DNA of 64,000 nt from positions 1-64,000 of the IMG/VR virus record IMGVR_UViG_3300014838_000017; one strand, 5' to 3'. Position 1 is the first letter of the stretch. Every line of letters starts with the position of its first letter. Source of the stretch: a virus. Below the pieces are notes generated by a model. The model made no database searches. It saw only the letters and a list, made by a program, of their open reading frames with translations, and was not told the DNA's origin. This document shows positions 1-64,000 of this stretch, piece by piece. Position numbers and translations under genes: made by a program.

Positions 1-1
1 A

Positions 2-160
2 GAATACACGAAAGTATATATGCGACAATATCGCAAGGACAATCGTTCAAAAATGAACGATACAAATCGCAATTACTATCATTCACATCTGGAAAAAATG
101 AGAGTATATTTTCGAATGAAAAACAGAGAATGGCGGGCAAAACGAAAGGCATCTGTATGA
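2..160 (+). CDS. 3' end of a basic helical protein (partial, runs off the window start)
   Basis: Open frame EYTKVYMRQYRKDNRSKMNDTNRNYYHSHLEKMRVYFRMKNREWRAKRKASV*. Its stop overlaps the next ATG (ATGA, 157-160). Confidence 0.55.
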   Translation, partial: EYTKVYMRQYRKDNRSKMNDTNRNYYHSHLEKMRVYFRMKNREWRAKRKASV

Positions 161-1023
161 AATGCACATGGATTATTGAGAATTTCGTTAAAGAGCCATC
201 ATTCAAGGGATTGGTTGACGCCGCCGTCGAGCTAGATTACCCCACCATTAAGATAAACAGTGATTATTCCCCCGACATCGTTCGGAAGGGTTTAAAATCG
301 CTGTGGCAGACCGCAGGAGGGGTCTGCGTGTATGACAACCAATGTGTCATGGTAAACGGATCAATCAAGATGTGCAAGCTTCTAGCCGAAGAATTGAAGC
401 ATGGATGTTATCCCATCTTATTTTCCACGTTTGAACGGTATAAGTGCTCGGCGTATTACTCGCATTTTGGTCCGTATCTCTTTAACGATAAGTATGCGAT
501 GATGTCTCTGAAGGAACTTGTGCGGCAAAAATATGATGTATGGGGTAACTATGGGAAAGACGGAATGATATTCATTCGTCCAGATTCTGGTGAAAAAACG
601 TTTCAAGCGGGGTTATTGGATATTATTGATCTTTCAACTCTATGGGACTCCAATAAGGATGTGGAACATGAACTAGTATTAGTATCTACACCGAAGAATG
701 TTATTTGGGAGGGACGATTTGTTGTATCGAAGCAGAAAGGTATTATTGCATCTTCCACATATAGGTTTCAAGGAAAGGTTACCATTATACCAAGTGTTCC
801 CAAGGAGACCACAACGTTTTGCAATAAACTTCTGAATGAAGTTGATTATGCTCCCGATCCTGTTTTTTGTTTTGATATATGCCAGGATTCGGATAAGAAT
901 TGTTGGCTAATGGAAGTTACAAGTTTTTCCAGTGCTGGATTATATGCTACTGATAAGAAGGAAATTATACGGAAAGTATCTGAGGTTGCTGAAACAGAAT
1001 ATCGGAGAACATTGAGGATTTAA
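157..1023 (+). CDS. ATP-grasp domain protein (R2K/DUF4343-like peptide ligase)
   Basis: Motifs FIRPDSGEKTF, EGRFVV, ASSTYR, FCFDIC and LMEVTSFSSAGLY match the R2K-type ATP-grasp pattern. Start moved to 157 because of the ATGA overlap. Confidence 0.75.
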   Translation: MKCTWIIENFVKEPSFKGLVDAAVELDYPTIKINSDYSPDIVRKGLKSLWQTAGGVCVYDNQCVMVNGSIKMCKLLAEELKHGCYPILFSTFERYKCSAYYSHFGPYLFNDKYAMMSLKELVRQKYDVWGNYGKDGMIFIRPDSGEKTFQAGLLDIIDLSTLWDSNKDVEHELVLVSTPKNVIWEGRFVVSKQKGIIASSTYRFQGKVTIIPSVPKETTTFCNKLLNEVDYAPDPVFCFDICQDSDKNCWLMEVTSFSSAGLYATDKKEIIRKVSEVAETEYRRTLRI

Positions 1024-1049
1024 TGGATGAGTGGTTCATATTTATACTT

Positions 1050-1226
1050 ATGAGAGGATTGAATTTGATAGGAAAAAAGTTCGGAAAGTTAACCGTTTTA
1101 TCGAGAGATGTAAAGACTCCAAGAAAGGAATGGGTACATAAAGATATTAACCTTATGAAACAACAATTCAGCACAGAAAAACTCGTTGAATATAGTAAAC
1201 TTATCGTCGCTCATAATATAAAATGA
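1050..1226 (+). pseudogene. Internally deleted HNH-type homing endonuclease remnant
   Basis: The N-terminal LIGKKFGKLTV motif is joined directly to a C-terminal WVHKDINLMK motif and the core is missing (compare the intact 38009-38671). TATTTATA lies at 1039-1046. Confidence 0.6.
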
Positions 1227-1960
1227 TTTCATTTACAAAAATAATGCGTCAAGTATTGACTGAACGGATGTCATTTCGAGACCTTTTACGAGGAAGTGAG
1301 CGTGGTCGAAAAGACCGTTCCAAATATGTAAATACAAGGTCGTTAAGAGTTGCATCCACCGATGAGGGAGAGTCATGGTTATTTACTTACAAATCACAAG
1401 GAATTCATAGCACTACTGGAACTAGATGGCATGGATATATTCGGTTTTTTAAAGAAAATGTTTCCTCTGAAGAAAACGCTGAAAATCTTGATTGTAAAGT
1501 TAATTGCGACTGTCCGGATTATAGATTTCGTTATGCATATAACAATCACAAATCCGATGCTGGAGATTTAGGACAAAATAACGGACAACCCCCTCGTCCA
1601 CGAAGTCAAGGTGGAGTAGGTGATTATGGCAATGGTATTTGCAAACATTTGATTGCGTTAAGTGAATATCTTAAAACTCAAACGAGTCCCGAAGCTCCCG
1701 AGCCAGAAGATACGGCTCCGGTTCCCGAAAAGAAACCAATTCAAAAGCCAGTTCCTCCATCCGTAGCACCACAAACTAGCGATGCTCCTGACCCCGATCA
1801 TGATGAAGAAGCGGATGATGATTATAGTGGTAGTCGAACTGGGTCTGATACTCTAACTGAAAGAATTCAACTTGGAAAAGTTTCTCAACTTTATAAAAAG
1901 ATAGATGAGTTTGCAAAACAGAACCCTGAATTTACTGTGATGTATGAAGACCCCGATTAA
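1223..1960 (+). CDS. SWIM-type zinc-finger protein
   Basis: CxC...CKH pattern (VNCDCPDY...ICKHL) and a Pro/acidic C-terminal linker. Confidence 0.65.
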   Translation: MISFTKIMRQVLTERMSFRDLLRGSERGRKDRSKYVNTRSLRVASTDEGESWLFTYKSQGIHSTTGTRWHGYIRFFKENVSSEENAENLDCKVNCDCPDYRFRYAYNNHKSDAGDLGQNNGQPPRPRSQGGVGDYGNGICKHLIALSEYLKTQTSPEAPEPEDTAPVPEKKPIQKPVPPSVAPQTSDAPDPDHDEEADDDYSGSRTGSDTLTERIQLGKVSQLYKKIDEFAKQNPEFTVMYEDPD

Positions 1961-2309
1961 ACTTAAAAATATTGTGGAGTCCATTAAGGGACTCCATCAC
2001 CTGCATAAAGACTATCGCATGTACGAAGGTAAAGATCATATCCACGCTCTCTTTGAAGACGGAAGCAAAATGTGTTTTGAAGTTCACTATCATAATACCC
2101 ACGGTGAAGATCGTGATAAATGGCGTCGTAAAGCATTTTCAAAATGGAAAAGTCTTGCCAATGAAATTCATAACGACGTGCAACTTACTGAAGTTGGAAA
2201 TCCAGTTCAAAAGACTTGGAAGAAAGCTTTCGAAGAAGCCTTAGAGCGTCCCGAACTGAAAGAATTCATTCGCACGTCAGAACATCAAAGCGTGTTTGAT
2301 AAAAACTAA
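1944..2309 (+). CDS. Hypothetical phage protein
   Basis: 121 aa ORF overlapping the upstream gene. Its IKLKNIVE N-terminus resembles those of other ORFs here. Confidence 0.6.
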   Translation: MKTPIKLKNIVESIKGLHHLHKDYRMYEGKDHIHALFEDGSKMCFEVHYHNTHGEDRDKWRRKAFSKWKSLANEIHNDVQLTEVGNPVQKTWKKAFEEALERPELKEFIRTSEHQSVFDKN

Positions 2310-2341
2310 TCTTTCCTTGAATAGTTAGTGAAATATACCGT

Positions 2342-3457
2342 TTAGGGTATTGAAAATTGAGTTATCGCTATGGTTTCTTTAAATATAGAATATACCGATA
2401 ATATTTTACCATTTAATAATTGTATTAACGATGGATATGATGCCGCACAGTCTTTTGCATACCCAGCATATACCGGAGTGTCGCTACCAATCAACCTAAT
2501 AGTTTTGGCCGAAGTCCAGTTAATAGCATCGGTGCTAAACGCTACTATCAAAGGATCACGAAAAATTGATAAATAAGTATATGGATTAGATGCGAAACAC
2601 CACGTACCATTTGAATGCTTTAGAAAGAACAATCTTGATGGGGAATTTGGAATGGGGGAATTTATAGGATATGACCAGTCAATTCCATTTATGCTATTCT
2701 GTATTTGAACTGAATATTGTGACGCACTCAAATTATTATACGCTCTACTATATCTAGTCCAATAAGAATTACTAGTTTTTATTGATGCTCCTTCAGTTAG
2801 GTTTTCTTCCGCTCCACTTGGACTTCTAGGCCATATCGCATTTGTACTAACGGAAAGGTAAAGTACATTTCCACGGGCCATCATATCCGTTAAAAATGTA
2901 GTTTTAAAATTCAATGGTGCCTGACTATAAACAGTATCTCCGTTACCTCCATATACCCACACAGGAGTTCCAAATACATCATTGACTATTGGTTGTGCCA
3001 AAACTCCATATGGAAGTCTGTCTCCCGTGGTAGACCACAAACAAATATTCACATCATAAACTAAATATTGAACATTATTGGATATTATTGTTCCTGCAAA
3101 GTATGCTAAATGAGCATTGACTGTATGTGTTAAATCCATCGCCTCCCATGATGGTATAATTGTACTATATGATGACCATGTAATTCCCTCATCATCACTA
3201 TACATTCCTCTCATATATTGCCCCGCCCCATCTTCATCTTGATCGTGGGTTACATGAAGTAAGTGAATTCTATTGCTTCCGAATGCAGTTCTAAATAAAT
3301 ACGCATTGTGATTATAACATTGATGTTGTGATGCCGTAGGAGAAAATATAACTGTAGTGGAAGCTGATGTTACGGTGGGAAATGGAGGATTCCCCACATT
3401 CCATGAACAATTTATAGTGGGAATATACGACGACCCTCGTTGAAATGTTCCTATCAT
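2342..3457 (-). CDS. BNR/Asp-box beta-propeller (sialidase-like) protein, probably tail-associated
   Basis: Asp-boxes YSDDEGITWS, SINGIDWS and STDAINWT, plus RDPLIVAFS and SYPSLIQL..GKILSVYS motifs typical of BNR_2 sialidase-like proteins. Confidence 0.7.
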   Translation of the reverse strand: MIGTFQRGSSYIPTINCSWNVGNPPFPTVTSASTTVIFSPTASQHQCYNHNAYLFRTAFGSNRIHLLHVTHDQDEDGAGQYMRGMYSDDEGITWSSYSTIIPSWEAMDLTHTVNAHLAYFAGTIISNNVQYLVYDVNICLWSTTGDRLPYGVLAQPIVNDVFGTPVWVYGGNGDTVYSQAPLNFKTTFLTDMMARGNVLYLSVSTNAIWPRSPSGAEENLTEGASIKTSNSYWTRYSRAYNNLSASQYSVQIQNSINGIDWSYPINSPIPNSPSRLFFLKHSNGTWCFASNPYTYLSIFRDPLIVAFSTDAINWTSAKTIRLIGSDTPVYAGYAKDCAASYPSLIQLLNGKILSVYSIFKETIAITQFSIP

Positions 3458-4638
3458 GATCCTAAAAATGGATATGTTCTACCATTGCCATTATTATATA
3501 ATAATGCACATTCAGCTTGGGTTAATACTCGGCTCCAAACTCCAACATCTTGAATACTTCCACTCATATATGGCCCGTTAACTAATGATCCAATCATAAA
3601 TGGTATACCATTGTTTATATATGATCCACTCGGCCAAAAAGTAGTATCTGCCGGCCCAGCATTGACTCTAATTCCGACCACCGTGTTTATAGAATCATAC
3701 CACGCAGCAACATGATACCAAGTATTAGCTGATGGAATCCCGAAAGTTATGGACGATGCACTGGTATGATTTGTTAACGTTCCATTTCCATAAATAAGAA
3801 AAAGGAAATGAGTCTCCGCTGTTCCATTTCCTTGACATAGAGCATAACTTCTAGAATTTATACTTGAATTAAACTTAGAAATTATTGAATTTTGAATTGA
3901 CGCCGATACGATTGCAAAATTCACCCACGCTGCAAGTGTAAAACTATTAGGTCCAAAATTAAATTTGGCATCAGCCTCTGGCTGATTGGACGATGCTAAG
4001 TATGCTGTGGAAAATCCTGAAGCAATTATTCTAGTTTTTCCTGGGGTGCTGCTCAAGCCTCCACCACCGGTTATAGAATGGAATCCATAACTATCAATTC
4101 GGTTAAGGGATGATGCCTGATCCAAAGGCCAAAATGCAACTAAGTTATTATATAATGTTTGAACACTGCCAGTGGTAGAAGTTCCGTACACTTCCCATGT
4201 TGTTGCATTTGTTTGAACGAGCGTAGCGGATGCTCCATCTCCGACAAAGATAGTATTTCCATATATGGTCATTCCACTTCCCGCTGTTAAGTTAACAGTT
4301 ACGTTTCCAACTAGCCCTAAATACATTATAGTTGGATAAGAAGTATCTGGTAAAAATACAGTTAAGGTAGATGAGCATTGTAAAAAATGATTCTTGTTAT
4401 AACTCGATGCGGAATAATTGGATACCAATGTATCAATTGCTGTTATAGCATTTGGTATAGTAGATGTATATGATGCCGTTAAAGCATAACTGGATGAATT
4501 CGAAGTTGATCCACCACCATTCAATGCATATGAAGCGGTTAAGGCATAAGAGGAAGTTCCAAACAATGATCCGCTGAGAAAAGCCACCATAATGGAGGCT
4601 GAATCTATGTACTCAATATTATCGTAATTTGATGGCAT
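3454..4638 (-). CDS. Tail fibre-like protein with C-terminal LamG/concanavalin A-like domain
   Basis: LVAFWPLD, SFTLAAWVN, WYHVAAWYD and GSIQDVGVWSRVLT..E...LYN motifs. N-terminal SSYALTASYALNGGG repeats. Confidence 0.75.
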   Translation of the reverse strand: MPSNYDNIEYIDSASIMVAFLSGSLFGTSSYALTASYALNGGGSTSNSSSYALTASYTSTIPNAITAIDTLVSNYSASSYNKNHFLQCSSTLTVFLPDTSYPTIMYLGLVGNVTVNLTAGSGMTIYGNTIFVGDGASATLVQTNATTWEVYGTSTTGSVQTLYNNLVAFWPLDQASSLNRIDSYGFHSITGGGGLSSTPGKTRIIASGFSTAYLASSNQPEADAKFNFGPNSFTLAAWVNFAIVSASIQNSIISKFNSSINSRSYALCQGNGTAETHFLFLIYGNGTLTNHTSASSITFGIPSANTWYHVAAWYDSINTVVGIRVNAGPADTTFWPSGSYINNGIPFMIGSLVNGPYMSGSIQDVGVWSRVLTQAECALLYNNGNGRTYPFLGS

Positions 4639-4662
4639 AACTTAAATTATGTATCCAATGGA

Positions 4663-5157
4663 TTATGCGCTTTCACCGTTGTAAGTTGCCAACCAATAAA
4701 CATACGTGGTCAATGGTTGCAAGGAATTGCTCGAAATAATAAATCCTGATGCGATAGGGGTTTCCATTGTCCATACTCGTGCATCTCCACCTATTATGCT
4801 AACGGAATAGTTATTATCGGGATATGAACTTGTAAACGCTACGCTATATGTCAGTGGAGTTCCACCAAAGAAAGATGCTGATACCTTATTGGATTTAATC
4901 GCCGGGAAAAGTTTATAATAAGATGCTGTTTGAGAAAAACTACTGGTGATAGAACTAGTGGCATATAATGATTGAGTAGCAACTAACGACTGTGTAGAAA
5001 ACAAAGACTGTGTGGCATATACTACACTATAAGGTATGGCTGTTCCGGGAGCATACGATGCCGAAATAGCATATGATGCCGTTCCATATAATGAGCCACT
5101 TGCGGTCATTACGGAAATACTTGCGGTATCTATATAAAATACATTGTCTAATGCCAT
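4663..5157 (-). CDS. Virion fibre-associated protein (ASY repeats)
   Basis: TASYA repeats. The C-terminal domain (YSVSIIG.DARVWT...GF.ISSNS) is paralogous to that of 5161-5865. Confidence 0.6.
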   Translation of the reverse strand: MALDNVFYIDTASISVMTASGSLYGTASYAISASYAPGTAIPYSVVYATQSLFSTQSLVATQSLYATSSITSSFSQTASYYKLFPAIKSNKVSASFFGGTPLTYSVAFTSSYPDNNYSVSIIGGDARVWTMETPIASGFIISSNSLQPLTTYVYWLATYNGESA

Positions 5158-5160
5158 AAA

Positions 5161-5865
5161 TTATCCTTCTACACGCCACATAATCATTTGTGTTAGTGGA
5201 ATATTGCTATTACTGTTGATTGTAAACCCATTGGTTGAACGATTTGCAGTAGTCCATATTCTCGCTTCATCTCCAATAATACTCACAGTATAAATAGTAT
5301 TTGGAAAGGAATTAATATAGGAAACATTGTAGCACATCGGGGTTCCAGAGAAACTTGACCCAGATGCCATACCAAATTCTACGTGTGTTTTTGGAGGAAC
5401 AAACGATGCTGAAATTGAAAAACTTGACGTGATGGAATATGATGCTGAAATTGATGACGATGCAAATGATGTTGACGTTTGAAGTTGTATTTCATACGAT
5501 GATGTAAATGCGTATGATGCCGAAGTCGCAAAACCAGCCAATGGGGAATATGATGCGGTAACTGCATAGGACGCCGAAATACTTCCGGTCCCACTACCTC
5601 CTCCACCATTTAATGCATACGATGCCGTTAAAGCATAACTGGAAGATGTTTGACTTCCACTATTTGAAAGTAATACCCAATTGGAATCAGCTACTCCTCC
5701 GATCAACTGCCATAGTTGTGCTTCGGCTTGGGTATAGACCATCATTCCATTATATCTCCAAGAAGAACTGATGGAAGTCAGGCTGGATGATGACGCAAGA
5801 ATGCTCTTCAAGTCTGCGGGTTGAGCACTTGTCACGCCAAATCCACTTATGATAGAAATAGCCAT
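5161..5865 (-). CDS. Virion fibre-associated protein (ASY repeats)
   Basis: N-terminal RYNGMMVY...LWQLIGG...NW module, ASY repeats, and a C-terminal domain paralogous to 4663-5157. Confidence 0.6.
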   Translation of the reverse strand: MAISIISGFGVTSAQPADLKSILASSSSLTSISSSWRYNGMMVYTQAEAQLWQLIGGVADSNWVLLSNSGSQTSSSYALTASYALNGGGGSGTGSISASYAVTASYSPLAGFATSASYAFTSSYEIQLQTSTSFASSSISASYSITSSFSISASFVPPKTHVEFGMASGSSFSGTPMCYNVSYINSFPNTIYTVSIIGDEARIWTTANRSTNGFTINSNSNIPLTQMIMWRVEG

Positions 5866-5871
5866 AGGGTA

Positions 5872-6981
5872 TTAACTAAATTGGAAATTACCCGCTGGAC
5901 TTGATACCAGTTGCGTTTGGTAAACTTTATAATTGACCGTCCAGTTGTTGGACAATCCTGTGCTTGTGACCGCCACGGTTGATTTATTGAAACTGCTTAT
6001 CACTTGGAACAAGTTAGGGTCTAAGATGGATACCAAGTCAGGATAGCTTGCGGGATATGCAAAATAAATATAAACTGCCGATCCAACCATGTTAACCGTT
6101 TGACTGCCTTGATTAACTATTTGAGACGTAAACGCATTGTAGAGAGCCGTTCCTGATAGACCCGATGTAACAGACAGTCCCCATAGATATGGGAACAAAA
6201 ATGTAACTGTCGTCGTATTGGAAGTGATAATGTTTGGAGACCCATTGTTTCCAACAGAAACAAATGTCTGATAGGTCTGACTGGATGACACATTAGTATC
6301 AGTATAGGTAAACGAATATGGTGGAATCGTAGAATCGGTGTTCCAACTAATAGCACTTCGGAATACACTTGCACTGTAGAACGTTGTTTCTTGATTGGCT
6401 GTGATCGTGGATACGACGTTGACCGTTCGAAGACTTCCGGTTTGGTAAGTTCCTCCACCCGAAACAGCCACCGTGGCGGGAGCAAATGGAAAAAAGAAAT
6501 TGTTCAAAAAAGTATCCACATCTAGACCTCCAACATTCAATCCAACATAACCATTTCGAGTTATACTTCGGTTTCCATTGAATGGAACATTACTTGCGGT
6601 TAAAGTAAATATTGACTCTACGGCATATGAAGCTGTATCAGAAAATGTTGACTCTAATGCATATGAGGCACTTATTGCCACGTCAGTCGTTAGGGCATAA
6701 GATGATGTGGGAGAATATGATGCTGTTACAGCGTAAGAGGATGAAATGCTTCCACTGCCACCCGCACTACCATTCATTGCATAAGCAGCGGTGATGGCGA
6801 AGGGAATTGATTGGTCGATGGTTATGATCTGCTGACCAACTGACGACGTGGGTAAAAAAAGTATAACATTTCCGAGACCGTCTAGAAAATAACTATCTGA
6901 ACCTTGGGTATAAGTTTGGACTACCTCCTGATAAGAGGTCGAAATATACTGGTTCGTTAAGTCCCGAGATGGAAATTGCAT
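5872..6981 (-). CDS. Virion structural protein (ASY repeats plus beta-rich C-terminus)
   Basis: ASY repeats and a YIYFAYPASY.DL.SI.D.N.F motif typical of phage structural proteins. Lies in the structural operon. Confidence 0.6.
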   Translation of the reverse strand: MQFPSRDLTNQYISTSYQEVVQTYTQGSDSYFLDGLGNVILFLPTSSVGQQIITIDQSIPFAITAAYAMNGSAGGSGSISSSYAVTASYSPTSSYALTTDVAISASYALESTFSDTASYAVESIFTLTASNVPFNGNRSITRNGYVGLNVGGLDVDTFLNNFFFPFAPATVAVSGGGTYQTGSLRTVNVVSTITANQETTFYSASVFRSAISWNTDSTIPPYSFTYTDTNVSSSQTYQTFVSVGNNGSPNIITSNTTTVTFLFPYLWGLSVTSGLSGTALYNAFTSQIVNQGSQTVNMVGSAVYIYFAYPASYPDLVSILDPNLFQVISSFNKSTVAVTSTGLSNNWTVNYKVYQTQLVSSPAGNFQFS

Positions 6982-6997
6982 ACGTTATACCTCATAA

Positions 6998-7555
6998 TTA
7001 CTTAAGAAAATACGTTAATCCGTTAAAAACAGAGGTTTTTTGCTTATTATATTCTGGATTGGATTGAAAATATTCTTTGATTAGAGCACGAAAATCATTT
7101 TTTCGGGTGGAAAGATTTGATTTTGTAATATTAAATCGTTCACAGAGTTTGCTTAACTCATATAATGGGATGAGATTTTCCTTCTGAGGCTTTGGCATAG
7201 ATTTAACCGGAACTTTAACGGTCACCATTGGCTTGGAGGGAAGTTTCTGCTCGTTTACAGTCACCTTGATTGAGGTGTGCTCTTCAACTATAAAATCTTC
7301 TTTCCAAGGTTGGAAATAAGTGTCCTCAACAATGACTTCGAGGGACATCTTTCCCGTGGCATTTTCATCGAGTATTCCCTTCAAACGACGGATAGGAACC
7401 ACGCATTTTCCATTTTCGATTTTTCCATTAAACACCAAGTTGAGACCATCCGTTGACTCTACAACAAGGCGAGCCTTTGAGTTCTTAAGTGAAGCATTTT
7501 TGACATGAACTTCGCATTCGAAGTCTTCGGATTTGTCTGTGTATATTTTATACAT
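6998..7555 (-). CDS. Hypothetical phage protein
   Basis: 185 aa ORF abutting the upstream gene in the leftward operon. Confidence 0.65.
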   Translation of the reverse strand: MYKIYTDKSEDFECEVHVKNASLKNSKARLVVESTDGLNLVFNGKIENGKCVVPIRRLKGILDENATGKMSLEVIVEDTYFQPWKEDFIVEEHTSIKVTVNEQKLPSKPMVTVKVPVKSMPKPQKENLIPLYELSKLCERFNITKSNLSTRKNDFRALIKEYFQSNPEYNKQKTSVFNGLTYFLK

Positions 7556-7969
7556 TTATTCCTCCATTTTAAAATCTAAATCTACATCGGTAACCGTTTT
7601 AATCATTGTTTTTATATCACCTATAGTGATCTTAAAGTTTTTTACTTCTCTTTCCTGTGGATACTCTCTTCCATTTATTTTACAAATCAACTTGATTAGT
7701 TTTTTCCGTTTATCAAGTGACCCAGTTTGATATGGATTCCAAGGTTGGATCAACATCTCGGCATCCACACCCCCAGGATTTACTATAATATCCTGGATGA
7801 ACTGACATCCGGACCATGTTAAATTATATTTTGACCACTGAATAGCCGTAGTTGACCATACCCCAGGATTTACTATAATATCCTGGATGAACTGACATTC
7901 GGACCAAGTTAAATTATATTTTGACCACTGAATAGCCGTAGTTGACCATATGTTGCATAGAAACCCCAT
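7556..7969 (-). CDS. Hypothetical protein with a duplicated 30-aa Trp-rich segment
   Basis: 137 aa ORF with sense-strand TATTTATA just upstream. Confidence 0.65.
   Translation of the reverse strand: MGFLCNIWSTTAIQWSKYNLTWSECQFIQDIIVNPGVWSTTAIQWSKYNLTWSGCQFIQDIIVNPGGVDAEMLIQPWNPYQTGSLDKRKKLIKLICKINGREYPQEREVKNFKITIGDIKTMIKTVTDVDLDFKMEE
7771..7950. repeat. 90-bp tandem duplication (2 copies, 2 mismatches)
   Basis: Copies at 7771-7860 and 7861-7950. Confidence 0.95.
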
Positions 7970-8057
7970 GTCTAATATAAATAGTTTCGGTTACCAGTTT
8001 CTTTATTTTATCTAAGTGCCACCGCATAGGCAATTGAAAGAGGTTCCGTGATCGACC

Positions 8058-9017
8058 TCACGGTAGAAAACTTTCATCTTGAATTGTTGTATCCAATGCC
8101 ACTCCGGGAGTAGGAAGAATGGTGTTATACTTCAAATTTGGATAGTTTGGATTTCTCCATTTATCAGAATTATCATTTCCTTTTGAAAATACGTCAGCCC
8201 CATTCTTGACCACTTCTGTTCCCATAATGATCTTTTTTGGAGTAAATTGTTTCTGAGTTGTCAATGTATGACGTTCTAGGTCGGTCATGATTTCTGGTAG
8301 TAAATAAGCGTGAACTTCCATATCAAATTCAGTCTTGACCATGCGTTCTTGTCCAGATTCTATTTCTACTGTATGCCCAAATGAATCGACTTTGACACGA
8401 AACCGGAATCCACTACTAGTTCCCCAATATGGAATGTTGCTTGTTGCAAATTTAAGAATCTCCGTCAATTTGTTCATTTGAGCTACATACGCAGTCCAAA
8501 TGATAAAATGATAAGTCAATAAAACATGGGTCGGGACAACCGTGTTATATATTTCTCCCACGGGAGCGTTTTGTCCAGTCAATACACTAAACTTAGTATA
8601 TTTGTTTTTTTCGGAATACATCTGTCGAACCGGAACTACCAAACTACGATTAAACATTTTAATAGTTTCATCCGTTGCGGTAGTATTTCGTTTAAATACA
8701 ATTACGGGAAGAATGATCTTTCCTTGCTTATCACGTAAATATCCATCTCTCTGGGCTGATACCCATCGTTCGGGAGAACCATAAAAAGTTGGAACTCCAA
8801 TTTCTTTTCCGGCGTCAGTTACTTGAAGTTGAAGATTTTCAAGTTGTTTAAGAATAGTGTTATCCACATCCTCCAACTTTATTGTGAAGTTTTGTTGGTC
8901 ATCCGTATCACGACGAACTTGTTCTGCCCTATTTACTGATGTAAGTTTTTCGGATCGAGTAATAGATTCTTGAACTGGGTTCGGTGTGGGATTCGAAATA
9001 TTTCCGTGCCAAGCCAT
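8058..9017 (-). CDS. Tail terminator / sheath stabiliser (T4 gp15-like)
   Basis: I.VP.FYGSPERW motif, LPVI.FKR, P.HV.LTY...IWT....MN.L.E.I. Follows the neck genes. Confidence 0.7.
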   Translation of the reverse strand: MAWHGNISNPTPNPVQESITRSEKLTSVNRAEQVRRDTDDQQNFTIKLEDVDNTILKQLENLQLQVTDAGKEIGVPTFYGSPERWVSAQRDGYLRDKQGKIILPVIVFKRNTTATDETIKMFNRSLVVPVRQMYSEKNKYTKFSVLTGQNAPVGEIYNTVVPTHVLLTYHFIIWTAYVAQMNKLTEILKFATSNIPYWGTSSGFRFRVKVDSFGHTVEIESGQERMVKTEFDMEVHAYLLPEIMTDLERHTLTTQKQFTPKKIIMGTEVVKNGADVFSKGNDNSDKWRNPNYPNLKYNTILPTPGVALDTTIQDESFLP

Positions 9018-9361
9018 TATGTCGCCTTTCCTTTACATGTCCACCCTTTGTATTGCTTTAATTTGGACGAACAAAGTTTATTTATAGCACTTTTGTCTAA
9101 TGGAATACGATTATATTTTTGGACCAATTCACATTGTCCAATGGTTTCTTCGCCATAAGATGGATGCTGAAACACATAAATCCCACCGAAATTCCATCGC
9201 TGTCTTCCCCGTGGTTGTTGTAATGCGGTCCTTCTGATTTTTTCTTGGGTTTCGTCGGATACTATTTTTCCGAGATGCTTCACTCGAATTTTCTGTTTGG
9301 TTTCATTTGAATGATGGGTTCCCCATAGAGGATGGTTTGTAATGCGATATATTCCACTCAT
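9017..9361 (-). CDS. NUMOD3 DNA-binding protein; GIY-YIG homing endonuclease lacking its catalytic domain
   Basis: Starts MSGIYRITN and runs straight into NUMOD3 repeats (HPLWGTHHSNETKQKI, GKIVSDETQEKI). No YIG/Arg/Glu catalytic segment is present. Confidence 0.65.
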   Translation of the reverse strand: MSGIYRITNHPLWGTHHSNETKQKIRVKHLGKIVSDETQEKIRRTALQQPRGRQRWNFGGIYVFQHPSYGEETIGQCELVQKYNRIPLDKSAINKLCSSKLKQYKGWTCKGKAT

Positions 9362-9362
9362 A

Positions 9363-9836
9363 TTATGATTGCCGTTGGACCATATCAATTTTAGACAAAC
9401 TGGTGTAATGTGTATTTACAATTATGGAAAGACTCTTAATGGGTTGTCCGCCCAAAAATTGTTCTTGAACCACATCGTCAATTTCGTGATAACGGTCGTT
9501 AAAATGAACAATGTCTCCTGTCTGTGGAAAAAAGCCAACTGCTTCTAAGTCTTTTTCCATGAATCGAAATGCGACGTTTTGTTTGCGATCCGGTCCAAAA
9601 TCATCAGCATCCGTTGCAATTTCAGCACGGTCAACCAAACAAACAATCTCAAGACCTGGAAAATATTGCTTGCCAGCTTTCTGGTCACTTTCACCATACA
9701 TATTAGTCTTGGTGGACTCGGGACATAGTTTAAACAATGCCACCTCAGTCTGAATCACATCGCCGAGCAGTTCATCATTTATCCCATTAACGAATGAGAT
9801 GTCCATGGCGGAGAAATAGCGGCCGGGTAGATTCAT
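9363..9836 (-). CDS. Neck / head-closure protein (T4 gp14-like)
   Basis: NMYGES and P.TGDIV.FNDRYHEIDDV motifs. Lies between the gp13-like and gp15-like genes. Confidence 0.65.
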   Translation of the reverse strand: MNLPGRYFSAMDISFVNGINDELLGDVIQTEVALFKLCPESTKTNMYGESDQKAGKQYFPGLEIVCLVDRAEIATDADDFGPDRKQNVAFRFMEKDLEAVGFFPQTGDIVHFNDRYHEIDDVVQEQFLGGQPIKSLSIIVNTHYTSLSKIDMVQRQS

Positions 9837-10274
9837 TTATGCTTTCATGTGCATTTGAATCAACTCTTTAGCTAGTTCTTCAATTGCCGGAAAATTATCA
9901 TCATGTCCGTGACACAATTCAATTATTTTCTTACCGATATGGACTTCTCTTGCTTCGGATGGATTGGACATGTCAGTTTCGGAATGGTCTTCCTCTTTTA
10001 CGAATTTCTGAGAATCTTCATTATCCATGTAGCCATACTCTTTGGCAAGGATACGAGCCTCTTGAATGGCAGTTTTTTTAGCTTCTTCCACGTGTTTTAT
10101 GTATCCTAGGCCCACACCTTGGAGACGCTTGTAGGAAAGTTCTTTGCCTCCAGCACCAAATACTTTCTTCAGACCTTCACGGACTAACTTGGCATTGGGG
10201 TTAACTTCGTCAACACTCTCGGTAATCAGTTTGAACTGGTTCCCGCCGACATTTTCGAATAGTTTCTGTTTCAT
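9837..10274 (-). CDS. Hypothetical protein, possible internal head protein
   Basis: The MKQKLFE start lies just after TATTTATA (10278-10285 on minus). Contains LITE/VKE motifs. Confidence 0.55.
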   Translation of the reverse strand: MKQKLFENVGGNQFKLITESVDEVNPNAKLVREGLKKVFGAGGKELSYKRLQGVGLGYIKHVEEAKKTAIQEARILAKEYGYMDNEDSQKFVKEEDHSETDMSNPSEAREVHIGKKIIELCHGHDDNFPAIEELAKELIQMHMKA

Positions 10275-10361
10275 GTCTATAAATATATGATTCATTGCGT
10301 CTTCATTAAAATAACTTGTGATTTGTGTTTTTTGTGATATAGTATAACGAAAGAATAAATT

Positions 10362-10499
10362 ATGGGGAGAAAACGAATATATAAGACAAAAGAAGAAATT
10401 CTAGCTAATCGGCGTAAACGTGCATTAGATTATTATTATAATAATCGAGAAAAATGTAAAAAGAAACGAATGGAGAGATATTATGCCGAACCCCAGTAA
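10362..10499 (+). CDS. 45-aa basic 'MGRK' micro-protein
   Basis: MGRKRIYKTKEEILANRRKRALDYYYNNREKCKKKRMERYYAEPQ*, paralogous to 37978 and 49830. Confidence 0.65.
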   Translation: MGRKRIYKTKEEILANRRKRALDYYYNNREKCKKKRMERYYAEPQ

Positions 10500-12294
10500 A
10501 GAAGACGTTATCGGAATTATACATTATAATAAATGTCATTATGGCCCCGTGATTAAGACTCAATTTCCTGAATTTCATTTATCTGTATCAACCGAATATA
10601 TTGGAAATTCATTTGGAGAAAAGTTATACCGATGGATACATGAACTTCCAAATGGAGGAGTTTGTAAAATCTGCAATTCTCCAACGAAATTCAAAAATAT
10701 TTCCGATGGGTTTAACCCATATTGTTCCTTAAAATGTTCCAACGGTGATCCCAACGTTAAGAAATTAAAAGAAGAAACATACCTAAAAAAATACGGTGTT
10801 AAAAATCCATCACAATCGGACTCCATAAAGAAAAAGAAAAGTGAAACATGTCTTAAACACTTTGGGGTCGAAAATAATTTATCATTGATCACTACACAAG
10901 AACGAATTAAACAGACTAATTTGAAAAACTATGGGGTGGAATATCCTCTTCAAAATGATAAGGTATTGGAAAAACAAAAAGCCACCAATTTGGAAAAATA
11001 TGGATCGGAATTTGTGGGCCATGTCAAAGAATTTCAAGAAAAAAGAAAAGATACATGTCTTCAGATGCACGGTGTAGAGTATCCGATTCAATCTTCAAAT
11101 ATACATAAAAAATTAGAGGCCACCAATTTGAAAAAATATGGCGCTGAACATTATGCTCAATCAGAAATATATCATTATAGTATTTGGAAAAAGTTTTATA
11201 ATATATTATTAAATTCTCCACGATTGAAAAATGAATTGATACCCATGTTTGCCGTAGAAGAATATAAGGGAATTGGGGTTAAATACAAGTTCCAATGTTT
11301 GAATTGTCATAATATATTTTACGATCACATGCAGGATGGGCGAATACCTCGTTGTTATGTGTGCTATCCTAGGGAATATTCTTCATATGGCGAACAGGAA
11401 ATAAAATCGTTTATACAAAATTTAGATAGTACATTACTTATAGAACAAAATACTAAGAATATACTCAAATCAGGCAAGGAACTTGACATTTATTTGCCGA
11501 CATTACATATAGCCATAGAATTCAATGGAATATTTTGGCATTCCGAGATTGGGGGAAATAAATCGTCACGATACCATTTAGAAAAAACAATAGAGTGTGA
11601 AAATAATGGGATACGGTTAATTCATGTTTTTGAAGATGAATGGTTGAATAAACAAGAAATTGTGAAAGACCGAATTCGTCATATTATTGGCTATTCAAAT
11701 AAATCGGAAAATATTTATGCTAGAAAATGTCATATACAAGAAATAGATTATAAAACATCAACTGTTTTTTTAGAGAAATTTCACATTCAAGGAAAAGACG
11801 CTGCTCTTATTAGATTGGGACTGTTTCATAATTCCGAAATGGTATCTGTTATGACGTTTGGAAAATTAAGGATTTCATTGGGAAATAAATCTAAAATTAA
11901 TGAATATGAAATGTATAGATTTTGTACAAGTAGAAGTGTGATCGGGGCCGCAGGTAAATTACTATCATTTTTTATAAAACATTATAATCCCACAAAAATA
12001 ATATCTTATGCTGACCGCCGATATTCAACAAATACCACATTTTATTCTAAAATAGGATTTGAATTGGTTGGCATAACAACTCCAAATTATTTTTATACGA
12101 TGAATTATTTAAACCGTCAACATAGATTTAATTTTCGAAAGAATATATTATCCAAAAAATTATCTACATTCGATCCTAATTTAACGGAATGGCAGAATAT
12201 GCAACTGAATGGTTATGATAGAATTTGGGATTGTGGAAATTTAAAATATGAATGGAAATATTCATGCTACAATAAGTATGGCGAAAAACATTAA
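10483..12294 (+). mobile_element. Hef-like homing endonuclease (KYG repeats, Zn ribbon, PD-(D/E)xK domain, GNAT-like C-terminus)
   Basis: Repeated T.L.KYGVE units, ELDIYLP..IAIEFNGIFWHS and a GYDRIWDCG terminus. Inserted antisense in the neck operon. Confidence 0.8.
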
Positions 12295-13452
12295 AATTCC
12301 CACATATATTAGTAATGGGACTCCCCGTAAGGTATCTTGCATTTGGTGATTAAATGCGGCCTGTTTCTCCATTTGTGCAAATTTGCCAGCGGCTTCTAAT
12401 TGTTCTTTTAATGTGTCAATTAAACGTTCTTTAGTTTGTTGTGCCTCAGACCGAAGTTCTGCGCCGTCGAGTGTAACCTCTCCGCCGGGTATAGGCATTA
12501 CTTGATACTTTTGACGAATAGCACCCAATATTTCCTTACAATTAGCAAGAAAGTATTCCCGAATCCACTGTCTTCCAGAATCGTTAATGGTGGTATATGT
12601 ATGATTTACATATGGAATATCAGCAAAATCCGATGCGACATCAGTTGATGAAATGGCAGCCGAAAGTCGGTCATTCTCAACAATATATTCTAACCAAAGT
12701 TTATAACCATATGTTGGGATTGGCATTAGTCGCAACCTATTGTTTTGCATTTCAAATGAAAAGGCAGATTTACGAACTAAATCGTTAAACTGAATAGCTT
12801 GACCACGCAATAAATCTTCAAATATAGGAGTCATTAAAAATTGAACTGCTGGAGAATAAGCTCCAAATCCAAGTTCTTGTAGAACATTACTATAGGACAT
12901 TCCTGTCATTGAGAATGGGTCATATATGCGAGCAAATGCCGGTGGGCGATAATGAAATACCCGTTTTACTTCTATACGCTGACAATTTTCAAGTGTATCG
13001 CCAATCAATGCCTGCAAGTCATAATCCTGTTGCATTGGTCGGACTTGAATGGCGGCTTTCTTCCAATCGACATTTCCACCAGTTCCTATTTCTGATCCAT
13101 AATCTTTGGCCAGTGTTACAACTTGTGGCAATCCACTACCTTGAATATTTCTTCCGGTTAATGTAGCATTTAATGGTTGTCCTTGGAGAACTAACATGTT
13201 GTTAATCATGTTATACTCGTTGACCTTGGCATTATATACGTTTACTGCCTCTTCGAAAGCGGCATAGAATTGGACATCAATAAGTTCTACCGCTACTGAT
13301 GGCCATCCTAGACGTTTTGCCGCCCATCCCATCGCATTATAACATTGCTGTTGGAATTGTGGATCGTTGTCATAAAGTCCAAAGGGGGTGCTCCCCGACA
13401 CTGCGGACCCGCTGCCGGGAAAACGAATTGCTGCTTGATTTGATATGGCCAT
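12262..13452 (-). CDS. Neck / head-tail adaptor protein (T4 gp13-like)
   Basis: RLGWPSVAVEL...QF....EEAV, WIREY.LA..KEILG.IR.KY...PIPGGEVTLDG.EL..EA and PL.IYVG motifs. Confidence 0.8.
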   Translation of the reverse strand: MAISNQAAIRFPGSGSAVSGSTPFGLYDNDPQFQQQCYNAMGWAAKRLGWPSVAVELIDVQFYAAFEEAVNVYNAKVNEYNMINNMLVLQGQPLNATLTGRNIQGSGLPQVVTLAKDYGSEIGTGGNVDWKKAAIQVRPMQQDYDLQALIGDTLENCQRIEVKRVFHYRPPAFARIYDPFSMTGMSYSNVLQELGFGAYSPAVQFLMTPIFEDLLRGQAIQFNDLVRKSAFSFEMQNNRLRLMPIPTYGYKLWLEYIVENDRLSAAISSTDVASDFADIPYVNHTYTTINDSGRQWIREYFLANCKEILGAIRQKYQVMPIPGGEVTLDGAELRSEAQQTKERLIDTLKEQLEAAGKFAQMEKQAAFNHQMQDTLRGVPLLIYVGILMFFAILIVA

Positions 13453-13560
13453 TTTATTGGTGGTATGTGCTCGTCTATAAATATAAGATAATATCTTCTC
13501 AAATGGAGATATTTATTTATGACCATTGCCATTAAAACGGCGATGATATGTATATTTCCA

Positions 13561-15552
13561 ATGAAACAACGTTCATATAAACAATATTTTAGAGAAAATC
13601 GAGATGACTTTGATCCCGATCATGAGTATTGGGATAGTGGATTGGGTGCGGCTGGCTGTATTTTTATAGCAAAAAGTACTGGTAGAATTCTGCTTGCTCA
13701 TCGAAATCCCGATGGAGATGACGAACATGGGACCGTTATGGAGGCAGATACTTGGGCTACGTGGGGAGGAAAGATTGATCATGGAGAATCTCCCAAGGAT
13801 GCAGTTGTCCGAGAAGTAGAAGAAGAAACGGGTTATGACGGAGAGTATAAGCTTTCTCTTCTATGGACATACGAAGACGCCGAGGTAGAGTTTAAGTATC
13901 ATAATTTTCTTGCTATTGTTCAGGATGAGTTTCTTCCTAAGAGAACGTGGGAGAATGATGGAGGAAAATGGGTTGAATGGGGACATTGGCCTCGTCCAAT
14001 GCATTTTGGATTGGAAGCTCTTCTCAAACATGCGGGAAATAAAATTCATAAAGTCGTGACTTTGATTAAACATAAACACGCACAGGTAGTGAAAGAAAAT
14101 TCTTCCCATTTTAGTTCCAACTCATTTAAAAATTGGTTTGGAAAAAGTGTGGTTAAATCTTCAGATGGAACTCCTTTAAAGGTATATCATGGTACAAATC
14201 AACCATTAATGTCATTTGATAGCACTCGTAGAGGTAGTTCTACTCAATCATCACCTTCTAAGCGAGGATTTTTCTTTACCGATAGTCCGGAAATTGCCAA
14301 TGCATATGCCGAAAAAGCAGGAAGAAGTGTACGGGCAAATATTTCTACGTATGAAAAAAAAGTTAAACAATTGATGCAATTAGTAGATAAACTGGAAAAA
14401 CGAGCACAATTGACCGGGAATTGGACTCCATATGAAAAGGCGATGGAACAATATGAAAAATTTGATCTAGATACTTTACGGGATGATGACATAACTGGGC
14501 AAAATATTATTCCGGTATATTTAAGAATGGAAAATCCACTGATAAGAGATTTCAAAGGAATTCCTGTTATGAGTTCTGTAGTTAATGAACTTATTGACTT
14601 GGCATTGAAAAATGGTAATGACGGAATTATCATGCAAAATGTTGTTGATCCCGCTCCTCCGTCTACACATTATATAGTTTTTAATTCATCTCAAATAAAA
14701 TCGGCTACAGGTAATAATGGAGATTACAATCCTAAAAAGCGTAACATTACAAAGGAAACGTTGACACTTCCTCCCTCTCCTCCTGCTATTATCCAACAAT
14801 TACCATCGATAAATATTGGTCTTATTGCTGATGCAATTTTTGTAGAGGAAGGTGGATTTAAAACCAAATATCCATATGGGGTTTCGGTTATGAAATCTGG
14901 AATAAAAACTAAAAGTCTAGATGATGCCAGACAAATATGCATTAATACAATCACTCACGCATATAAAGATTGGGTCTCCAAAGGACACATTGGAGATTTT
15001 ATACATTTCTTATCAGTAAAGTATGATAACGAAAATCACATAGAATGGGCAAAAAACATTAAAAAAATAATGTATAAATTGGGATATAAAAAAAAGGTTC
15101 CCTCTGCTATAACGGAAATGATACAGCGACAAAACCCTCATGATACAGTGGTATTCAAGAAGGGAATTGTGGGAGATGGATTATTTGAATATGAAATGCG
15201 TTCTCCATTCTCATTCATTCGATATAAGTTTTCCCCATCACAGAAATTGTTTTACTTTGACATGATTGGGACTCCACGATCTGAGGATCAAGGTCAAGGG
15301 CACGCTTCCGCAATATTGGATACATTTTTTCAGTTAATAAAACAATATCGAGGAACATTGGACTGTGATACCTATACAACTTCGGGGATGGAAAAGATCA
15401 AACCCGCCATTGAAAAGATGTCTAAACAGTTTGGAATCAGGATAATAAAGGGTGAAGATGATGTTGACAATGCCGATGAATCCGCTAAACTATCAGAATC
15501 AATTGGAAATGATAAAAATCAAGGCTTTGCCACAACCACAAGAATAAAATAA
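13561..15552 (+). CDS. Polyvalent protein: Nudix hydrolase + ART-PolyVal-like ADP-ribosyltransferase + lysozyme-like domain + GNAT
   Basis: Nudix box GGKIDHGESPKDAVVREVEEETG; FKNWFG.S...G.PL.VYHGT...FFTDS...AYA...PVYL..ENPL...DGII...YIVF...QIKSATGNNG; IADAIF.EEGG..TKYPYG; GNAT-like QGQGHAS. TATGTATA at 13547-13554 supports the 13561 start. Confidence 0.75.
   Translation: MKQRSYKQYFRENRDDFDPDHEYWDSGLGAAGCIFIAKSTGRILLAHRNPDGDDEHGTVMEADTWATWGGKIDHGESPKDAVVREVEEETGYDGEYKLSLLWTYEDAEVEFKYHNFLAIVQDEFLPKRTWENDGGKWVEWGHWPRPMHFGLEALLKHAGNKIHKVVTLIKHKHAQVVKENSSHFSSNSFKNWFGKSVVKSSDGTPLKVYHGTNQPLMSFDSTRRGSSTQSSPSKRGFFFTDSPEIANAYAEKAGRSVRANISTYEKKVKQLMQLVDKLEKRAQLTGNWTPYEKAMEQYEKFDLDTLRDDDITGQNIIPVYLRMENPLIRDFKGIPVMSSVVNELIDLALKNGNDGIIMQNVVDPAPPSTHYIVFNSSQIKSATGNNGDYNPKKRNITKETLTLPPSPPAIIQQLPSINIGLIADAIFVEEGGFKTKYPYGVSVMKSGIKTKSLDDARQICINTITHAYKDWVSKGHIGDFIHFLSVKYDNENHIEWAKNIKKIMYKLGYKKKVPSAITEMIQRQNPHDTVVFKKGIVGDGLFEYEMRSPFSFIRYKFSPSQKLFYFDMIGTPRSEDQGQGHASAILDTFFQLIKQYRGTLDCDTYTTSGMEKIKPAIEKMSKQFGIRIIKGEDDVDNADESAKLSESIGNDKNQGFATTTRIK
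15464..15491 (+). promoter_or_regulatory. Sigma70-like promoter for the CCA-adding enzyme gene
   Basis: TTGACA-N16-TAAACT within the 3' end of the upstream gene. Confidence 0.5.
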
Positions 15553-15564
15553 AAAAAGTTACTT

Positions 15565-16971
15565 ATGGAATCAAGAGCAACACCAAAACAACTCGTGGAA
15601 TTTCTGCGAGCACAAATCAAAGGCACTGAATGGGATGGCAAAGTATTCGCCGTAGGCGGATTTGTCCGTGACCTTATGCTTGGAAAAGAACCTAAAGACC
15701 TCGACGTAGTTGTCGGCGTTGACCAAGGTGGATTGCTATTCACCAAATGGCTTGGTCAAAAACTTGGAATTTACAAGGAAGGAAGCAACCCCGTTGTTTA
15801 TCCAACATTTGGGACAGCCAACTTGCGTCTTGAAGGCGTAACTTGGAATGGCATTGATTTCTCTACCGAGAATATTGATGCTGTAATGTTCCGTAAGGAG
15901 CAATACCACGATCCGAACTCAAGGAAACCAGTCGTTCAGTTTACTCCTGATATTGCGGTTGATGCTCAACGCCGTGACATCACGTTCAATGCACTGTATC
16001 TCGACATTGCCTCGGGCGATATTCTCGACCCTACGGGAAGAGGAAAGGAAGACTTAAAGGATGGCGTTATTCGCACGGCTATAGACCCATCAGTCATTTA
16101 CACAGATGACGCATTGCGTATGTTTCGTGCCGTCCGGTTTGCAGCCAAGATGAACTTTAAGTTGTCCCCCGAAGTGGTTGATGGCATAAAGAAAAATCTT
16201 CATCGGCTGGATAACACGTCTCGTGAACGTGTGCGTGATGAATTGAATAAAATTCTAGTTTCTGATCATCCAGACTATGGTATGAAACTTTTGCGTGATA
16301 CAGGATTATTGCCTCATATGGGAGCGGAACTCCAACAAATGGTTGGAATGACACAGAATGCATATCATAAGGATGATGTGTTCGATCACACGTTGGCAGT
16401 AATAATGGGCACACAGCCTGAGTTGCTCCGTCGTTTGATAGCCTTATTCCACGATATTGGAAAGGTTGTTACCCGAAGTGTTACACCTACGGGGGTTCAT
16501 TTCTATGGGCACGAATATGCGGGTCCAGAAATTATTGAACAGATAATGATGACGCTCAAATACCCACGGACGCTGATTGATGCTGTGAAGTTGGGAGTTC
16601 GTCATCACATGAAGTTGAAGCAAGGTGGAAATGATGCTGTCAAATTATCTGATAGCACGCTTCGTCGTTTCAAGATTGCGCTCGGGGATTATCTTGAACA
16701 AGCTCTTGATGTAATGCACGCAGATAACATCTGCCATGCCGACGCATCTAATATGCCCAATCAAATTGCGGCAGTGAGGCAGCGTCTATCCAAATTGGAT
16801 ATTAAGGTTTCCAAGCCAAACCTTCCTATATCAGGGAATGATTTATTGACATTGGGATTCAAACCGGGTCCATCAATTGGAATGGCTTTGAAAGCCGTGA
16901 CCGACAAATGGTATGAAAATCCACAAATATCCAAAGAAGAAGCACTGGCGATTGCCAAGACTATGCTATGA
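15565..16971 (+). CDS. cca: CCA-adding tRNA nucleotidyltransferase with HD domain
   Basis: VGGFVRD...KDLDVV, RRDITFNAL, DDALRMFRAVRFA, ERVRDEL.KIL, HT...HDIGK...FYGHE and a C-terminal GNDL..LG.KPGP.IG. Confidence 0.9.
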   Translation: MESRATPKQLVEFLRAQIKGTEWDGKVFAVGGFVRDLMLGKEPKDLDVVVGVDQGGLLFTKWLGQKLGIYKEGSNPVVYPTFGTANLRLEGVTWNGIDFSTENIDAVMFRKEQYHDPNSRKPVVQFTPDIAVDAQRRDITFNALYLDIASGDILDPTGRGKEDLKDGVIRTAIDPSVIYTDDALRMFRAVRFAAKMNFKLSPEVVDGIKKNLHRLDNTSRERVRDELNKILVSDHPDYGMKLLRDTGLLPHMGAELQQMVGMTQNAYHKDDVFDHTLAVIMGTQPELLRRLIALFHDIGKVVTRSVTPTGVHFYGHEYAGPEIIEQIMMTLKYPRTLIDAVKLGVRHHMKLKQGGNDAVKLSDSTLRRFKIALGDYLEQALDVMHADNICHADASNMPNQIAAVRQRLSKLDIKVSKPNLPISGNDLLTLGFKPGPSIGMALKAVTDKWYENPQISKEEALAIAKTML

Positions 16972-17708
16972 TTAAACTTAAGCGGCTCATAAATGAAGAT
17001 ATAGATTCGCAAATTGGTATCACGATTGACGATATTACAGCAGCCGTATCATCTAAATGGGGAGACCGAACGGCTAAAATCACATTGGGCGTCATTGAAG
17101 ATTTCTATTTTTCGGAAGACCCAAAGAAGCAAGAGTATGCCCGTGGATACATCGAACTTTTGAATAAGGTATTGATGGCGGTAGTTCAAATTGTTGGAAA
17201 CTTGAAAATCCCATATGTCAATTTCAAACTGGTAAAATCTTATTTGCTTGAATTGACCGAGTATCGAACTAATGTAGAAGAATTCTTTCCATTTCCATTG
17301 TATATTGCAGCCACGAGAAATGCAGATGGGGATTGGGCAGAAATTGGTGTTATGGTGGATCATACCGGAAAAGTATTAGAAGTACATGAAGGAAATGACG
17401 AATCATCGGCTGAAACGATTGCATTGGCAAATAAACTGGTTAACCCGGCAGGAAAGAAAGTAAGGGTGTATGGGCATCATAGTACTAAGTTGTGCTATAA
17501 AATAGAAGAGACGGGTTATTTGCCACCAAATCTATATGTATCTCCACGTAAAGAATTGAGTCCTAATTGGGGTCATGCCAGTGCTGATTCTCAAGATGAA
17601 CGCTCGATGTTCACTGGAATCATTGATCTTAATGATGTCAATCAAGAAGATGAAGTCGCTTGGAAAACTGTAGGAAATACTAAAATAGACAAATTTAGAT
17701 GGCTATGA
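16968..17708 (+). CDS. Hypothetical protein, possible degenerate ART-fold C-terminus
   Basis: MIKLKRLINE N-terminus. C-terminal VRVYGHH...I...G.LP..LYVSP. Confidence 0.55.
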   Translation: MIKLKRLINEDIDSQIGITIDDITAAVSSKWGDRTAKITLGVIEDFYFSEDPKKQEYARGYIELLNKVLMAVVQIVGNLKIPYVNFKLVKSYLLELTEYRTNVEEFFPFPLYIAATRNADGDWAEIGVMVDHTGKVLEVHEGNDESSAETIALANKLVNPAGKKVRVYGHHSTKLCYKIEETGYLPPNLYVSPRKELSPNWGHASADSQDERSMFTGIIDLNDVNQEDEVAWKTVGNTKIDKFRWL

Positions 17709-18256
17709 TAAATCTTAAAGAACTCTTGGGTAAGAACGATGATGAAAATAGCGATCAAATAGATACCGACCGTCTATATTGGAATTCTTCCTATCGTGAT
17801 GAAATCCTTGAGAAGTTGGGGTATCAAGCCGATTTCAATAAAGAATTTTGGGAATATCCCCGGACATTATATCATTGCACCCCCGCCGAAAATGTTCCAT
17901 TCATCAAAGAAAAAGGGTTGACTTGTCAAAGTAAGACTCGTGGCATTAATAACCGTTCGGTTGGGCACGCTATCTTTACGACGCAGGAAGAGGGAGAAGT
18001 AGAATCTGTGCGGCAATCTTACGGTCCAATCGTATTCGCCATAAACACCCGAAACATGAAACAAGATGGATATACCCCATTTGTTACGCCAGAGCCAGAA
18101 GTAGTTGAAGCTTTGGAGTTAGAATTCATTTTCCAAAAACTTGGTCAAGACGTAGAACTTTCCCGATTCATTGATTCGAGTGGAGGAATCAGTGAATATA
18201 CCGTCATCGTGCATGAGAATATCCCACCTAAATATTTATCCATAGTTGACACGTAA
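17705..18256 (+). CDS. ADP-ribosyltransferase-fold (Tpt1/KptA-like) protein
   Basis: TLYHCT...V..IKEKGL...AIFTT...YG..VFAIN...HENIPPKYL pattern. Confidence 0.6.
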   Translation: MINLKELLGKNDDENSDQIDTDRLYWNSSYRDEILEKLGYQADFNKEFWEYPRTLYHCTPAENVPFIKEKGLTCQSKTRGINNRSVGHAIFTTQEEGEVESVRQSYGPIVFAINTRNMKQDGYTPFVTPEPEVVEALELEFIFQKLGQDVELSRFIDSSGGISEYTVIVHENIPPKYLSIVDT

Positions 18257-18344
18257 TTAATATTTATACGTGTATGCCTTGGCATAGGTATTTTTAATCC
18301 AAATTACTCCATTGATTGCCTATTTATAGATAATAGCAATCATC

Positions 18345-21002
18345 ATGGCTTTTGACAACACACCAAATAGGTTAGAGGCAGCGTTCGTTCAACGAGACAC
18401 GTCTAACCAGTATTACGAGCAAATAAACATCTCCGGCTCGAACCTTATCGTGTACTTGGATGCGACTGGTTCTTTGACGGCTGATTCTGTTACTGTGTGG
18501 GCAGAAAAGTATGGGATTGGGACATCCACGACGGCATCATATGCATTAACTTCTTCATTTGCATTAAATGGAGGAGGTGGGGGAGGAGGGACATTTATTA
18601 CGGGAGCATCCTATCCTATAACTTCCTCATGGACACTTACAGCATCATATTTTAGTGGATCAACTTCGAATTCAAATTCATCCAGCTATGCCTTGACTGC
18701 TTCTTATGCATTGAATGGTGGTGGATCAAGTGTTTCGGCTAGCTGGGCAAGTCAAAGTTTAAGTGCATCATATGCATTAACTGCATCATTCGCATTAAAT
18801 GGAGGAGGTGGGGGTGGAACTTTTGTTACTGGGGCAACATATCAAATCACATCTAGTTGGGCTATTACCGCAAGTTATTTGAATAATATCAGTAACTCTA
18901 TCGCTGTATTAAGTGCTAGTTACGCTAATTCTGCAAGTATTGCTATAACAGCGTCATATGTGCCATCGGCAAGTTTGGCGGTTACGGCATCATATGTTCC
19001 ATCAGCAAGCATTGCGGTAACAGCGTCATATGTTCCATCGGCAAGCATTGCGGTAACAGCGTCATATGTTCCATCGGCAAGCATTGCGGTAACAGCATCA
19101 TATGCTCCATCGGCAAGCATTGCGGTAACAGCGTCATATGTGCTATCGGCTAGTTTGGGTATTTCTGCGTCATATGCGGCAACATCAAGTGTAACCCTTA
19201 CCACCATCACCGCTAGTTTTGCCATATCATCATCTTACGCCTATACCGCAAGTGTTGCTATAACCGCATCAAGTGTTCCATCTGCTAGTATAGCGATTAC
19301 GGCATCTTATGTACCATCATCCGTTTTTTCGATATACGCATTATCAGCAAGTTCAGCACAAAATGCATCATATGTACCATCGGCGAGCGTTGCTGTAACA
19401 GCATCATATGTTCTATCATCTAGTTTAAGTATAACATCGAGTTATACCCCATCAGCGAGTGTTTCTGTAACAGCATCATATGTATCATCAGCCATAGTTT
19501 CTGTAACAGCATCATATGTATCATCATCAACCTATTCAGTATATGCGTCTTCCGCAAGCATTGCGATAACAGCATCATATGTTCTATCATCTAGTTTAAG
19601 CATAACATCGAGTTATACCCCATCGGCTAGTTACGCTCAAACTTCTATATCATCAAGCTTTTCCATAACAGCATCATATGCTCCATCATCAAGCATTGCG
19701 GTAACAGCATCATATGCTCCATCATCAAGCATTGCGGTAACAGCGTCATATGCTCCATCGGCAAGTTTATCTGTTACAGCGTCATATGCTCCATCGGCTA
19801 GTTACGCTCAAACTTCTATATCATCAAGCTTTTCCATAACTGCATCATATGCTCCATCATCAAGCTTTTCCATAACAGCATCATATGTTCCATCATCAAG
19901 CATTGCGGTAACAGCATCATATGTTCCATCGGCAAGTTTATCTGTTACAGCGTCATATGCTCCATCTGCTAGTATTGCGATAACGGCATCTTACACGTCA
20001 ACATCAAGTTTTTCATTTGTTGCGGTATCATCAAGCTTTTCCATAACTGCATCATATGCTCCATCGGCAAGTTTATCTGTTACAGCATCTTACGTATCAT
20101 CAGCTAGTATTGCGGTAACTGCCTCATATGTATCATCATCCACCACATCTGTTACCTCAAGTTATTCTTCAACTGCAAGTTTTGCTATTACAACGTCATA
20201 TGCTATAACATCGAGTTATTCTTTAAATTCGACATCCGCAAGTGTTTCTATAACTGCATCATATGTGCCATCAGCTAGTTTTGCTATAACTGCATCAATT
20301 ACTCCAACGGCATCATTTATTATTAGTTCATCATATTCATTGACGGCATCCTTTGCGTTAAACGGTGGAGGTGGTGGAGGCGCATCATTAACCACCGGGT
20401 CTTTTTATTATATAACATCGAGTTGGGCATCAAGTTCCATTAACTCTTCGATGTCATATCAAGCAGTCACATCTTATTTATCAAATACAGCAACCACCGC
20501 AAGTTATGCCCTAAACTCTGCATTCGCATATTCATCAAGTTATGCCTCCACTGCAAGTGTTAGCATAATTACATTTGTAACACAATCAGTAATATCATCA
20601 TCATTTGCATCGTCGTCGGTGTCATCCAGTTATGTCCCACTTGGACGAGCTATAGTTCTTTGTTCTGCATATACCCCCCTTTTTAGCGGGGCCGATTTTG
20701 CGGAAATACCAATTCCATATTCTCCTACGGGTGGAAGTGTAACATGGAACATAAAACGTGCTACGTTAAGAGCACAATTTCCAGAATCAAATGTTACCGC
20801 AATAAATCTTGAATATTCTTCGGGGACTGGTGTATTTAATGCTACAGTCGTCGGAACCGTGATTTTAACTGCTGGGTCATACGAAGCTTCAAGTGGCCCA
20901 TTTACCACCATAGTAAATAGCGGGGATAAGGTTCGGTTCAATGTTATTATACTTGGTGCGGCACAGAACTGGACTGTAATAATGGAACTTTCCAATACAT
21001 AA
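18345..21002 (+). CDS. Long Ser/Ala/Thr-rich repeat fibre protein
   Basis: Dozens of 12-aa units (TASYVPSASIAV) between globular ends. TATTTATA at 18321-18328. Confidence 0.75.
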   Translation: MAFDNTPNRLEAAFVQRDTSNQYYEQINISGSNLIVYLDATGSLTADSVTVWAEKYGIGTSTTASYALTSSFALNGGGGGGGTFITGASYPITSSWTLTASYFSGSTSNSNSSSYALTASYALNGGGSSVSASWASQSLSASYALTASFALNGGGGGGTFVTGATYQITSSWAITASYLNNISNSIAVLSASYANSASIAITASYVPSASLAVTASYVPSASIAVTASYVPSASIAVTASYVPSASIAVTASYAPSASIAVTASYVLSASLGISASYAATSSVTLTTITASFAISSSYAYTASVAITASSVPSASIAITASYVPSSVFSIYALSASSAQNASYVPSASVAVTASYVLSSSLSITSSYTPSASVSVTASYVSSAIVSVTASYVSSSTYSVYASSASIAITASYVLSSSLSITSSYTPSASYAQTSISSSFSITASYAPSSSIAVTASYAPSSSIAVTASYAPSASLSVTASYAPSASYAQTSISSSFSITASYAPSSSFSITASYVPSSSIAVTASYVPSASLSVTASYAPSASIAITASYTSTSSFSFVAVSSSFSITASYAPSASLSVTASYVSSASIAVTASYVSSSTTSVTSSYSSTASFAITTSYAITSSYSLNSTSASVSITASYVPSASFAITASITPTASFIISSSYSLTASFALNGGGGGGASLTTGSFYYITSSWASSSINSSMSYQAVTSYLSNTATTASYALNSAFAYSSSYASTASVSIITFVTQSVISSSFASSSVSSSYVPLGRAIVLCSAYTPLFSGADFAEIPIPYSPTGGSVTWNIKRATLRAQFPESNVTAINLEYSSGTGVFNATVVGTVILTAGSYEASSGPFTTIVNSGDKVRFNVIILGAAQNWTVIMELSNT
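18930..20300 (+). repeat. Degenerate 36-bp tandem coding repeat array
   Basis: For example, gcaagcattgcggtaacagcgtcatatgttccatcg recurs at 36-nt period around 19006-19140. Higher-order blocks are duplicated at about 19620-19930. Confidence 0.9.
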
Positions 21003-21018
21003 CCCTATTTATCAATAT

Positions 21019-22089
21019 ATGGCTACATCTCAGTTTACAATCTACACATCTTCCGATGCCGGTGGTCCGGGGTTAATTACCGGCATTACTGGTTCATTAT
21101 TGAGCGTTCTTGATGCTTGCCTTGTGAATGGTTATGGCACACAACCGGGTGCGGGGTGGACAAAGCCATTTGCCAATTTCTCAGGAGCTTTGGGATGCTA
21201 TAAACAGCCAACGGGGTCGGCATTAACACTATTTGTCAATGACGGTGGTGGAAATTTATCGGCAGTGGGTCAAGAAGCGTGGGCATGTGGATATGAAGTC
21301 CTAACGTATTTGACGGGTTCGGGAAATGGTTCAGGCGTCATTTTTACGGGGTCATATGGAAATGGGCAGGGGTTTGGTCAATTTCCTCTTCCTTCTCAAC
21401 TACTATCCACGGGACACGTCGTATGGAGAAAGAGCACAAGTGCTAATACCGTAGGTAGGTCGTGGATTATTGCGGCTGATTCTTCGAGCATGTATTTGTG
21501 GATTCAGACAGGTGATACCGCAGGAATGTATTATCACGGTGCCTTTGGAGATTTTTATTCGTTAAAAGGACCAACTGATTTATACCGATGTCATATATAT
21601 GGACGTAATGTTGAAAATACAAATGGTGGTGCTTCGAGTGCTCAGGATTGGACCGATTCATTATCTGCTTGGAATAATAATAACCTAAATGCATTGACGA
21701 TTGCTCAACCCGGGCATTTCTTAGATCGAAATTCGGGTGGAAGTGGAGCAAGTATTGCTTATACTAAAAAAGGAGATTCTGGACTTGGGGGTAGTTGTCA
21801 AAATAACACTCCGGCATCTGTTCCAATCCAAGGGATTTTACAAACCCCAAATGGGGCGGATAATTCATTGTACTTATCTCCGATATGGATCGTCGAACCA
21901 TTAAATCTTTCGTATCGTGGAAGATTGCGTGGAATTGTTCAAATATGTCATCCTACCTCTAACTTTTCAGATGGTCAGATCATTCAAGGATCAGGAGACT
22001 ATAATGGAAAATCATATATAATTATTAAACAAGGCCCTACTTCCGGAATGTGGGGGCTTGAAACCTCTCCTACAGTGGAAACGAATTAA
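21019..22089 (+). CDS. Tail-associated protein, paralogue 1 of 4
   Basis: FTIYTSSDAG.P...G..GSL..VLDACLVNGY...GW.KP N-terminus and RG.LRG...HP..NF.DGQ C-terminus. Confidence 0.7.
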   Translation: MATSQFTIYTSSDAGGPGLITGITGSLLSVLDACLVNGYGTQPGAGWTKPFANFSGALGCYKQPTGSALTLFVNDGGGNLSAVGQEAWACGYEVLTYLTGSGNGSGVIFTGSYGNGQGFGQFPLPSQLLSTGHVVWRKSTSANTVGRSWIIAADSSSMYLWIQTGDTAGMYYHGAFGDFYSLKGPTDLYRCHIYGRNVENTNGGASSAQDWTDSLSAWNNNNLNALTIAQPGHFLDRNSGGSGASIAYTKKGDSGLGGSCQNNTPASVPIQGILQTPNGADNSLYLSPIWIVEPLNLSYRGRLRGIVQICHPTSNFSDGQIIQGSGDYNGKSYIIIKQGPTSGMWGLETSPTVETN

Positions 22090-22092
22090 TTT

Positions 22093-23130
22093 ATGGCGAC
22101 ATCACAATTTACAATTTATACATCTGCGGATGTAGGTGGTCCAGGTCCAATATATGGAAATAGTGGTTCTTTGATAACAGTATTGAATGCTTGTCTTGTA
22201 ACTGGTTATAGCGAAAAACCTGCGGCTGGATGGTTAAAACCATTAACTGATAGTAGTAGTTATGCTTGTTATCAACAACCATCTGGTTCCAAGTTTACCA
22301 TGTTTGTAAATGATAATTTCATTCAATCTGGAATGGAGGCATCATTTACGGGATGGGCAAATATGACATCATTAACAGGATCGGGAAATCCGTCAGCAGA
22401 TTCAAATGTTGGTGCTGGCTATGGACAGTTTCCCTTACCTCAACAATCGATTACAGTTGGAAAGGTAATGATAAGAAAAAGTAGTACTTCGGATACAACA
22501 TCGGCAAGAACTTGGATTATTGCTGCCGATAATTATACGATGTATATTTGGATATTAGCTGGAGATACCGCAGGATACTATTCACATGTAACATTTGGAG
22601 ATTTTTATTCTTTATATGGAGCATCCGATGTTGGAAGATGTATGATAAAGGGACGTGCGGGAGAAGGCAGTCCTAATAATCAATATGATTTTACGGATGT
22701 AATGTCGATGGGGATTTATAATGCGATCAATTATTTAACTATTCCTTTTCCTGGAAATTATTTAGCAAAAAGCGCAGCTGGAACGGGCCAAAGCATTGGA
22801 AATACGATAAAAGGAGATGCGCTTGTAGCATATGGGCTTCAGGGAAATTATCCATATGGATGTTCATTTGGAGGACAGCTCACATCACCAAATCCAACCG
22901 ATAATAATTTATACTTATCATATTTATGGGTTGTTGACCCATCCAACTCCAGTTTGCGTGGAAAATATAGAGGAATCTATCAATTGTGTCACAATCCTTC
23001 AAATTTTGTGGATGGACAGCCGATTGTAGGAAGTGGAACCTTTGCCGGGAAAACATTTTTGATAATAAAAGGAGGATATAATCTTGGAATGTGGTGCCTT
23101 GAAACATCGAATACAGTTTTAACTAATTAA
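22093..23130 (+). CDS. Tail-associated protein, paralogue 2 of 4
   Basis: Same conserved blocks as 21019-22089. Confidence 0.7.
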   Translation: MATSQFTIYTSADVGGPGPIYGNSGSLITVLNACLVTGYSEKPAAGWLKPLTDSSSYACYQQPSGSKFTMFVNDNFIQSGMEASFTGWANMTSLTGSGNPSADSNVGAGYGQFPLPQQSITVGKVMIRKSSTSDTTSARTWIIAADNYTMYIWILAGDTAGYYSHVTFGDFYSLYGASDVGRCMIKGRAGEGSPNNQYDFTDVMSMGIYNAINYLTIPFPGNYLAKSAAGTGQSIGNTIKGDALVAYGLQGNYPYGCSFGGQLTSPNPTDNNLYLSYLWVVDPSNSSLRGKYRGIYQLCHNPSNFVDGQPIVGSGTFAGKTFLIIKGGYNLGMWCLETSNTVLTN

Positions 23131-23134
23131 TATC

Positions 23135-24184
23135 ATGCCTTCATCACAATTTACAATCTACACTGCTGCCGATCCATATGGTCCAGGATACATGCATGGA
23201 AATAGTGGATCATTAGTGTCCATATTAAATGCCTGTCTCGTTAATGGATATACAGGTAAACCCGCCGCAGGATGGACTAAACCATTACCAGATGTCTCTG
23301 GAGTATATGCTTGTTATAAACAAGCAACTGGGTCAAACATGACCTTATTTATAAATGATAATGGACCAAATGTAACTTCTTTGGGATCGGAAGCGTGGGC
23401 AGTTGGATGGGAAAGTATGACTTCTCTAACGTCGGGGTCGGCAAATACAAATAATGGTGTGGGAACGACCTCATTTCCAACACCAATACAATCTTTAAGT
23501 GGACATGTAGTTTGGAAAAAAAGTAATACGATTGACAATACCACAAATAGATATTGGATTCTAGCAGCCGATTCAAGTTCCATGTATTTATGGGTTCAGA
23601 CCGGGGATAATTCTGCCACGGCATATTATCACGCATCATTTGGTGATTGTTATTCATTAGTAGGGTCAAGCGATAAATGGAAATGTTATATTATGGGGAG
23701 ATATGTGGAAAATACTACTAACATTGGTGGTGTTGATTGGACTGATGGTTTACCAACCACTACAGACCCATACTATAGTAGTAATGGATTATCTACCCCT
23801 CAGCCGGGACATTATTTAGCCAGGACTGCTTGGGGAGGTGGAACATCTCTATCATTCGCAAAACGAGGAGATTCCGGAGTAACCCAAGGATATGCAAATA
23901 CATCTTTTCCTATATGTGCACAAATAAACGGAGTGCTGGGATGTCCAAATTCATCGGATGGACAACTTTATATGTGTCCATTGTGGCTGGCCGAACCCGG
24001 AGTTTTGCTTAGAGGAAGATTTAGAGGGTTATATCAAGTGGGGCATCCTTCCACAATGTTTTCTGATGGACAAGTAATCCAAGGTGCGAATGATTATGCA
24101 GGAAAAACATTTATGATCGTTCACCAGAGTTATTATGGTAGTTATTGGGCATTAGAGATTTCAAACACCGTGGAGACAAATTAA
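23135..24184 (+). CDS. Tail-associated protein, paralogue 3 of 4
   Basis: Same conserved blocks as 21019-22089. Confidence 0.7.
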   Translation: MPSSQFTIYTAADPYGPGYMHGNSGSLVSILNACLVNGYTGKPAAGWTKPLPDVSGVYACYKQATGSNMTLFINDNGPNVTSLGSEAWAVGWESMTSLTSGSANTNNGVGTTSFPTPIQSLSGHVVWKKSNTIDNTTNRYWILAADSSSMYLWVQTGDNSATAYYHASFGDCYSLVGSSDKWKCYIMGRYVENTTNIGGVDWTDGLPTTTDPYYSSNGLSTPQPGHYLARTAWGGGTSLSFAKRGDSGVTQGYANTSFPICAQINGVLGCPNSSDGQLYMCPLWLAEPGVLLRGRFRGLYQVGHPSTMFSDGQVIQGANDYAGKTFMIVHQSYYGSYWALEISNTVETN

Positions 24185-24185
24185 T

Positions 24186-25172
24186 ATGGCTCAGTTTACA
24201 ATATATAAATCATCCGATGCATCATCTCCTATACTATATGGTACGACCGGGAGTCTATTAGTTGTTCTAGATGCTTGTTTAGTTAATGGATATGGAACAA
24301 AACCTGCTGCTGGATGGTTGAAGCCGATTGTCAATGCAACGGGTAATGGATCACCGATCTATGGGTGTTATCAACAACCAACCGGTTCTGGACTGACACT
24401 ATTTATTAATGATAATAGTCCAAACCAATCAGCTCTTGGAACTGAAGCGTGGGCGACTGGATGGGAGAGTTTATCTAATTTGGGGGTCTCCCCTAACACC
24501 AATGGAACTGGATCGGGACAGTTTCCAACACCTGCACAATCTCTTACCTCGGGACATGTTGTAATTCGGAAAAGTGCAACGAATGATTCGAGTAGTGTAA
24601 GACAATGGATTGTTGCCGCAGATTCCAGTTCATTCTATATGTTTATGTCTACCGGAGATACGGCGACTATGTATTATGATTTCGCATTTGGAGATATTTA
24701 TTCATTCAACACGACGGCTGATTCTTATAAATGTATTATCATTGGTAGAAATACAGAAAACACATCTACGGTAACAGATGATGGTTTAGATGCCTTTACA
24801 GCTTTAAATACACCAACGATTGGAAACTATATGGCACGGAGTTTTACCGGCTTGGGGACATCCGTTCAAGTTGGAAAACATGGAGATGGAGTTAAAGGAA
24901 GTTCATATTTTTATGGAAGTATTTTATATCCAAATCCATCCGATAGCGCATTATATTTAAGTCCCATATGGGTAGTTGAACCTTCATCTCCAACAATTCG
25001 AGGACAACTGCGTGGGTTATATCAACCCTTACACGCATCTACTAACTTTACGGATGGACAAATAATTAGTGGATCATTAGATTATAACGGAAAAATGTTC
25101 GAAGTAATCCGAGAATCTCCCAATGCAGGTGCATTTGTAATAGAAATAAGTAATACGTTATTAACTAACTAA
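24186..25172 (+). CDS. Tail-associated protein, paralogue 4 of 4
   Basis: Same conserved blocks as 21019-22089. Confidence 0.7.
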   Translation: MAQFTIYKSSDASSPILYGTTGSLLVVLDACLVNGYGTKPAAGWLKPIVNATGNGSPIYGCYQQPTGSGLTLFINDNSPNQSALGTEAWATGWESLSNLGVSPNTNGTGSGQFPTPAQSLTSGHVVIRKSATNDSSSVRQWIVAADSSSFYMFMSTGDTATMYYDFAFGDIYSFNTTADSYKCIIIGRNTENTSTVTDDGLDAFTALNTPTIGNYMARSFTGLGTSVQVGKHGDGVKGSSYFYGSILYPNPSDSALYLSPIWVVEPSSPTIRGQLRGLYQPLHASTNFTDGQIISGSLDYNGKMFEVIRESPNAGAFVIEISNTLLTN

Positions 25173-25173
25173 A

Positions 25174-25818
25174 ATGCCATCAACCCAATTTGTAAGAGGA
25201 AACGATACTTCCAGAACGGGAGTTGGGGCGACTGTTATTTGGGATAGGCAAATGGAAGCATCTATAAATCCAACAGTATCTATTATTCAGGATCGATTGT
25301 TAGATACATCTGCATTGGGGGCTACTATGACGAGAGATCGGAGTGGAGAACCAGGAGTTACTTCTTATTTAAGAGGATTAGCATTTGGGTCTCCAACCAG
25401 TTTGGATGGACAGGGAAGTTTTGGACGCCATATGCAAGTTGGTATAAATAAAGATGTTAACATAGGAAATCCATCAGCACCATCATTAAGACTTGATACT
25501 GTGGGGTTTTGGAGATTCCGATGGGTTGTCAATCCTGGATCACGGAGAATATCGGCGTTGTCTCAACAACAAGCAGCGAGTGGTTCATATACACCATCGA
25601 TGGTTATAAAAGCAAATCCAAATATTGGGTTAAATTTCGATGTTTCCGCATCTGCTGCGACTATAGCAGGATGGACAAGTATTGGACCATTAATGTTTAA
25701 TGCTACAGCACAAGATGTAGTATGGGTTGAACTACATAATAATAATATGAATGTACCAAATATAAACGGAAGTTTAGTTACATATCCAGCATACTTCGAC
25801 CATATAGTGGTCGCTTAA
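25174..25818 (+). CDS. Hypothetical virion protein (beta-rich C-terminus)
   Basis: 214 aa ORF starting 1 nt after paralogue 4. Confidence 0.6.
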   Translation: MPSTQFVRGNDTSRTGVGATVIWDRQMEASINPTVSIIQDRLLDTSALGATMTRDRSGEPGVTSYLRGLAFGSPTSLDGQGSFGRHMQVGINKDVNIGNPSAPSLRLDTVGFWRFRWVVNPGSRRISALSQQQAASGSYTPSMVIKANPNIGLNFDVSASAATIAGWTSIGPLMFNATAQDVVWVELHNNNMNVPNINGSLVTYPAYFDHIVVA

Positions 25819-25821
25819 TAT

Positions 25822-26001
25822 ATGGCACAACAACCAAATCCCAATGAGTTCAAAGTTTGGCAAAATCAGACTCCCGTAGTTAATATTAATACGGATTTAG
25901 AGTTTAATGTTTGGCAAAATCAGACTCCCAATGCCGACATTGATGAGAGTTATCCTATAACCCCCACACAAACAATGCGTCGAAGAGTTATGGAGTTTTA
26001 A
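25822..26001 (+). CDS. 59-aa protein with duplicated EF.VWQNQTP motif (absent from the ORF track)
   Basis: MAQQPNPNEFKVWQNQTPVVNINTDLEFNVWQNQTPNADIDESYPITPTQTMRRRVMEF*. Starts 3 nt after the upstream stop. Confidence 0.65.
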   Translation: MAQQPNPNEFKVWQNQTPVVNINTDLEFNVWQNQTPNADIDESYPITPTQTMRRRVMEF

Positions 26002-26046
26002 AAATGTTGTGTAATGTTTTCAGAATCATACAAATATTTATATCAT

Positions 26047-26352
26047 ATGTCACAAACTAAAAAACTTACAGACGCCGAGTTCTCCGAAATAAAAATGCTG
26101 CAAGGCAAATTTCAGGAGAGTATTTTCAAGATGGGAAATCAACAAGTTCAAAAAATGGAACTTGACCGTCTTGTAACAGAATTTGTTGAAAACGAAAAGA
26201 AACTGAAGGACGAGTGGCAATCACTCCAAAAGCTTGAACGAGGTCTCCTTGACAAGCTCATCCAGAAGTATGGAGAAGGAAGTTTAAACATGACAGATGG
26301 GACGATGATAACTCCTGATTCTGTGGTCACAAGTGAACAGAGAAAGGTATAA
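26047..26352 (+). CDS. Coiled-coil hypothetical protein preceding the sheath gene
   Basis: Helical ORF ending KYGEGSLN..DG. TATTTATA at 26035-26042. Confidence 0.7.
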   Translation: MSQTKKLTDAEFSEIKMLQGKFQESIFKMGNQQVQKMELDRLVTEFVENEKKLKDEWQSLQKLERGLLDKLIQKYGEGSLNMTDGTMITPDSVVTSEQRKV

Positions 26353-26440
26353 ATATTTGCATCTTCGTTTTTTTGACATATATTTATAAACTGAAAATAT
26401 AAACTTTCTCTATCAACAATATTGAAAGAAGGATCATAAT

Positions 26441-29400
26441 ATGCCAATAGTTCAAGGTGGATACTTTTCGCCAGATAATAACATCGTCAGCCCGGGTGTA
26501 TTCACCCGAGAAATAGACCAGTCGCAAGTTGCCCAAGGTGTGGCTCAAATTGGCGGTGTCGTAGTGGCCCCATTCGCCCAAGGACCGGGATTTACGCCGA
26601 CCGTTTGCAACTCTGTCGCCCAACTCCAATCACAATTCGGTATTCCTGACGGAACTCTTTACGGACCATATACCGCAACCCAATATCTCCAAGAGAAGGG
26701 ATTCGTTACTGTGTGCCGTGTTGGTGCTATTACAGGATATTGGCAGCGTTATCCGTGGTTCATTTGGGCAGAAGAAGGTGTATGGACCCGTGCTAATGAC
26801 GGTGGATGGACCAATCCATTAGCGTCTACGATTTCTTTCGCCGGTGCTTATTACTCTGGATCGTTCACAACTCCATATTCCGTAGCTACCACTGTTAGCT
26901 ATTCTGCAAACATAACTCAATCGGTCTTGACGATCACGAGTGGTTTGTTCATGTCTTCATTGCTATCATCGTCCATTTCTTACGGTGTGATTTCCGCATC
27001 TAAGCAACAAGTCACCCAAAGCTTATACTACGCTGGATCGAGTATCACGGGAGCAATTATATTCCCTAACTCGGTAGCTTCTATAACGTTGCAAGCAGGT
27101 GCTGCCACTGGTGTTGATTCCTTCGCTCCAAACATCACTAACTCATATTCTGTTCCAAATAGTGGTTCCTCCTTGTATAACGGAGATTCAATCACTGGAT
27201 ATGTAACGGGATACTTCCCAATCACAAGTTCGATTAACTTGAACGTGTCTGTTAGCTTCAATTCGGCATCTATTGTGACCGAACTCCTCGGGGAACAAAA
27301 AGTAGTTGGAAACATCCAACTTCAGTATGTTTATGAGGGAAGCAGCAGTAACTTTAATGTAACGACCGATCCATTTGAAAACGCTGGATTTAGTAACTTG
27401 TCTACTACACAAATAAGTCAGTCACTTGACTTCTGCAATAATCCTACGATCAACTTCTTGGCTTTGCTTGAAGGTGGAATTGGAAATTATAATGGACAAT
27501 TTTCTCCAGGTTCCAACGTCACTTACGATCAATGTACGAAGACGTGGGTTGGTAGTGGTTCGGCTTATAAGGTGCTCGCAGTTCTTGCAAATACTGAATT
27601 TGCAGGTCTTGGGACTAACCTCCAAGAATCTGGATTCTATAACTCGGCCATGAGTTACAGCCCATCCATATCTGGAAGTAATTTCATTAATCATCAATTC
27701 AACTTGCAGTTGAGTAATTCATTGGGTGGTGGATATGGAACATATAACTTCTCACTTTCTCCTAACGATCCTCAATACATCACAAATGTATTTGGAAATA
27801 CTGCACAAGCTGGAAATCCATTGACCTATGCTCAGGGAACCAAGATTGAAGCCGCCTATATTTACTCCATCTTCCAAGATGACATTACGGTTGTTACTTC
27901 GAACCCAGTAAACTGGAAAGTTCATGGAACTGTGATGCCTTCAGGATCATGGATTGATGAGGCTCTTAACTTCACAGATCAATATTCATTGGACCCCGCA
28001 TCTGGTGATTCGCAGTATTCTTTGACGAACGCCACAACTCCTTGGGTTGTCTCTCAACAGATTTCTCCTTGGAATGGTGGACTTCCACATCGTTTCGAAC
28101 TATTTCAGTTCGCAACTTTGTCTGACGGAACTTACACCAATCAACAGTTCAAGATTGAAATCAGCAACATTAAACTTGCTGGAACAGTAGCAGGAAGTGA
28201 TTGGGGAACGTTCGATGTAATCGTTCGATCTTACAGTGACACGGACAAGAAACCAATTACTCTTGAAACATTCAAGGGTTGCACACTTGATCCAACCTCC
28301 ACACAGTTTATCGGACGTGCAATTGGTGACCGATACAATTATATTCGCTACGATGGAAAGATCGTCGAATTTGGAACTTACAGCAACAACAGTACAAACA
28401 TTCGTGTTATTGTGGCAACCAATCCATATCCATTAACGGCAGTGCCATACGGTTTCGAGGCATATACAACTCCCGTAGCTGGGGAGATGGGTCAATGGTG
28501 CAATCCAGTTGCTTATTCCCGTGCTTCTCTCTACAGTGAGAATCCCGGCAAGTATCCATCTGGTATTGACTTCCAAGGACCACCCGCTGGTGCTGATGCT
28601 GAGTTAACCGCATTATATCCAACATCTTCTGCGGGTGTAGGACACTGGCAGGATAATGAACAATATTTCACCCCAGTTCCAGTTGGTGCCACGGTTGGCA
28701 GTAACTTAACATTTGCACTTGATGCATATGATGGTTTGAATGGTGTAGGAACAGGTTCGTTGCTCAATCCAAATTTGGGTGGTAATGTTCCATCCATCTA
28801 TGATGCAGCAAATGAACCAACTTACATCAAGATGCGCTCGTTTGTATTCGGATTCCAAGGTGGATTCGATGGACAAGACCCAGCAATCGAATTGAACATT
28901 GGTGAAAGTATTACTGCTGGTAACACTCAAGGTTTGAACTGCGCTACTAGCACGACCGCAGGTTCGATAGCTTACGCTCAGTGTATCGGTGCTCTCGGAA
29001 ATGCCGATGAGTTCGACATAAACCTTATCGTAACGCCAGGTATCATCTACTCACTCCATCCATATGTGACCAACCTCGTGGTTGAAATGTGCGAGACCCG
29101 GGGAGATTGTTTCTACATTCTCGATCTTTATCTCGACACAGGCAACCCCGGCGAAGGACAGATTGACCAAGTTGTTTCTCTCGCAAGTGAGTTTGACACG
29201 AACTATGCAGGAACTTACTATCCTTGGATTAAGATTCTGGATACAAATACAAATGATATTGTAATTGTTCCTCCATCTGTAGTAATCCCCGCAGTTTATG
29301 CATCCAATGACCGTGTTGCTGCTGAATGGTGGGCTGCTGCTGGTCTTAATCGTGGTGGTATTCCACAGGCAACGCAAGTAACCGACCGCACGACGCATTT

Positions 29401-29830
29401 GGAACGTGATACTCTCTATGAGGGCATGGTTAATCCAATCGCAGCGTTTCCGGGTCAAGGTATAGTTGTTTGGGGTCAGAAGACCTTGCAAGTTGCGGAC
29501 ACTGCTCTTAACCGCATCAATGTTCGTCGCTTGCTCATCGAAGTTAAGAAATTCTTTGCTTCGACTGCTCGATTCTTGGTGTTCGAACAAAATACGGCTC
29601 AGACCCGTAACAAGTTCTTGGCAATCGTTAATCCATATTTGGAGAGCGTGCAACAACGCAGTGGTTTGTATGCCTTCCAAGTTGTGATGGATGATAGCAA
29701 TAACACGCCAGATGTGATAGATCAAAATATTCTTTATGGTCAAATATATCTCCAACCAGTTAAATCTGCCGAGTTTGTAATCTTAGATTTCAATATACTC
29801 CCGACCGGGGCATCTTTTCCTAATGCTTAA
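26441..29830 (+). CDS. Contractile tail sheath protein (T4 gp18-like)
   Basis: SPGVFTREID.S, YAGTYYPWI, WWAAAGLNRG, RD.LYE..VNPI, VWGQKTLQ, ALNRINVRRLL, VFEQN...TR, GQIYLQPVKSAEFV.LDF. Confidence 0.95.
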   Translation: MPIVQGGYFSPDNNIVSPGVFTREIDQSQVAQGVAQIGGVVVAPFAQGPGFTPTVCNSVAQLQSQFGIPDGTLYGPYTATQYLQEKGFVTVCRVGAITGYWQRYPWFIWAEEGVWTRANDGGWTNPLASTISFAGAYYSGSFTTPYSVATTVSYSANITQSVLTITSGLFMSSLLSSSISYGVISASKQQVTQSLYYAGSSITGAIIFPNSVASITLQAGAATGVDSFAPNITNSYSVPNSGSSLYNGDSITGYVTGYFPITSSINLNVSVSFNSASIVTELLGEQKVVGNIQLQYVYEGSSSNFNVTTDPFENAGFSNLSTTQISQSLDFCNNPTINFLALLEGGIGNYNGQFSPGSNVTYDQCTKTWVGSGSAYKVLAVLANTEFAGLGTNLQESGFYNSAMSYSPSISGSNFINHQFNLQLSNSLGGGYGTYNFSLSPNDPQYITNVFGNTAQAGNPLTYAQGTKIEAAYIYSIFQDDITVVTSNPVNWKVHGTVMPSGSWIDEALNFTDQYSLDPASGDSQYSLTNATTPWVVSQQISPWNGGLPHRFELFQFATLSDGTYTNQQFKIEISNIKLAGTVAGSDWGTFDVIVRSYSDTDKKPITLETFKGCTLDPTSTQFIGRAIGDRYNYIRYDGKIVEFGTYSNNSTNIRVIVATNPYPLTAVPYGFEAYTTPVAGEMGQWCNPVAYSRASLYSENPGKYPSGIDFQGPPAGADAELTALYPTSSAGVGHWQDNEQYFTPVPVGATVGSNLTFALDAYDGLNGVGTGSLLNPNLGGNVPSIYDAANEPTYIKMRSFVFGFQGGFDGQDPAIELNIGESITAGNTQGLNCATSTTAGSIAYAQCIGALGNADEFDINLIVTPGIIYSLHPYVTNLVVEMCETRGDCFYILDLYLDTGNPGEGQIDQVVSLASEFDTNYAGTYYPWIKILDTNTNDIVIVPPSVVIPAVYASNDRVAAEWWAAAGLNRGGIPQATQVTDRTTHLERDTLYEGMVNPIAAFPGQGIVVWGQKTLQVADTALNRINVRRLLIEVKKFFASTARFLVFEQNTAQTRNKFLAIVNPYLESVQQRSGLYAFQVVMDDSNNTPDVIDQNILYGQIYLQPVKSAEFVILDFNILPTGASFPNA

Positions 29831-29852
29831 CATTCAATAACTTACACGTCAT

Positions 29853-29883
29853 AAAAGACCCTCAATTTGAGGGTCTTTTTTTA
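29853..29883 (+). terminator. Rho-independent terminator after the sheath gene
   Basis: aaaagaccctca...tgagggtctttt hairpin followed by a T run. Confidence 0.85.
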
Positions 29884-29947
29884 TGTTATAAAAAATTGAT
29901 TATTATAATGGTCGTATTATACTTATGAGTATATTCCATGAGAATCG

Positions 29948-31486
29948 ATGTATTGTATGACTGAACGAGGCCAAAAAATTAAAGACGCATTTAGGAAAAA
30001 ATATGGGGTGGATCATCCATCTCAACTCCCATCTGTTAAAGAAAAAATTAAACAAAAAAGACTAAATGGAGCATATTCCAACATGATAACAAATATGAAG
30101 AAAACATGTATGGAAAAATATGGCGATGCAAATTATAATAATAACGAAAAAAATAAACAAACCAAACTTGAACGATATGGTGATGCAAATTATAATAATC
30201 GGCCCAAGATGATACATACAAACCAAGCGAAATATGGTATGAATGTATCGGAAAATACTCTTAAAAGTACATTATATAGATTATCGGAAAATAACATTGG
30301 GTTTAATTCGAAAAAATATAAAAGTTTTTTGGATTCTCATGGAGTGACTAATATATCTCAACTTTCGTCGGTCAAAAAAATTATACAGGAAAAGAAAACT
30401 GATCGGGCCGTAAAAAATATTTTTTTTGGAACTAGATTAAAAGGAACGGTTATTCCTTTATTTTCCGAAAAAGATTATATTGGAACCGATTATAACACAT
30501 TATATAAGTTTAAATGTTGTATTTGTAATAATGAATTTGAAGACACATTATATTCTGGTAATATTCCACGGTGTTTGGTATGTTATCCTTATAATAAATT
30601 CAAGTCTAAGATAGAAATTGACATTTCAGAGTTCTTACAATCCAATAATATAAAATGTATATCTCACGATAGAGCCATTCTCAATGGAAATGAAATTGAT
30701 ATATTAATACCAGACAAAAAATTCGGAATTGAAGTGGATGGAATACTTTGGCATAGTGAGTTATTCGGGAAAAAAGACAGATTATATCATTTAGCTAAAA
30801 CAAATGCTTCCAAATTAAAAAACGTAGACCTTATTCATGTGTGGGATTGGGAATGGATAAACAAGGGAGATATAATAAAGAGTATTATCACTAATAGATG
30901 TGGTTCAAACAATAGAATATTTGCTAGAAAATGTGGGGTAGTTGATTTATCCGAGGATGAAAAAAGTAATTTTTTATGTAATAACCATATACAAGGAAAC
31001 GACCGCAGTTCTGTTAGATTGGGCCTATTATATAATTCCGAACTTGTTTCCGTTATGACTTTCTCCAAATCTCGATATGATAAGAAATATGAATGGGAAT
31101 TAACGAGGTTTTGTAATATATTAAATACATCCATCATTGGAGGTGCTAGTAAGTTATTTTCTTATTTTTTAAAAAAATACAACCCTAAATCAATAGTATC
31201 TTATTCCGATAGAAGATTTTTTACAGGAACCGTTTATATTGCATTAGGTATGAAATTGGTTGATACGACAATTCCCGGTTATCATTATTTTCATAAAAAT
31301 AATTGTGTTCCTATAAACCGTCTTCATTTTCAAAAACATAAATTGAAATCAATTCTTAAATCATTTGATTCTAATCTCACGGAATGGCAGAATATGCAAT
31401 TGAATGGTTATGATAGAATTTGGGATTGTGGAAATTTAAAATATGAGTGGCAGGCTCCATTAATAAGGCAAAATGTTAGCATATAG
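29948..31486 (+). mobile_element. Hef-like homing endonuclease (paralogue of 10483)
   Basis: KYG repeats, EIDILIP..FGIEVDGILWHS and GYDRIWDCG. Confidence 0.8.
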
Positions 31487-31513
31487 AGGTCGTCATCGTA
31501 TATTTATACGTGT

Positions 31514-34048
31514 ATGGATATTGAATATCTTCAAAATGTGATGGGGTCTCCTTATGTTACCGAAGGAGCGTTCGACCGTTTAAAGGCTCGGGGCGCACAA
31601 GCAATGGGTGCTATAGGTGCAACAGCGGGGTATCAAATCAAAAATCCCGCTGAGACGAAGATACAATCATTGTGGTGGGGATTTATCTCATCTCTAAACA
31701 GAGTAATGATGGATTGGAAAAATCAAGTGTCTCCTATGTTTGGCTCTGATGTTAAAATTCCGGTGGAAGTTCGCCGAATCAAGAAAGCATTAGATTCTAT
31801 TGCTCAAACACTCACTCCAAATCCATATATAAATAAACCTGTAAACCAAAACCTTAAGACTCTTACGAAAGAAGGATTGTGGGATGCCGCCAAGCGTGAT
31901 ATGGGATTGAATAAGGCACTTGCTTCGAATAATCCAACATCCATTTTGAATTCATATAAGAATTACGTTCTATCTTTATTTCAGAATTTCATGAAGGATG
32001 CTATGAAGTCTACGAAGCTACCTCCGAAGGAAATATATTCTATTTTGGCTAAGATTCAACCGAAAGAAAATGGATGGCAAGCCACGGGGAACATGCAAAA
32101 AATAGTTCAACAGTTGCAGAAGTTACAAACTCCTACGGTTCCTACGAATGCCCCCGCAGCAAATCTGACTGCTACAATTCCAACACAAAATCCATCGGTA
32201 ACAACAACCCCGACTGTTCCACCTCCATTTCCGACCCAACAGCCATCGACAGCCGTAGCTGGTTCTTCGGCTCCATCGTCAACTCCTCCCGTTGCCCAAC
32301 AACAATCAACATTTCCTCCTCAGACTCAGACACCTTATGGTCAAGGATTACCGTCATCGGATACCGATAGCATTCCATCACAAGATATGCCATATGTTAT
32401 AATAGCGGCATTAAGAATTATTATTGATGCTGCAAAATCTGATGAAGACCATGCACTTGGATTGTTTGGAACTACCGATCCTAAGACTAAGGTAAAATCG
32501 GGATACCCACCATTGGCAACTAATTGGGACAGTGGACCAAGCGTCACGGCATCATTGCAAGAAATTGACGTTGGTCCTAAACCAAAATCGGGTGGAATCA
32601 AACCTGATGATGATCTAAATCCAGACAAAGAGGCTGATAAAAAAGCTAAAGAAGAAATAATATACAAGGAATATCCTGGCGAATTTCTATACAATTTTCA
32701 TAGCCGATACAGCAAGCATCCTGGCACTCCATTTACGATACGAGTAACTCCCATAAATATATCATCGGAGATAAAGAATATCCCCGGTGCATCGGTTGAA
32801 GTGTGGTGGCATAACGATGGTGGAACAAACCAAATTTATGTTTCGGAAGTAAAGGATGGTAAGAAGACCAGACCTACATTGATAATCGAATTTGATGACC
32901 ATGAAATAAACCCAAAATCTGGGGCTTCAACCCCCGGAAATATTAACTTTTTCTCAATTGAGAAAGTAGTTCAAAACAGCAATCCATATTCTAATAGTAA
33001 ATTAAGTTCTGCTCCCGCAGATGTTAAGTCTGAAATCAAAGGACTTGAAGACGATGTTCTTCGTGCTCTCCTTGCTACCGTCCAACGAAAAAACATGGAA
33101 TTCGTATCCCGGGGATGGCAGGAAAAGAAGGCAGCAGATAAGGCTAACCAACAAGTAAAAGCAGAACAATCAACGTCTGCAATTGGAGATGATGGAAGCC
33201 TTACTTATACGGATGATGTATCTAAACAACAGGTGTCGGTGAGCATGGACCAAATAAAACAGATACTTAAAGGTCCATTGGAACCTGCTAGTCTCATGAG
33301 AAAACGACTTGAGACTTTTGGGTATTTCGAACAATTTCCAGACTCGATGCCTCCCCCAGCAAATGCCACCAATGTATGGAAAGATGCCAATGCTGCATTG
33401 ACTACACTTGGATTCACTAAAAATAAGGCTAATACGTTATTGGCACAGGCGTGGATGTATATTAAAGATAACAACCCCACTGCAAGCGTGTGGGAGGATG
33501 ACGCAAACATTACTCCCGAGTTCTTTGTAAGCAAAGCCCTTAAGAAAAAGCCTATGGATGCCACAAACAAACCCTCCGACCAAGCTAATGGTGTTTCTAC
33601 ATCTGCGGCACAAACCCCCAACGTGACAGCCCCAGTATCAACACCCGTCTCTAAACCCGTCTCCAAGCCCGCAGGAGAGGCTCCAGTCGAGAATCCCGTG
33701 TCAGCACCCGTTTCAGGTGGTGCATCGGCTCCTGTGACCACGCAAGCGACCAAGCCCGTGTCAAATAAACCAACTGACCCCGGAAATAATATCGGGAAAA
33801 TTGAATTAAATGGAAATGAATTGACTTGGGAGCATCCTAAAACTCATGAAGTCCATACAATAAGTGCAGATCAACTTGAAAAGTTTGCTAAAAAACAACC
33901 GAAGTTTGTGCAAGCATTGAAGTCTCATCCCGAGTTGTATGATAAATTTAAGGCATTGAATCAAAAGAAGTCCGAAGGTGGAGAACAACAGAAAGTTCAG
34001 GAAAGGATTGAATACATCAACCCATTCAGTCCAGAAAATTTCCTGTAA
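31514..34048 (+). CDS. Large hypothetical protein, probable internal head protein
   Basis: 844 aa with Pro/Thr-rich linkers and VTE/LQE/VQE motifs. TATTTATA at 31501-31508. Confidence 0.65.
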   Translation: MDIEYLQNVMGSPYVTEGAFDRLKARGAQAMGAIGATAGYQIKNPAETKIQSLWWGFISSLNRVMMDWKNQVSPMFGSDVKIPVEVRRIKKALDSIAQTLTPNPYINKPVNQNLKTLTKEGLWDAAKRDMGLNKALASNNPTSILNSYKNYVLSLFQNFMKDAMKSTKLPPKEIYSILAKIQPKENGWQATGNMQKIVQQLQKLQTPTVPTNAPAANLTATIPTQNPSVTTTPTVPPPFPTQQPSTAVAGSSAPSSTPPVAQQQSTFPPQTQTPYGQGLPSSDTDSIPSQDMPYVIIAALRIIIDAAKSDEDHALGLFGTTDPKTKVKSGYPPLATNWDSGPSVTASLQEIDVGPKPKSGGIKPDDDLNPDKEADKKAKEEIIYKEYPGEFLYNFHSRYSKHPGTPFTIRVTPINISSEIKNIPGASVEVWWHNDGGTNQIYVSEVKDGKKTRPTLIIEFDDHEINPKSGASTPGNINFFSIEKVVQNSNPYSNSKLSSAPADVKSEIKGLEDDVLRALLATVQRKNMEFVSRGWQEKKAADKANQQVKAEQSTSAIGDDGSLTYTDDVSKQQVSVSMDQIKQILKGPLEPASLMRKRLETFGYFEQFPDSMPPPANATNVWKDANAALTTLGFTKNKANTLLAQAWMYIKDNNPTASVWEDDANITPEFFVSKALKKKPMDATNKPSDQANGVSTSAAQTPNVTAPVSTPVSKPVSKPAGEAPVENPVSAPVSGGASAPVTTQATKPVSNKPTDPGNNIGKIELNGNELTWEHPKTHEVHTISADQLEKFAKKQPKFVQALKSHPELYDKFKALNQKKSEGGEQQKVQERIEYINPFSPENFL

Positions 34049-34139
34049 TTAGTACTATTATTTATTACTTTCTATTATCTTTATTCTTCTTATTCTTTTC
34101 TTTATATTAATAATATAATAAATTATTATTTCATAGTAC

Positions 34140-34167
34140 ATTATAACAGGAAAAAATTGCCTGTCAA
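34140..34167 (-). promoter_or_regulatory. Consensus sigma70 promoter with extended -10 and no downstream ORF
   Basis: Minus strand reads TTGACA-N16-TATAAT with TG one base upstream of the -10. Confidence 0.7.
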
Positions 34168-34279
34168 TTTATTTTAATGAAGAATCTGGACTACATTTTA
34201 TATCTCGATATGGACGGTTTCGGGTTATGGTTAAAATCAGAAGATAAAATGAAATTTTTACAAGAGGTAATTTCTTAAT

Positions 34280-34864
34280 ATGAAAAATTCCGAGTACGCA
34301 CTTTTTTTAGACCTGGATGGCGTGCTTGTGGATTATAGCTCTGGATGGTGGGCTGTGGCCAAACAGTTAGGTATTAGTGACACAAAGAAAAAAGAGGATG
34401 CCAACCGAGTTGCCCGTCAAACTAAGAATCCTTCCTTCTGGGCAAGCCTTGGCTGGGAGTATGGTGGTGAGGCGTTATGGAAAGCATCCAATGAATTGTT
34501 CGAGAATGTCCACATTCTTACATCAACGGCAGCTAGGAATGACAATGATTATCATAAGATTGTAGCATCAGGAAAAATGGAATGGATTTCCGAGAATTTG
34601 TCAGGAATTAGTCCATCAAATGTTCACGTTGTGAATGAAGGACTTCGTAAGGCTGAATTTGCATCAAAAAACTCTATTCTAGTAGATGATCGCCGAAGCA
34701 CAATCGAAGCATTCAATAAAGCTGGTGGATATGGAATTATCCATAGTGCGAAGCATTTCAAGAAAACGATTTATGATTTGGCAGAGATTGCCGAACCTGT
34801 AAACCTTGGCGAGATAGCAAAACGATTGCCTATAGTGACTCGTCAGTTCTGGAACGGAAAGTAA
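34280..34864 (+). CDS. HAD-family 5'(3')-deoxyribonucleotidase-like protein
   Basis: FLDLDGVLVDY, ILTS, GK.EW, K..FA....ILVDDR and GG.GI.H motifs. Confidence 0.85.
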   Translation: MKNSEYALFLDLDGVLVDYSSGWWAVAKQLGISDTKKKEDANRVARQTKNPSFWASLGWEYGGEALWKASNELFENVHILTSTAARNDNDYHKIVASGKMEWISENLSGISPSNVHVVNEGLRKAEFASKNSILVDDRRSTIEAFNKAGGYGIIHSAKHFKKTIYDLAEIAEPVNLGEIAKRLPIVTRQFWNGK

Positions 34865-34871
34865 TATTTAT

Positions 34872-35072
34872 ATGGATAAAGACCTTAAAAAAATAATAGA
34901 CCTAACACTGGATGAGATGTTTGATGACTCGGTGAAACGTGAATGGAGAACTTCTACGGAAGTGTATGAGGATATTTGTCCTCATTGCCGAAGAATAATC
35001 GTGGAACGTCATGATTATACCGACGATGGTGGAAAAACGTGGAAGCATTTGGATTGTGGAGGAGTTATATGA
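34872..35072 (+). CDS. Small Zn-ribbon-like protein
   Basis: CPHC...H.DCGG, with an LKKIIDLTLDE N-terminus. Confidence 0.55.
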   Translation: MDKDLKKIIDLTLDEMFDDSVKREWRTSTEVYEDICPHCRRIIVERHDYTDDGGKTWKHLDCGGVI

Positions 35073-35482
35073 AAGAACTCACTTATTTTATAGCTCCGTT
35101 TATAACGGAAGCACGGGAGCAACGCCATGATGCACGTAAGGCTTTGGGACTTGAAGTAGTTACCCAAGGATTTGCCCCCGAAGATCAAACGGAGAAGACT
35201 GATCTTCCTCCAAGCGGCGAAGAAAAATATAATAAACAAGAACCCACGGGACCAATGTCGGCGGTCAATCTTGAGGAATCTGAATCAAATCAATCTGAAC
35301 GAGAAGAGCGTCAATCAGTGTCTTCCCGTGATTATGTCAAATTAATGGATGGAGCCGTCAGATTTGTGAATACAACTAGGATTCCAGTTGAAGTTGTTAT
35401 AAGCGAATTTACATCGGTGAATGGTGGATCGGTTGGTAAAGCTTACATCGTTCGCATTAATGATGTTTCCAACGGTGTATAA
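35069..35482 (+). CDS. Hypothetical protein
   Basis: ATGA overlap with the upstream gene and GGAGGAG upstream. Confidence 0.55.
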   Translation: MKELTYFIAPFITEAREQRHDARKALGLEVVTQGFAPEDQTEKTDLPPSGEEKYNKQEPTGPMSAVNLEESESNQSEREERQSVSSRDYVKLMDGAVRFVNTTRIPVEVVISEFTSVNGGSVGKAYIVRINDVSNGV

Positions 35483-35483
35483 T

Positions 35484-37394
35484 ATGTCAAACTTCAGAAT
35501 ATACAATGATGTGTTATGTCCCGATATATGGGATTCAGCACAGCATCTTAGACCAAAGATTCGGGCAAATCTTTTACAAATAGCGTATGACTTTTATGAA
35601 AAAACGGACCTTCCCTCTCCGATTATTGATGTCTATCTTATAGGGTCCAGTGCGAATTATAATTGGACTCCCGACAGTGACGTTGATGTTCATGTTATCA
35701 TTGATTACTCAAAATTACAGATTCCCCCCGATCCTGCGTTTGAAGTCGTCAAGACAGCGGGAGCACAGTGGAACTCCGAACATAATATTTTTATAAAAGG
35801 ACACGAGGTTGAGATGAATATTCAGAACTCTGCGGAACAGAAGCCTCATGTAACGGGTATTTACTCTTTAATTAAGGATCAATGGATTCGAACACCAGTT
35901 AAGACACCATTTCAGTTGGATAAACAAGTTCTCAAAGTTCAGTATGAAGCAATGAAAAATTATGTTGCGACCACCATAGCAAGTGGTGATCGTGAAAAAA
36001 TGAAGTCGGCTAAAAAGTATTTGGATACATACCGTCAATATGGACTTGATACTTATGGGGAACTAAGTTATGAAAACATAATTTACAAGATGCTCCGTGC
36101 TCGTGGACATATCAAGCAACTAAAAGATTCCATCATACAAGTATATGACGCCGAATTTACCGTGGATGAAGTTGGAGAACGTGATATTAAACAAATTCAC
36201 CCCTATCTAAGTGCTTCGGACCATGAGACGGTTGGCAATCCAAAATTTGATCGTAGTTATTGGGATAAGAATAATAGGTCTACGGGAAATTTCGACATTA
36301 GTCGTCTTACTTTGGATGAATTAAAGGCTTTACGAGAAAAGGCTCGTAGAATGTATTTATCGGCATCCAACAATGAGAATCAATGGCGTCAAGAATATAG
36401 GGATGATTTCAAATTATACAGTGATGAAATAAAGCGAAGGTTAGGATACATAAATTCTCCGATCACTGAATCTCCAATGATGTCGAATGACGGTTCTCAC
36501 GCTATGGCGGGTGATAAGCCTCTTAAGCAGTCAAAGGTCGAAGATGTTTATGGAAACATCGTAGTTATTCGTCAACCATCCAATGGAGGATTTTTTCCAG
36601 AAGGATATACGTTGGTATATTTCATGGATTCTGATGAAGCTGCCGAATCTATGTCTAAAGGTGATATTCCATATCTAATGGTTCCTCGTGGAACTTTTAT
36701 GGGTGGGGGGAGTCCAATTACTGATATTTGGAAGAAGAAGTTCCAAAAGCCAGGAACAGAACATATTCTTGGTGTCATTGAGGGAAGCAGTTTGGAAAAT
36801 ACTATTTTCATTGATATGATTACTGTGCGTCCGGGATGGAAGCGCAACCATATTGCAAAGTTGATGATTGACCGATTGAAGAAATCCTTTCCGAAAGCCA
36901 AGCTTACAACATCAACTCAGACGTTCAATGGTGAGAAGTTCTTTGATAAATATGGAACCGACAATCCTAAAAAGGTCAAAGAAGGAGTTGGGTCAGGAAT
37001 TCCCGAGGATGATCGTTTGAAAATTGACAATACAGATGGGTCTGTTCGTCGTTGGCAAGTTCGAAGTAAAGATGCTCCTAAGACTCCAAAATTTACGGGT
37101 GAAGAAGTCATTGCAGTTCCAAAATTTGATAACCCACAAGAGGTTAATGAGGATATGGACCCGTCTGCCCCATCTATTCCACCATTTCCTCCGACCGATC
37201 AAATTGATCCTTCCTATCACGCTCGTCCTGATCTTTTTCCACAGACGGTTGCTGACGTAATACCTCCCGACATTAAGAAATTACTGTCGGTTGCCGAGCG
37301 AGTATTGGATAATAAGTCTATTACTCGTCCTTTCTTCGAGGAAGATTATGTCGAGGATTTGCTTGGAGACATTCTAGCATCTGAGTATCCATAA
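35484..37394 (+). CDS. Multi-domain protein: Pol-beta-type nucleotidyltransferase + GNAT + unknown domains
   Basis: IDVYLIGSSANYNW..DSDVDVHV (GS...DxD) and GNAT-like IFIDMITVRPGWKRNHIAKLMI. Confidence 0.7.
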   Translation: MSNFRIYNDVLCPDIWDSAQHLRPKIRANLLQIAYDFYEKTDLPSPIIDVYLIGSSANYNWTPDSDVDVHVIIDYSKLQIPPDPAFEVVKTAGAQWNSEHNIFIKGHEVEMNIQNSAEQKPHVTGIYSLIKDQWIRTPVKTPFQLDKQVLKVQYEAMKNYVATTIASGDREKMKSAKKYLDTYRQYGLDTYGELSYENIIYKMLRARGHIKQLKDSIIQVYDAEFTVDEVGERDIKQIHPYLSASDHETVGNPKFDRSYWDKNNRSTGNFDISRLTLDELKALREKARRMYLSASNNENQWRQEYRDDFKLYSDEIKRRLGYINSPITESPMMSNDGSHAMAGDKPLKQSKVEDVYGNIVVIRQPSNGGFFPEGYTLVYFMDSDEAAESMSKGDIPYLMVPRGTFMGGGSPITDIWKKKFQKPGTEHILGVIEGSSLENTIFIDMITVRPGWKRNHIAKLMIDRLKKSFPKAKLTTSTQTFNGEKFFDKYGTDNPKKVKEGVGSGIPEDDRLKIDNTDGSVRRWQVRSKDAPKTPKFTGEEVIAVPKFDNPQEVNEDMDPSAPSIPPFPPTDQIDPSYHARPDLFPQTVADVIPPDIKKLLSVAERVLDNKSITRPFFEEDYVEDLLGDILASEYP

Positions 37395-37489
37395 TTGGAA
37401 TCACATAAAGTTTCATACATTGTTCAAGAATTACTTCTATGGCTTGCGAGAGATTATGATATTCGATATAAAGGAAAGCGAGTAGGATA

Positions 37490-37927
37490 ATGATTAAGTT
37501 AAAGTCATTATTGCGTGAGGAATTGGAGCAGCTTTCAAGTATTTCTAAAATTGATAATACTGTAAAACAACAGTTAGCACAAGCTGCCCAAATCGTATAT
37601 GACCAATGGTCTCAAGATACGGACGGTAATGACGAAGAACTTGGTGCCGGTGGTATCTGTGATGAGATCGCTAACATGTTGATATATGTTCTGAATAGTC
37701 ATGGAATTTTCGATATTCAAACGCAATACAATGAGCCACACACCTATGTCATTGGGAAGTTTAAGGAAGGTATTTTCACCATAGACATACCTTATTCTGT
37801 GTATGAGAGTGGATACCGTTATACTTGGAAAAAGAAGCCTGATGTAAAGTTTGAGGCAACCCATATTGAGATTTATCAATTAACCCCTGATAATGGAAAT
37901 TGGGAGAAATATACGGAGTATGACTAA
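37490..37927 (+). CDS. Possible papain/transglutaminase-fold (Cys-His-Asp) protein
   Basis: GGICDEIA, HTYV and IDIPY motifs, with an MIKLKSLLRE N-terminus. Confidence 0.5.
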   Translation: MIKLKSLLREELEQLSSISKIDNTVKQQLAQAAQIVYDQWSQDTDGNDEELGAGGICDEIANMLIYVLNSHGIFDIQTQYNEPHTYVIGKFKEGIFTIDIPYSVYESGYRYTWKKKPDVKFEATHIEIYQLTPDNGNWEKYTEYD

Positions 37928-37977
37928 ATAATAGAAAATATTCAGTCGTTTTATATTCAGTCTCTATATTTATTAAT

Positions 37978-38127
37978 ATGGGAAGAAAATCACTATATAG
38001 GACTGAATATGAATTACGAGAACAAAAACGACTTCGCAACCAACGTTACTATCAACTCCACCAAGATAGAATCAAACATCGTCAAATGCAAAGATATAAA
38101 AGGAAAACATTGGTGGACAGCAGGTAA
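37978..38127 (+). CDS. 49-aa basic 'MGRK' micro-protein
   Basis: MGRKSLYRTEYELREQKRLRNQRYYQLHQDRIKHRQMQRYKRKTLVDSR*. TATTTATT at 37967-37974. Confidence 0.65.
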   Translation: MGRKSLYRTEYELREQKRLRNQRYYQLHQDRIKHRQMQRYKRKTLVDSR

Positions 38128-38671
38128 TTTTATTGATTTGTGTGGCAAGAAATATCATAAACTAACAGTAATTAAGAGGTTGCCAAACGATAAACACGAA
38201 CAATCCGTATGGTTATGTAAATGTGATTGTGGGACGGTAAAACCCGTTAGCGGTGCAAATTTACGAAATGGCCACAGCAAATCATGTGGGTGTGGTAAGA
38301 AGGAAGTAACTACAAAACGAAATTTGAAACCACCATATTATTGGATATATTCCATGTTATGTAGAACTGCTAAATATAGGAAGATGGAATGTAACGTAAA
38401 ATATGAGGATATTCTCGAGTTTGTTAAAATAAACAAATGTCATTATTGTAACGAACCCGTGGAGTGGAAACAACATGGTATAAGTGAAAATCTTCACAGT
38501 TATCAATTGGACCGTATAGATAATTCTATCGGATATACAAAAGATAATTGTGTGGTGTGCTGTAAAGTATGCAATCGTGTTAAGAGCAATTATTTTACTT
38601 ATCGTGAAATGTTGAAGTTAGGAAATATAATAAAAGATATAAACGAAAGTCGAGCATATGATAACTCTTAA
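38009..38671 (+). mobile_element. HNH-type homing endonuclease
   Basis: DL.GKKY.KLTV...WLCKCDCG...L.NG.SKSCGC and CHYC...LDRIDNSIGY.KDNCVVCC..CN..K. Confidence 0.8.
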
Positions 38672-38739
38672 ATTACGTATGTGAAATTTAAGAACGCCGG
38701 TAGACAAGAGGTTGAAGATGTAGACGTGGAACCTATAAA

Positions 38740-40299
38740 TCAATGAATGGTCCATATCCATTTTCCATTGCCACAATCCCAAATCCTATCATATCCATTA
38801 ACCTTCATATTTTCCCATTCAGATAAAGCGGGGTCAAATGATTTTAGTTTCATTTTTAATTTATGCTTTTGCCAACAGATTCTATTTTGTGTAGTCTGAT
38901 AATTATCAATGATATAATATCCATTTGGAGACGTATTTCCCATAAAGTTAAATCCGAGTTTCATATATACTTTACCGTCAAAATATCTCCGATCACTATA
39001 CGATACAATGGATGTGGGGTTATATTTTTTAAGAAAATAGGAAAATAATTTTGATGCTCCGCCGTGTATTTGATATCCCAATTTGTTACAAAATCTTCCC
39101 ATTTCATATTGTATTTTTTTATCAAATCTTGATTTTAAAAAAGTCATAACCGACATTAAGTTATTAAATTCATCAAACAATCCAAGTTTAATCGATGAGT
39201 GATCGGCTCCTTGTAAATGATTTTCCTTTAAAAAATCTACACATATCCGTGAGGATATTTCACGGACATTACATTTACGCCCGAATATGGTATTCGATGG
39301 TTTATTTAGCATAGATGAAATGACTGATTTTACAATATTTTTTTTCATTCTCCATTCATTATCCCATATATGAATGAGTCTATATCCTCGTGAAATACAA
39401 CCAGATGTTTTGTTTAAATGATATATTTTATTTTTATGTCCAAATAATTCACTGTGCCAAAGAATACTGTCACATTCAAATGCTATATTTATACTTGGTA
39501 TAACAATATCCAATTCTTTAGGTGATAGTATTTGCCGGTCGTTTATTTTTATATCAGTTGTAATATCAACTATCGATTTTATATATTCGTATATTTCACT
39601 TTGAAATGTGGATGTGTTATTTTTATCACATGACGGACATATGGGATACTTCCCATCATCGATAGAATATGATTTTATAGTACCGCATCTATTACATTTA
39701 AAAATATAATCCTGTGCCGCTACTCCTTTAAATTCATCAATTGTAAATTGGGGTGTGAAATTTACAAAATTGGGGTGTAAAGTGAATTTTTCAAATGTAG
39801 TTTTGTTATGCTTCTGTTTAAATGTCTTACTCATAGATGCATGAGGAAATCCATATTTCAATAAACAAGTTAATTTATATTTTTCTTTATATTCTTCCGT
39901 CATCATATAGTTCGTTACACCATAACGATCCATACATGTTTTTTTTGCCTTGTCTTGGTTTAAATAATTTTCATTACCATAAAGTTTAAGTTTTGTTGCC
40001 CGAACCCTATTTATCCATCCATCCGATTTGGAAACCCAATCGACTCCATATTTTTTCATTACAGAATCTTTTAAATTTTGTTTGGTAGCCTCTGTTTTCA
40101 TGGGATGCATTCCATATTTTTCCGTAAATGTTTTAACTTGAGATGCAATTATCTTTTTCTTTACATCCGGATCTGCATTTGCACATTTTTTCCCGCAATA
40201 CGTTCGTTTATTTCTTAAGTAATATGATACCGAAAATTTTGTGTGACATGTCGGACATGTTTTTTCTATGAACTCTGGTAATGTTTTAGGTCTAGCCAT
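38740..40299 (-). mobile_element. Hef-like homing endonuclease (third paralogue, antisense)
   Basis: KYG repeats, ELDIVIP..IAFECDSILWHS and GYDRIWDCG. Confidence 0.8.
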
Positions 40300-40464
40300 A
40301 ATAGAGTTTGGTTCTTATATCGTAATCAAGATTATATATGCCATGTAATACGTAAAATGTCAATAAATTATTGTTTATTAGGGTATTTATAATTGTAATT
40401 GACTACCTAATATACATATCAATGTATTAAATGTATGTCGTAACCCTATGAAAGACAACTACTT

Positions 40465-40956
40465 ATGGCTGATTTACTAACAAATAACGAAATGTTCTAT
40501 AGTTTATGGGAACCAAAAACGAAGAACCGTTTTCTCATGTATATTGATGGCATCCCAACTTATCTTATCCGCAAGACTGACCGCCCTAAGTGGAGTCAGG
40601 AGCGTAAGACGGTTGATTATATAAACTTGCAATGGTTCTATAAGGGAAAGACCACATGGGCAGAAATTTCTCTGGAACTTTACGACCCAGTCGTTCCTTC
40701 CGCTACGCAGACTGTATTCGAGTGGTTTCGTCTATCACACGAATCTGTTACTGGTCGTGATGGCTATCAAGACTTCTATAAGAAGGAGTGTACGATTGAT
40801 GTGCTTGGTCCTGTAGGCGATAAAGTGGAAGAATGGACACTTAAAGGTGCATTCCCTACCGACTACGATGGAGGCACATTGGATTGGACCGATGCTGGTG
40901 ATGCTATGACTTTAACGATAAAGCTATCCTACGATTATGCGATTTTGCAGTATTAA
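40465..40956 (+). CDS. Tail tube protein (T4 gp19-like)
   Basis: EPK.KNRF.MYIDGIP, KGKTTW..I...LYDP, W..L.HESVTGRDGY..FYKK, EEWTLKGAFP, L.YDYA.L. Confidence 0.9.
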   Translation: MADLLTNNEMFYSLWEPKTKNRFLMYIDGIPTYLIRKTDRPKWSQERKTVDYINLQWFYKGKTTWAEISLELYDPVVPSATQTVFEWFRLSHESVTGRDGYQDFYKKECTIDVLGPVGDKVEEWTLKGAFPTDYDGGTLDWTDAGDAMTLTIKLSYDYAILQY

Positions 40957-41014
40957 GTTCACTTATGATTATGATAGGATTGCTTAATCAAAGCATAATC
41001 ATAAATAAAATATA

Positions 41015-41062
41015 TTGACTTTCAAAATCCTTCTGCTATAGTTATACGTAGAAGGATTTTTT
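41015..41062 (+). promoter_or_regulatory. Sigma70-like promoter overlapping a hairpin that covers the HEG ribosome-binding site (may also terminate the tube transcript)
   Basis: TTGACT-N16-TATAGT with extended TG. Inverted repeat aaaatccttct (41024-34) / agaaggatttt (41050-60). Confidence 0.65.
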
Positions 41063-41875
41063 ATGCCCAAATACAAATGTAAGTTATGTGAAAATGTTGA
41101 GTTTAACAACTATACCTCATTGAGCCGCCATATGGGTCGGACTCACAAAATGGATACGACGCAATTCTATGTTGATTACCATTTGGAAGGTGTATGGCCA
41201 CTGTGCAAATGTGGATGTGGAGAGCGGTTGAATTATTCATATAACTTAAAGGGATTTACCGAATATCGTAAAGGTCACATTGCCCGAATAAAAAATAATT
41301 GGGGCCATAACCAAAAGGCGATAGATGCATCGGCGGAAACTCGTCGGCAGCAATATGCATCGGGTGAGCGTATTCAATGGAATAAGGGGTTGACTATTGA
41401 TGACCCACGAGTTAAAATAAACGCATCCGCCTCTGCTGCATCAATAAATTCCGACCCCGAAGAAATAAAGCGTAGGTCTGAATTGATGACACAAATAAGT
41501 CAGAATGGAGTATTAACCATATTGAATGGCCCCGCTCATCCAAATTGGAAAGGAGGTGTCTCGGAAATCAACATACTTGCTCGTAATGACCGTAGGTTAT
41601 ATGATGATTGGAAGTATCCTATTTTGATTCGGGACAAGTTTAAGTGTGTGGAGTGTGGCGGGACGGATGGTGGTTTACACATACATCACGATAAGGAGTT
41701 GATGTGTGAGATTGTGAAGAAGCACATGCCTGATGAAGACGAGATAACGGATTTTGAATTGAAGAAGTCTATTGCGTCTAAAATCGTTGATTATCACATC
41801 AACAACAAGGTATCTGGGATTACGTTATGTGGTAAGTGTCACGAAGAAAAGCATCCATCTTTGAACTTTCGATGA
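41063..41875 (+). mobile_element. HNH homing endonuclease with C2H2 and CxCGCG modules
   Basis: CKLC...H...H, CKCGCGE, HPNWKGG, RDKFKCVECG...LHIHH...GITLCGKCH...H. Confidence 0.8.
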
Positions 41876-41888
41876 TATTTATACACAT

Positions 41889-42698
41889 ATGAACAAGCTG
41901 CCAACAAAACTTTTAGAATATCTCGTTCGTCAATGCACGAGGGAAGTCCTTAATCAGATTTCAGAGGAAAAAGAATATAAGGCGAGCGAAGCCAAAGATA
42001 AAAAAAAAGTTATTAAGGCTAAGTTTGCCAAGGAGAAGGCGTTTAAGCCGAAGATCAAGAAGCTTAACGAAGACGAAGAAGAGAATACTGGAATGGCACC
42101 ACCAGCAAACGGTCAAGGAACTGCTGATGAACCCGCAATTCCAACTCCAAAAGACACGGAACCCGAAGCTCCTTCACAGCCAGAAACTCCCCAACCATCC
42201 AATGGTCCGGCGTTAATCAATCCAAAAGATAAGTCTAAACTTCAGCCTGTAAGATTTCAAGGATGTGATGAATCAGCAGTTGAACGCACATTGCATAGTT
42301 TGGCAGTGAGTGTGATTGGTCCAAGGGCGAAGGTATCTCTCGGAGCTAAACGCTTGGCTCGTGAAGCAGCATCTAATCCCAATGCTAAAATATTTTTCTA
42401 TTTCGGAAAGACTGATCCAGAATCTGAAGAAGTGTTTTTGATGGCAGATAAAAGTTTACAAATAGCCAAGGATGAATCCGTTGATCCATCCGAACTTCAA
42501 GGTGTTCCATCATCCCAACCATCCAATCCAGATGATATTAGTGCAGACTATGATCGACACAATTTGAATCACATGGATGACAGACAATATAATGCTTATC
42601 AAGCTCAGAAGATTCGTGGAACTCCTCGATATGGAATCGATGAACAAACTCATCAAATGATTAAAAAAGCGGTCAACAAAATTCTTGACAGCAAATAA
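41889..42698 (+). CDS. Hypothetical protein, possible internal head protein
   Basis: TATTTATA at 41876-41883. ISE/LNE/IDE motifs and acidic/Pro linkers. Confidence 0.6.
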   Translation: MNKLPTKLLEYLVRQCTREVLNQISEEKEYKASEAKDKKKVIKAKFAKEKAFKPKIKKLNEDEEENTGMAPPANGQGTADEPAIPTPKDTEPEAPSQPETPQPSNGPALINPKDKSKLQPVRFQGCDESAVERTLHSLAVSVIGPRAKVSLGAKRLAREAASNPNAKIFFYFGKTDPESEEVFLMADKSLQIAKDESVDPSELQGVPSSQPSNPDDISADYDRHNLNHMDDRQYNAYQAQKIRGTPRYGIDEQTHQMIKKAVNKILDSK

Positions 42699-43096
42699 TG
42701 AAAGTCACACAAAAACAGTTAAACGAACTTATCTATCTCATTACTCGTGGGGTAGTTAAGGAGTATGGTCTAATGTCTTCTCAAGATGATGAGGAAAGCA
42801 CTCAGGGAACTGCTGATACTGGAGCAAAGCCCACGGATGCTATGACTACATATGAAAAATCGAAAGCCGAGCGTGAAGCGAAGAAGAAGCAACAAGATGC
42901 TCTAAGAACTGCCAAGTTTGATTTGGATATGACAAAAAAACAAACAGATTACTTCAAGGCTCAAGATAAGAAGAATACTTTGGATATTCAGGCTAAAACC
43001 AAGAATATTCAACAGTTAAGTGGTGCTCCAAAAGGAATAGTTCCAGCGGGTGGAACGATTGCGGAAATTGTTAGAAAAGTACGTTCTAAAATATAA
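42698..43096 (+). CDS. Hypothetical protein, possible internal head protein
   Basis: MKVTQKQLNELI...VVKE N-terminus, with a TAATG overlap. Confidence 0.6.
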   Translation: MKVTQKQLNELIYLITRGVVKEYGLMSSQDDEESTQGTADTGAKPTDAMTTYEKSKAEREAKKKQQDALRTAKFDLDMTKKQTDYFKAQDKKNTLDIQAKTKNIQQLSGAPKGIVPAGGTIAEIVRKVRSKI

Positions 43097-43160
43097 AAAC
43101 GCAAAAAAGTCTTGGAAGGTCATATATATTTTCAAGACCAGTAACAACAATAACAGTTTT

Positions 43161-43988
43161 ATGGACCAAATTATTCCTATCACCCGACCATCAGTCAATC
43201 AGCCCGTTCCGCCCGCTCAAAAGGCAGAGTCTCGGTTTCCAACCGAAGTAATAAATCTTCCCTCACAAGGATGGTTTTATGCTACCGATAATCCGCTTTC
43301 TAGTGGTCAACTTGAACTTAAGATGATGACTGCCAAGGAAGAGGATATTCTTACGTCTCCCAACCTCATTCAGAAGAACATTGTGTTGGATAAACTGTTG
43401 GAATCCGTAGTTGTAAACAAGGGTATCAATCTTGATGAAATGCTCATTTGTGATAGAAATTCTGCTTTTTTTGCTATTCGCCGACTGGCTTATGGTGACC
43501 AGTATGAAGCGACTCTCACTTGTCCTCGTTGTGGTAAGGAGAATTCTATAACGATTGACCTTTCCAAGATGGATAGCCGCCCATTCGACTTTGATAAGTG
43601 TCCAAAAGGAGAGAACGCCTTTCAATTCAAACTTCCATACACGGGAAAGACTTTAACGTTTAAGCTTCTGACCAAGAAAGATGAAAATCTCATTGAGGCA
43701 GAACTGAAGGGAATGGAAAAGGTATCTAAAGACCTGCGTAAAGAAGTCACCACTCGTCTTGCTCATATCATTACTGCTGTAGATGGAAACAACAATCAAG
43801 CCGTTATTCGTCGTTTTGTTAATGAAGAACTTGTCTCCAAGGATAGTTTAGCTCTTCGCACTCATTTGCGAGAATTCATGCCCGACATTGATACCACATT
43901 TGCATTTGTGTGTAACAATTGTCAGCTTGAAAGGAAGGAGGAGACTCCTATGGGAGTTTCCTTTTTTTGGCCTAACACCGGAGTATAA
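43161..43988 (+). CDS. Baseplate hub / tail assembly chaperone (T4 gp26-like)
   Basis: INLPSQG.FY, MTAKEEDIL, R.LAYG..Y, CPRCG, FKLLT..DE, C..C and an FFWP end. Confidence 0.75.
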   Translation: MDQIIPITRPSVNQPVPPAQKAESRFPTEVINLPSQGWFYATDNPLSSGQLELKMMTAKEEDILTSPNLIQKNIVLDKLLESVVVNKGINLDEMLICDRNSAFFAIRRLAYGDQYEATLTCPRCGKENSITIDLSKMDSRPFDFDKCPKGENAFQFKLPYTGKTLTFKLLTKKDENLIEAELKGMEKVSKDLRKEVTTRLAHIITAVDGNNNQAVIRRFVNEELVSKDSLALRTHLREFMPDIDTTFAFVCNNCQLERKEETPMGVSFFWPNTGV

Positions 43989-44208
43989 GGGTCAGCTTCA
44001 CGATCTCGTTTTCGACCTCGTTCATTACGGCAAAATTGAATATTTTGCCGCTTATGATATGCCTGTTCAGTATCGAATGTTTTACATTCGTAAACTCATA
44101 AGCATTAAGGAAAAAGAGAAGAATGATATTGAAAAAGCATCTTCGTCTGCAAGGGAGGCTCCATCCCAAGGAAAAATTGTAAAAGGACCGAGTGTTAACA
44201 GAGGTTAA
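43963..44208 (+). CDS. Chaperone extension (gp51/GT-like), probably reached by frameshift
   Basis: +1 frame FFGLTPEYK..LH..VF.L..YG......YDMPV..R.FYI.KL begins at a T7 run and has no credible start of its own. Confidence 0.6.
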   Translation, partial: FFGLTPEYKGQLHDLVFDLVHYGKIEYFAAYDMPVQYRMFYIRKLISIKEKEKNDIEKASSSAREAPSQGKIVKGPSVNRG

Positions 44209-44467
44209 CGGCGAAAACGATTATCCACGCAACCAATGCAAGCCCCCACAGGCATATCCACACGGTTTTCATTGCGGTCTTGACTCTTTGCTCGCAGTCA
44301 TTGTAAAGACAGTAGTATTCGTAAAGATAGCCCTTTATCCATTCTCCAAAAATTGGGGCAATCATAGCTCCAATGAACACTGTAATCATGCAAACCACGG
44401 CTCCTGCGCCGATTCTACGGTAAATTGCGTGTTCCCACTCGGTTATTGGGTCTCTTTCGTCATTCAT
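44195..44467 (-). CDS. Small two-TM membrane protein (antisense insertion)
   Basis: Two hydrophobic segments and its own promoter immediately upstream. Confidence 0.6.
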   Translation of the reverse strand: MNDERDPITEWEHAIYRRIGAGAVVCMITVFIGAMIAPIFGEWIKGYLYEYYCLYNDCEQRVKTAMKTVWICLWGLALVAWIIVFAVNLC

Positions 44468-44473
44468 ACCTCC

Positions 44474-44502
44474 ACTATACTTCATTTTTATAATCTTGTC
44501 AA
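44474..44502 (-). promoter_or_regulatory. Sigma70 promoter for the membrane protein gene
   Basis: Minus-strand TTGACA-N17-TATAGT, 6 nt before the ATG. Confidence 0.75.
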
Positions 44503-44545
44503 TAGCGAAAAGTCATCGGTTGTCCCTATTTATAAATGATAACAT

Positions 44546-47131
44546 ATGGCCGATCCATTAATACATCAGGATAAAGCGAATATTGAGCAAGCAAAGGCAA
44601 TGCTTGATATTCAAGTATTGATAACAGAGAATATCAAGAAGCAACAAAATCTTTTTCAAGACATCGGGCGAATCAATAAAGACGTTGCGGCTCAAGTGAA
44701 TGCTCGTGGAGAAGATGAAAAGAAAATGATAGATGTTATTAGTGCAAAAACTGTGCTCTATTATCAAGAACTTCAACGGGGTAATAATATTCAAAGCGAA
44801 ACTGTAACAAAAGCGTATCTTAAAAACCTAGCAAATATTAAAGATTCTATGAAAAGAGCCAAGGAACAATTGGCTATATCTCGGGAAATAAGTAAGCTTC
44901 AGATTTCTATGGAGCAGAAGCGGCACGAGGAAGATACAAAGTGGATAAAGTTTTCAACGAGTAAATTTAAAGAAATGACTGGTTTGAAAACGACCGAATT
45001 CGATATGACTAAGAATATCGGAGATCAACTGATTAAGAATGGAATTGAATCTGAAGCAATAGCCTATACGTTTAGTGCTATATTAGTTATGGTAAAGAGC
45101 ACGTATGATTTATTCAATAAATTAGATTTGTCGGCGTTTGCATTTAGAAAAGTGATGGGTATGACTCGAATTGAATCTCAATTTATTCGCAAAGATGCCC
45201 AAGACATTGCCATTTCATACATGGCAATGGGTGTAACCATTGATGGGGTTTATAAGTCTTATGCTGCTATTGGACGAGTGGTGGGTGGAGTTCATAATGT
45301 TACAAAAGATATGGCTCGGGATGTTTCTTTAATGTCCTCCCAACTCGGAATATCCGAAGAATTAAGTGTGGGGTTGCTAAGTAATTTGGCGGCGGTTTCG
45401 AATAGCACTATAGAGTCACAGACAAATATGCTTGGAATGGCACAATCACTTTCATCTGCCGCAGGAGTTCCATTGGCTGATGTAATGAAGGATGTTTCGA
45501 GTAGGTCTCAGACTACTTTGACTATGATGTCTCGTATGCCAATCGTGGCATTGAGAACTTCTATTGAATTGCATCGTATGGGAACATCAATGGAAGAAGC
45601 GTCTAAGTCGAGTCGCCACATTCTTGATTTCTCTGAGAATATTAACGAGGAAATGAATGCATCGGTGCTTTTGGGAAGGTCGATTAATTTACAACGTGCT
45701 CGTGAATTGGCATATCATAGAGACATTGAAGGCTCCACCAAGGAAATTCTTCGTATTACAAAATCCATTGGATTTGCACAACTTGATACATTCCAACAAG
45801 AAGCATTTGCAACGGCAACGGGTAAGAGTGTTGATGAATTGATGAGAATGCTTCAGACCGATAAACAGATTGCATTAATTAGGAATGGAACCGATGCTAA
45901 AGCCAAGGAGGAGCTTGCTACTTACGAAAAAATGCGTATGGAAAACGAAGCCACTGCTAAATTACGAGCTGAAGATTCAATGACTACGATCCGAACAATG
46001 CTTAACCAAGAGAGAATTTCACAGATTACTAACCACTGGAACCAACTTTTAGCTAAAGCTGAACAGTTCTTACTTCCAATTGTTGATTTGATGCTTCGGG
46101 GTGCATTAGCCATTATAGATTGGGTTCCAGCCATTATGGCATTCTCAATGCCATTGGGACGAGTAATAAAAGATTTAGCTGTATGGATTTTATCTGGAGA
46201 AAGAATTGCCAAATCATTTGATTCGATTGGAAGTTTTGTGATGAAATTTGGAAAAGTGTTTGATGGTGTTGCCGGTATTGTTTTAAGAATTGGTACGGGA
46301 GTATCTAAGTTTGTGGGGGGACTTGGAAAAGCGTTTGGAGTTTTTGGAAAACTTTTAGGGTTTGCGGGCATTTTTGCTAAATGGGTTCCAGTTCTTGGAT
46401 GGATTATTATGGCATTTCAGTTTATCAGTAGTTTGATTACAAGGATTTCCAATGCTGGATTTGTAAAAGGTGATTTAGGGGGTAACATACTGAAAGGATT
46501 AAAAGCGGTGGGGTTAGCCATTTATGATGTATTAATTGCCCCGTTTGCTAATGCCTTCAAATGGATATGGCACTTATTGGGACTTGGAATTGTAAAAGGT
46601 ATTGTTGGTATTGGGTCTATGCTGTTCAATGCTATAATTGCCCCGTTTGCTAATGCCTTCAAATGGATATGGCACTTATTCGGCGGACATTCACCATCTC
46701 TTTTGGGACTTGGAATTGTAAAAGGTATTGTTGGTATTGGGTCTATGCTGTTCAATGCTATAATTGCACCGTGGAGAATGGCATTTGGATGGATCGCAAA
46801 CAAATTTGCTGGTATAGGTCGATTTTTTGGTCGTATTTTTGGGAGACATGATTCGGTGGAGAAAAAAGCACAAGCTGCTTATGTTACGGCGGTTAAAGTG
46901 ACTCCAAATGGAACGACCATTGAAACTCCTACCGCAAAATCTACTTCCGTCAAGAAAAAAGACGATGATTCAATTATTGGAATGACTGAAGAGACGGGTA
47001 AGAAAATGTTAGCATTGCTTGAGAAAATTCTAACGAAGGATACAAGCATTCGTATGGATGGTCAGTTACTTAGCTCTACCTTGGCTCGACAAACCGAGTT
47101 TAAGGGAGGTTACGGAGTTAACAAGGTATAA
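44546..47131 (+). CDS. Tape measure protein
   Basis: Long helical protein with a hydrophobic Gly/Phe-rich repeat region. Follows the chaperone genes. TATTTATA at 44527-44534. Confidence 0.8.
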   Translation: MADPLIHQDKANIEQAKAMLDIQVLITENIKKQQNLFQDIGRINKDVAAQVNARGEDEKKMIDVISAKTVLYYQELQRGNNIQSETVTKAYLKNLANIKDSMKRAKEQLAISREISKLQISMEQKRHEEDTKWIKFSTSKFKEMTGLKTTEFDMTKNIGDQLIKNGIESEAIAYTFSAILVMVKSTYDLFNKLDLSAFAFRKVMGMTRIESQFIRKDAQDIAISYMAMGVTIDGVYKSYAAIGRVVGGVHNVTKDMARDVSLMSSQLGISEELSVGLLSNLAAVSNSTIESQTNMLGMAQSLSSAAGVPLADVMKDVSSRSQTTLTMMSRMPIVALRTSIELHRMGTSMEEASKSSRHILDFSENINEEMNASVLLGRSINLQRARELAYHRDIEGSTKEILRITKSIGFAQLDTFQQEAFATATGKSVDELMRMLQTDKQIALIRNGTDAKAKEELATYEKMRMENEATAKLRAEDSMTTIRTMLNQERISQITNHWNQLLAKAEQFLLPIVDLMLRGALAIIDWVPAIMAFSMPLGRVIKDLAVWILSGERIAKSFDSIGSFVMKFGKVFDGVAGIVLRIGTGVSKFVGGLGKAFGVFGKLLGFAGIFAKWVPVLGWIIMAFQFISSLITRISNAGFVKGDLGGNILKGLKAVGLAIYDVLIAPFANAFKWIWHLLGLGIVKGIVGIGSMLFNAIIAPFANAFKWIWHLFGGHSPSLLGLGIVKGIVGIGSMLFNAIIAPWRMAFGWIANKFAGIGRFFGRIFGRHDSVEKKAQAAYVTAVKVTPNGTTIETPTAKSTSVKKKDDDSIIGMTEETGKKMLALLEKILTKDTSIRMDGQLLSSTLARQTEFKGGYGVNKV
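46533..46768 (+). repeat. Exact internal duplication in the tape measure gene (A-B-A-X-B)
   Basis: IAPFANAFKWIWHL and LGLGIVKGIVGIGSMLFNAIIAP are each encoded twice by essentially identical DNA. Confidence 0.9.
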
Positions 47132-47144
47132 GATACTTATAGAT

Positions 47145-49487
47145 ATGCCACAAGCAGACTTTCAACCTACGTGGGCATTAATAGCCCGACCAACCGGATA
47201 CTCTACTGGACCATCAGTTGGTAAATCGGAATTGTTGCTTAATGCAAATTCTACTGAATTGTATCATAGGTTCTCACCATACTCAAATTATTCTCAGAAT
47301 GGAGGGTTGCTTAATTGGGGAGATCAGCCATTTTATTATGTCTATGTTGACCAAGCCAAGAATTTTCCAAATAATCGTGCGGGACAAAGCCAAGTATTTC
47401 CGCTTCAAGATTCAATCATTGATGTTCAGAGAGTAACCAAATTTCTTGCTTCGGGAAATGGAATTACATTCATGGCTACTCAGTTGCTTCTACAAACTGG
47501 AAATGCATTTGATGAAACTCGGATATACAATCCAACATCTCCGATTGTTGCTGCTGGAATGGGATTGACTTTTAATGCGGTTCGTCCAGAACGTTTTCTT
47601 GATATATCTAGTCTTTCTGGATTGGCTACAAGTTTGTTGGGTGGGGCTGGAGCACTTCTTGCTGGTGGATCGGTGGTAAATGCCCCCGCAAGCACTACGG
47701 GAACAGGAGCATTGCCGACCCGAAACCAATCGACCGATGGTAAAGGATTGCTTCGTGGTGGTGATGCCAATAAGGGATTAGCCAATTTCAAATCTAAATG
47801 GAATCCATCGCAAGGTGGAACCAACTCATTCATGTCGGCAGTTGCTAGTATTGCATCGTCAATGTTTAGTAACTTTATTCCTTCTAGACAGACGGGGATT
47901 CAATACCGTAGCGATGAAGGTTCATATGGATTAATGTTGGCGGCTGCTTCTCCACAATTGGATTCTTTGGATTCTTCCGGAAATCCGATTGCATTTGGCC
48001 AATTATGGGTTGCGGGAGGAAAAGGAATGCGTAAGCAGGGACAATATCCTAATAAACCAACCAGACTATTTGTTCAAGTTCAAAATGGTAAAGTAATTTC
48101 AAATCTTGTAAGTGCTGCAGGAGGTTTGAGTGTATATGCTTCAGGATTGGGGACCGTTGGATATTCCATTACTCCAAGCACTAATGTTACTAAGCCTGGG
48201 TATCGCTATGGTGATTCGATGGGAACATTATTCATAAATAATAATGGATACATGGGGTCAGATATAATGTATCAATACAAATATTATATTGATCCTACAC
48301 AAGCATTCCCAACCAAAGACCCAGAATCAACCATAGCAGATTCTGTTGATAAAATGGGAGGTAATGCTGGAACCATCCAGAAAAACTTGAATAACATTCT
48401 CAAGGCTAGTGGAGGTAAGACATATACCACAGTAAACCCCGATGGAGTTATTTTAAGAACCCCGTCGGTTAATTACAATTATGATCGTCTGTCGTCTAAG
48501 TCGAAGTCCACGCCTATAAATCAATATATTCTCGGGTCTTTGTCCTCATATAGAAATTCAGGGGTGCGAATGGTTAGTGATGATTTAGTTTCTAATGTGA
48601 ATCAATCGATGGGACTCCCAACGTCATTCAAATCGGATAGAATAAATACATTTAATGTGTTGGATAGTTCGGCTAAGGGTACTACGTGGAACCCATTTAG
48701 TGATGATTTGGTAGCATTGTATTTTTACGATGTTGTAAATGACAAATATATTCCGTTCCGTGCAATTATTAGTGGTATTGGGGAAAGCGGAAATGCATCG
48801 TGGGATGAAATGGCATTTATTGGGAGGGCCGATAAAGTTTATTCATATGGAGGATTCAATCGCAATTTTAATTTTACGATTAACATTGTCATTAACAGTA
48901 TTGCGGAACTAGCTCCAACTTGGCAGAGAATTAACTACATGATGACTGCATATAAGCCTGCTAATTATACCCGAAAGGCAAGTTCTACGGGCGGTGATTT
49001 GGTATATGACCGATTTATGGTACCACCAATGTTTATGTTTACGTTGGGAGACTTATATCGTGACCAACCTATACTTATTCAATCTGTGGCTATGACTATT
49101 CCTGATGGTGCGTCGTGGGAGACTTTAAATCAAGAGAATCAAGGAAGCACATGGGCATACATGGCTAATACGATTAAAGCTTCGGGAGCAAAGTTCGGTC
49201 AAGTTCCAAGAGAAATACAACTTGCGTTTACTATGATTTTTCTTGAGAAGGAACGTGCGGTTGTTGGTGGAGCAAATTTTGGTCATGCACCTAGAACGGA
49301 GGACTTTAACAACTTCAACTACGACACCGCAGTGCCAGAGACGTTTAACGCATGGAACGTAAACTATGTAGTTAATATTCCAAACTTGACTACACAGGAT
49401 ACTAAAAAAACCTTGGCAAATGGGTTTCAAACACCATCGGGAGCATCTGTAATAAATCAAGCAATCGTTCCTACTAATTTGTTCTAA
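47145..49487 (+). CDS. Baseplate / tail-tube initiator-like protein
   Basis: C-terminal IPFRA.ISGI.E...A.W....FIGRADKVYSY.GF.R...F and PP....TLGDLY motifs. Follows the tape measure gene. Confidence 0.65.
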   Translation: MPQADFQPTWALIARPTGYSTGPSVGKSELLLNANSTELYHRFSPYSNYSQNGGLLNWGDQPFYYVYVDQAKNFPNNRAGQSQVFPLQDSIIDVQRVTKFLASGNGITFMATQLLLQTGNAFDETRIYNPTSPIVAAGMGLTFNAVRPERFLDISSLSGLATSLLGGAGALLAGGSVVNAPASTTGTGALPTRNQSTDGKGLLRGGDANKGLANFKSKWNPSQGGTNSFMSAVASIASSMFSNFIPSRQTGIQYRSDEGSYGLMLAAASPQLDSLDSSGNPIAFGQLWVAGGKGMRKQGQYPNKPTRLFVQVQNGKVISNLVSAAGGLSVYASGLGTVGYSITPSTNVTKPGYRYGDSMGTLFINNNGYMGSDIMYQYKYYIDPTQAFPTKDPESTIADSVDKMGGNAGTIQKNLNNILKASGGKTYTTVNPDGVILRTPSVNYNYDRLSSKSKSTPINQYILGSLSSYRNSGVRMVSDDLVSNVNQSMGLPTSFKSDRINTFNVLDSSAKGTTWNPFSDDLVALYFYDVVNDKYIPFRAIISGIGESGNASWDEMAFIGRADKVYSYGGFNRNFNFTINIVINSIAELAPTWQRINYMMTAYKPANYTRKASSTGGDLVYDRFMVPPMFMFTLGDLYRDQPILIQSVAMTIPDGASWETLNQENQGSTWAYMANTIKASGAKFGQVPREIQLAFTMIFLEKERAVVGGANFGHAPRTEDFNNFNYDTAVPETFNAWNVNYVVNIPNLTTQDTKKTLANGFQTPSGASVINQAIVPTNLF

Positions 49488-49491
49488 TATT

Positions 49492-49788
49492 ATGCGATAT
49501 GATAGCACGCCAATTCAAAACCGATGGGATGGAAAGAGAGTTTATAAGACAACCCAATATCCACCCATCCCTGTTCAAGCAACGGATGTTCAAGTCATAA
49601 CGAATACGGAAGATTATCTCGATTCGTTGGCGTTGAAGTATTATGACGATCCATCTTTGTATTGGATTATTGCTCACGCAAATAATTTAGGTAAGGGTCG
49701 GTTGAGTGTTCCACCGGGCATCATCATACGTATTCCTGTGGATATAAGCACTATCCAATCCAAATTTAATCAACTCAACTCACAATAA
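49492..49788 (+). CDS. Baseplate wedge LysM-like protein (gp53/gpX-like)
   Basis: D.LDSLA.KYY.DPSLYWIIA.AN......L.VPPG..IRIP. Confidence 0.8.
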   Translation: MRYDSTPIQNRWDGKRVYKTTQYPPIPVQATDVQVITNTEDYLDSLALKYYDDPSLYWIIAHANNLGKGRLSVPPGIIIRIPVDISTIQSKFNQLNSQ

Positions 49789-49829
49789 TTCCGTCGTTTT
49801 ATGTTCCGATGATATATGTATAATGTGTT

Positions 49830-49976
49830 ATGGGACGAAAAGCATTACATAGAACCGAATATGAACTCCGAGAACAAAAACGAATCCGTGATAAACGTTA
49901 TTACCAACGACACCACTATGACATTCTCGAAAGAAGAATGCGAAGATACTGGAAATTGGACAAAAAATTGTCCTAA
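49830..49976 (+). CDS. 48-aa basic 'MGRK' micro-protein
   Basis: MGRKALHRTEYELREQKRIRDKRYYQRHHYDILERRMRRYWKLDKKLS*. TATGTATA at 49815-49822. Confidence 0.65.
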   Translation: MGRKALHRTEYELREQKRIRDKRYYQRHHYDILERRMRRYWKLDKKLS

Positions 49977-50682
49977 ATGTGGGATGAAACAGGTATATTC
50001 TTCGTGGGATTCATTAAGATTCGCTATTCGGAAACATACCATATGTAATAAATGCCGTGCAAATAAACTAAAAACACGCCCCACCTCTGACAAATGGAAA
50101 CGAATATGTCCCGCTTGTCAAAAAGAAATTTTGTATAAGTCTGTCAAAAGTTATTTGCTTTGTGTTAGAACTAAGACAAAATGTCGGAAATGTGGTAGTG
50201 CAGAAATAGTAAAACATAGGGATACATCATTTTTTAAAACACAAGAATATCGGAAAAAAATGAGTGAAATTTTAAAAGTTAAACGTAAAACGAATAGCTA
50301 TGGAGATAGTTTTAAGAAAAAATGTCGTATAAATAGAGCGAAAAGTGCATTGTTGGGAGTTCAAAACAAGCCAAATTATAATAAAAATGCGTGTTTATTT
50401 ATTGATGCTATAAATAAGAAATTCGGGTGGAATTTGCAACATGCTGAAAGTGGGGGGGAGAAGGTCGTGGAAGGATTTTTTCTGGATGGGTATGATGATG
50501 GAAGGAATATTGTTTTTGAGTATGATGAGCCTAAACATAATACATTGTCGCATGAAAAACGAGACCGAATAAAAGAAAAAGTAGTGATAAAGAAAATAAG
50601 TCCTTGGAAATTTATTCGATTTAGTGAAAAATACAATAAATTGTATGATATTATAAACGGGGAGGAAATTATATGGCAGTAA
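49861..50682 (+). mobile_element. Homing endonuclease with Zn-ribbon repeats and PD-(D/E)xK (Vsr/EDxHD-like) domain
   Basis: Two W.R.CP.C...Y...C..C repeats and QHAESGGE....FFLDGYD...NIVFEYDE..H......D..K. Start is uncertain. Confidence 0.7.
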
Positions 50683-53156
50683 CAAATAATTCTCCAAATC
50701 CTGGTAGTGGAGGAGACCCATCGGTAGTTATACCTTGGGAGCCGTGCAACTTCCCAATAGCTTTGCAAGATGAATTAAATCGTCGTAAAAAGAATCGAAG
50801 TCTTCGTTATGTTCAATCCACGCAAGGAAACTGGGATAGTCAAAATGGTGATTGGTCAAAATATCGGGGTCCGATGGTTCCGTGGGTTCGTCTGTGTTCA
50901 AATAGCAAAGGAAAACGAGGAACGACTGGTAAAGAAGGGTTCGTTCTGTTTGGTGGTAAAGGATTCTACACGGATTATGGATTCACTGCCGCAAAAAATA
51001 ACCCATCGGTTATTGGATATGTTCCCAATGGACAGAATGCTACGCATACTATTGATAATGATATTAATGAACAGTATCCCATTCACGTTCCCGCTCCTGA
51101 GATTGAAAAGATTAGTGTAAGCATTCAGAAGGAACTCTATCGTCGGGTTGAAATCGAGTGGGTGTGTTTTTCTAAAAAGCAGTTGGAATACATGACCCCA
51201 TACTTCCTAGTTCCGGGAATATCAGCAATTATGGAGTGGGGATGGAATCATTACAATCCAGTGTCATTGATAGATTTGTCTGACACGGGGACACTGCAAG
51301 ATTACTTCAATAACCCATATTCTCTCTACACCAATAACATCATTAAGTCTAGAGGAAATTATGATGTTATTTTTGGAATTGTGACAAACTTTGGATGGAC
51401 GGTTGACGGAAACAAGTTCCGATGCAAAACCGAAATCACTTCCAAAGATCGTATCTATTCTGGGTTAATCGTGGATTCTACGGTTACAGAGAAATCATCA
51501 ACTGGTGAGGACGCCGAGACTAAGGATAAGCCGTTTGACAGTCTGACTCAATTCATTGATAAGTCACTCGACCTGTTTCGTAATGTAGTCACTCAAACAC
51601 CAGATTCTATATCGGACCTTTCGGCTTTATGTTCGTATATTCGAGCGGCACACCCAACTAATGCAAACGAATATTTGTATGGTGTATTTACGGGTCGAGA
51701 CCCGAAGGATTTAAAGAACAAATTTGCGAAGGGTGCCAACACAAATTATGATTTTGATTGTTTGAATAAGAACTCGGAATTATGGGTTAACCTTGGACTT
51801 GTCATTGAAGTATTAAACTTCCACGCAAAGTTGAAAGCTACCAAGGGAAAAGAAATGTTTCGAGTAGATATTGATGACGTGGTTGTTAGTGCCCACCCCA
51901 ATATGATTTCAAGTGATGGGTCCATTTGTTTGATTCCAAATTGGGAATCTCCACATTATTTCTATGGAAAATATGGCATTCGTGAGGCTATACATAATGA
52001 TAAGTCGGGTATTGGGCTTCCTCTTAATCCTCCATCGAGCACTAATGGGCCTATTTCGTTTCCATCAAAACATGCAGACGCAATAAAATCTAAGCAGGCA
52101 GCAGATTGGAGATTAGGTAGAATATGTGGACAATTTAATAAAGCGTATAGGGATGATATTGACCAAATTATTAATGCGGTTCGTTATGAAAATGGCGTCC
52201 CGGCGGGAACTTGCTGCTTTCCATTCAAGAAACCTACCCAAGGACTAAATAACAATCCATATCCCCCCCATTTCTCTGGATATTTGAGAAATATTTATGT
52301 GAGCGTGTCTTACTTGAAAGCATTGTTGGATAATAGCTCGGATATTACAACGTATCTTCAACTCGTTGAGAAATTAGCATCTGATATTAATGGCGCATGT
52401 GGAACATTTTGGGACTTGAGATTGGTAAGTGCTCCCGGCGATGCGAAAATATCCAATACAGATGCTGCCCCCATGAAACTTGTAGACTACAAGTTCATGT
52501 ACTTTTCCAATCGTGGAAAAGTATGGTCGTTTGATTATTTTGATGCTGACAGTTTGTTGCAGGGTATTGGATTCAACCCGACATTGAGCAATGCTCAAGC
52601 AATTCGAACCATTTATTCCCCAACGAACAATGTTGATAAGAATATAGTCATAACGAATGGTGACAATGAACTTCTTGACTATGGTGCTGAAGATAGGTTA
52701 AACTTGGGACAAAATGTGGGAAATACGTCATCGTCAACTTCGACTGAAGACACCAGTGGGTTTGACGACACGATGCGGGCATTACAACAAATCGAACCTC
52801 CGACTGATGGGTCGTACCAAATAACATCGAATGGAACCGTTTATCGTCTTGCGCTTCCCGCCAGTGATATTCAGAAACTTTTACTTGATGATAGCGATGA
52901 GGATAACAATCCTAAATACACTGGAATCATGCCGGGTATTCAGGCGACATTTACCGTTCAAGGTATTGGAGGTCTTCGAACTTTCATGATGTTTTTGTGC
53001 AAAAACTTGGCCGATCCATATTCCGAGAATAATATTGTGTTTAGAATTGTTAATGTTGAGGAAAATATTGAGCCGGGAAAATGGACCACCACGATAACGG
53101 CGGGCGTTATTCCTCTGCGTGGATTTATAAAATCACGCCTTGGAATCTCGCCTTAA
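50673..53156 (+). CDS. Baseplate hub-like protein
   Basis: PWVRL.S, V.W.CFS..QLE....YFL.PG.S..MEWGW, S.GNYD...G.V.NF.W, TVQGIGG, F.I.NV...I..G.WTTTI. Baseplate context. Confidence 0.65.
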   Translation: MAVTNNSPNPGSGGDPSVVIPWEPCNFPIALQDELNRRKKNRSLRYVQSTQGNWDSQNGDWSKYRGPMVPWVRLCSNSKGKRGTTGKEGFVLFGGKGFYTDYGFTAAKNNPSVIGYVPNGQNATHTIDNDINEQYPIHVPAPEIEKISVSIQKELYRRVEIEWVCFSKKQLEYMTPYFLVPGISAIMEWGWNHYNPVSLIDLSDTGTLQDYFNNPYSLYTNNIIKSRGNYDVIFGIVTNFGWTVDGNKFRCKTEITSKDRIYSGLIVDSTVTEKSSTGEDAETKDKPFDSLTQFIDKSLDLFRNVVTQTPDSISDLSALCSYIRAAHPTNANEYLYGVFTGRDPKDLKNKFAKGANTNYDFDCLNKNSELWVNLGLVIEVLNFHAKLKATKGKEMFRVDIDDVVVSAHPNMISSDGSICLIPNWESPHYFYGKYGIREAIHNDKSGIGLPLNPPSSTNGPISFPSKHADAIKSKQAADWRLGRICGQFNKAYRDDIDQIINAVRYENGVPAGTCCFPFKKPTQGLNNNPYPPHFSGYLRNIYVSVSYLKALLDNSSDITTYLQLVEKLASDINGACGTFWDLRLVSAPGDAKISNTDAAPMKLVDYKFMYFSNRGKVWSFDYFDADSLLQGIGFNPTLSNAQAIRTIYSPTNNVDKNIVITNGDNELLDYGAEDRLNLGQNVGNTSSSTSTEDTSGFDDTMRALQQIEPPTDGSYQITSNGTVYRLALPASDIQKLLLDDSDEDNNPKYTGIMPGIQATFTVQGIGGLRTFMMFLCKNLADPYSENNIVFRIVNVEENIEPGKWTTTITAGVIPLRGFIKSRLGISP

Positions 53157-53159
53157 ATC

Positions 53160-53188
53160 TTGACTTCGGGATGGGGTAGTGATATTAT
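53160..53188 (+). promoter_or_regulatory. Sigma70-like promoter for the polymerase gene
   Basis: TTGACT-N17-TATTAT, 9 nt before the ATG. Confidence 0.65.
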
Positions 53189-53197
53189 GAGTGGTTG

Positions 53198-54544
53198 ATG
53201 ATCGAAACACCCACAGACCTCATACGCTTTCAACTTGAAAATCAAGTTGGAGATTGGATTGTTCACGTCGTTCCCGTAGCAGATATTCATCCTGTCATTT
53301 CCACTTCAAGTCTTCTATTCATCCGAAACATTCTAACGGGTAAAACATATTACTATTCTTTTAATCATCCCGATTCCAAACCTTGTAATTTGTTATTCGA
53401 TGAAATAATTCGCAAATCTTCCAACCGAAAATGGGCACTCGATAAAAAGGCATTTGACCAAATGTTTCGAGGAGTTTCAAACACACTTGATGCCAATGCG
53501 TTGGCGTGGATGTGTGGGGAGGATGTCCTCGAACTGTCAGAATATGATACTCCTGCCCATTATCTTATTCGTAAAAATGCGGCGGGACATGAGCGATTAA
53601 ATCTTGTCATTCCGTTGATGAAGCACAAGGAAATGTTTGATGATTTGGCAAATGATTTGAGTGAACTCATAAAAGATTTTTCTCCGGATTCTACATTTAC
53701 TCGGTTTAATGATCTTATTATAGGGACGTTGGGAGATTTGGAAACACAGGGAATTTCTGTGGACCCGACTCTTTTTAGAGAACGATATAAACAAGAACCT
53801 GAGATCAATAACATGGTGCATAGTCAATATAATGTCTATACATCTACAGGAAGACCAAGCAACAGTTTTAATGGCGTAAACTATGCGGCACTGAATCAGA
53901 GTGATGGCACTAGAAAATGTTTTCGTTCTAGGTATGGGGCTGATGGTTGTATGGCAGTTCTCGACTATACGAGTTTTCATCCACGTATAGTTAGCCACAT
54001 GGTTAAACACGAGGTTCCACTCGATGTTGACATTTATGCCTATCTCGCCAAACTTTACTTCCATAAGAAAGATGTGGATGAGACAGATGTTAAAAATTCT
54101 AAATCGTTGACATTCAGACAGTTTTATGGAGGTATTGAAGATAAGTATTTGCACATAAAATACTTGGCTAACATTAAGAGTTTTACTGAAGAACAATGGG
54201 AGTTATTTAACACCCGAGGATATGTTGAAACACCGTTCTTTAAGCGTAGGATCACGTCCAAGCACATTTCAGAGCCTAATCCTCCCAAAGTATTCAATTA
54301 CATTCTTCAAGCCACAGAGGGCGAACTAAGCATTCCAAAGGTAAAGTCTGTGCTTGCTCATTTGGTAGGCAAACAGACAAAAGCGGTGCTTTACACTTAC
54401 GATGCTATTCTCTATGACTTTTACAAGCCCGAGGGAATGAAGTTGCTTCGTGAATTGAAGAGTATAATGAGTTTTGATGGACGCTTTCCAATGAAGGCTT
54501 ACATAGGTGAAACCTATAATGATATGAAGCTTATCACGTTATAG
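53198..54544 (+). CDS. Short, divergent family A DNA polymerase
   Basis: STGRPS...NYAALN, motif A DYTSFHPR, motif B K...FRQFYGG, NY.LQATE, motif C YTYDAILYD. Confidence 0.75.
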   Translation: MIETPTDLIRFQLENQVGDWIVHVVPVADIHPVISTSSLLFIRNILTGKTYYYSFNHPDSKPCNLLFDEIIRKSSNRKWALDKKAFDQMFRGVSNTLDANALAWMCGEDVLELSEYDTPAHYLIRKNAAGHERLNLVIPLMKHKEMFDDLANDLSELIKDFSPDSTFTRFNDLIIGTLGDLETQGISVDPTLFRERYKQEPEINNMVHSQYNVYTSTGRPSNSFNGVNYAALNQSDGTRKCFRSRYGADGCMAVLDYTSFHPRIVSHMVKHEVPLDVDIYAYLAKLYFHKKDVDETDVKNSKSLTFRQFYGGIEDKYLHIKYLANIKSFTEEQWELFNTRGYVETPFFKRRITSKHISEPNPPKVFNYILQATEGELSIPKVKSVLAHLVGKQTKAVLYTYDAILYDFYKPEGMKLLRELKSIMSFDGRFPMKAYIGETYNDMKLITL

Positions 54545-54659
54545 TTGGGTAAATATTAACGGGCAATCCGTTTACATATCAGGTCTTTTACCCATATGGT
54601 ATAACATCGAAATATATTAATAGATTAGACCATTAAATGTATATTTATACGTGAACGTT

Positions 54660-55475
54660 ATGACACGTATATCTGACCGCATATTCAACGAAGTTTGCCT
54701 CGACGAGAGAATTACAGATGGCATTTTCAAGATGGACAACGCAACTCACATGGATGCGTTAAGGGACTATTTTGTTAAACGAGGTATTACTAAAGAAGCG
54801 GCAGTTCATGTAACTAATCGAATGGTTGAAGGTAAATATCCTGAACGTCAGGCTTATAATAGAGATGGTATTCTCGTCACCTTTCCAACTCCTCAACATA
54901 AGTCCAAGGCAATTGCTCGTGGGACTCATTTTGAAAAGAATCCAATCCCACAGGCTCAACAACCACAGGTCGAAGAGCCAGAACCAAAACAAGCTCCTCC
55001 CGGTTCTAATCCAGAACCCGGTGAACGTCCAAATGATGACGCTGATAAAGAGGAGGACACCAATGATGAAGAAGATGACGATATAGGCGGTGGGAGCGGT
55101 GGTGGTCACGGAGGCGGAGGTGGAAGTGGTGGCGGTGAAGGATCGGTTTTCCAAGGTGATAAACAATTGGAAGTAGAACCTCCTCGTGGTCAAGATGCGC
55201 CTGAACCTCCTCCAGCCCCAGCACAGCCAGAAGTGCCTCCTCTCCCAAGAACACCCGAGAGAGTTGCAGCAGAGAAAGAAATAGTCAAACAAATTTTGAG
55301 CACCGATGATACTACCCTATCCAACATCGGTGGACCCATTAAAGTGAACGAACTCACGGAATCCGAATTGAATGAGTATCTAAAGCGTCATCAACTTCGT
55401 GAGTTGTATAAAAGAGCAGACGAGTGGGGATTTAGGGAAGCTATTAAATTTTTAACTCCGTACGTGAAGCCTTAA
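54660..55475 (+). CDS. Hypothetical protein with acidic/Gly/Pro linker
   Basis: TATTTATA at 54642-54649. MVE/LTE motifs. Confidence 0.6.
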   Translation: MTRISDRIFNEVCLDERITDGIFKMDNATHMDALRDYFVKRGITKEAAVHVTNRMVEGKYPERQAYNRDGILVTFPTPQHKSKAIARGTHFEKNPIPQAQQPQVEEPEPKQAPPGSNPEPGERPNDDADKEEDTNDEEDDDIGGGSGGGHGGGGGSGGGEGSVFQGDKQLEVEPPRGQDAPEPPPAPAQPEVPPLPRTPERVAAEKEIVKQILSTDDTTLSNIGGPIKVNELTESELNEYLKRHQLRELYKRADEWGFREAIKFLTPYVKP

Positions 55476-55482
55476 ACACATT

Positions 55483-55881
55483 ATGATCGACCATGATACC
55501 AGACAACTATTATGCACATTTTCTACAGCTAAAGATTTTAGAACCGATGCCGACGAAATCCGAAAGTTTTATGAAGTGTATAGCAATCGAGTATTTGCAT
55601 TTGTCAATACACAAAATCAAAAAGAGATGTATTTGACCTACAACGTGTTGAATATGCGAAAGGATGCGCCTAAATTTTCAAACACTATTCTTATCCATAG
55701 AAAAAAGCAGACGAATACGCTCTATACGCTCAATGCAATGAACCGTCTCATCGAAGAAGAAAACGGCCACGCCGACAAGAGTTTCATCATTAATTGGAAG
55801 CTCTATGAGAACAGTCTTATAATAACTGGGGATGTTTTTATACGTATAATTCCTTTGAAAATCGTGTCTGTAATTGAGTGA
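55483..55881 (+). CDS. Hypothetical phage protein
   Basis: 132 aa ORF (QLLCTF...IHRKKQTNTLYTLNAMN). Confidence 0.65.
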   Translation: MIDHDTRQLLCTFSTAKDFRTDADEIRKFYEVYSNRVFAFVNTQNQKEMYLTYNVLNMRKDAPKFSNTILIHRKKQTNTLYTLNAMNRLIEEENGHADKSFIINWKLYENSLIITGDVFIRIIPLKIVSVIE

Positions 55882-55947
55882 ATTAAAATAAATAAAAGTT
55901 ATTAAAATAAATAGTTTTAATCTTCTCATGTGCTATGTATATGGCAT

Positions 55948-56226
55948 ATGAAAACCTCCAAAAATGAAAAACGAGTTGTAAACCTTCCAAAGCACGATTT
56001 TGATGCTATTCGGTCATATTGTGATAAACGTTCCTTAAACATGCCCAAATGGCTCGCCCAAATTGGGATGGATAGAATAACCCGTGATGATGTGAAACGA
56101 GAGATAGAGTTTGCTATTGGCGAAGCATCTATGTGTTGGAGCACTGTTCCGACAGGTGTGTTCAATTCCACCAAATCTTCCGAAATTTCCGAACGTCTTT
56201 ATAGCGTAATAAAGAAGATGGTATGA
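55948..56226 (+). CDS. Small protein, possible ribbon-helix-helix DNA-binding N-terminus
   Basis: RVVNLPKHDFDAIRSYCDKRSLNMPKWL pattern. TATGTATA at 55934-55941. Confidence 0.5.
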   Translation: MKTSKNEKRVVNLPKHDFDAIRSYCDKRSLNMPKWLAQIGMDRITRDDVKREIEFAIGEASMCWSTVPTGVFNSTKSSEISERLYSVIKKMV

Positions 56227-56627
56227 CTGCTGAAGAAATCCGTGGGCGTAATCGAGCGTATTATCTTAAGAACAAAGATAAATTCAGAGAGCGAAATGCG
56301 ATAAGTTATATTAAGAACAAAGATAAATATAAGGGTGTGTATAATAGCCGTAAGAAGGGATATATGGCTAATTTTCATTTGAAAAGAAAATATGGGATTG
56401 ATGAAAACACCTATAATGAATTGTTCTCGTTGCAATATGGTCGTTGTGCTATTTGTGGAAAATCATCATCGAAATATAAACGAAAAATGGCGGTTGACCA
56501 TGACCATGTTACTGGTAAAAATCGAGGACTGTTGTGTGTAAAATGTAATAGTGGATTGGGATGTTTCGAGGAAAATCCATTGTTTTTCGACAGTGCTAAA
56601 AAATATATGGCTAAATATTCCCAATAA
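56223..56627 (+). mobile_element. Endonuclease VII-family (His-Me) endonuclease
   Basis: KYGI....Y..L...Q.GRCAICG...AVDHDH.TG..RGLLC..CN.GLG.F. Confidence 0.85.
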
Positions 56628-56781
56628 TAATGGGCATATACGATTTTTGATTATAATAAGTTGTTAAAAATGACGTTTTTTGATATTCTTTGTTATGTAT
56701 AAAGGTAATAGTTGAGACTTAATCTTCCGATTAACGATTAACCAATTATCTAATTAAACTAATTAAAAAAAAGAAAAACAT

Positions 56782-57669
56782 ATGTCAGTAAACGTATCTA
56801 TACTTGTCGCTCGTCTCAAAGAATTTGAAGATGGAGCCAAAGCCTCAGAATTCGCAAAGCTTCTTTGGAAACCCAAAGAAGGGACTCAAACAATTCGCAT
56901 CGTCCCCTACAAGTTCAACTCTGAGAATCCGTTCATTGAGTTGAAGTTCTACTACAAGTTAGCGGGAAATAACTACCTCGCCCCATGCACATTCGGGAAG
57001 CCCGATCCGATCATGGAAACCATCGAATCGCTCCGCTCCAGCGGTAGCAATGAAGAGAAGGAACTCGCAGCCAAAATCTCTCCTGTAACTCGCACTTATG
57101 CTCCTATCATCGTTCGTGGTGAAGAGGACCAGGGTGTTCGTTTCTGGGGATTCGGAGTCCAAGTCTATAAGCAACTTTTGAAGCTGATGACTAACTCCAA
57201 GTATGGTGACATTACTTCATGGAGTGATGGTCGTGACATCGAAGTCGAATTCCACAAGGAAAGCAAGAAGAAAGGTAAAGACGGGAAGTCATTCCCCGAG
57301 ACCACGATTCTTGCTGACCCCGCAACTACTCCGGTGGTCGATCCTACTCGTCGAGACCTCATGGAAAAGCTCAAAGATCAAACTGATATTTTGACCATTT
57401 TCCCATTGAAGTCCTACGACGAACTCAAAGCCGCCGTGGATAAATGGTTGAATCCCGAAGAAGAGGCGTCTGGTGCCGCAAATCAACCGGCAGCAACGAC
57501 CCTTGCTGAGGCTCATGCCAAGGCAACCGCCAAAGCTTCGACTCCCGCACCTGTAACTACTCCCGCAGCTACAGCATCCGCAGATGCCGCCGCTCCCGTC
57601 CCCGTTGCGTCGGCAACTCCCTCGAATCCAAATCTCGCCAATGAGTTCGAGAAGTTCTTCCAGAGTTAA
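56782..57669 (+). CDS. Single-stranded DNA-binding protein (T4 gp32-like)
   Basis: WKP.EG..TIRIVP, PF.EL.FYY, G..DPI.E, R.YAPIIVRG.E..GVRFWGFG..VY, YGDIT....GRDI, and an Ala/Pro linker ending FEKFFQS. Confidence 0.85.
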   Translation: MSVNVSILVARLKEFEDGAKASEFAKLLWKPKEGTQTIRIVPYKFNSENPFIELKFYYKLAGNNYLAPCTFGKPDPIMETIESLRSSGSNEEKELAAKISPVTRTYAPIIVRGEEDQGVRFWGFGVQVYKQLLKLMTNSKYGDITSWSDGRDIEVEFHKESKKKGKDGKSFPETTILADPATTPVVDPTRRDLMEKLKDQTDILTIFPLKSYDELKAAVDKWLNPEEEASGAANQPAATTLAEAHAKATAKASTPAPVTTPAATASADAAAPVPVASATPSNPNLANEFEKFFQS

Positions 57670-57698
57670 TCTCTGTTAGAAAGTAATTAAAATAACTT

Positions 57699-57729
57699 GA
57701 GTGGGTTACTATCTTATGGTAACCTACTC
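57699..57729 (+). terminator. Stem-loop after the SSB gene
   Basis: gagtgggttac...gtaacctactc inverted repeat; the U-tract is weak. Confidence 0.55.
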
Positions 57730-57758
57730 TCGTCTTGTTAAACAATCAAAGAAAATTT

Positions 57759-58949
57759 ATGGCAGACAAAGATAAAAAGAAATCCCCCAGTAAGCATATT
57801 GATAGCGATGTATCCGTTGATCGTGATGATTTAGCATTGTTACTCCAAAAGGAAATGAACAAAGCCAATAAGGACGGTGCAAAAGTAGCATGGTTCTTGG
57901 ATGAAGAGGATAATCCATGGGATATAACGGATTGGGTTTCCACGGGGTCCACTATGTTGGATTTGGCTATTTCTAATCGAGCAAATGGAGGTCTACCAGT
58001 AGGTAAGATTGCTGAAATTAGTGGGTTGGAAGGAACTGGAAAATCTCTTGTATGCGGTCATATCATTGCTGAGACCCAAAAGCGTGGAGGTCTTGCTGTA
58101 TTTTTCGATTCCGAATCAGCCATTGACAAGAATTACTGGAAGGCACTCGGAGTAAATATCTCCAGCGTTCCCACCATTCCATTCACTACTTTGGAAGAGT
58201 TATTCAACAATTTGGAATTGTGCATTGGAACTTTCCGCAAAAACAGCAAAGATAGGTTGCTTACTATTTTGGTTGATTCTGTTGCCCAAGCGTCGATTGA
58301 AAAGGAAATGGAAGCTGAGCATGGTGTTGATGGATATAACACCGGCAAGTCCCTAATCTTGGGTAAGGCGATGAGAAAGATTACCAATCTTCTAGCACGT
58401 CAACGTATTCTGTTGCTTTTTACAAATCAAGTTCGTTACAACATGAATGCCGGACCTTTCGGTGATAAGTGGATTACTCCCGGTGGAAAAGCACTTCCGT
58501 TTGCTTGTTCCGTTCGTCTTCGTGTTGCCAACCTTGGAAAGATCAAAAAGGATGAAGAAGTCATCGGAATGAAGTGTCAATGTCAAGTCATTAAGAGTCG
58601 TTGCGGTCCTAATTTCAAATTCGCTGAGTTTGAAGTCCATTATGACTCGGGCATTCAGAACTTGGCGAGTTGGCTTAAGTTCATGAAGGAACATGGTATT
58701 ATCACTGGCGATGGACGTGGATATGAATACAAGCGAACCAGTGGGGAGAAGATCGAATTTAACACCGCTAAGTTCGTTGAACTTATGCAGACTGATGCTG
58801 TTCTGAAAGAAGAAATTTATCAGGCTATCTGTGCCAAGTATATAATGCAATACCGTAGCCCCGATTCCGCTATTGTTGAGAATGTTACATTTCAGGAAGG
58901 TGAAAATGATGACATCACAAAAAATGCAGTTAAAGACGAAGAGAAATGA
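57759..58949 (+). CDS. uvsX: RecA/UvsX recombinase
   Basis: STGS..LDLAIS, GLEGTGKS Walker A, FFDSESA, ILVDSVA, FTNQVR, PGGKALPFACSVRL. Confidence 0.92.
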   Translation: MADKDKKKSPSKHIDSDVSVDRDDLALLLQKEMNKANKDGAKVAWFLDEEDNPWDITDWVSTGSTMLDLAISNRANGGLPVGKIAEISGLEGTGKSLVCGHIIAETQKRGGLAVFFDSESAIDKNYWKALGVNISSVPTIPFTTLEELFNNLELCIGTFRKNSKDRLLTILVDSVAQASIEKEMEAEHGVDGYNTGKSLILGKAMRKITNLLARQRILLLFTNQVRYNMNAGPFGDKWITPGGKALPFACSVRLRVANLGKIKKDEEVIGMKCQCQVIKSRCGPNFKFAEFEVHYDSGIQNLASWLKFMKEHGIITGDGRGYEYKRTSGEKIEFNTAKFVELMQTDAVLKEEIYQAICAKYIMQYRSPDSAIVENVTFQEGENDDITKNAVKDEEK

Positions 58950-59015
58950 ATAATCTTCCGTCTTATTGTTTGGAAATTTTACAGAAACAGATTGATAATC
59001 TGTTAAAGGAATAAC

Positions 59016-60089
59016 ATGGAACTTACCAAAGAAGAAAAGTCCAGACTTTATGGCATCCTTCATGGTATGAGGGATAACCCGAAGAAAGATTGGAAGCGGA
59101 ATACTAACTCTAGTGTTCTGCTTGTGGATGGAAATAATCTTTTTTTAAGAGCGTGGAATGCCAATCCTGCGATGGATGACAATGGAAATCATACTGGTGG
59201 AATAACGGGGTCGCTGAAATCATTAGGATACGCAATTAAATTATTGGCACCCACTCGATGCGTTGTGGTTTTTGATGGAGTAGGAGGTTCATATAAACGA
59301 CGCCAATTATTTCCTGAATATAAGGCGCATAGGAAAAATAAAATTCGTCTTAATAGAGCATATGAAGAAATGTCGGATGCTCCTACGGAAGAAGAAAGTT
59401 GTAAGAAACAATATATAAGATTTTCCCAATATCTACAAGTTCTTCCTGTAAACATTATTTCTATCAATCAACAAGAAGCGGATGATGTTATTGCATATCT
59501 TGCTACTGATTTTTTTAAGATGTCTGAGAAGGTATATATTATGTCCGCCGACAGAGATTTCCTTCAGCTATGTGATGGAAGGGTGTCGGTGTATTCTCCT
59601 ACTAAGAAGCGTATCTATGGACCAACCGAAGTATTAGCAGATTACAGCATACATCCCAATAACTTCGTGTTGTATAGAGCACTCGATGGTGATGATTCCG
59701 ATGATGTCCCTAGTATTGAGTTGGCGGGTCCAAAAACTATTGTAAAACATTTTCCGTGGTTAAACGAAGAAAAACTTCACACGATTGACGAGATTGTTCT
59801 TCATGCTGATGGATTGAAAAATAAATACAAAGTCTGCGATAATATCGTTAACGGAAAAAGTATTTTGGATAGAAATGTTGCATTGATGCAATTGAAAGAA
59901 ACTGCATTAACGACGGTTGCCCAACTGCATTGCAATGAATGTCTTGAAACCTCTAAGATTCCAATGCTTGATCGGAATTCATTTTTTAAAATGGTGCGTG
60001 AGGATGGAATTGATAGTAATTTGCCCAACCATATAAACTGGTTACAAGATACATTTTCTTCATTAGATTCTGTTACACGAAAAGATTGA
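59016..60089 (+). CDS. 5'-3' exonuclease / flap endonuclease (T4 RNase H-like)
   Basis: LLVDGNNLF.R, VFDG.GGS..RR..FPEYKA.R, EADDVIAYL, SADRDFLQL, ALDGD.SD.VP.I...GPKT. Confidence 0.9.
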   Translation: MELTKEEKSRLYGILHGMRDNPKKDWKRNTNSSVLLVDGNNLFLRAWNANPAMDDNGNHTGGITGSLKSLGYAIKLLAPTRCVVVFDGVGGSYKRRQLFPEYKAHRKNKIRLNRAYEEMSDAPTEEESCKKQYIRFSQYLQVLPVNIISINQQEADDVIAYLATDFFKMSEKVYIMSADRDFLQLCDGRVSVYSPTKKRIYGPTEVLADYSIHPNNFVLYRALDGDDSDDVPSIELAGPKTIVKHFPWLNEEKLHTIDEIVLHADGLKNKYKVCDNIVNGKSILDRNVALMQLKETALTTVAQLHCNECLETSKIPMLDRNSFFKMVREDGIDSNLPNHINWLQDTFSSLDSVTRKD

Positions 60090-60090
60090 T

Positions 60091-60294
60091 ATGTCAAAGT
60101 ATGTAGTTTATCAATATTTGCCTGCGGAAGAAATTGAATGGACATTGCAACGGTTGTTTCCATATCCAGAGGATATGCGTCCGAAACCGGAGGAACGTTA
60201 TTGGGTGCATGTTAAACTCGTCCCTACGGAAGACGTGCAAGTTTTTCCTATGTCTAACCCATTAAATACTGTTTTTTACATGGAGCTAATATGA
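60091..60294 (+). CDS. Hypothetical protein
   Basis: 67 aa, starts 1 nt after the upstream stop. Confidence 0.55.
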   Translation: MSKYVVYQYLPAEEIEWTLQRLFPYPEDMRPKPEERYWVHVKLVPTEDVQVFPMSNPLNTVFYMELI

Positions 60295-60644
60295 AAAAGT
60301 ATAAACTGTTAAGATTCGGACATTGCTATGTTAATAGAGATGGAACCTTTATTATTGGTCTTGTGGGTGGAAATAAGCGACACGGTTATACTATGTTAGC
60401 AAGTCATGCTCATCCGTATGTTTTTTTACAAAACATTAATGTCATGTCACGGATAGTTCCTAATGATGGAAATTGGATGGAAATAACGCCCTATCAATAT
60501 AATGCTATTTCTTCGTATCATGCGGATGGGTACATAGTAAAGCCCTCCCCGAAGGGAGGGCCATTTGTGATCTCTAAGTTTATCCCTTCCAGTCTTTCGG
60601 TGGAACAGAATATTTGTTCCCTACAAATGGTTCCGGAAAACTAA
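60291..60644 (+). CDS. Hypothetical protein
   Basis: ATGA overlap. The 3' end overlaps a convergent gene and its terminator. Confidence 0.5.
   Translation: MKKYKLLRFGHCYVNRDGTFIIGLVGGNKRHGYTMLASHAHPYVFLQNINVMSRIVPNDGNWMEITPYQYNAISSYHADGYIVKPSPKGGPFVISKFIPSSLSVEQNICSLQMVPEN
60539..60561 (-). terminator. Terminator for the 60580-61503 gene
   Basis: Minus strand gccctccc-ttcg-gggagggc-ttt (cUUCGg tetraloop). Confidence 0.7.
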
Positions 60645-61503
60645 CTTGCTTTTCATTTCCAAGGGGCACACCCATTTCAACAAGTGACTCACGGCTGGCG
60701 TAATAGATGTTGGTTGTAAGTGCGAGAATACCTTTTTCGAATTCAACCTCAATGACTCGGCTTTCTTTCGATTCTCCGTAACGGGTGCCCATATCGAATC
60801 CTTGGGGTTTTACATGAGAACGAAGCATGTTAGTAGATTGTCCTCCAGCCATCGTTCTACCTCTTGATGCACCTTTGGTTGGAATGTGGTCGCATGAATA
60901 TTTTTCTGGACCGGAACTCCGTTCACGTTCTACATCTCCAAATCCGATACTGTTATCGGCAGAATCCATTGTGGGATCACTATTACATGTGCTTCCGTAT
61001 AGTGTGCAGGTTGGAGGGCCGTAAGGATTCCACGTTGGAGTCCACGGGTTAATGGGATAGTCGTGATGATGGTGATGATGCTCTTCCCTCACGATGATTG
61101 GAGTAGGAGGCAAGGGCTTAATTTTCTCATTGAAGAGACGAACGCCGATTACACCGACATTTTTTTCCGATCCGTCTTCTTTGGAAGCAGCATAAGAACC
61201 GCCTTTGTAATCGAATAGGAACCTGGCAACCTTTTCGTCAGAAATACGGAATCCGTCAATTTTGACAGAATTGTTTCCATTGATGACATAACCGTTTCCA
61301 TTTTCATCGGCTTTTTTGCCGTTGAGAATGTCGAGACCATCCACGGAACAGACCGCAAGAATGCGCTGCCATGAATTATTTTTGATGCGGATTGAGTATT
61401 CGGCTCCCTTGTGTGCTTCGACAAAAAGTTTGCCGTCATGTGGGAATTGCCTGAGAGGTTTATCGTTGACCAGGATGTCAACTGTGTAGTTTTCGTTTGT
61501 CAT
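60580..61503 (-). CDS. Hypothetical protein (antisense accessory gene)
   Basis: 307 aa with an EA..G..YSIRI.N....R.LAV.SVDGLD...G.......GYV N-terminal domain, a His tract and GT.YGE...S.V..V.FE. Confidence 0.7.
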   Translation of the reverse strand: MTNENYTVDILVNDKPLRQFPHDGKLFVEAHKGAEYSIRIKNNSWQRILAVCSVDGLDILNGKKADENGNGYVINGNNSVKIDGFRISDEKVARFLFDYKGGSYAASKEDGSEKNVGVIGVRLFNEKIKPLPPTPIIVREEHHHHHHDYPINPWTPTWNPYGPPTCTLYGSTCNSDPTMDSADNSIGFGDVERERSSGPEKYSCDHIPTKGASRGRTMAGGQSTNMLRSHVKPQGFDMGTRYGESKESRVIEVEFEKGILALTTNIYYASRESLVEMGVPLGNEKQVSFPEPFVGNKYSVPPKDWKG

Positions 61504-61683
61504 ATACTGTTTACTCCTATTGGAGATTTTTAAAATCTAACGTTATGTTAGACGTTAATAATATATCAGGTTGCAAATGAAATACAACTTATTATATTTA
61601 AAAGAAAAGTTATTATAAGTTGCCGTGGTATTTTTTATAGCGTAACATTCACGTAACAATAAGAGCACAAAGATGAATAATAT

Positions 61684-62526
61684 ATGGAACTAAATCAAGG
61701 TGAAGTAAACAACCTCAAGAAGTTTGGCACTGCATTTCAAGCCAAATGCCTAGCAGCAATGCTTTCCGACCGTGCATTTTTGGAACGTGTCATTGACATC
61801 GTATCTCCCGATTTCTTCGAAACTGATGCCCATAAATGGGTTGTCAAGTTTATCGCATCGTATTTTCCGACGTATCATGACACCCCTACAATGGCTGTGT
61901 TTGCATGTGAAATTCAAAAGATTCCCGATGCTGTATTGAATATGGCAGTGAAGGAACAAGTAAAAATTTGTTACCTAGAAGTATCTACCGCAAAAGACCT
62001 AACTTACGTGAAGGAACAGTTTTTGTCATTCTGCCGCAACCAGAAGTTGAAAAATGCTATTTGGGCCTCGGAAGCACTTTTGAAGCAAGGTAACTACGAA
62101 GGTATTTGGAATGCCATTAACGAGGCATCCAAAGCAGGAATGGAACGTGATCTAGGTCATGAGTATCTCGCTGATATGGACAAGCGTATGTCCGCAATGG
62201 CCCGTGAGACAGTGAAGACCAACTGGCCGATTATTGATACCCATCTTGATGGCGGGCTTGGAAAAGGTGAACTTGGGTTTGTTGTTGCGCCAGCGGGCGC
62301 AGGTAAGTGCGTTGGGCCAAATACCGAAATTGAAATCAAGTATATGGATACCGGAATTCCGGTCGTTGGTAACTCAGGTAAGGAATATATCATTTGGATT
62401 AAACCATTTGAGAAATTTGATTTCGATGGAAAAATATTATATGGGTGGCAAATCGATAATATTTTCTTTGAACTTGAGAAAATGAAGTCGCAACTACTGG
62501 GACGGGAAAATATACAGAAAAAGTGA
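61684..62526 (+). CDS. dnaB: DnaB/gp41-like replicative helicase N-terminal fragment fused to N-intein
   Basis: ID..LDGGLGKGELG.VVAPAGAGK is followed by CVGPNTEIEI (intein block A) at 62308, then a stop at 62524-62526. Confidence 0.85.
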   Translation: MELNQGEVNNLKKFGTAFQAKCLAAMLSDRAFLERVIDIVSPDFFETDAHKWVVKFIASYFPTYHDTPTMAVFACEIQKIPDAVLNMAVKEQVKICYLEVSTAKDLTYVKEQFLSFCRNQKLKNAIWASEALLKQGNYEGIWNAINEASKAGMERDLGHEYLADMDKRMSAMARETVKTNWPIIDTHLDGGLGKGELGFVVAPAGAGKCVGPNTEIEIKYMDTGIPVVGNSGKEYIIWIKPFEKFDFDGKILYGWQIDNIFFELEKMKSQLLGRENIQKK

Positions 62527-62618
62527 AGTTTTTGTGTCTGTGTTAATATGTATAAGAGATCATGAAAGTAAAAATGTTATCCGAATTGCTTCATGGGAAT
62601 TTTCTCTGATAAATTGCG

Positions 62619-63569
62619 ATGGTTATCAATCATATACAAATAAGGATGAATAAGTTAAAATGTCAAATTTGTGGATTTGAGGGAATGAATTTAGTAACTC
62701 ACTTGAAGTTTAAGCATTTTCAGTCGGTGGACGATTATCGAAAGAAATATGGACAGCGCCAAGTTTATCTTCACTCCGACGAATTGCGGAATAAAATTTC
62801 AAATACACTTAAAAAATTAAATGAAAATATAGAATTTAGGCGAGAAAATTCCAATCGTCAGAAAAATGGCGCTTCGTGTTTAACAATTAAGTATTGGACG
62901 AATAGGGGGGTCTCCGAAGAAAATGCTCGAATAAAAATATCCGAATTACAAAAAAATAATTGTCGGAAACATTTGGTCAATGGTGATTTACAGGAATGTT
63001 CACATTTTTCTACCAAATATTGGATAAAGCGAGGATGCACTGAACAGGAAGCGATTAAAAATGTGTATAACATACAGAGTGAACTATCATCCAAATCTTC
63101 TAAATTTCAGGGACATATTCATACCGATGAAGAAAAAGAAAGAATTTCATCGTCTCTCAAAAAGATGATTGATGTTGTGGGAAGGGGAAAATGGGCACGC
63201 CATTTTGGGGAGTTTAATGGTCGTAGTAAAGCTGAAATCGAGTTTTACAATTACATAAAGGAAAACATAGATTTGTCAGTTCAAGCAAATGTTTCCGTCG
63301 GAAATTATATTGTAGATGTTATTAAAACTCGGAAAATAATTGAATTTTATGGTGATTTTTGGCACGCCAATCCATTGATTTTTTCTAAATGTAATAAGTT
63401 GTATCCACATGGCCGACGTGTTATGATGGCGGAAGATATATGGAAAAAGGATAATGCTCGTATATCTTGGCTGAGAAGTGAGGGGTATGAAGTTTTAATT
63501 GTATGGGAAACGGAGTGGAAAAAGCAAAAAGAAGTGTGTATTGAAAAGATTAGGAAATATCTGTTATGA
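62619..63569 (+). mobile_element. Free-standing Vsr-like PD-(D/E)xK homing endonuclease between the intein halves
   Basis: CQICG..H...H, KYW..RG.SEE.A repeats, SKAE..F, VD....KIIEFYGDFWHANP, D..R...L...GYEVLIVWE.EW. Confidence 0.8.
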
Positions 63570-64000
63570 TTTATAAGCGTGTTACGACCGAGAAAATAAA
63601 GATGGTAGAATTGTTTTCCCGCCTTGGCGTGGAGAACAAAGAAAATGCCAAGATTTCCGTCCCATTTCCGTTGGGAGTGAATACTCCATACGGATACAAA
63701 AATATTATCACGGTATTTAGGACCGAAAAGCAGCGGGCAGTGACGACCTATTTCAAAAATAATAAGACATTGAAAACTTCCAATGATCATTTATTGAAAG
63801 TAAATGGCGATTGGAAGAAAGTCCGGGACATTGTAAAATCCGATATTATCGAAACTGAAGTGGGAACGACCTCTATAAAGATGCAACATATTGGGAAGTT
63901 GGAAATTTTATATGATATTTCGGTGGAAGATGTACATTGTTATTATTCGAACGGTATAGTATCTCATAATTCGTGGGTATTAGCTCATCTTGGGGCCGAG
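63566..64000 (+). CDS. dnaB: C-intein (135 aa) fused to the helicase C-terminal fragment (partial, runs off the window end; absent from the ORF track)
   Basis: ATGA overlap with the HEG. Reads MIYKRVTTEKIKMVELF...VNTPYGY...LKTSNDHLL (block B)...LYDISVEDVHCYYSNGIVSHN|SWVLAHLGAE. Confidence 0.85.
   Translation, partial: MIYKRVTTEKIKMVELFSRLGVENKENAKISVPFPLGVNTPYGYKNIITVFRTEKQRAVTTYFKNNKTLKTSNDHLLKVNGDWKKVRDIVKSDIIETEVGTTSIKMQHIGKLEILYDISVEDVHCYYSNGIVSHNSWVLAHLGAE

Follow-up and report, generated by a model that had tools for sequence, protein, structure and literature searches.

The DnaB/gp41-like helicase of an uncultured peat-soil phage is encoded as three separate genes with two split-intein breaks, and the three products are probably joined after translation by two orthogonal trans-splicing reactions, as judged from sequence. 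An atypical and a canonical split intein coexist in this one helicase, making it a three-gene enzyme. The first break lies at the end of the window, by which we mean the whole stretch of 64,000 nucleotides that was analysed (positions 1 to 64,000 of IMG/VR record IMGVR_UViG_3300014838_000017), and the second lies beyond it in the same record. The parts of the locus are listed in Table 1.

Table 1. Parts of the fractured helicase locus. Positions beyond 64,000 are record coordinates and lie past the end of the window.
Feature	Position	Strand	Description
N-extein	61684..62307	+	DnaB/gp41-like helicase, 208 aa, ends with the first half of Walker A (..APAGAGK)
IntN1 block A	62308..62343	+	Cys1, CVGPNTEIEIKY, Hint strands beta1-beta2
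IntN1 appended module	62344..62526	+	60 aa: four short strands and a helix, variable end of about 12 aa, TGA stop
Spacer	62527..62618	.	Non-coding, IntN1 stop to endonuclease ORF
HEG1	62619..63569	+	Free-standing homing-endonuclease gene, 316 aa, Vsr-like C-terminal nuclease domain
IntC1	63566..63970	+	135 aa: helix alpha1, block B (S-N-D-H), blocks F/G to H-N, then Ser+1
Middle extein	63971..64000 in the window, continuing to 64420 in the record	+	Starts SWVLAHLGAE..
IntN2	64421-64705
HEG2	64739-65950
IntC2	65937-66077
C-extein	ends 66422

The first ORF (61684-62526, 280 aa) reads ...APAGAGK and continues through CVGPNTEIEIKY and 60 further residues to a TGA. A second ORF (62619-63569, 316 aa) lies in a different frame, and the third begins in yet another frame with an ATG (63566) that overlaps the TGA of HEG1 (ATGA). 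This third ORF carries TSNDH, then reads ...VEDVHCYYSNGIVSHN up to the extein junction, after which SWVLAHLG follows, and runs past the window end into the second split intein. The original prediction had described the same arrangement, namely a helicase ORF ending GAGK/C plus intein residues (here and below a slash marks the junction), an endonuclease ORF and a third ORF with blocks B, F and G, with an IntN of 72 aa and an IntC of 135 aa, and all of this was confirmed. Its further claim that the exteins rejoin across Walker A is borne out by the intein-less homologue P0007 (472 aa), which reads uninterrupted ...GSGKSWVLAHLGAE... across junction 1. The extein lengths (208+150+114) add up to the same 472 aa, P0007 maps to exactly three colinear places in the record with no other helicase match there, and all three pieces are 80-88% identical to it (88% for the N-extein, against P0007 residues 1-209). 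A profile built from an alignment that includes these helicases matches the solved 'DnaB-like replicative helicase' 8dtp (E 1.3e-21). A search with the DnaB_C family found no further helicase copy in the record, which is about 22% complete, and the description 'only detectable helicase' holds for that fraction.

In the mechanism that we propose, an atypically split class-1 intein at junction 1, in Walker A (GK/S), would join piece 1 to piece 2, with IntN1 giving the Hint strands beta1-beta2 and a family-specific beta/alpha module of about 50 aa, and IntC1 giving alpha1 and blocks B, F and G. At junction 2, in motif H4 (SQSNR/S), the joining would fall to a canonical gp41-1-type split intein (94 + 47 aa). 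The free-standing Vsr-like homing-endonuclease gene in each break would spread the intein/endonuclease cassette between helicase alleles. Intact catalytic residues, purifying selection and the persistence of the split state in a relative without working endonuclease genes (L017) together point to protein splicing.

At junction 1 all class-1 residues are present (Cys1, S-N-D-H and ..S-H-N/S, with the penultimate His, terminal Asn and Ser+1), and they are conserved in every helicase-type row of alignment A2. The Pfam profile Intein_splicing matches IntC1 with an E-value of 9.3e-8 and the full second piece with 42.4 bits (cut-off 35.8), so the intein match is not due to chance. In alignment A1 conservation reaches 90% or more at block A positions C209, G211, N213, T214, I216, I218 and Y220, and in A2 block A lines up with the N-terminal end of unsplit TerL and split SbcC-like relatives. 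Compared with solved inteins, the intein-family profile finds CatC (E 6.3e-10), VidaL (E 2.8e-8) and gp41-1 (E 2.5e-7). The dN/dS of IntC1 is 0.04-0.11.

The break falls right after block A and strand beta2, on which alignment A2, with its 129-aa unsplit relative, and an AlphaFold2 model of a natural unsplit homologue agree. This homologue, 52-64% identical to the halves of the window's intein, stands in for the IntN+IntC pair, and its model is confident (pLDDT 92.6, pTM 0.87). In the model the junction corresponds to loop 68-75, between the module helix and the strand leading into alpha1; in A2 the alpha1 segment (..KIKMVELFSRLG) falls in IntC. Intein 1 is therefore cut after beta2 and before alpha1, as in the S1 type. 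The original prediction had placed the break right after block A, with blocks B, F and G in IntC, and alignment to the intein profile shows that IntC holds almost the whole Hint domain: the Intein_splicing match to IntC1 begins at IntC residue 10 and covers profile positions 9-94 of 155, with the split after beta2. The predicted structure of the natural unsplit homologue has the horseshoe Hint fold. Searched against the PDB with Foldseek it gave 60 matches at E<=0.001, and among the matches listed all are inteins, BIL or HINT domains, headed by the atypically split VidaL intein (E 2.7e-7, TMt 0.81, 14% identity), which we take to come from a T4-like helicase.

The roughly 60 residues that follow block A in IntN1 had been regarded as an unexplained tail, and here the original prediction needs revision. 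They form a module that is a conserved, selected and, by structure prediction, autonomously folding part of this intein family, in split and unsplit forms alike. It is conserved in 29/29 aligned N-piece homologues, drawn from the 54 that cover at least 93% of N-extein plus IntN among 120 listed. IntN residues 13-60 are conserved as much as the extein or more, with nearly invariant G, W, P, G-W-Q, N and E; the last 12 or so residues are variable in sequence and length. The dN/dS of the module is 0.03-0.14, and the module lies in-frame in the natural unsplit inteins P0121-P0123. When IntN alone was modelled with AlphaFold2, the module reached a pLDDT of 90-95 and was predicted to fold on its own; block A is coil of lower confidence in this model and a strand in that of the unsplit homologue. 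Because the module is conserved, selected, present in unsplit forms and predicted to fold by itself, IntN is not functionally very short. The earlier view of a very-short-IntN architecture that could be trimmed to 12-20 aa runs against the natural lengths, which are 45-74 aa in nine distinct split relatives and 66-74 aa in eight of the nine. The full module is not universal: the IntN of L017 is 45 aa long and lacks the helix, that of L018 is divergent (66 aa), and related SbcC-like inteins have an IntN of 29 aa. By eye, the terminal helix of the module bears some likeness to the 17-aa extension of the 29-aa SbcC-type IntN, in segments too short for a claim of similarity.

The module appears to be confined to this setting. 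No Pfam family matches the 72-aa IntN, Foldseek found no fold match to the module in the PDB (best E 1.5), and a usable match was not found in the ESM Atlas. A module profile run against 1.84 billion representatives gave 12 matches, of which ten are helicase N-pieces, fragments of them or the unsplit helicase P0122; the remaining two are P0129, a 91-aa chimeric ORF with the module's C-terminal half only, and P0132, which is repetitive and spurious. Outside the helicase-intein context the module was thus not found among these representatives, save for the half-module in P0129, and we found no description of an IntN-borne module in CC-licensed PMC and bioRxiv literature. The order of the secondary-structure elements suggests that the module may dock, with strand pairing to IntC. 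It may act as a pre-folded handle on IntN1 that enlarges the interface with the first strand of IntC1, and with this enlarged interface the otherwise disordered 12-residue block A would be captured efficiently.

The second break is of the familiar kind. IntN2 (94 aa) contains ..TCSANH (block B) and IntC2 (47 aa) ends THN/S; this long IntN and short IntC, together with the similarity of IntN2 to gp41-1 (6qaz, phmmer E 3.1e-12), mark intein 2 as a gp41-1-type canonical split intein. It also has its own endonuclease gene, HEG2, in the break. This second split intein lay outside the window and hence out of view of the original prediction.

Both endonuclease genes are of the Vsr-like kind found in fractured genes. 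HEG1, whose conserved part begins near Met10 (62646), matches the Pfam families DUF559 (22.4 bits, cut-off 20.6), MTES_1575 (E 5.2e-5) and NUMOD3 (E 0.003), and HEG2 matches DUF559 with 20.8 bits (cut-off 20.6). The alignment of HEG1 with Escherichia coli Vsr is weak (E 0.15) and spans the D..FWH..D..VWE motifs (FWH, IVWE). The reading of the locus as a fractured gene, its Walker A loop interrupted by a split intein whose halves flank a free-standing Vsr-like endonuclease gene, is upheld. A regulatory RNA or promoter in the spacer between IntN1 and HEG1 was considered and rejected, with folding and site counts at background: RNA folding of 62520-62660 is no better than that of shuffles (z +1.14) and a conserved hairpin was not found there, sigma-70-like sites show no enrichment (28 counted, 22.8 +/- 5.2 expected), and terminator-like sites number 1 against 2.4 expected.

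This intein occurs in 17 viral loci (10 distinct sequences), where it is split with an endonuclease gene in 14, split without one in L017 and unsplit in two; the 14 endonuclease ORFs are homologous to HEG1 and occupy the same place. L017 retains both split inteins and all catalytic residues, yet HEG1 is gone and HEG2 is reduced to a 79-aa remnant. Intact split inteins without working endonuclease genes argue for a functional split state. When L004 is compared with L008, the exteins have diverged to a dN of about 0.19 with saturated dS, whereas the intein parts differ by a dN of only 0.03-0.04 and a dS of 0.2-0.7, a contrast that is a signature of mobility. In L039 a terminase large subunit harbours an unsplit relative of the window's intein, 129 aa long. 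In a tree of 18 IntC-equivalent sequences, which omits the duplicates L006, L009, L012, L015, L016 and L019 as well as L040, L041, L043, L044, L046 and L047, the unsplit forms fall within a nine-row clade with split forms and the earlier helicase branches are all split, with support of 84/93, outgroups on very long branches and an arbitrary root. As a lead only, split ancestors may have given rise to the unsplit members by re-fusion, a split-to-cis reversal. A tblastn search of 50,697 GenBank phage records with IntC1 and its flank matched one record, in the extein part only, and an intein-bearing isolate was not found among them.

Several other explanations of the locus have to be weighed. That the frames are rejoined in RNA by an intron, or that errors of sequencing or assembly produced the stop and frame change, were the alternatives named with the original prediction, and their probability is now next to nothing. 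Logan contigs from three other studies, which are independent peat metagenomes, match at 99% or more and show neither indel nor joint; a single one of them covers L002 511-1201 (N-extein, IntN, stop and start of the endonuclease gene), and the contigs leave L002 uncovered at about 3380-3700. Since these contigs are independent and lack indels, and the same layout recurs in 14/17 loci, assembly errors do not account for the stop and the frame change. An intron was rejected on the Rfam scan of L002 1-5200, which matched no intron family, its sole match being a chance-level sRNA (E 0.71). A contig from an RNA library is colinear across the HEG1/IntC1 junction, the RNA evidence consisting of two short contigs from one metatranscriptome in which DNA carry-over is possible, and the intein motifs account for the junctions exactly at the protein level. 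It is scarcely more credible that the 60-aa tail is a meaningless read-through into the endonuclease cassette, with a true IntN of about 12 aa. The variable last 12 or so residues would fit such a reading, but residues 13-60, with conservation at or above that of the extein, low dN/dS, a confident predicted fold and the same segment in-frame inside unsplit inteins, do not. A decaying, non-functional helicase gene, broken by selfish elements and replaced in function by a host or other phage gene, is improbable. The incompleteness of the record and the fact that splicing of the helicase is predicted leave some room for it; against it stand the intact catalytic intein residues, strong purifying selection on the exteins and both intein halves, the same split layout in nine distinct relatives and the close identity of all three pieces to P0007.

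A more serious rival concerns what the module does. It might serve endonuclease target recognition, act as a splicing gate (a conditional intein) or equip an unspliced N-piece for a role at the replisome, which we consider unlikely although well short of negligible. The conservation of the module and the selection on it would suit any such role as well, the basis for contacts with IntC is inferential, the module persists in unsplit inteins, where docking is unneeded, and relatives presumably splice with an IntN of 29-45 aa. A role in homing only is, however, hard to square with retention of the module in loci and unsplit forms that have no endonuclease; moreover, the module has no detectable similarity to DNA-binding or any other PDB folds, and it sits exactly at the split point. 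Possible, though rather less likely than not, is the joint reading in which the docking domain on IntN is a third solution to splitting, the two inteins form an orthogonal system and the unsplit members are re-fused. If it is true, a pre-folded docking domain would capture IntC and position the 12-residue catalytic strand, in place of a bare peptide of 15-37 aa, and the helicase would offer a natural, structurally orthogonal two-intein system with which three polypeptides could be assembled in one pot.

Fractured genes and atypically split inteins are already known, and the combination seen here, with its IntN module, is a variant of both. VidaL and PolB16 OarG belong to the S1 type of natural atypically split inteins, with the cut directly behind beta2 (PMC13014065; PMC10189870; PDB 6vgv, 8cpn), and the IntN reported for natural atypical split inteins is 15-37 aa long (PMC13014065) and accessible to peptide synthesis. 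Intein 1 is like VidaL and PolB16 in being split after beta2 and before alpha1, with blocks B, F and G in IntC, and like VidaL in being cysteine-dependent, to judge by its Cys1. Their IntN are given as 16 and 15 aa, whereas that of intein 1, at 72 aa, is outside the S1 range because a conserved folded module of about 50 aa and a variable end are attached at the split point. The S2-type terminase inteins (AceL-TerL, GOS-TerL and the consensus Cat; PMC11766414; PMC13014065; PDB 6dsl) are related in that CatC, of the solved inteins, comes nearest in sequence to the family profile and that L039 lies in a terminase. They are reported to be cut after alpha1 with an IntN of 25-37 aa, whereas intein 1 has alpha1 in IntC and differs in host gene and insertion site. 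With natural S1- and S2-type splits in print (PMC13014065), the rarity and newness that the original prediction attached to this kind of split were overstated.

The layout itself recalls the fractured genes of Dassa et al. 2009 (gp41-1 to gp41-9, NrdJ-1 and others), which the accessible text of PMC2677866 describes with free-standing GIY-YIG or Vsr-like endonuclease genes. The order of N-part with IntN, spacer, endonuclease gene and IntC with C-part, as ORFs on one strand, is the same, and this three-ORF arrangement occurs twice in the helicase. The Dassa genes, as far as that text goes, are fractured in two by canonical late splits modelled on DnaE, whereas the helicase is fractured twice and its first break is atypical; the spacer at junction 1 is 92 nt long, against 27-51 nt in their loci. 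Unsplit DnaB inteins occupy the same two hot spots of the ATPase domain, insertion point b in the P-loop and points a/c in motif H4, and a DnaB can carry inteins at both (PMC4760082). Those are described as contiguous inteins of cellular DnaB, whereas the phage helicase has two split inteins, with a separate endonuclease gene for each. No description of a natural helicase in three intein-joined genes was found in CC-licensed PMC and bioRxiv literature.

A small N-fragment makes a split intein valuable to protein chemists, and to our knowledge few natural inteins of this kind are available. The present family provides a comparison series of inteins that are split with an endonuclease gene, split without one and unsplit, with IntN lengths of 29, 45 and 66-74 aa. 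With it one could learn how a Hint domain that is almost complete receives its minimal catalytic strand, and whether affinity or speed gains from an attached folded module. Engineered three-segment ligation follows the same design principle as this pairing of an atypical with a canonical split intein in one essential protein. In phage biology, the locus bears on how far an essential replication gene can be broken up by the traffic of homing endonucleases and still survive.

The replicative helicase of this uncultured peat-soil phage is broken into three genes, and this fracture is real and well supported. The N-extein and first IntN (IntN1) form piece 1, the matching IntC1, the middle extein and IntN2 form piece 2, and IntC2 with the C-extein forms piece 3, with an endonuclease gene (HEG1, HEG2) inside each break. 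Reading of the ORFs recovered every element listed in the original prediction in its place. IntC1 contains S-N-D-H (block B) and ..VEDVHCYYSNGIVSHN (blocks F/G), after which the extein resumes as SWVLAHLG.., and the Pfam Intein_splicing family matches it at E 9.3e-8 and the whole of piece 2 at 42.4 bits (cut-off 35.8). The three exteins total 472 aa, and an intein-less homologue, P0007 (472 aa), matches exactly three colinear stretches of the record at 80–88% identity and nothing in the record outside them. P0007 reads through both junctions (..GSGK-SWVLAHLG.. and ..SQSNR-SVHESD..), which fixes the boundaries of both inteins exactly. No additional helicase copy emerged from a DnaB_C family search of the record, which has 82,348 bases (the window being the first 64,000) and is approximately 22% complete by CheckV estimate.

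Features of the fractured helicase region (record numbering, which coincides with that of the window up to 64,000)
Feature	Position	Strand	Description
Piece 1 ORF	61684-62526	+	280 aa: 208 DnaB/gp41-like helicase residues ending ..APAGAGK, Cys and 71 more, TGA
HEG1 ORF	62619-63569	+	316 aa, frame differs from piece 1
Piece 2 ORF	63566-64705	+	Remaining frame; opens with IntC1, 135 residues
Middle extein	within piece 2, after IntC1	+	150 aa, ends ..SASQSNR
IntN2	end of piece 2, up to 64705	+	94 aa, block B ..TCSANH
HEG2 ORF	64739-65950 (past window end)	+	Second endonuclease
Piece 3 ORF	65937-66422 (past window end)	+	IntC2, 47 aa ending THN/S junction, then C-extein, 114 aa

Both IntC-bearing ORFs begin within the 3' end of the preceding endonuclease ORF, the HEG1 stop and piece 2 start forming an ATGA overlap (63566-63569) and the second pair sharing 14 nt (record 65937-65950), and similar overlaps occur in relatives such as viral locus L004 (IntC starts at 4998, the endonuclease frame ends at 5008). 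Translation of the helicase pieces may therefore be coupled to that of the endonuclease genes. Directly downstream of the helicase, beyond the window, is an 873-aa ORF (66524-69145, or 5025-7646 of L002, a stretch of the same record) that by eye alone resembles a ribonucleotide reductase whose C-terminus bears a CxxC..CxxC tail.

Broken frames could also reflect an assembly error, or an intron whose removal rejoins them in RNA. Logan contigs from three further studies of peat metagenomes (X2, X3 and X5) and from a metatranscriptome library (X12) were placed on L002. Those of the three studies agree with it at an identity of at least 99%, with no other letters, indels or joints; one X3 contig spans L002 511-1201 (N-extein, IntN1, stop and endonuclease start), the HEG1/IntC1 overlap is crossed by contigs from both X3 and X5, and HEG2/IntC2 by one from X5. 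In X12, two short contigs, one in HEG1 and one over the HEG1/IntC1 junction, are also colinear, which is weak evidence as DNA carry-over is possible. A search of Rfam matched no intron family. Assembly error and RNA splicing were set aside on these grounds, leaving a genuinely fractured gene. Runs that contain the L002 stretch are metagenomes almost exclusively of peat, permafrost and, in some cases, fresh water (20 rows, 17 studies), and five of the 20 rows contain at least half of the words sampled from it.

The original prediction proposed trans-splicing by a rare split intein with a very short IntN and an unexplained tail of ~60 aa. The fractured helicase and split intein stand, while the 'very short IntN' does not, given the conserved folded module that IntN1 carries after its 12-residue block A. 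Natural atypical splits are known at S1 and S2 (PMC13014065, PMC10189870, PMC11766414), S1 lying right after β2 (VidaL, PolB16) and S2 after α1 (AceL-TerL, GOS-TerL), with reported IntN lengths of 15–37 aa (PMC13014065). Residue 10 of IntC1 corresponds to position 9 of the Pfam profile (155 positions). In A2, an alignment of split and unsplit intein relatives, a 129-aa terminase relative starts matching at CVGPNTEIEI.. and then has a gap of ~70 columns up to IntC1's opening segment (..EKIKMVELFSRLG, helix α1), and helicase inteins of both kinds, split and unsplit, run colinear through the junction, where IntN ends directly against the start of IntC and lengths differ by two residues. An AlphaFold2 model of a natural unsplit homologue with 5-aa flanks (33-row alignment; pLDDT 92.6, pTM 0.87) contains, in order, a long strand (12-25), strands 31-36, 41-44 and 47-50, a helix (51-67), a loop (68-75) that is the cut position in split forms, a strand (76-86), a helix (87-93) and the usual beta-rich Hint core. 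At E<=0.001 this model has 60 Foldseek matches in the PDB; every one listed is an intein or a HINT relative, with the VidaL intein first (E 2.7e-7; TM 0.81 on target and 0.56 on query, the lower value being expected if ~60 of the query residues are extra). The A2 profile matches CatC (E 6.3e-10), VidaL (E 2.8e-8, from chain residue 25, i.e. past the insert) and gp41-1 (E 2.5e-7). In fold terms intein 1 is thus cut at S1, like VidaL and PolB16 (PMC13014065), from which it differs by the module attached to its IntN there.

The search with piece 1 gave 1,028 proteins at E<=0.001 among 1,458 candidates, and 54 of the 120 best homologues listed cover at least 93% of the N-extein plus IntN. All 29 homologues aligned from these 54 contain the whole IntN, 'tail' included. 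The module is at least as conserved as the extein, with G232 and G254 invariant and W238, P241, W255, Q256, N259 and E263 conserved in at least 90%; only the last ~12 residues of IntN1 vary. Its dN/dS is 0.034–0.144 (five pairs with unsaturated dS). With IntN modelled alone (82 aa, 40-row alignment), the module forms four strands and a helix at pLDDT 90–95, and block A is coil of lower confidence. It has no match in Pfam, PDB folds or the Atlas, and its 12 matches among 1.84 billion representative proteins are ten helicase N-pieces, fragments or an unsplit form, one chimeric short ORF and one spurious hit, so that within this set it is found only in the helicase context of intein 1. Being conserved, selected, confidently modelled alone and so restricted, the 'tail' is not meaningless; it is a family-specific mini-domain between β2 and the strand leading to α1, retained by split and unsplit members alike. 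P0021 (324 aa), an N-piece with IntN fused in-frame to the final ~45 residues of a Vsr-like endonuclease, is therefore a deletion derivative, and P0129 (91 aa) joins an unrelated N-terminus to the C-terminal half of the module.

Searching proteins of >490 aa with IntN only identified three contiguous helicases, P0121 (687 aa), P0122 and P0123 (each 669 aa), in which the intein at the position of intein 1 is unsplit (~204 aa) with the tail in-frame, and which have neither endonuclease nor second intein. Scanning IMG/VR yielded 53 loci. Intein 1 is present in 17 (10 distinct sequences): 14 split with an endonuclease gene, one split without it (L017) and two identical unsplit forms; helicases in a further 19 do not contain it. 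Both inteins are split, giving the three-gene arrangement, in the window, L010 and L017. Locus L028 (4377-5708), one of the 19, encodes a helicase without intein 1 whose match to piece 2 continues through IntN2 to the contig end; it appears to carry the second intein only, and the two inteins therefore probably occur independently. In seven loci (L042-L048, e.g. L042:3255-7154) an SMC/SbcC-like ATPase (SMC_N and SbcC_Walker_B matched weakly in Pfam) carries, at its Walker A loop, a relative 35–42% identical to IntC1. This intein is split with a 29-aa IntN at junctions ..NFGGK/C ... SHN/T, and its halves flank a Vsr-like endonuclease gene, except in L044, where they are ~25–45 nt apart without an endonuclease. 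Three loci (L039-L041) have an unsplit 129-aa mini-intein of the same clade in the terminase large subunit, after ..GIRGKS (L039:4902-5288), which serves as the minimal-fold reference because it does not contain the ~70-aa insert, and in seven (L049-L055) the match is confined to the last ~30 residues of IntC1. IntC1 was absent among 50,697 phage records searched for its presence in cultured phages.

HEG1 and HEG2 have a Vsr-like C-terminal domain, each with Pfam DUF559 just above cut-off, and an alignment of HEG1 with Vsr covers the FWH and VWE motifs (E 0.15). They share the endonuclease family that Dassa et al. defined for fractured genes in 2009 (PMC2677866). The exteins of L004, L005 and L008 (dN 0.07–0.21, dS 1.5 to saturated) are far more diverged than their IntN and IntC (dN 0.007–0.043, dS 0.2–0.7), which is the signature of an intein cassette that has recently moved laterally. 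In L017, HEG1 is lost and HEG2 is a 79-aa stump, with both split inteins still intact. In a tree built from IntC-equivalent parts, unsplit forms branch among split ones, with support and rooting too weak for a claim of re-fusion.

Anatomy, selection, spread and predicted folds are shown here, as is the integrity of the catalytic residues; that splicing takes place we infer. IntN1 and IntC1 would bring pieces 1 and 2 together and restore GAGKS, and the gp41-1-like pair IntN2/IntC2 (IntN2 matches PDB 6qaz at E 3.1e-12) would join pieces 2 and 3, restoring ..SQSNR-S.. in motif H4. The two reactions should be unable to cross, because IntC2 does not contain most of the fold needed by IntN1 and IntC1 already contains IntN2's contribution. 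The module may act as a pre-folded handle letting the first strand of IntC1 and block A zip up, as the split position, autonomous fold and strand order suggest; the 45-aa IntN of L017 without the helix, the divergent IntN of L018 and the 29-aa IntN of the SbcC-type relatives count against this role.

Fractured genes with Vsr-like endonucleases are known (PMC2677866), and the P-loop and H4 are DnaB intein hot spots, at times both filled in one DnaB (PMC4760082), as both are here. Neither an atypical split with a conserved folded module on its IntN (66–74 aa) nor a natural three-gene helicase joined by an atypical and a canonical split intein was found in the main texts of CC-licensed PMC and bioRxiv papers. 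The system is of moderate interest, mainly for intein and protein-engineering specialists.
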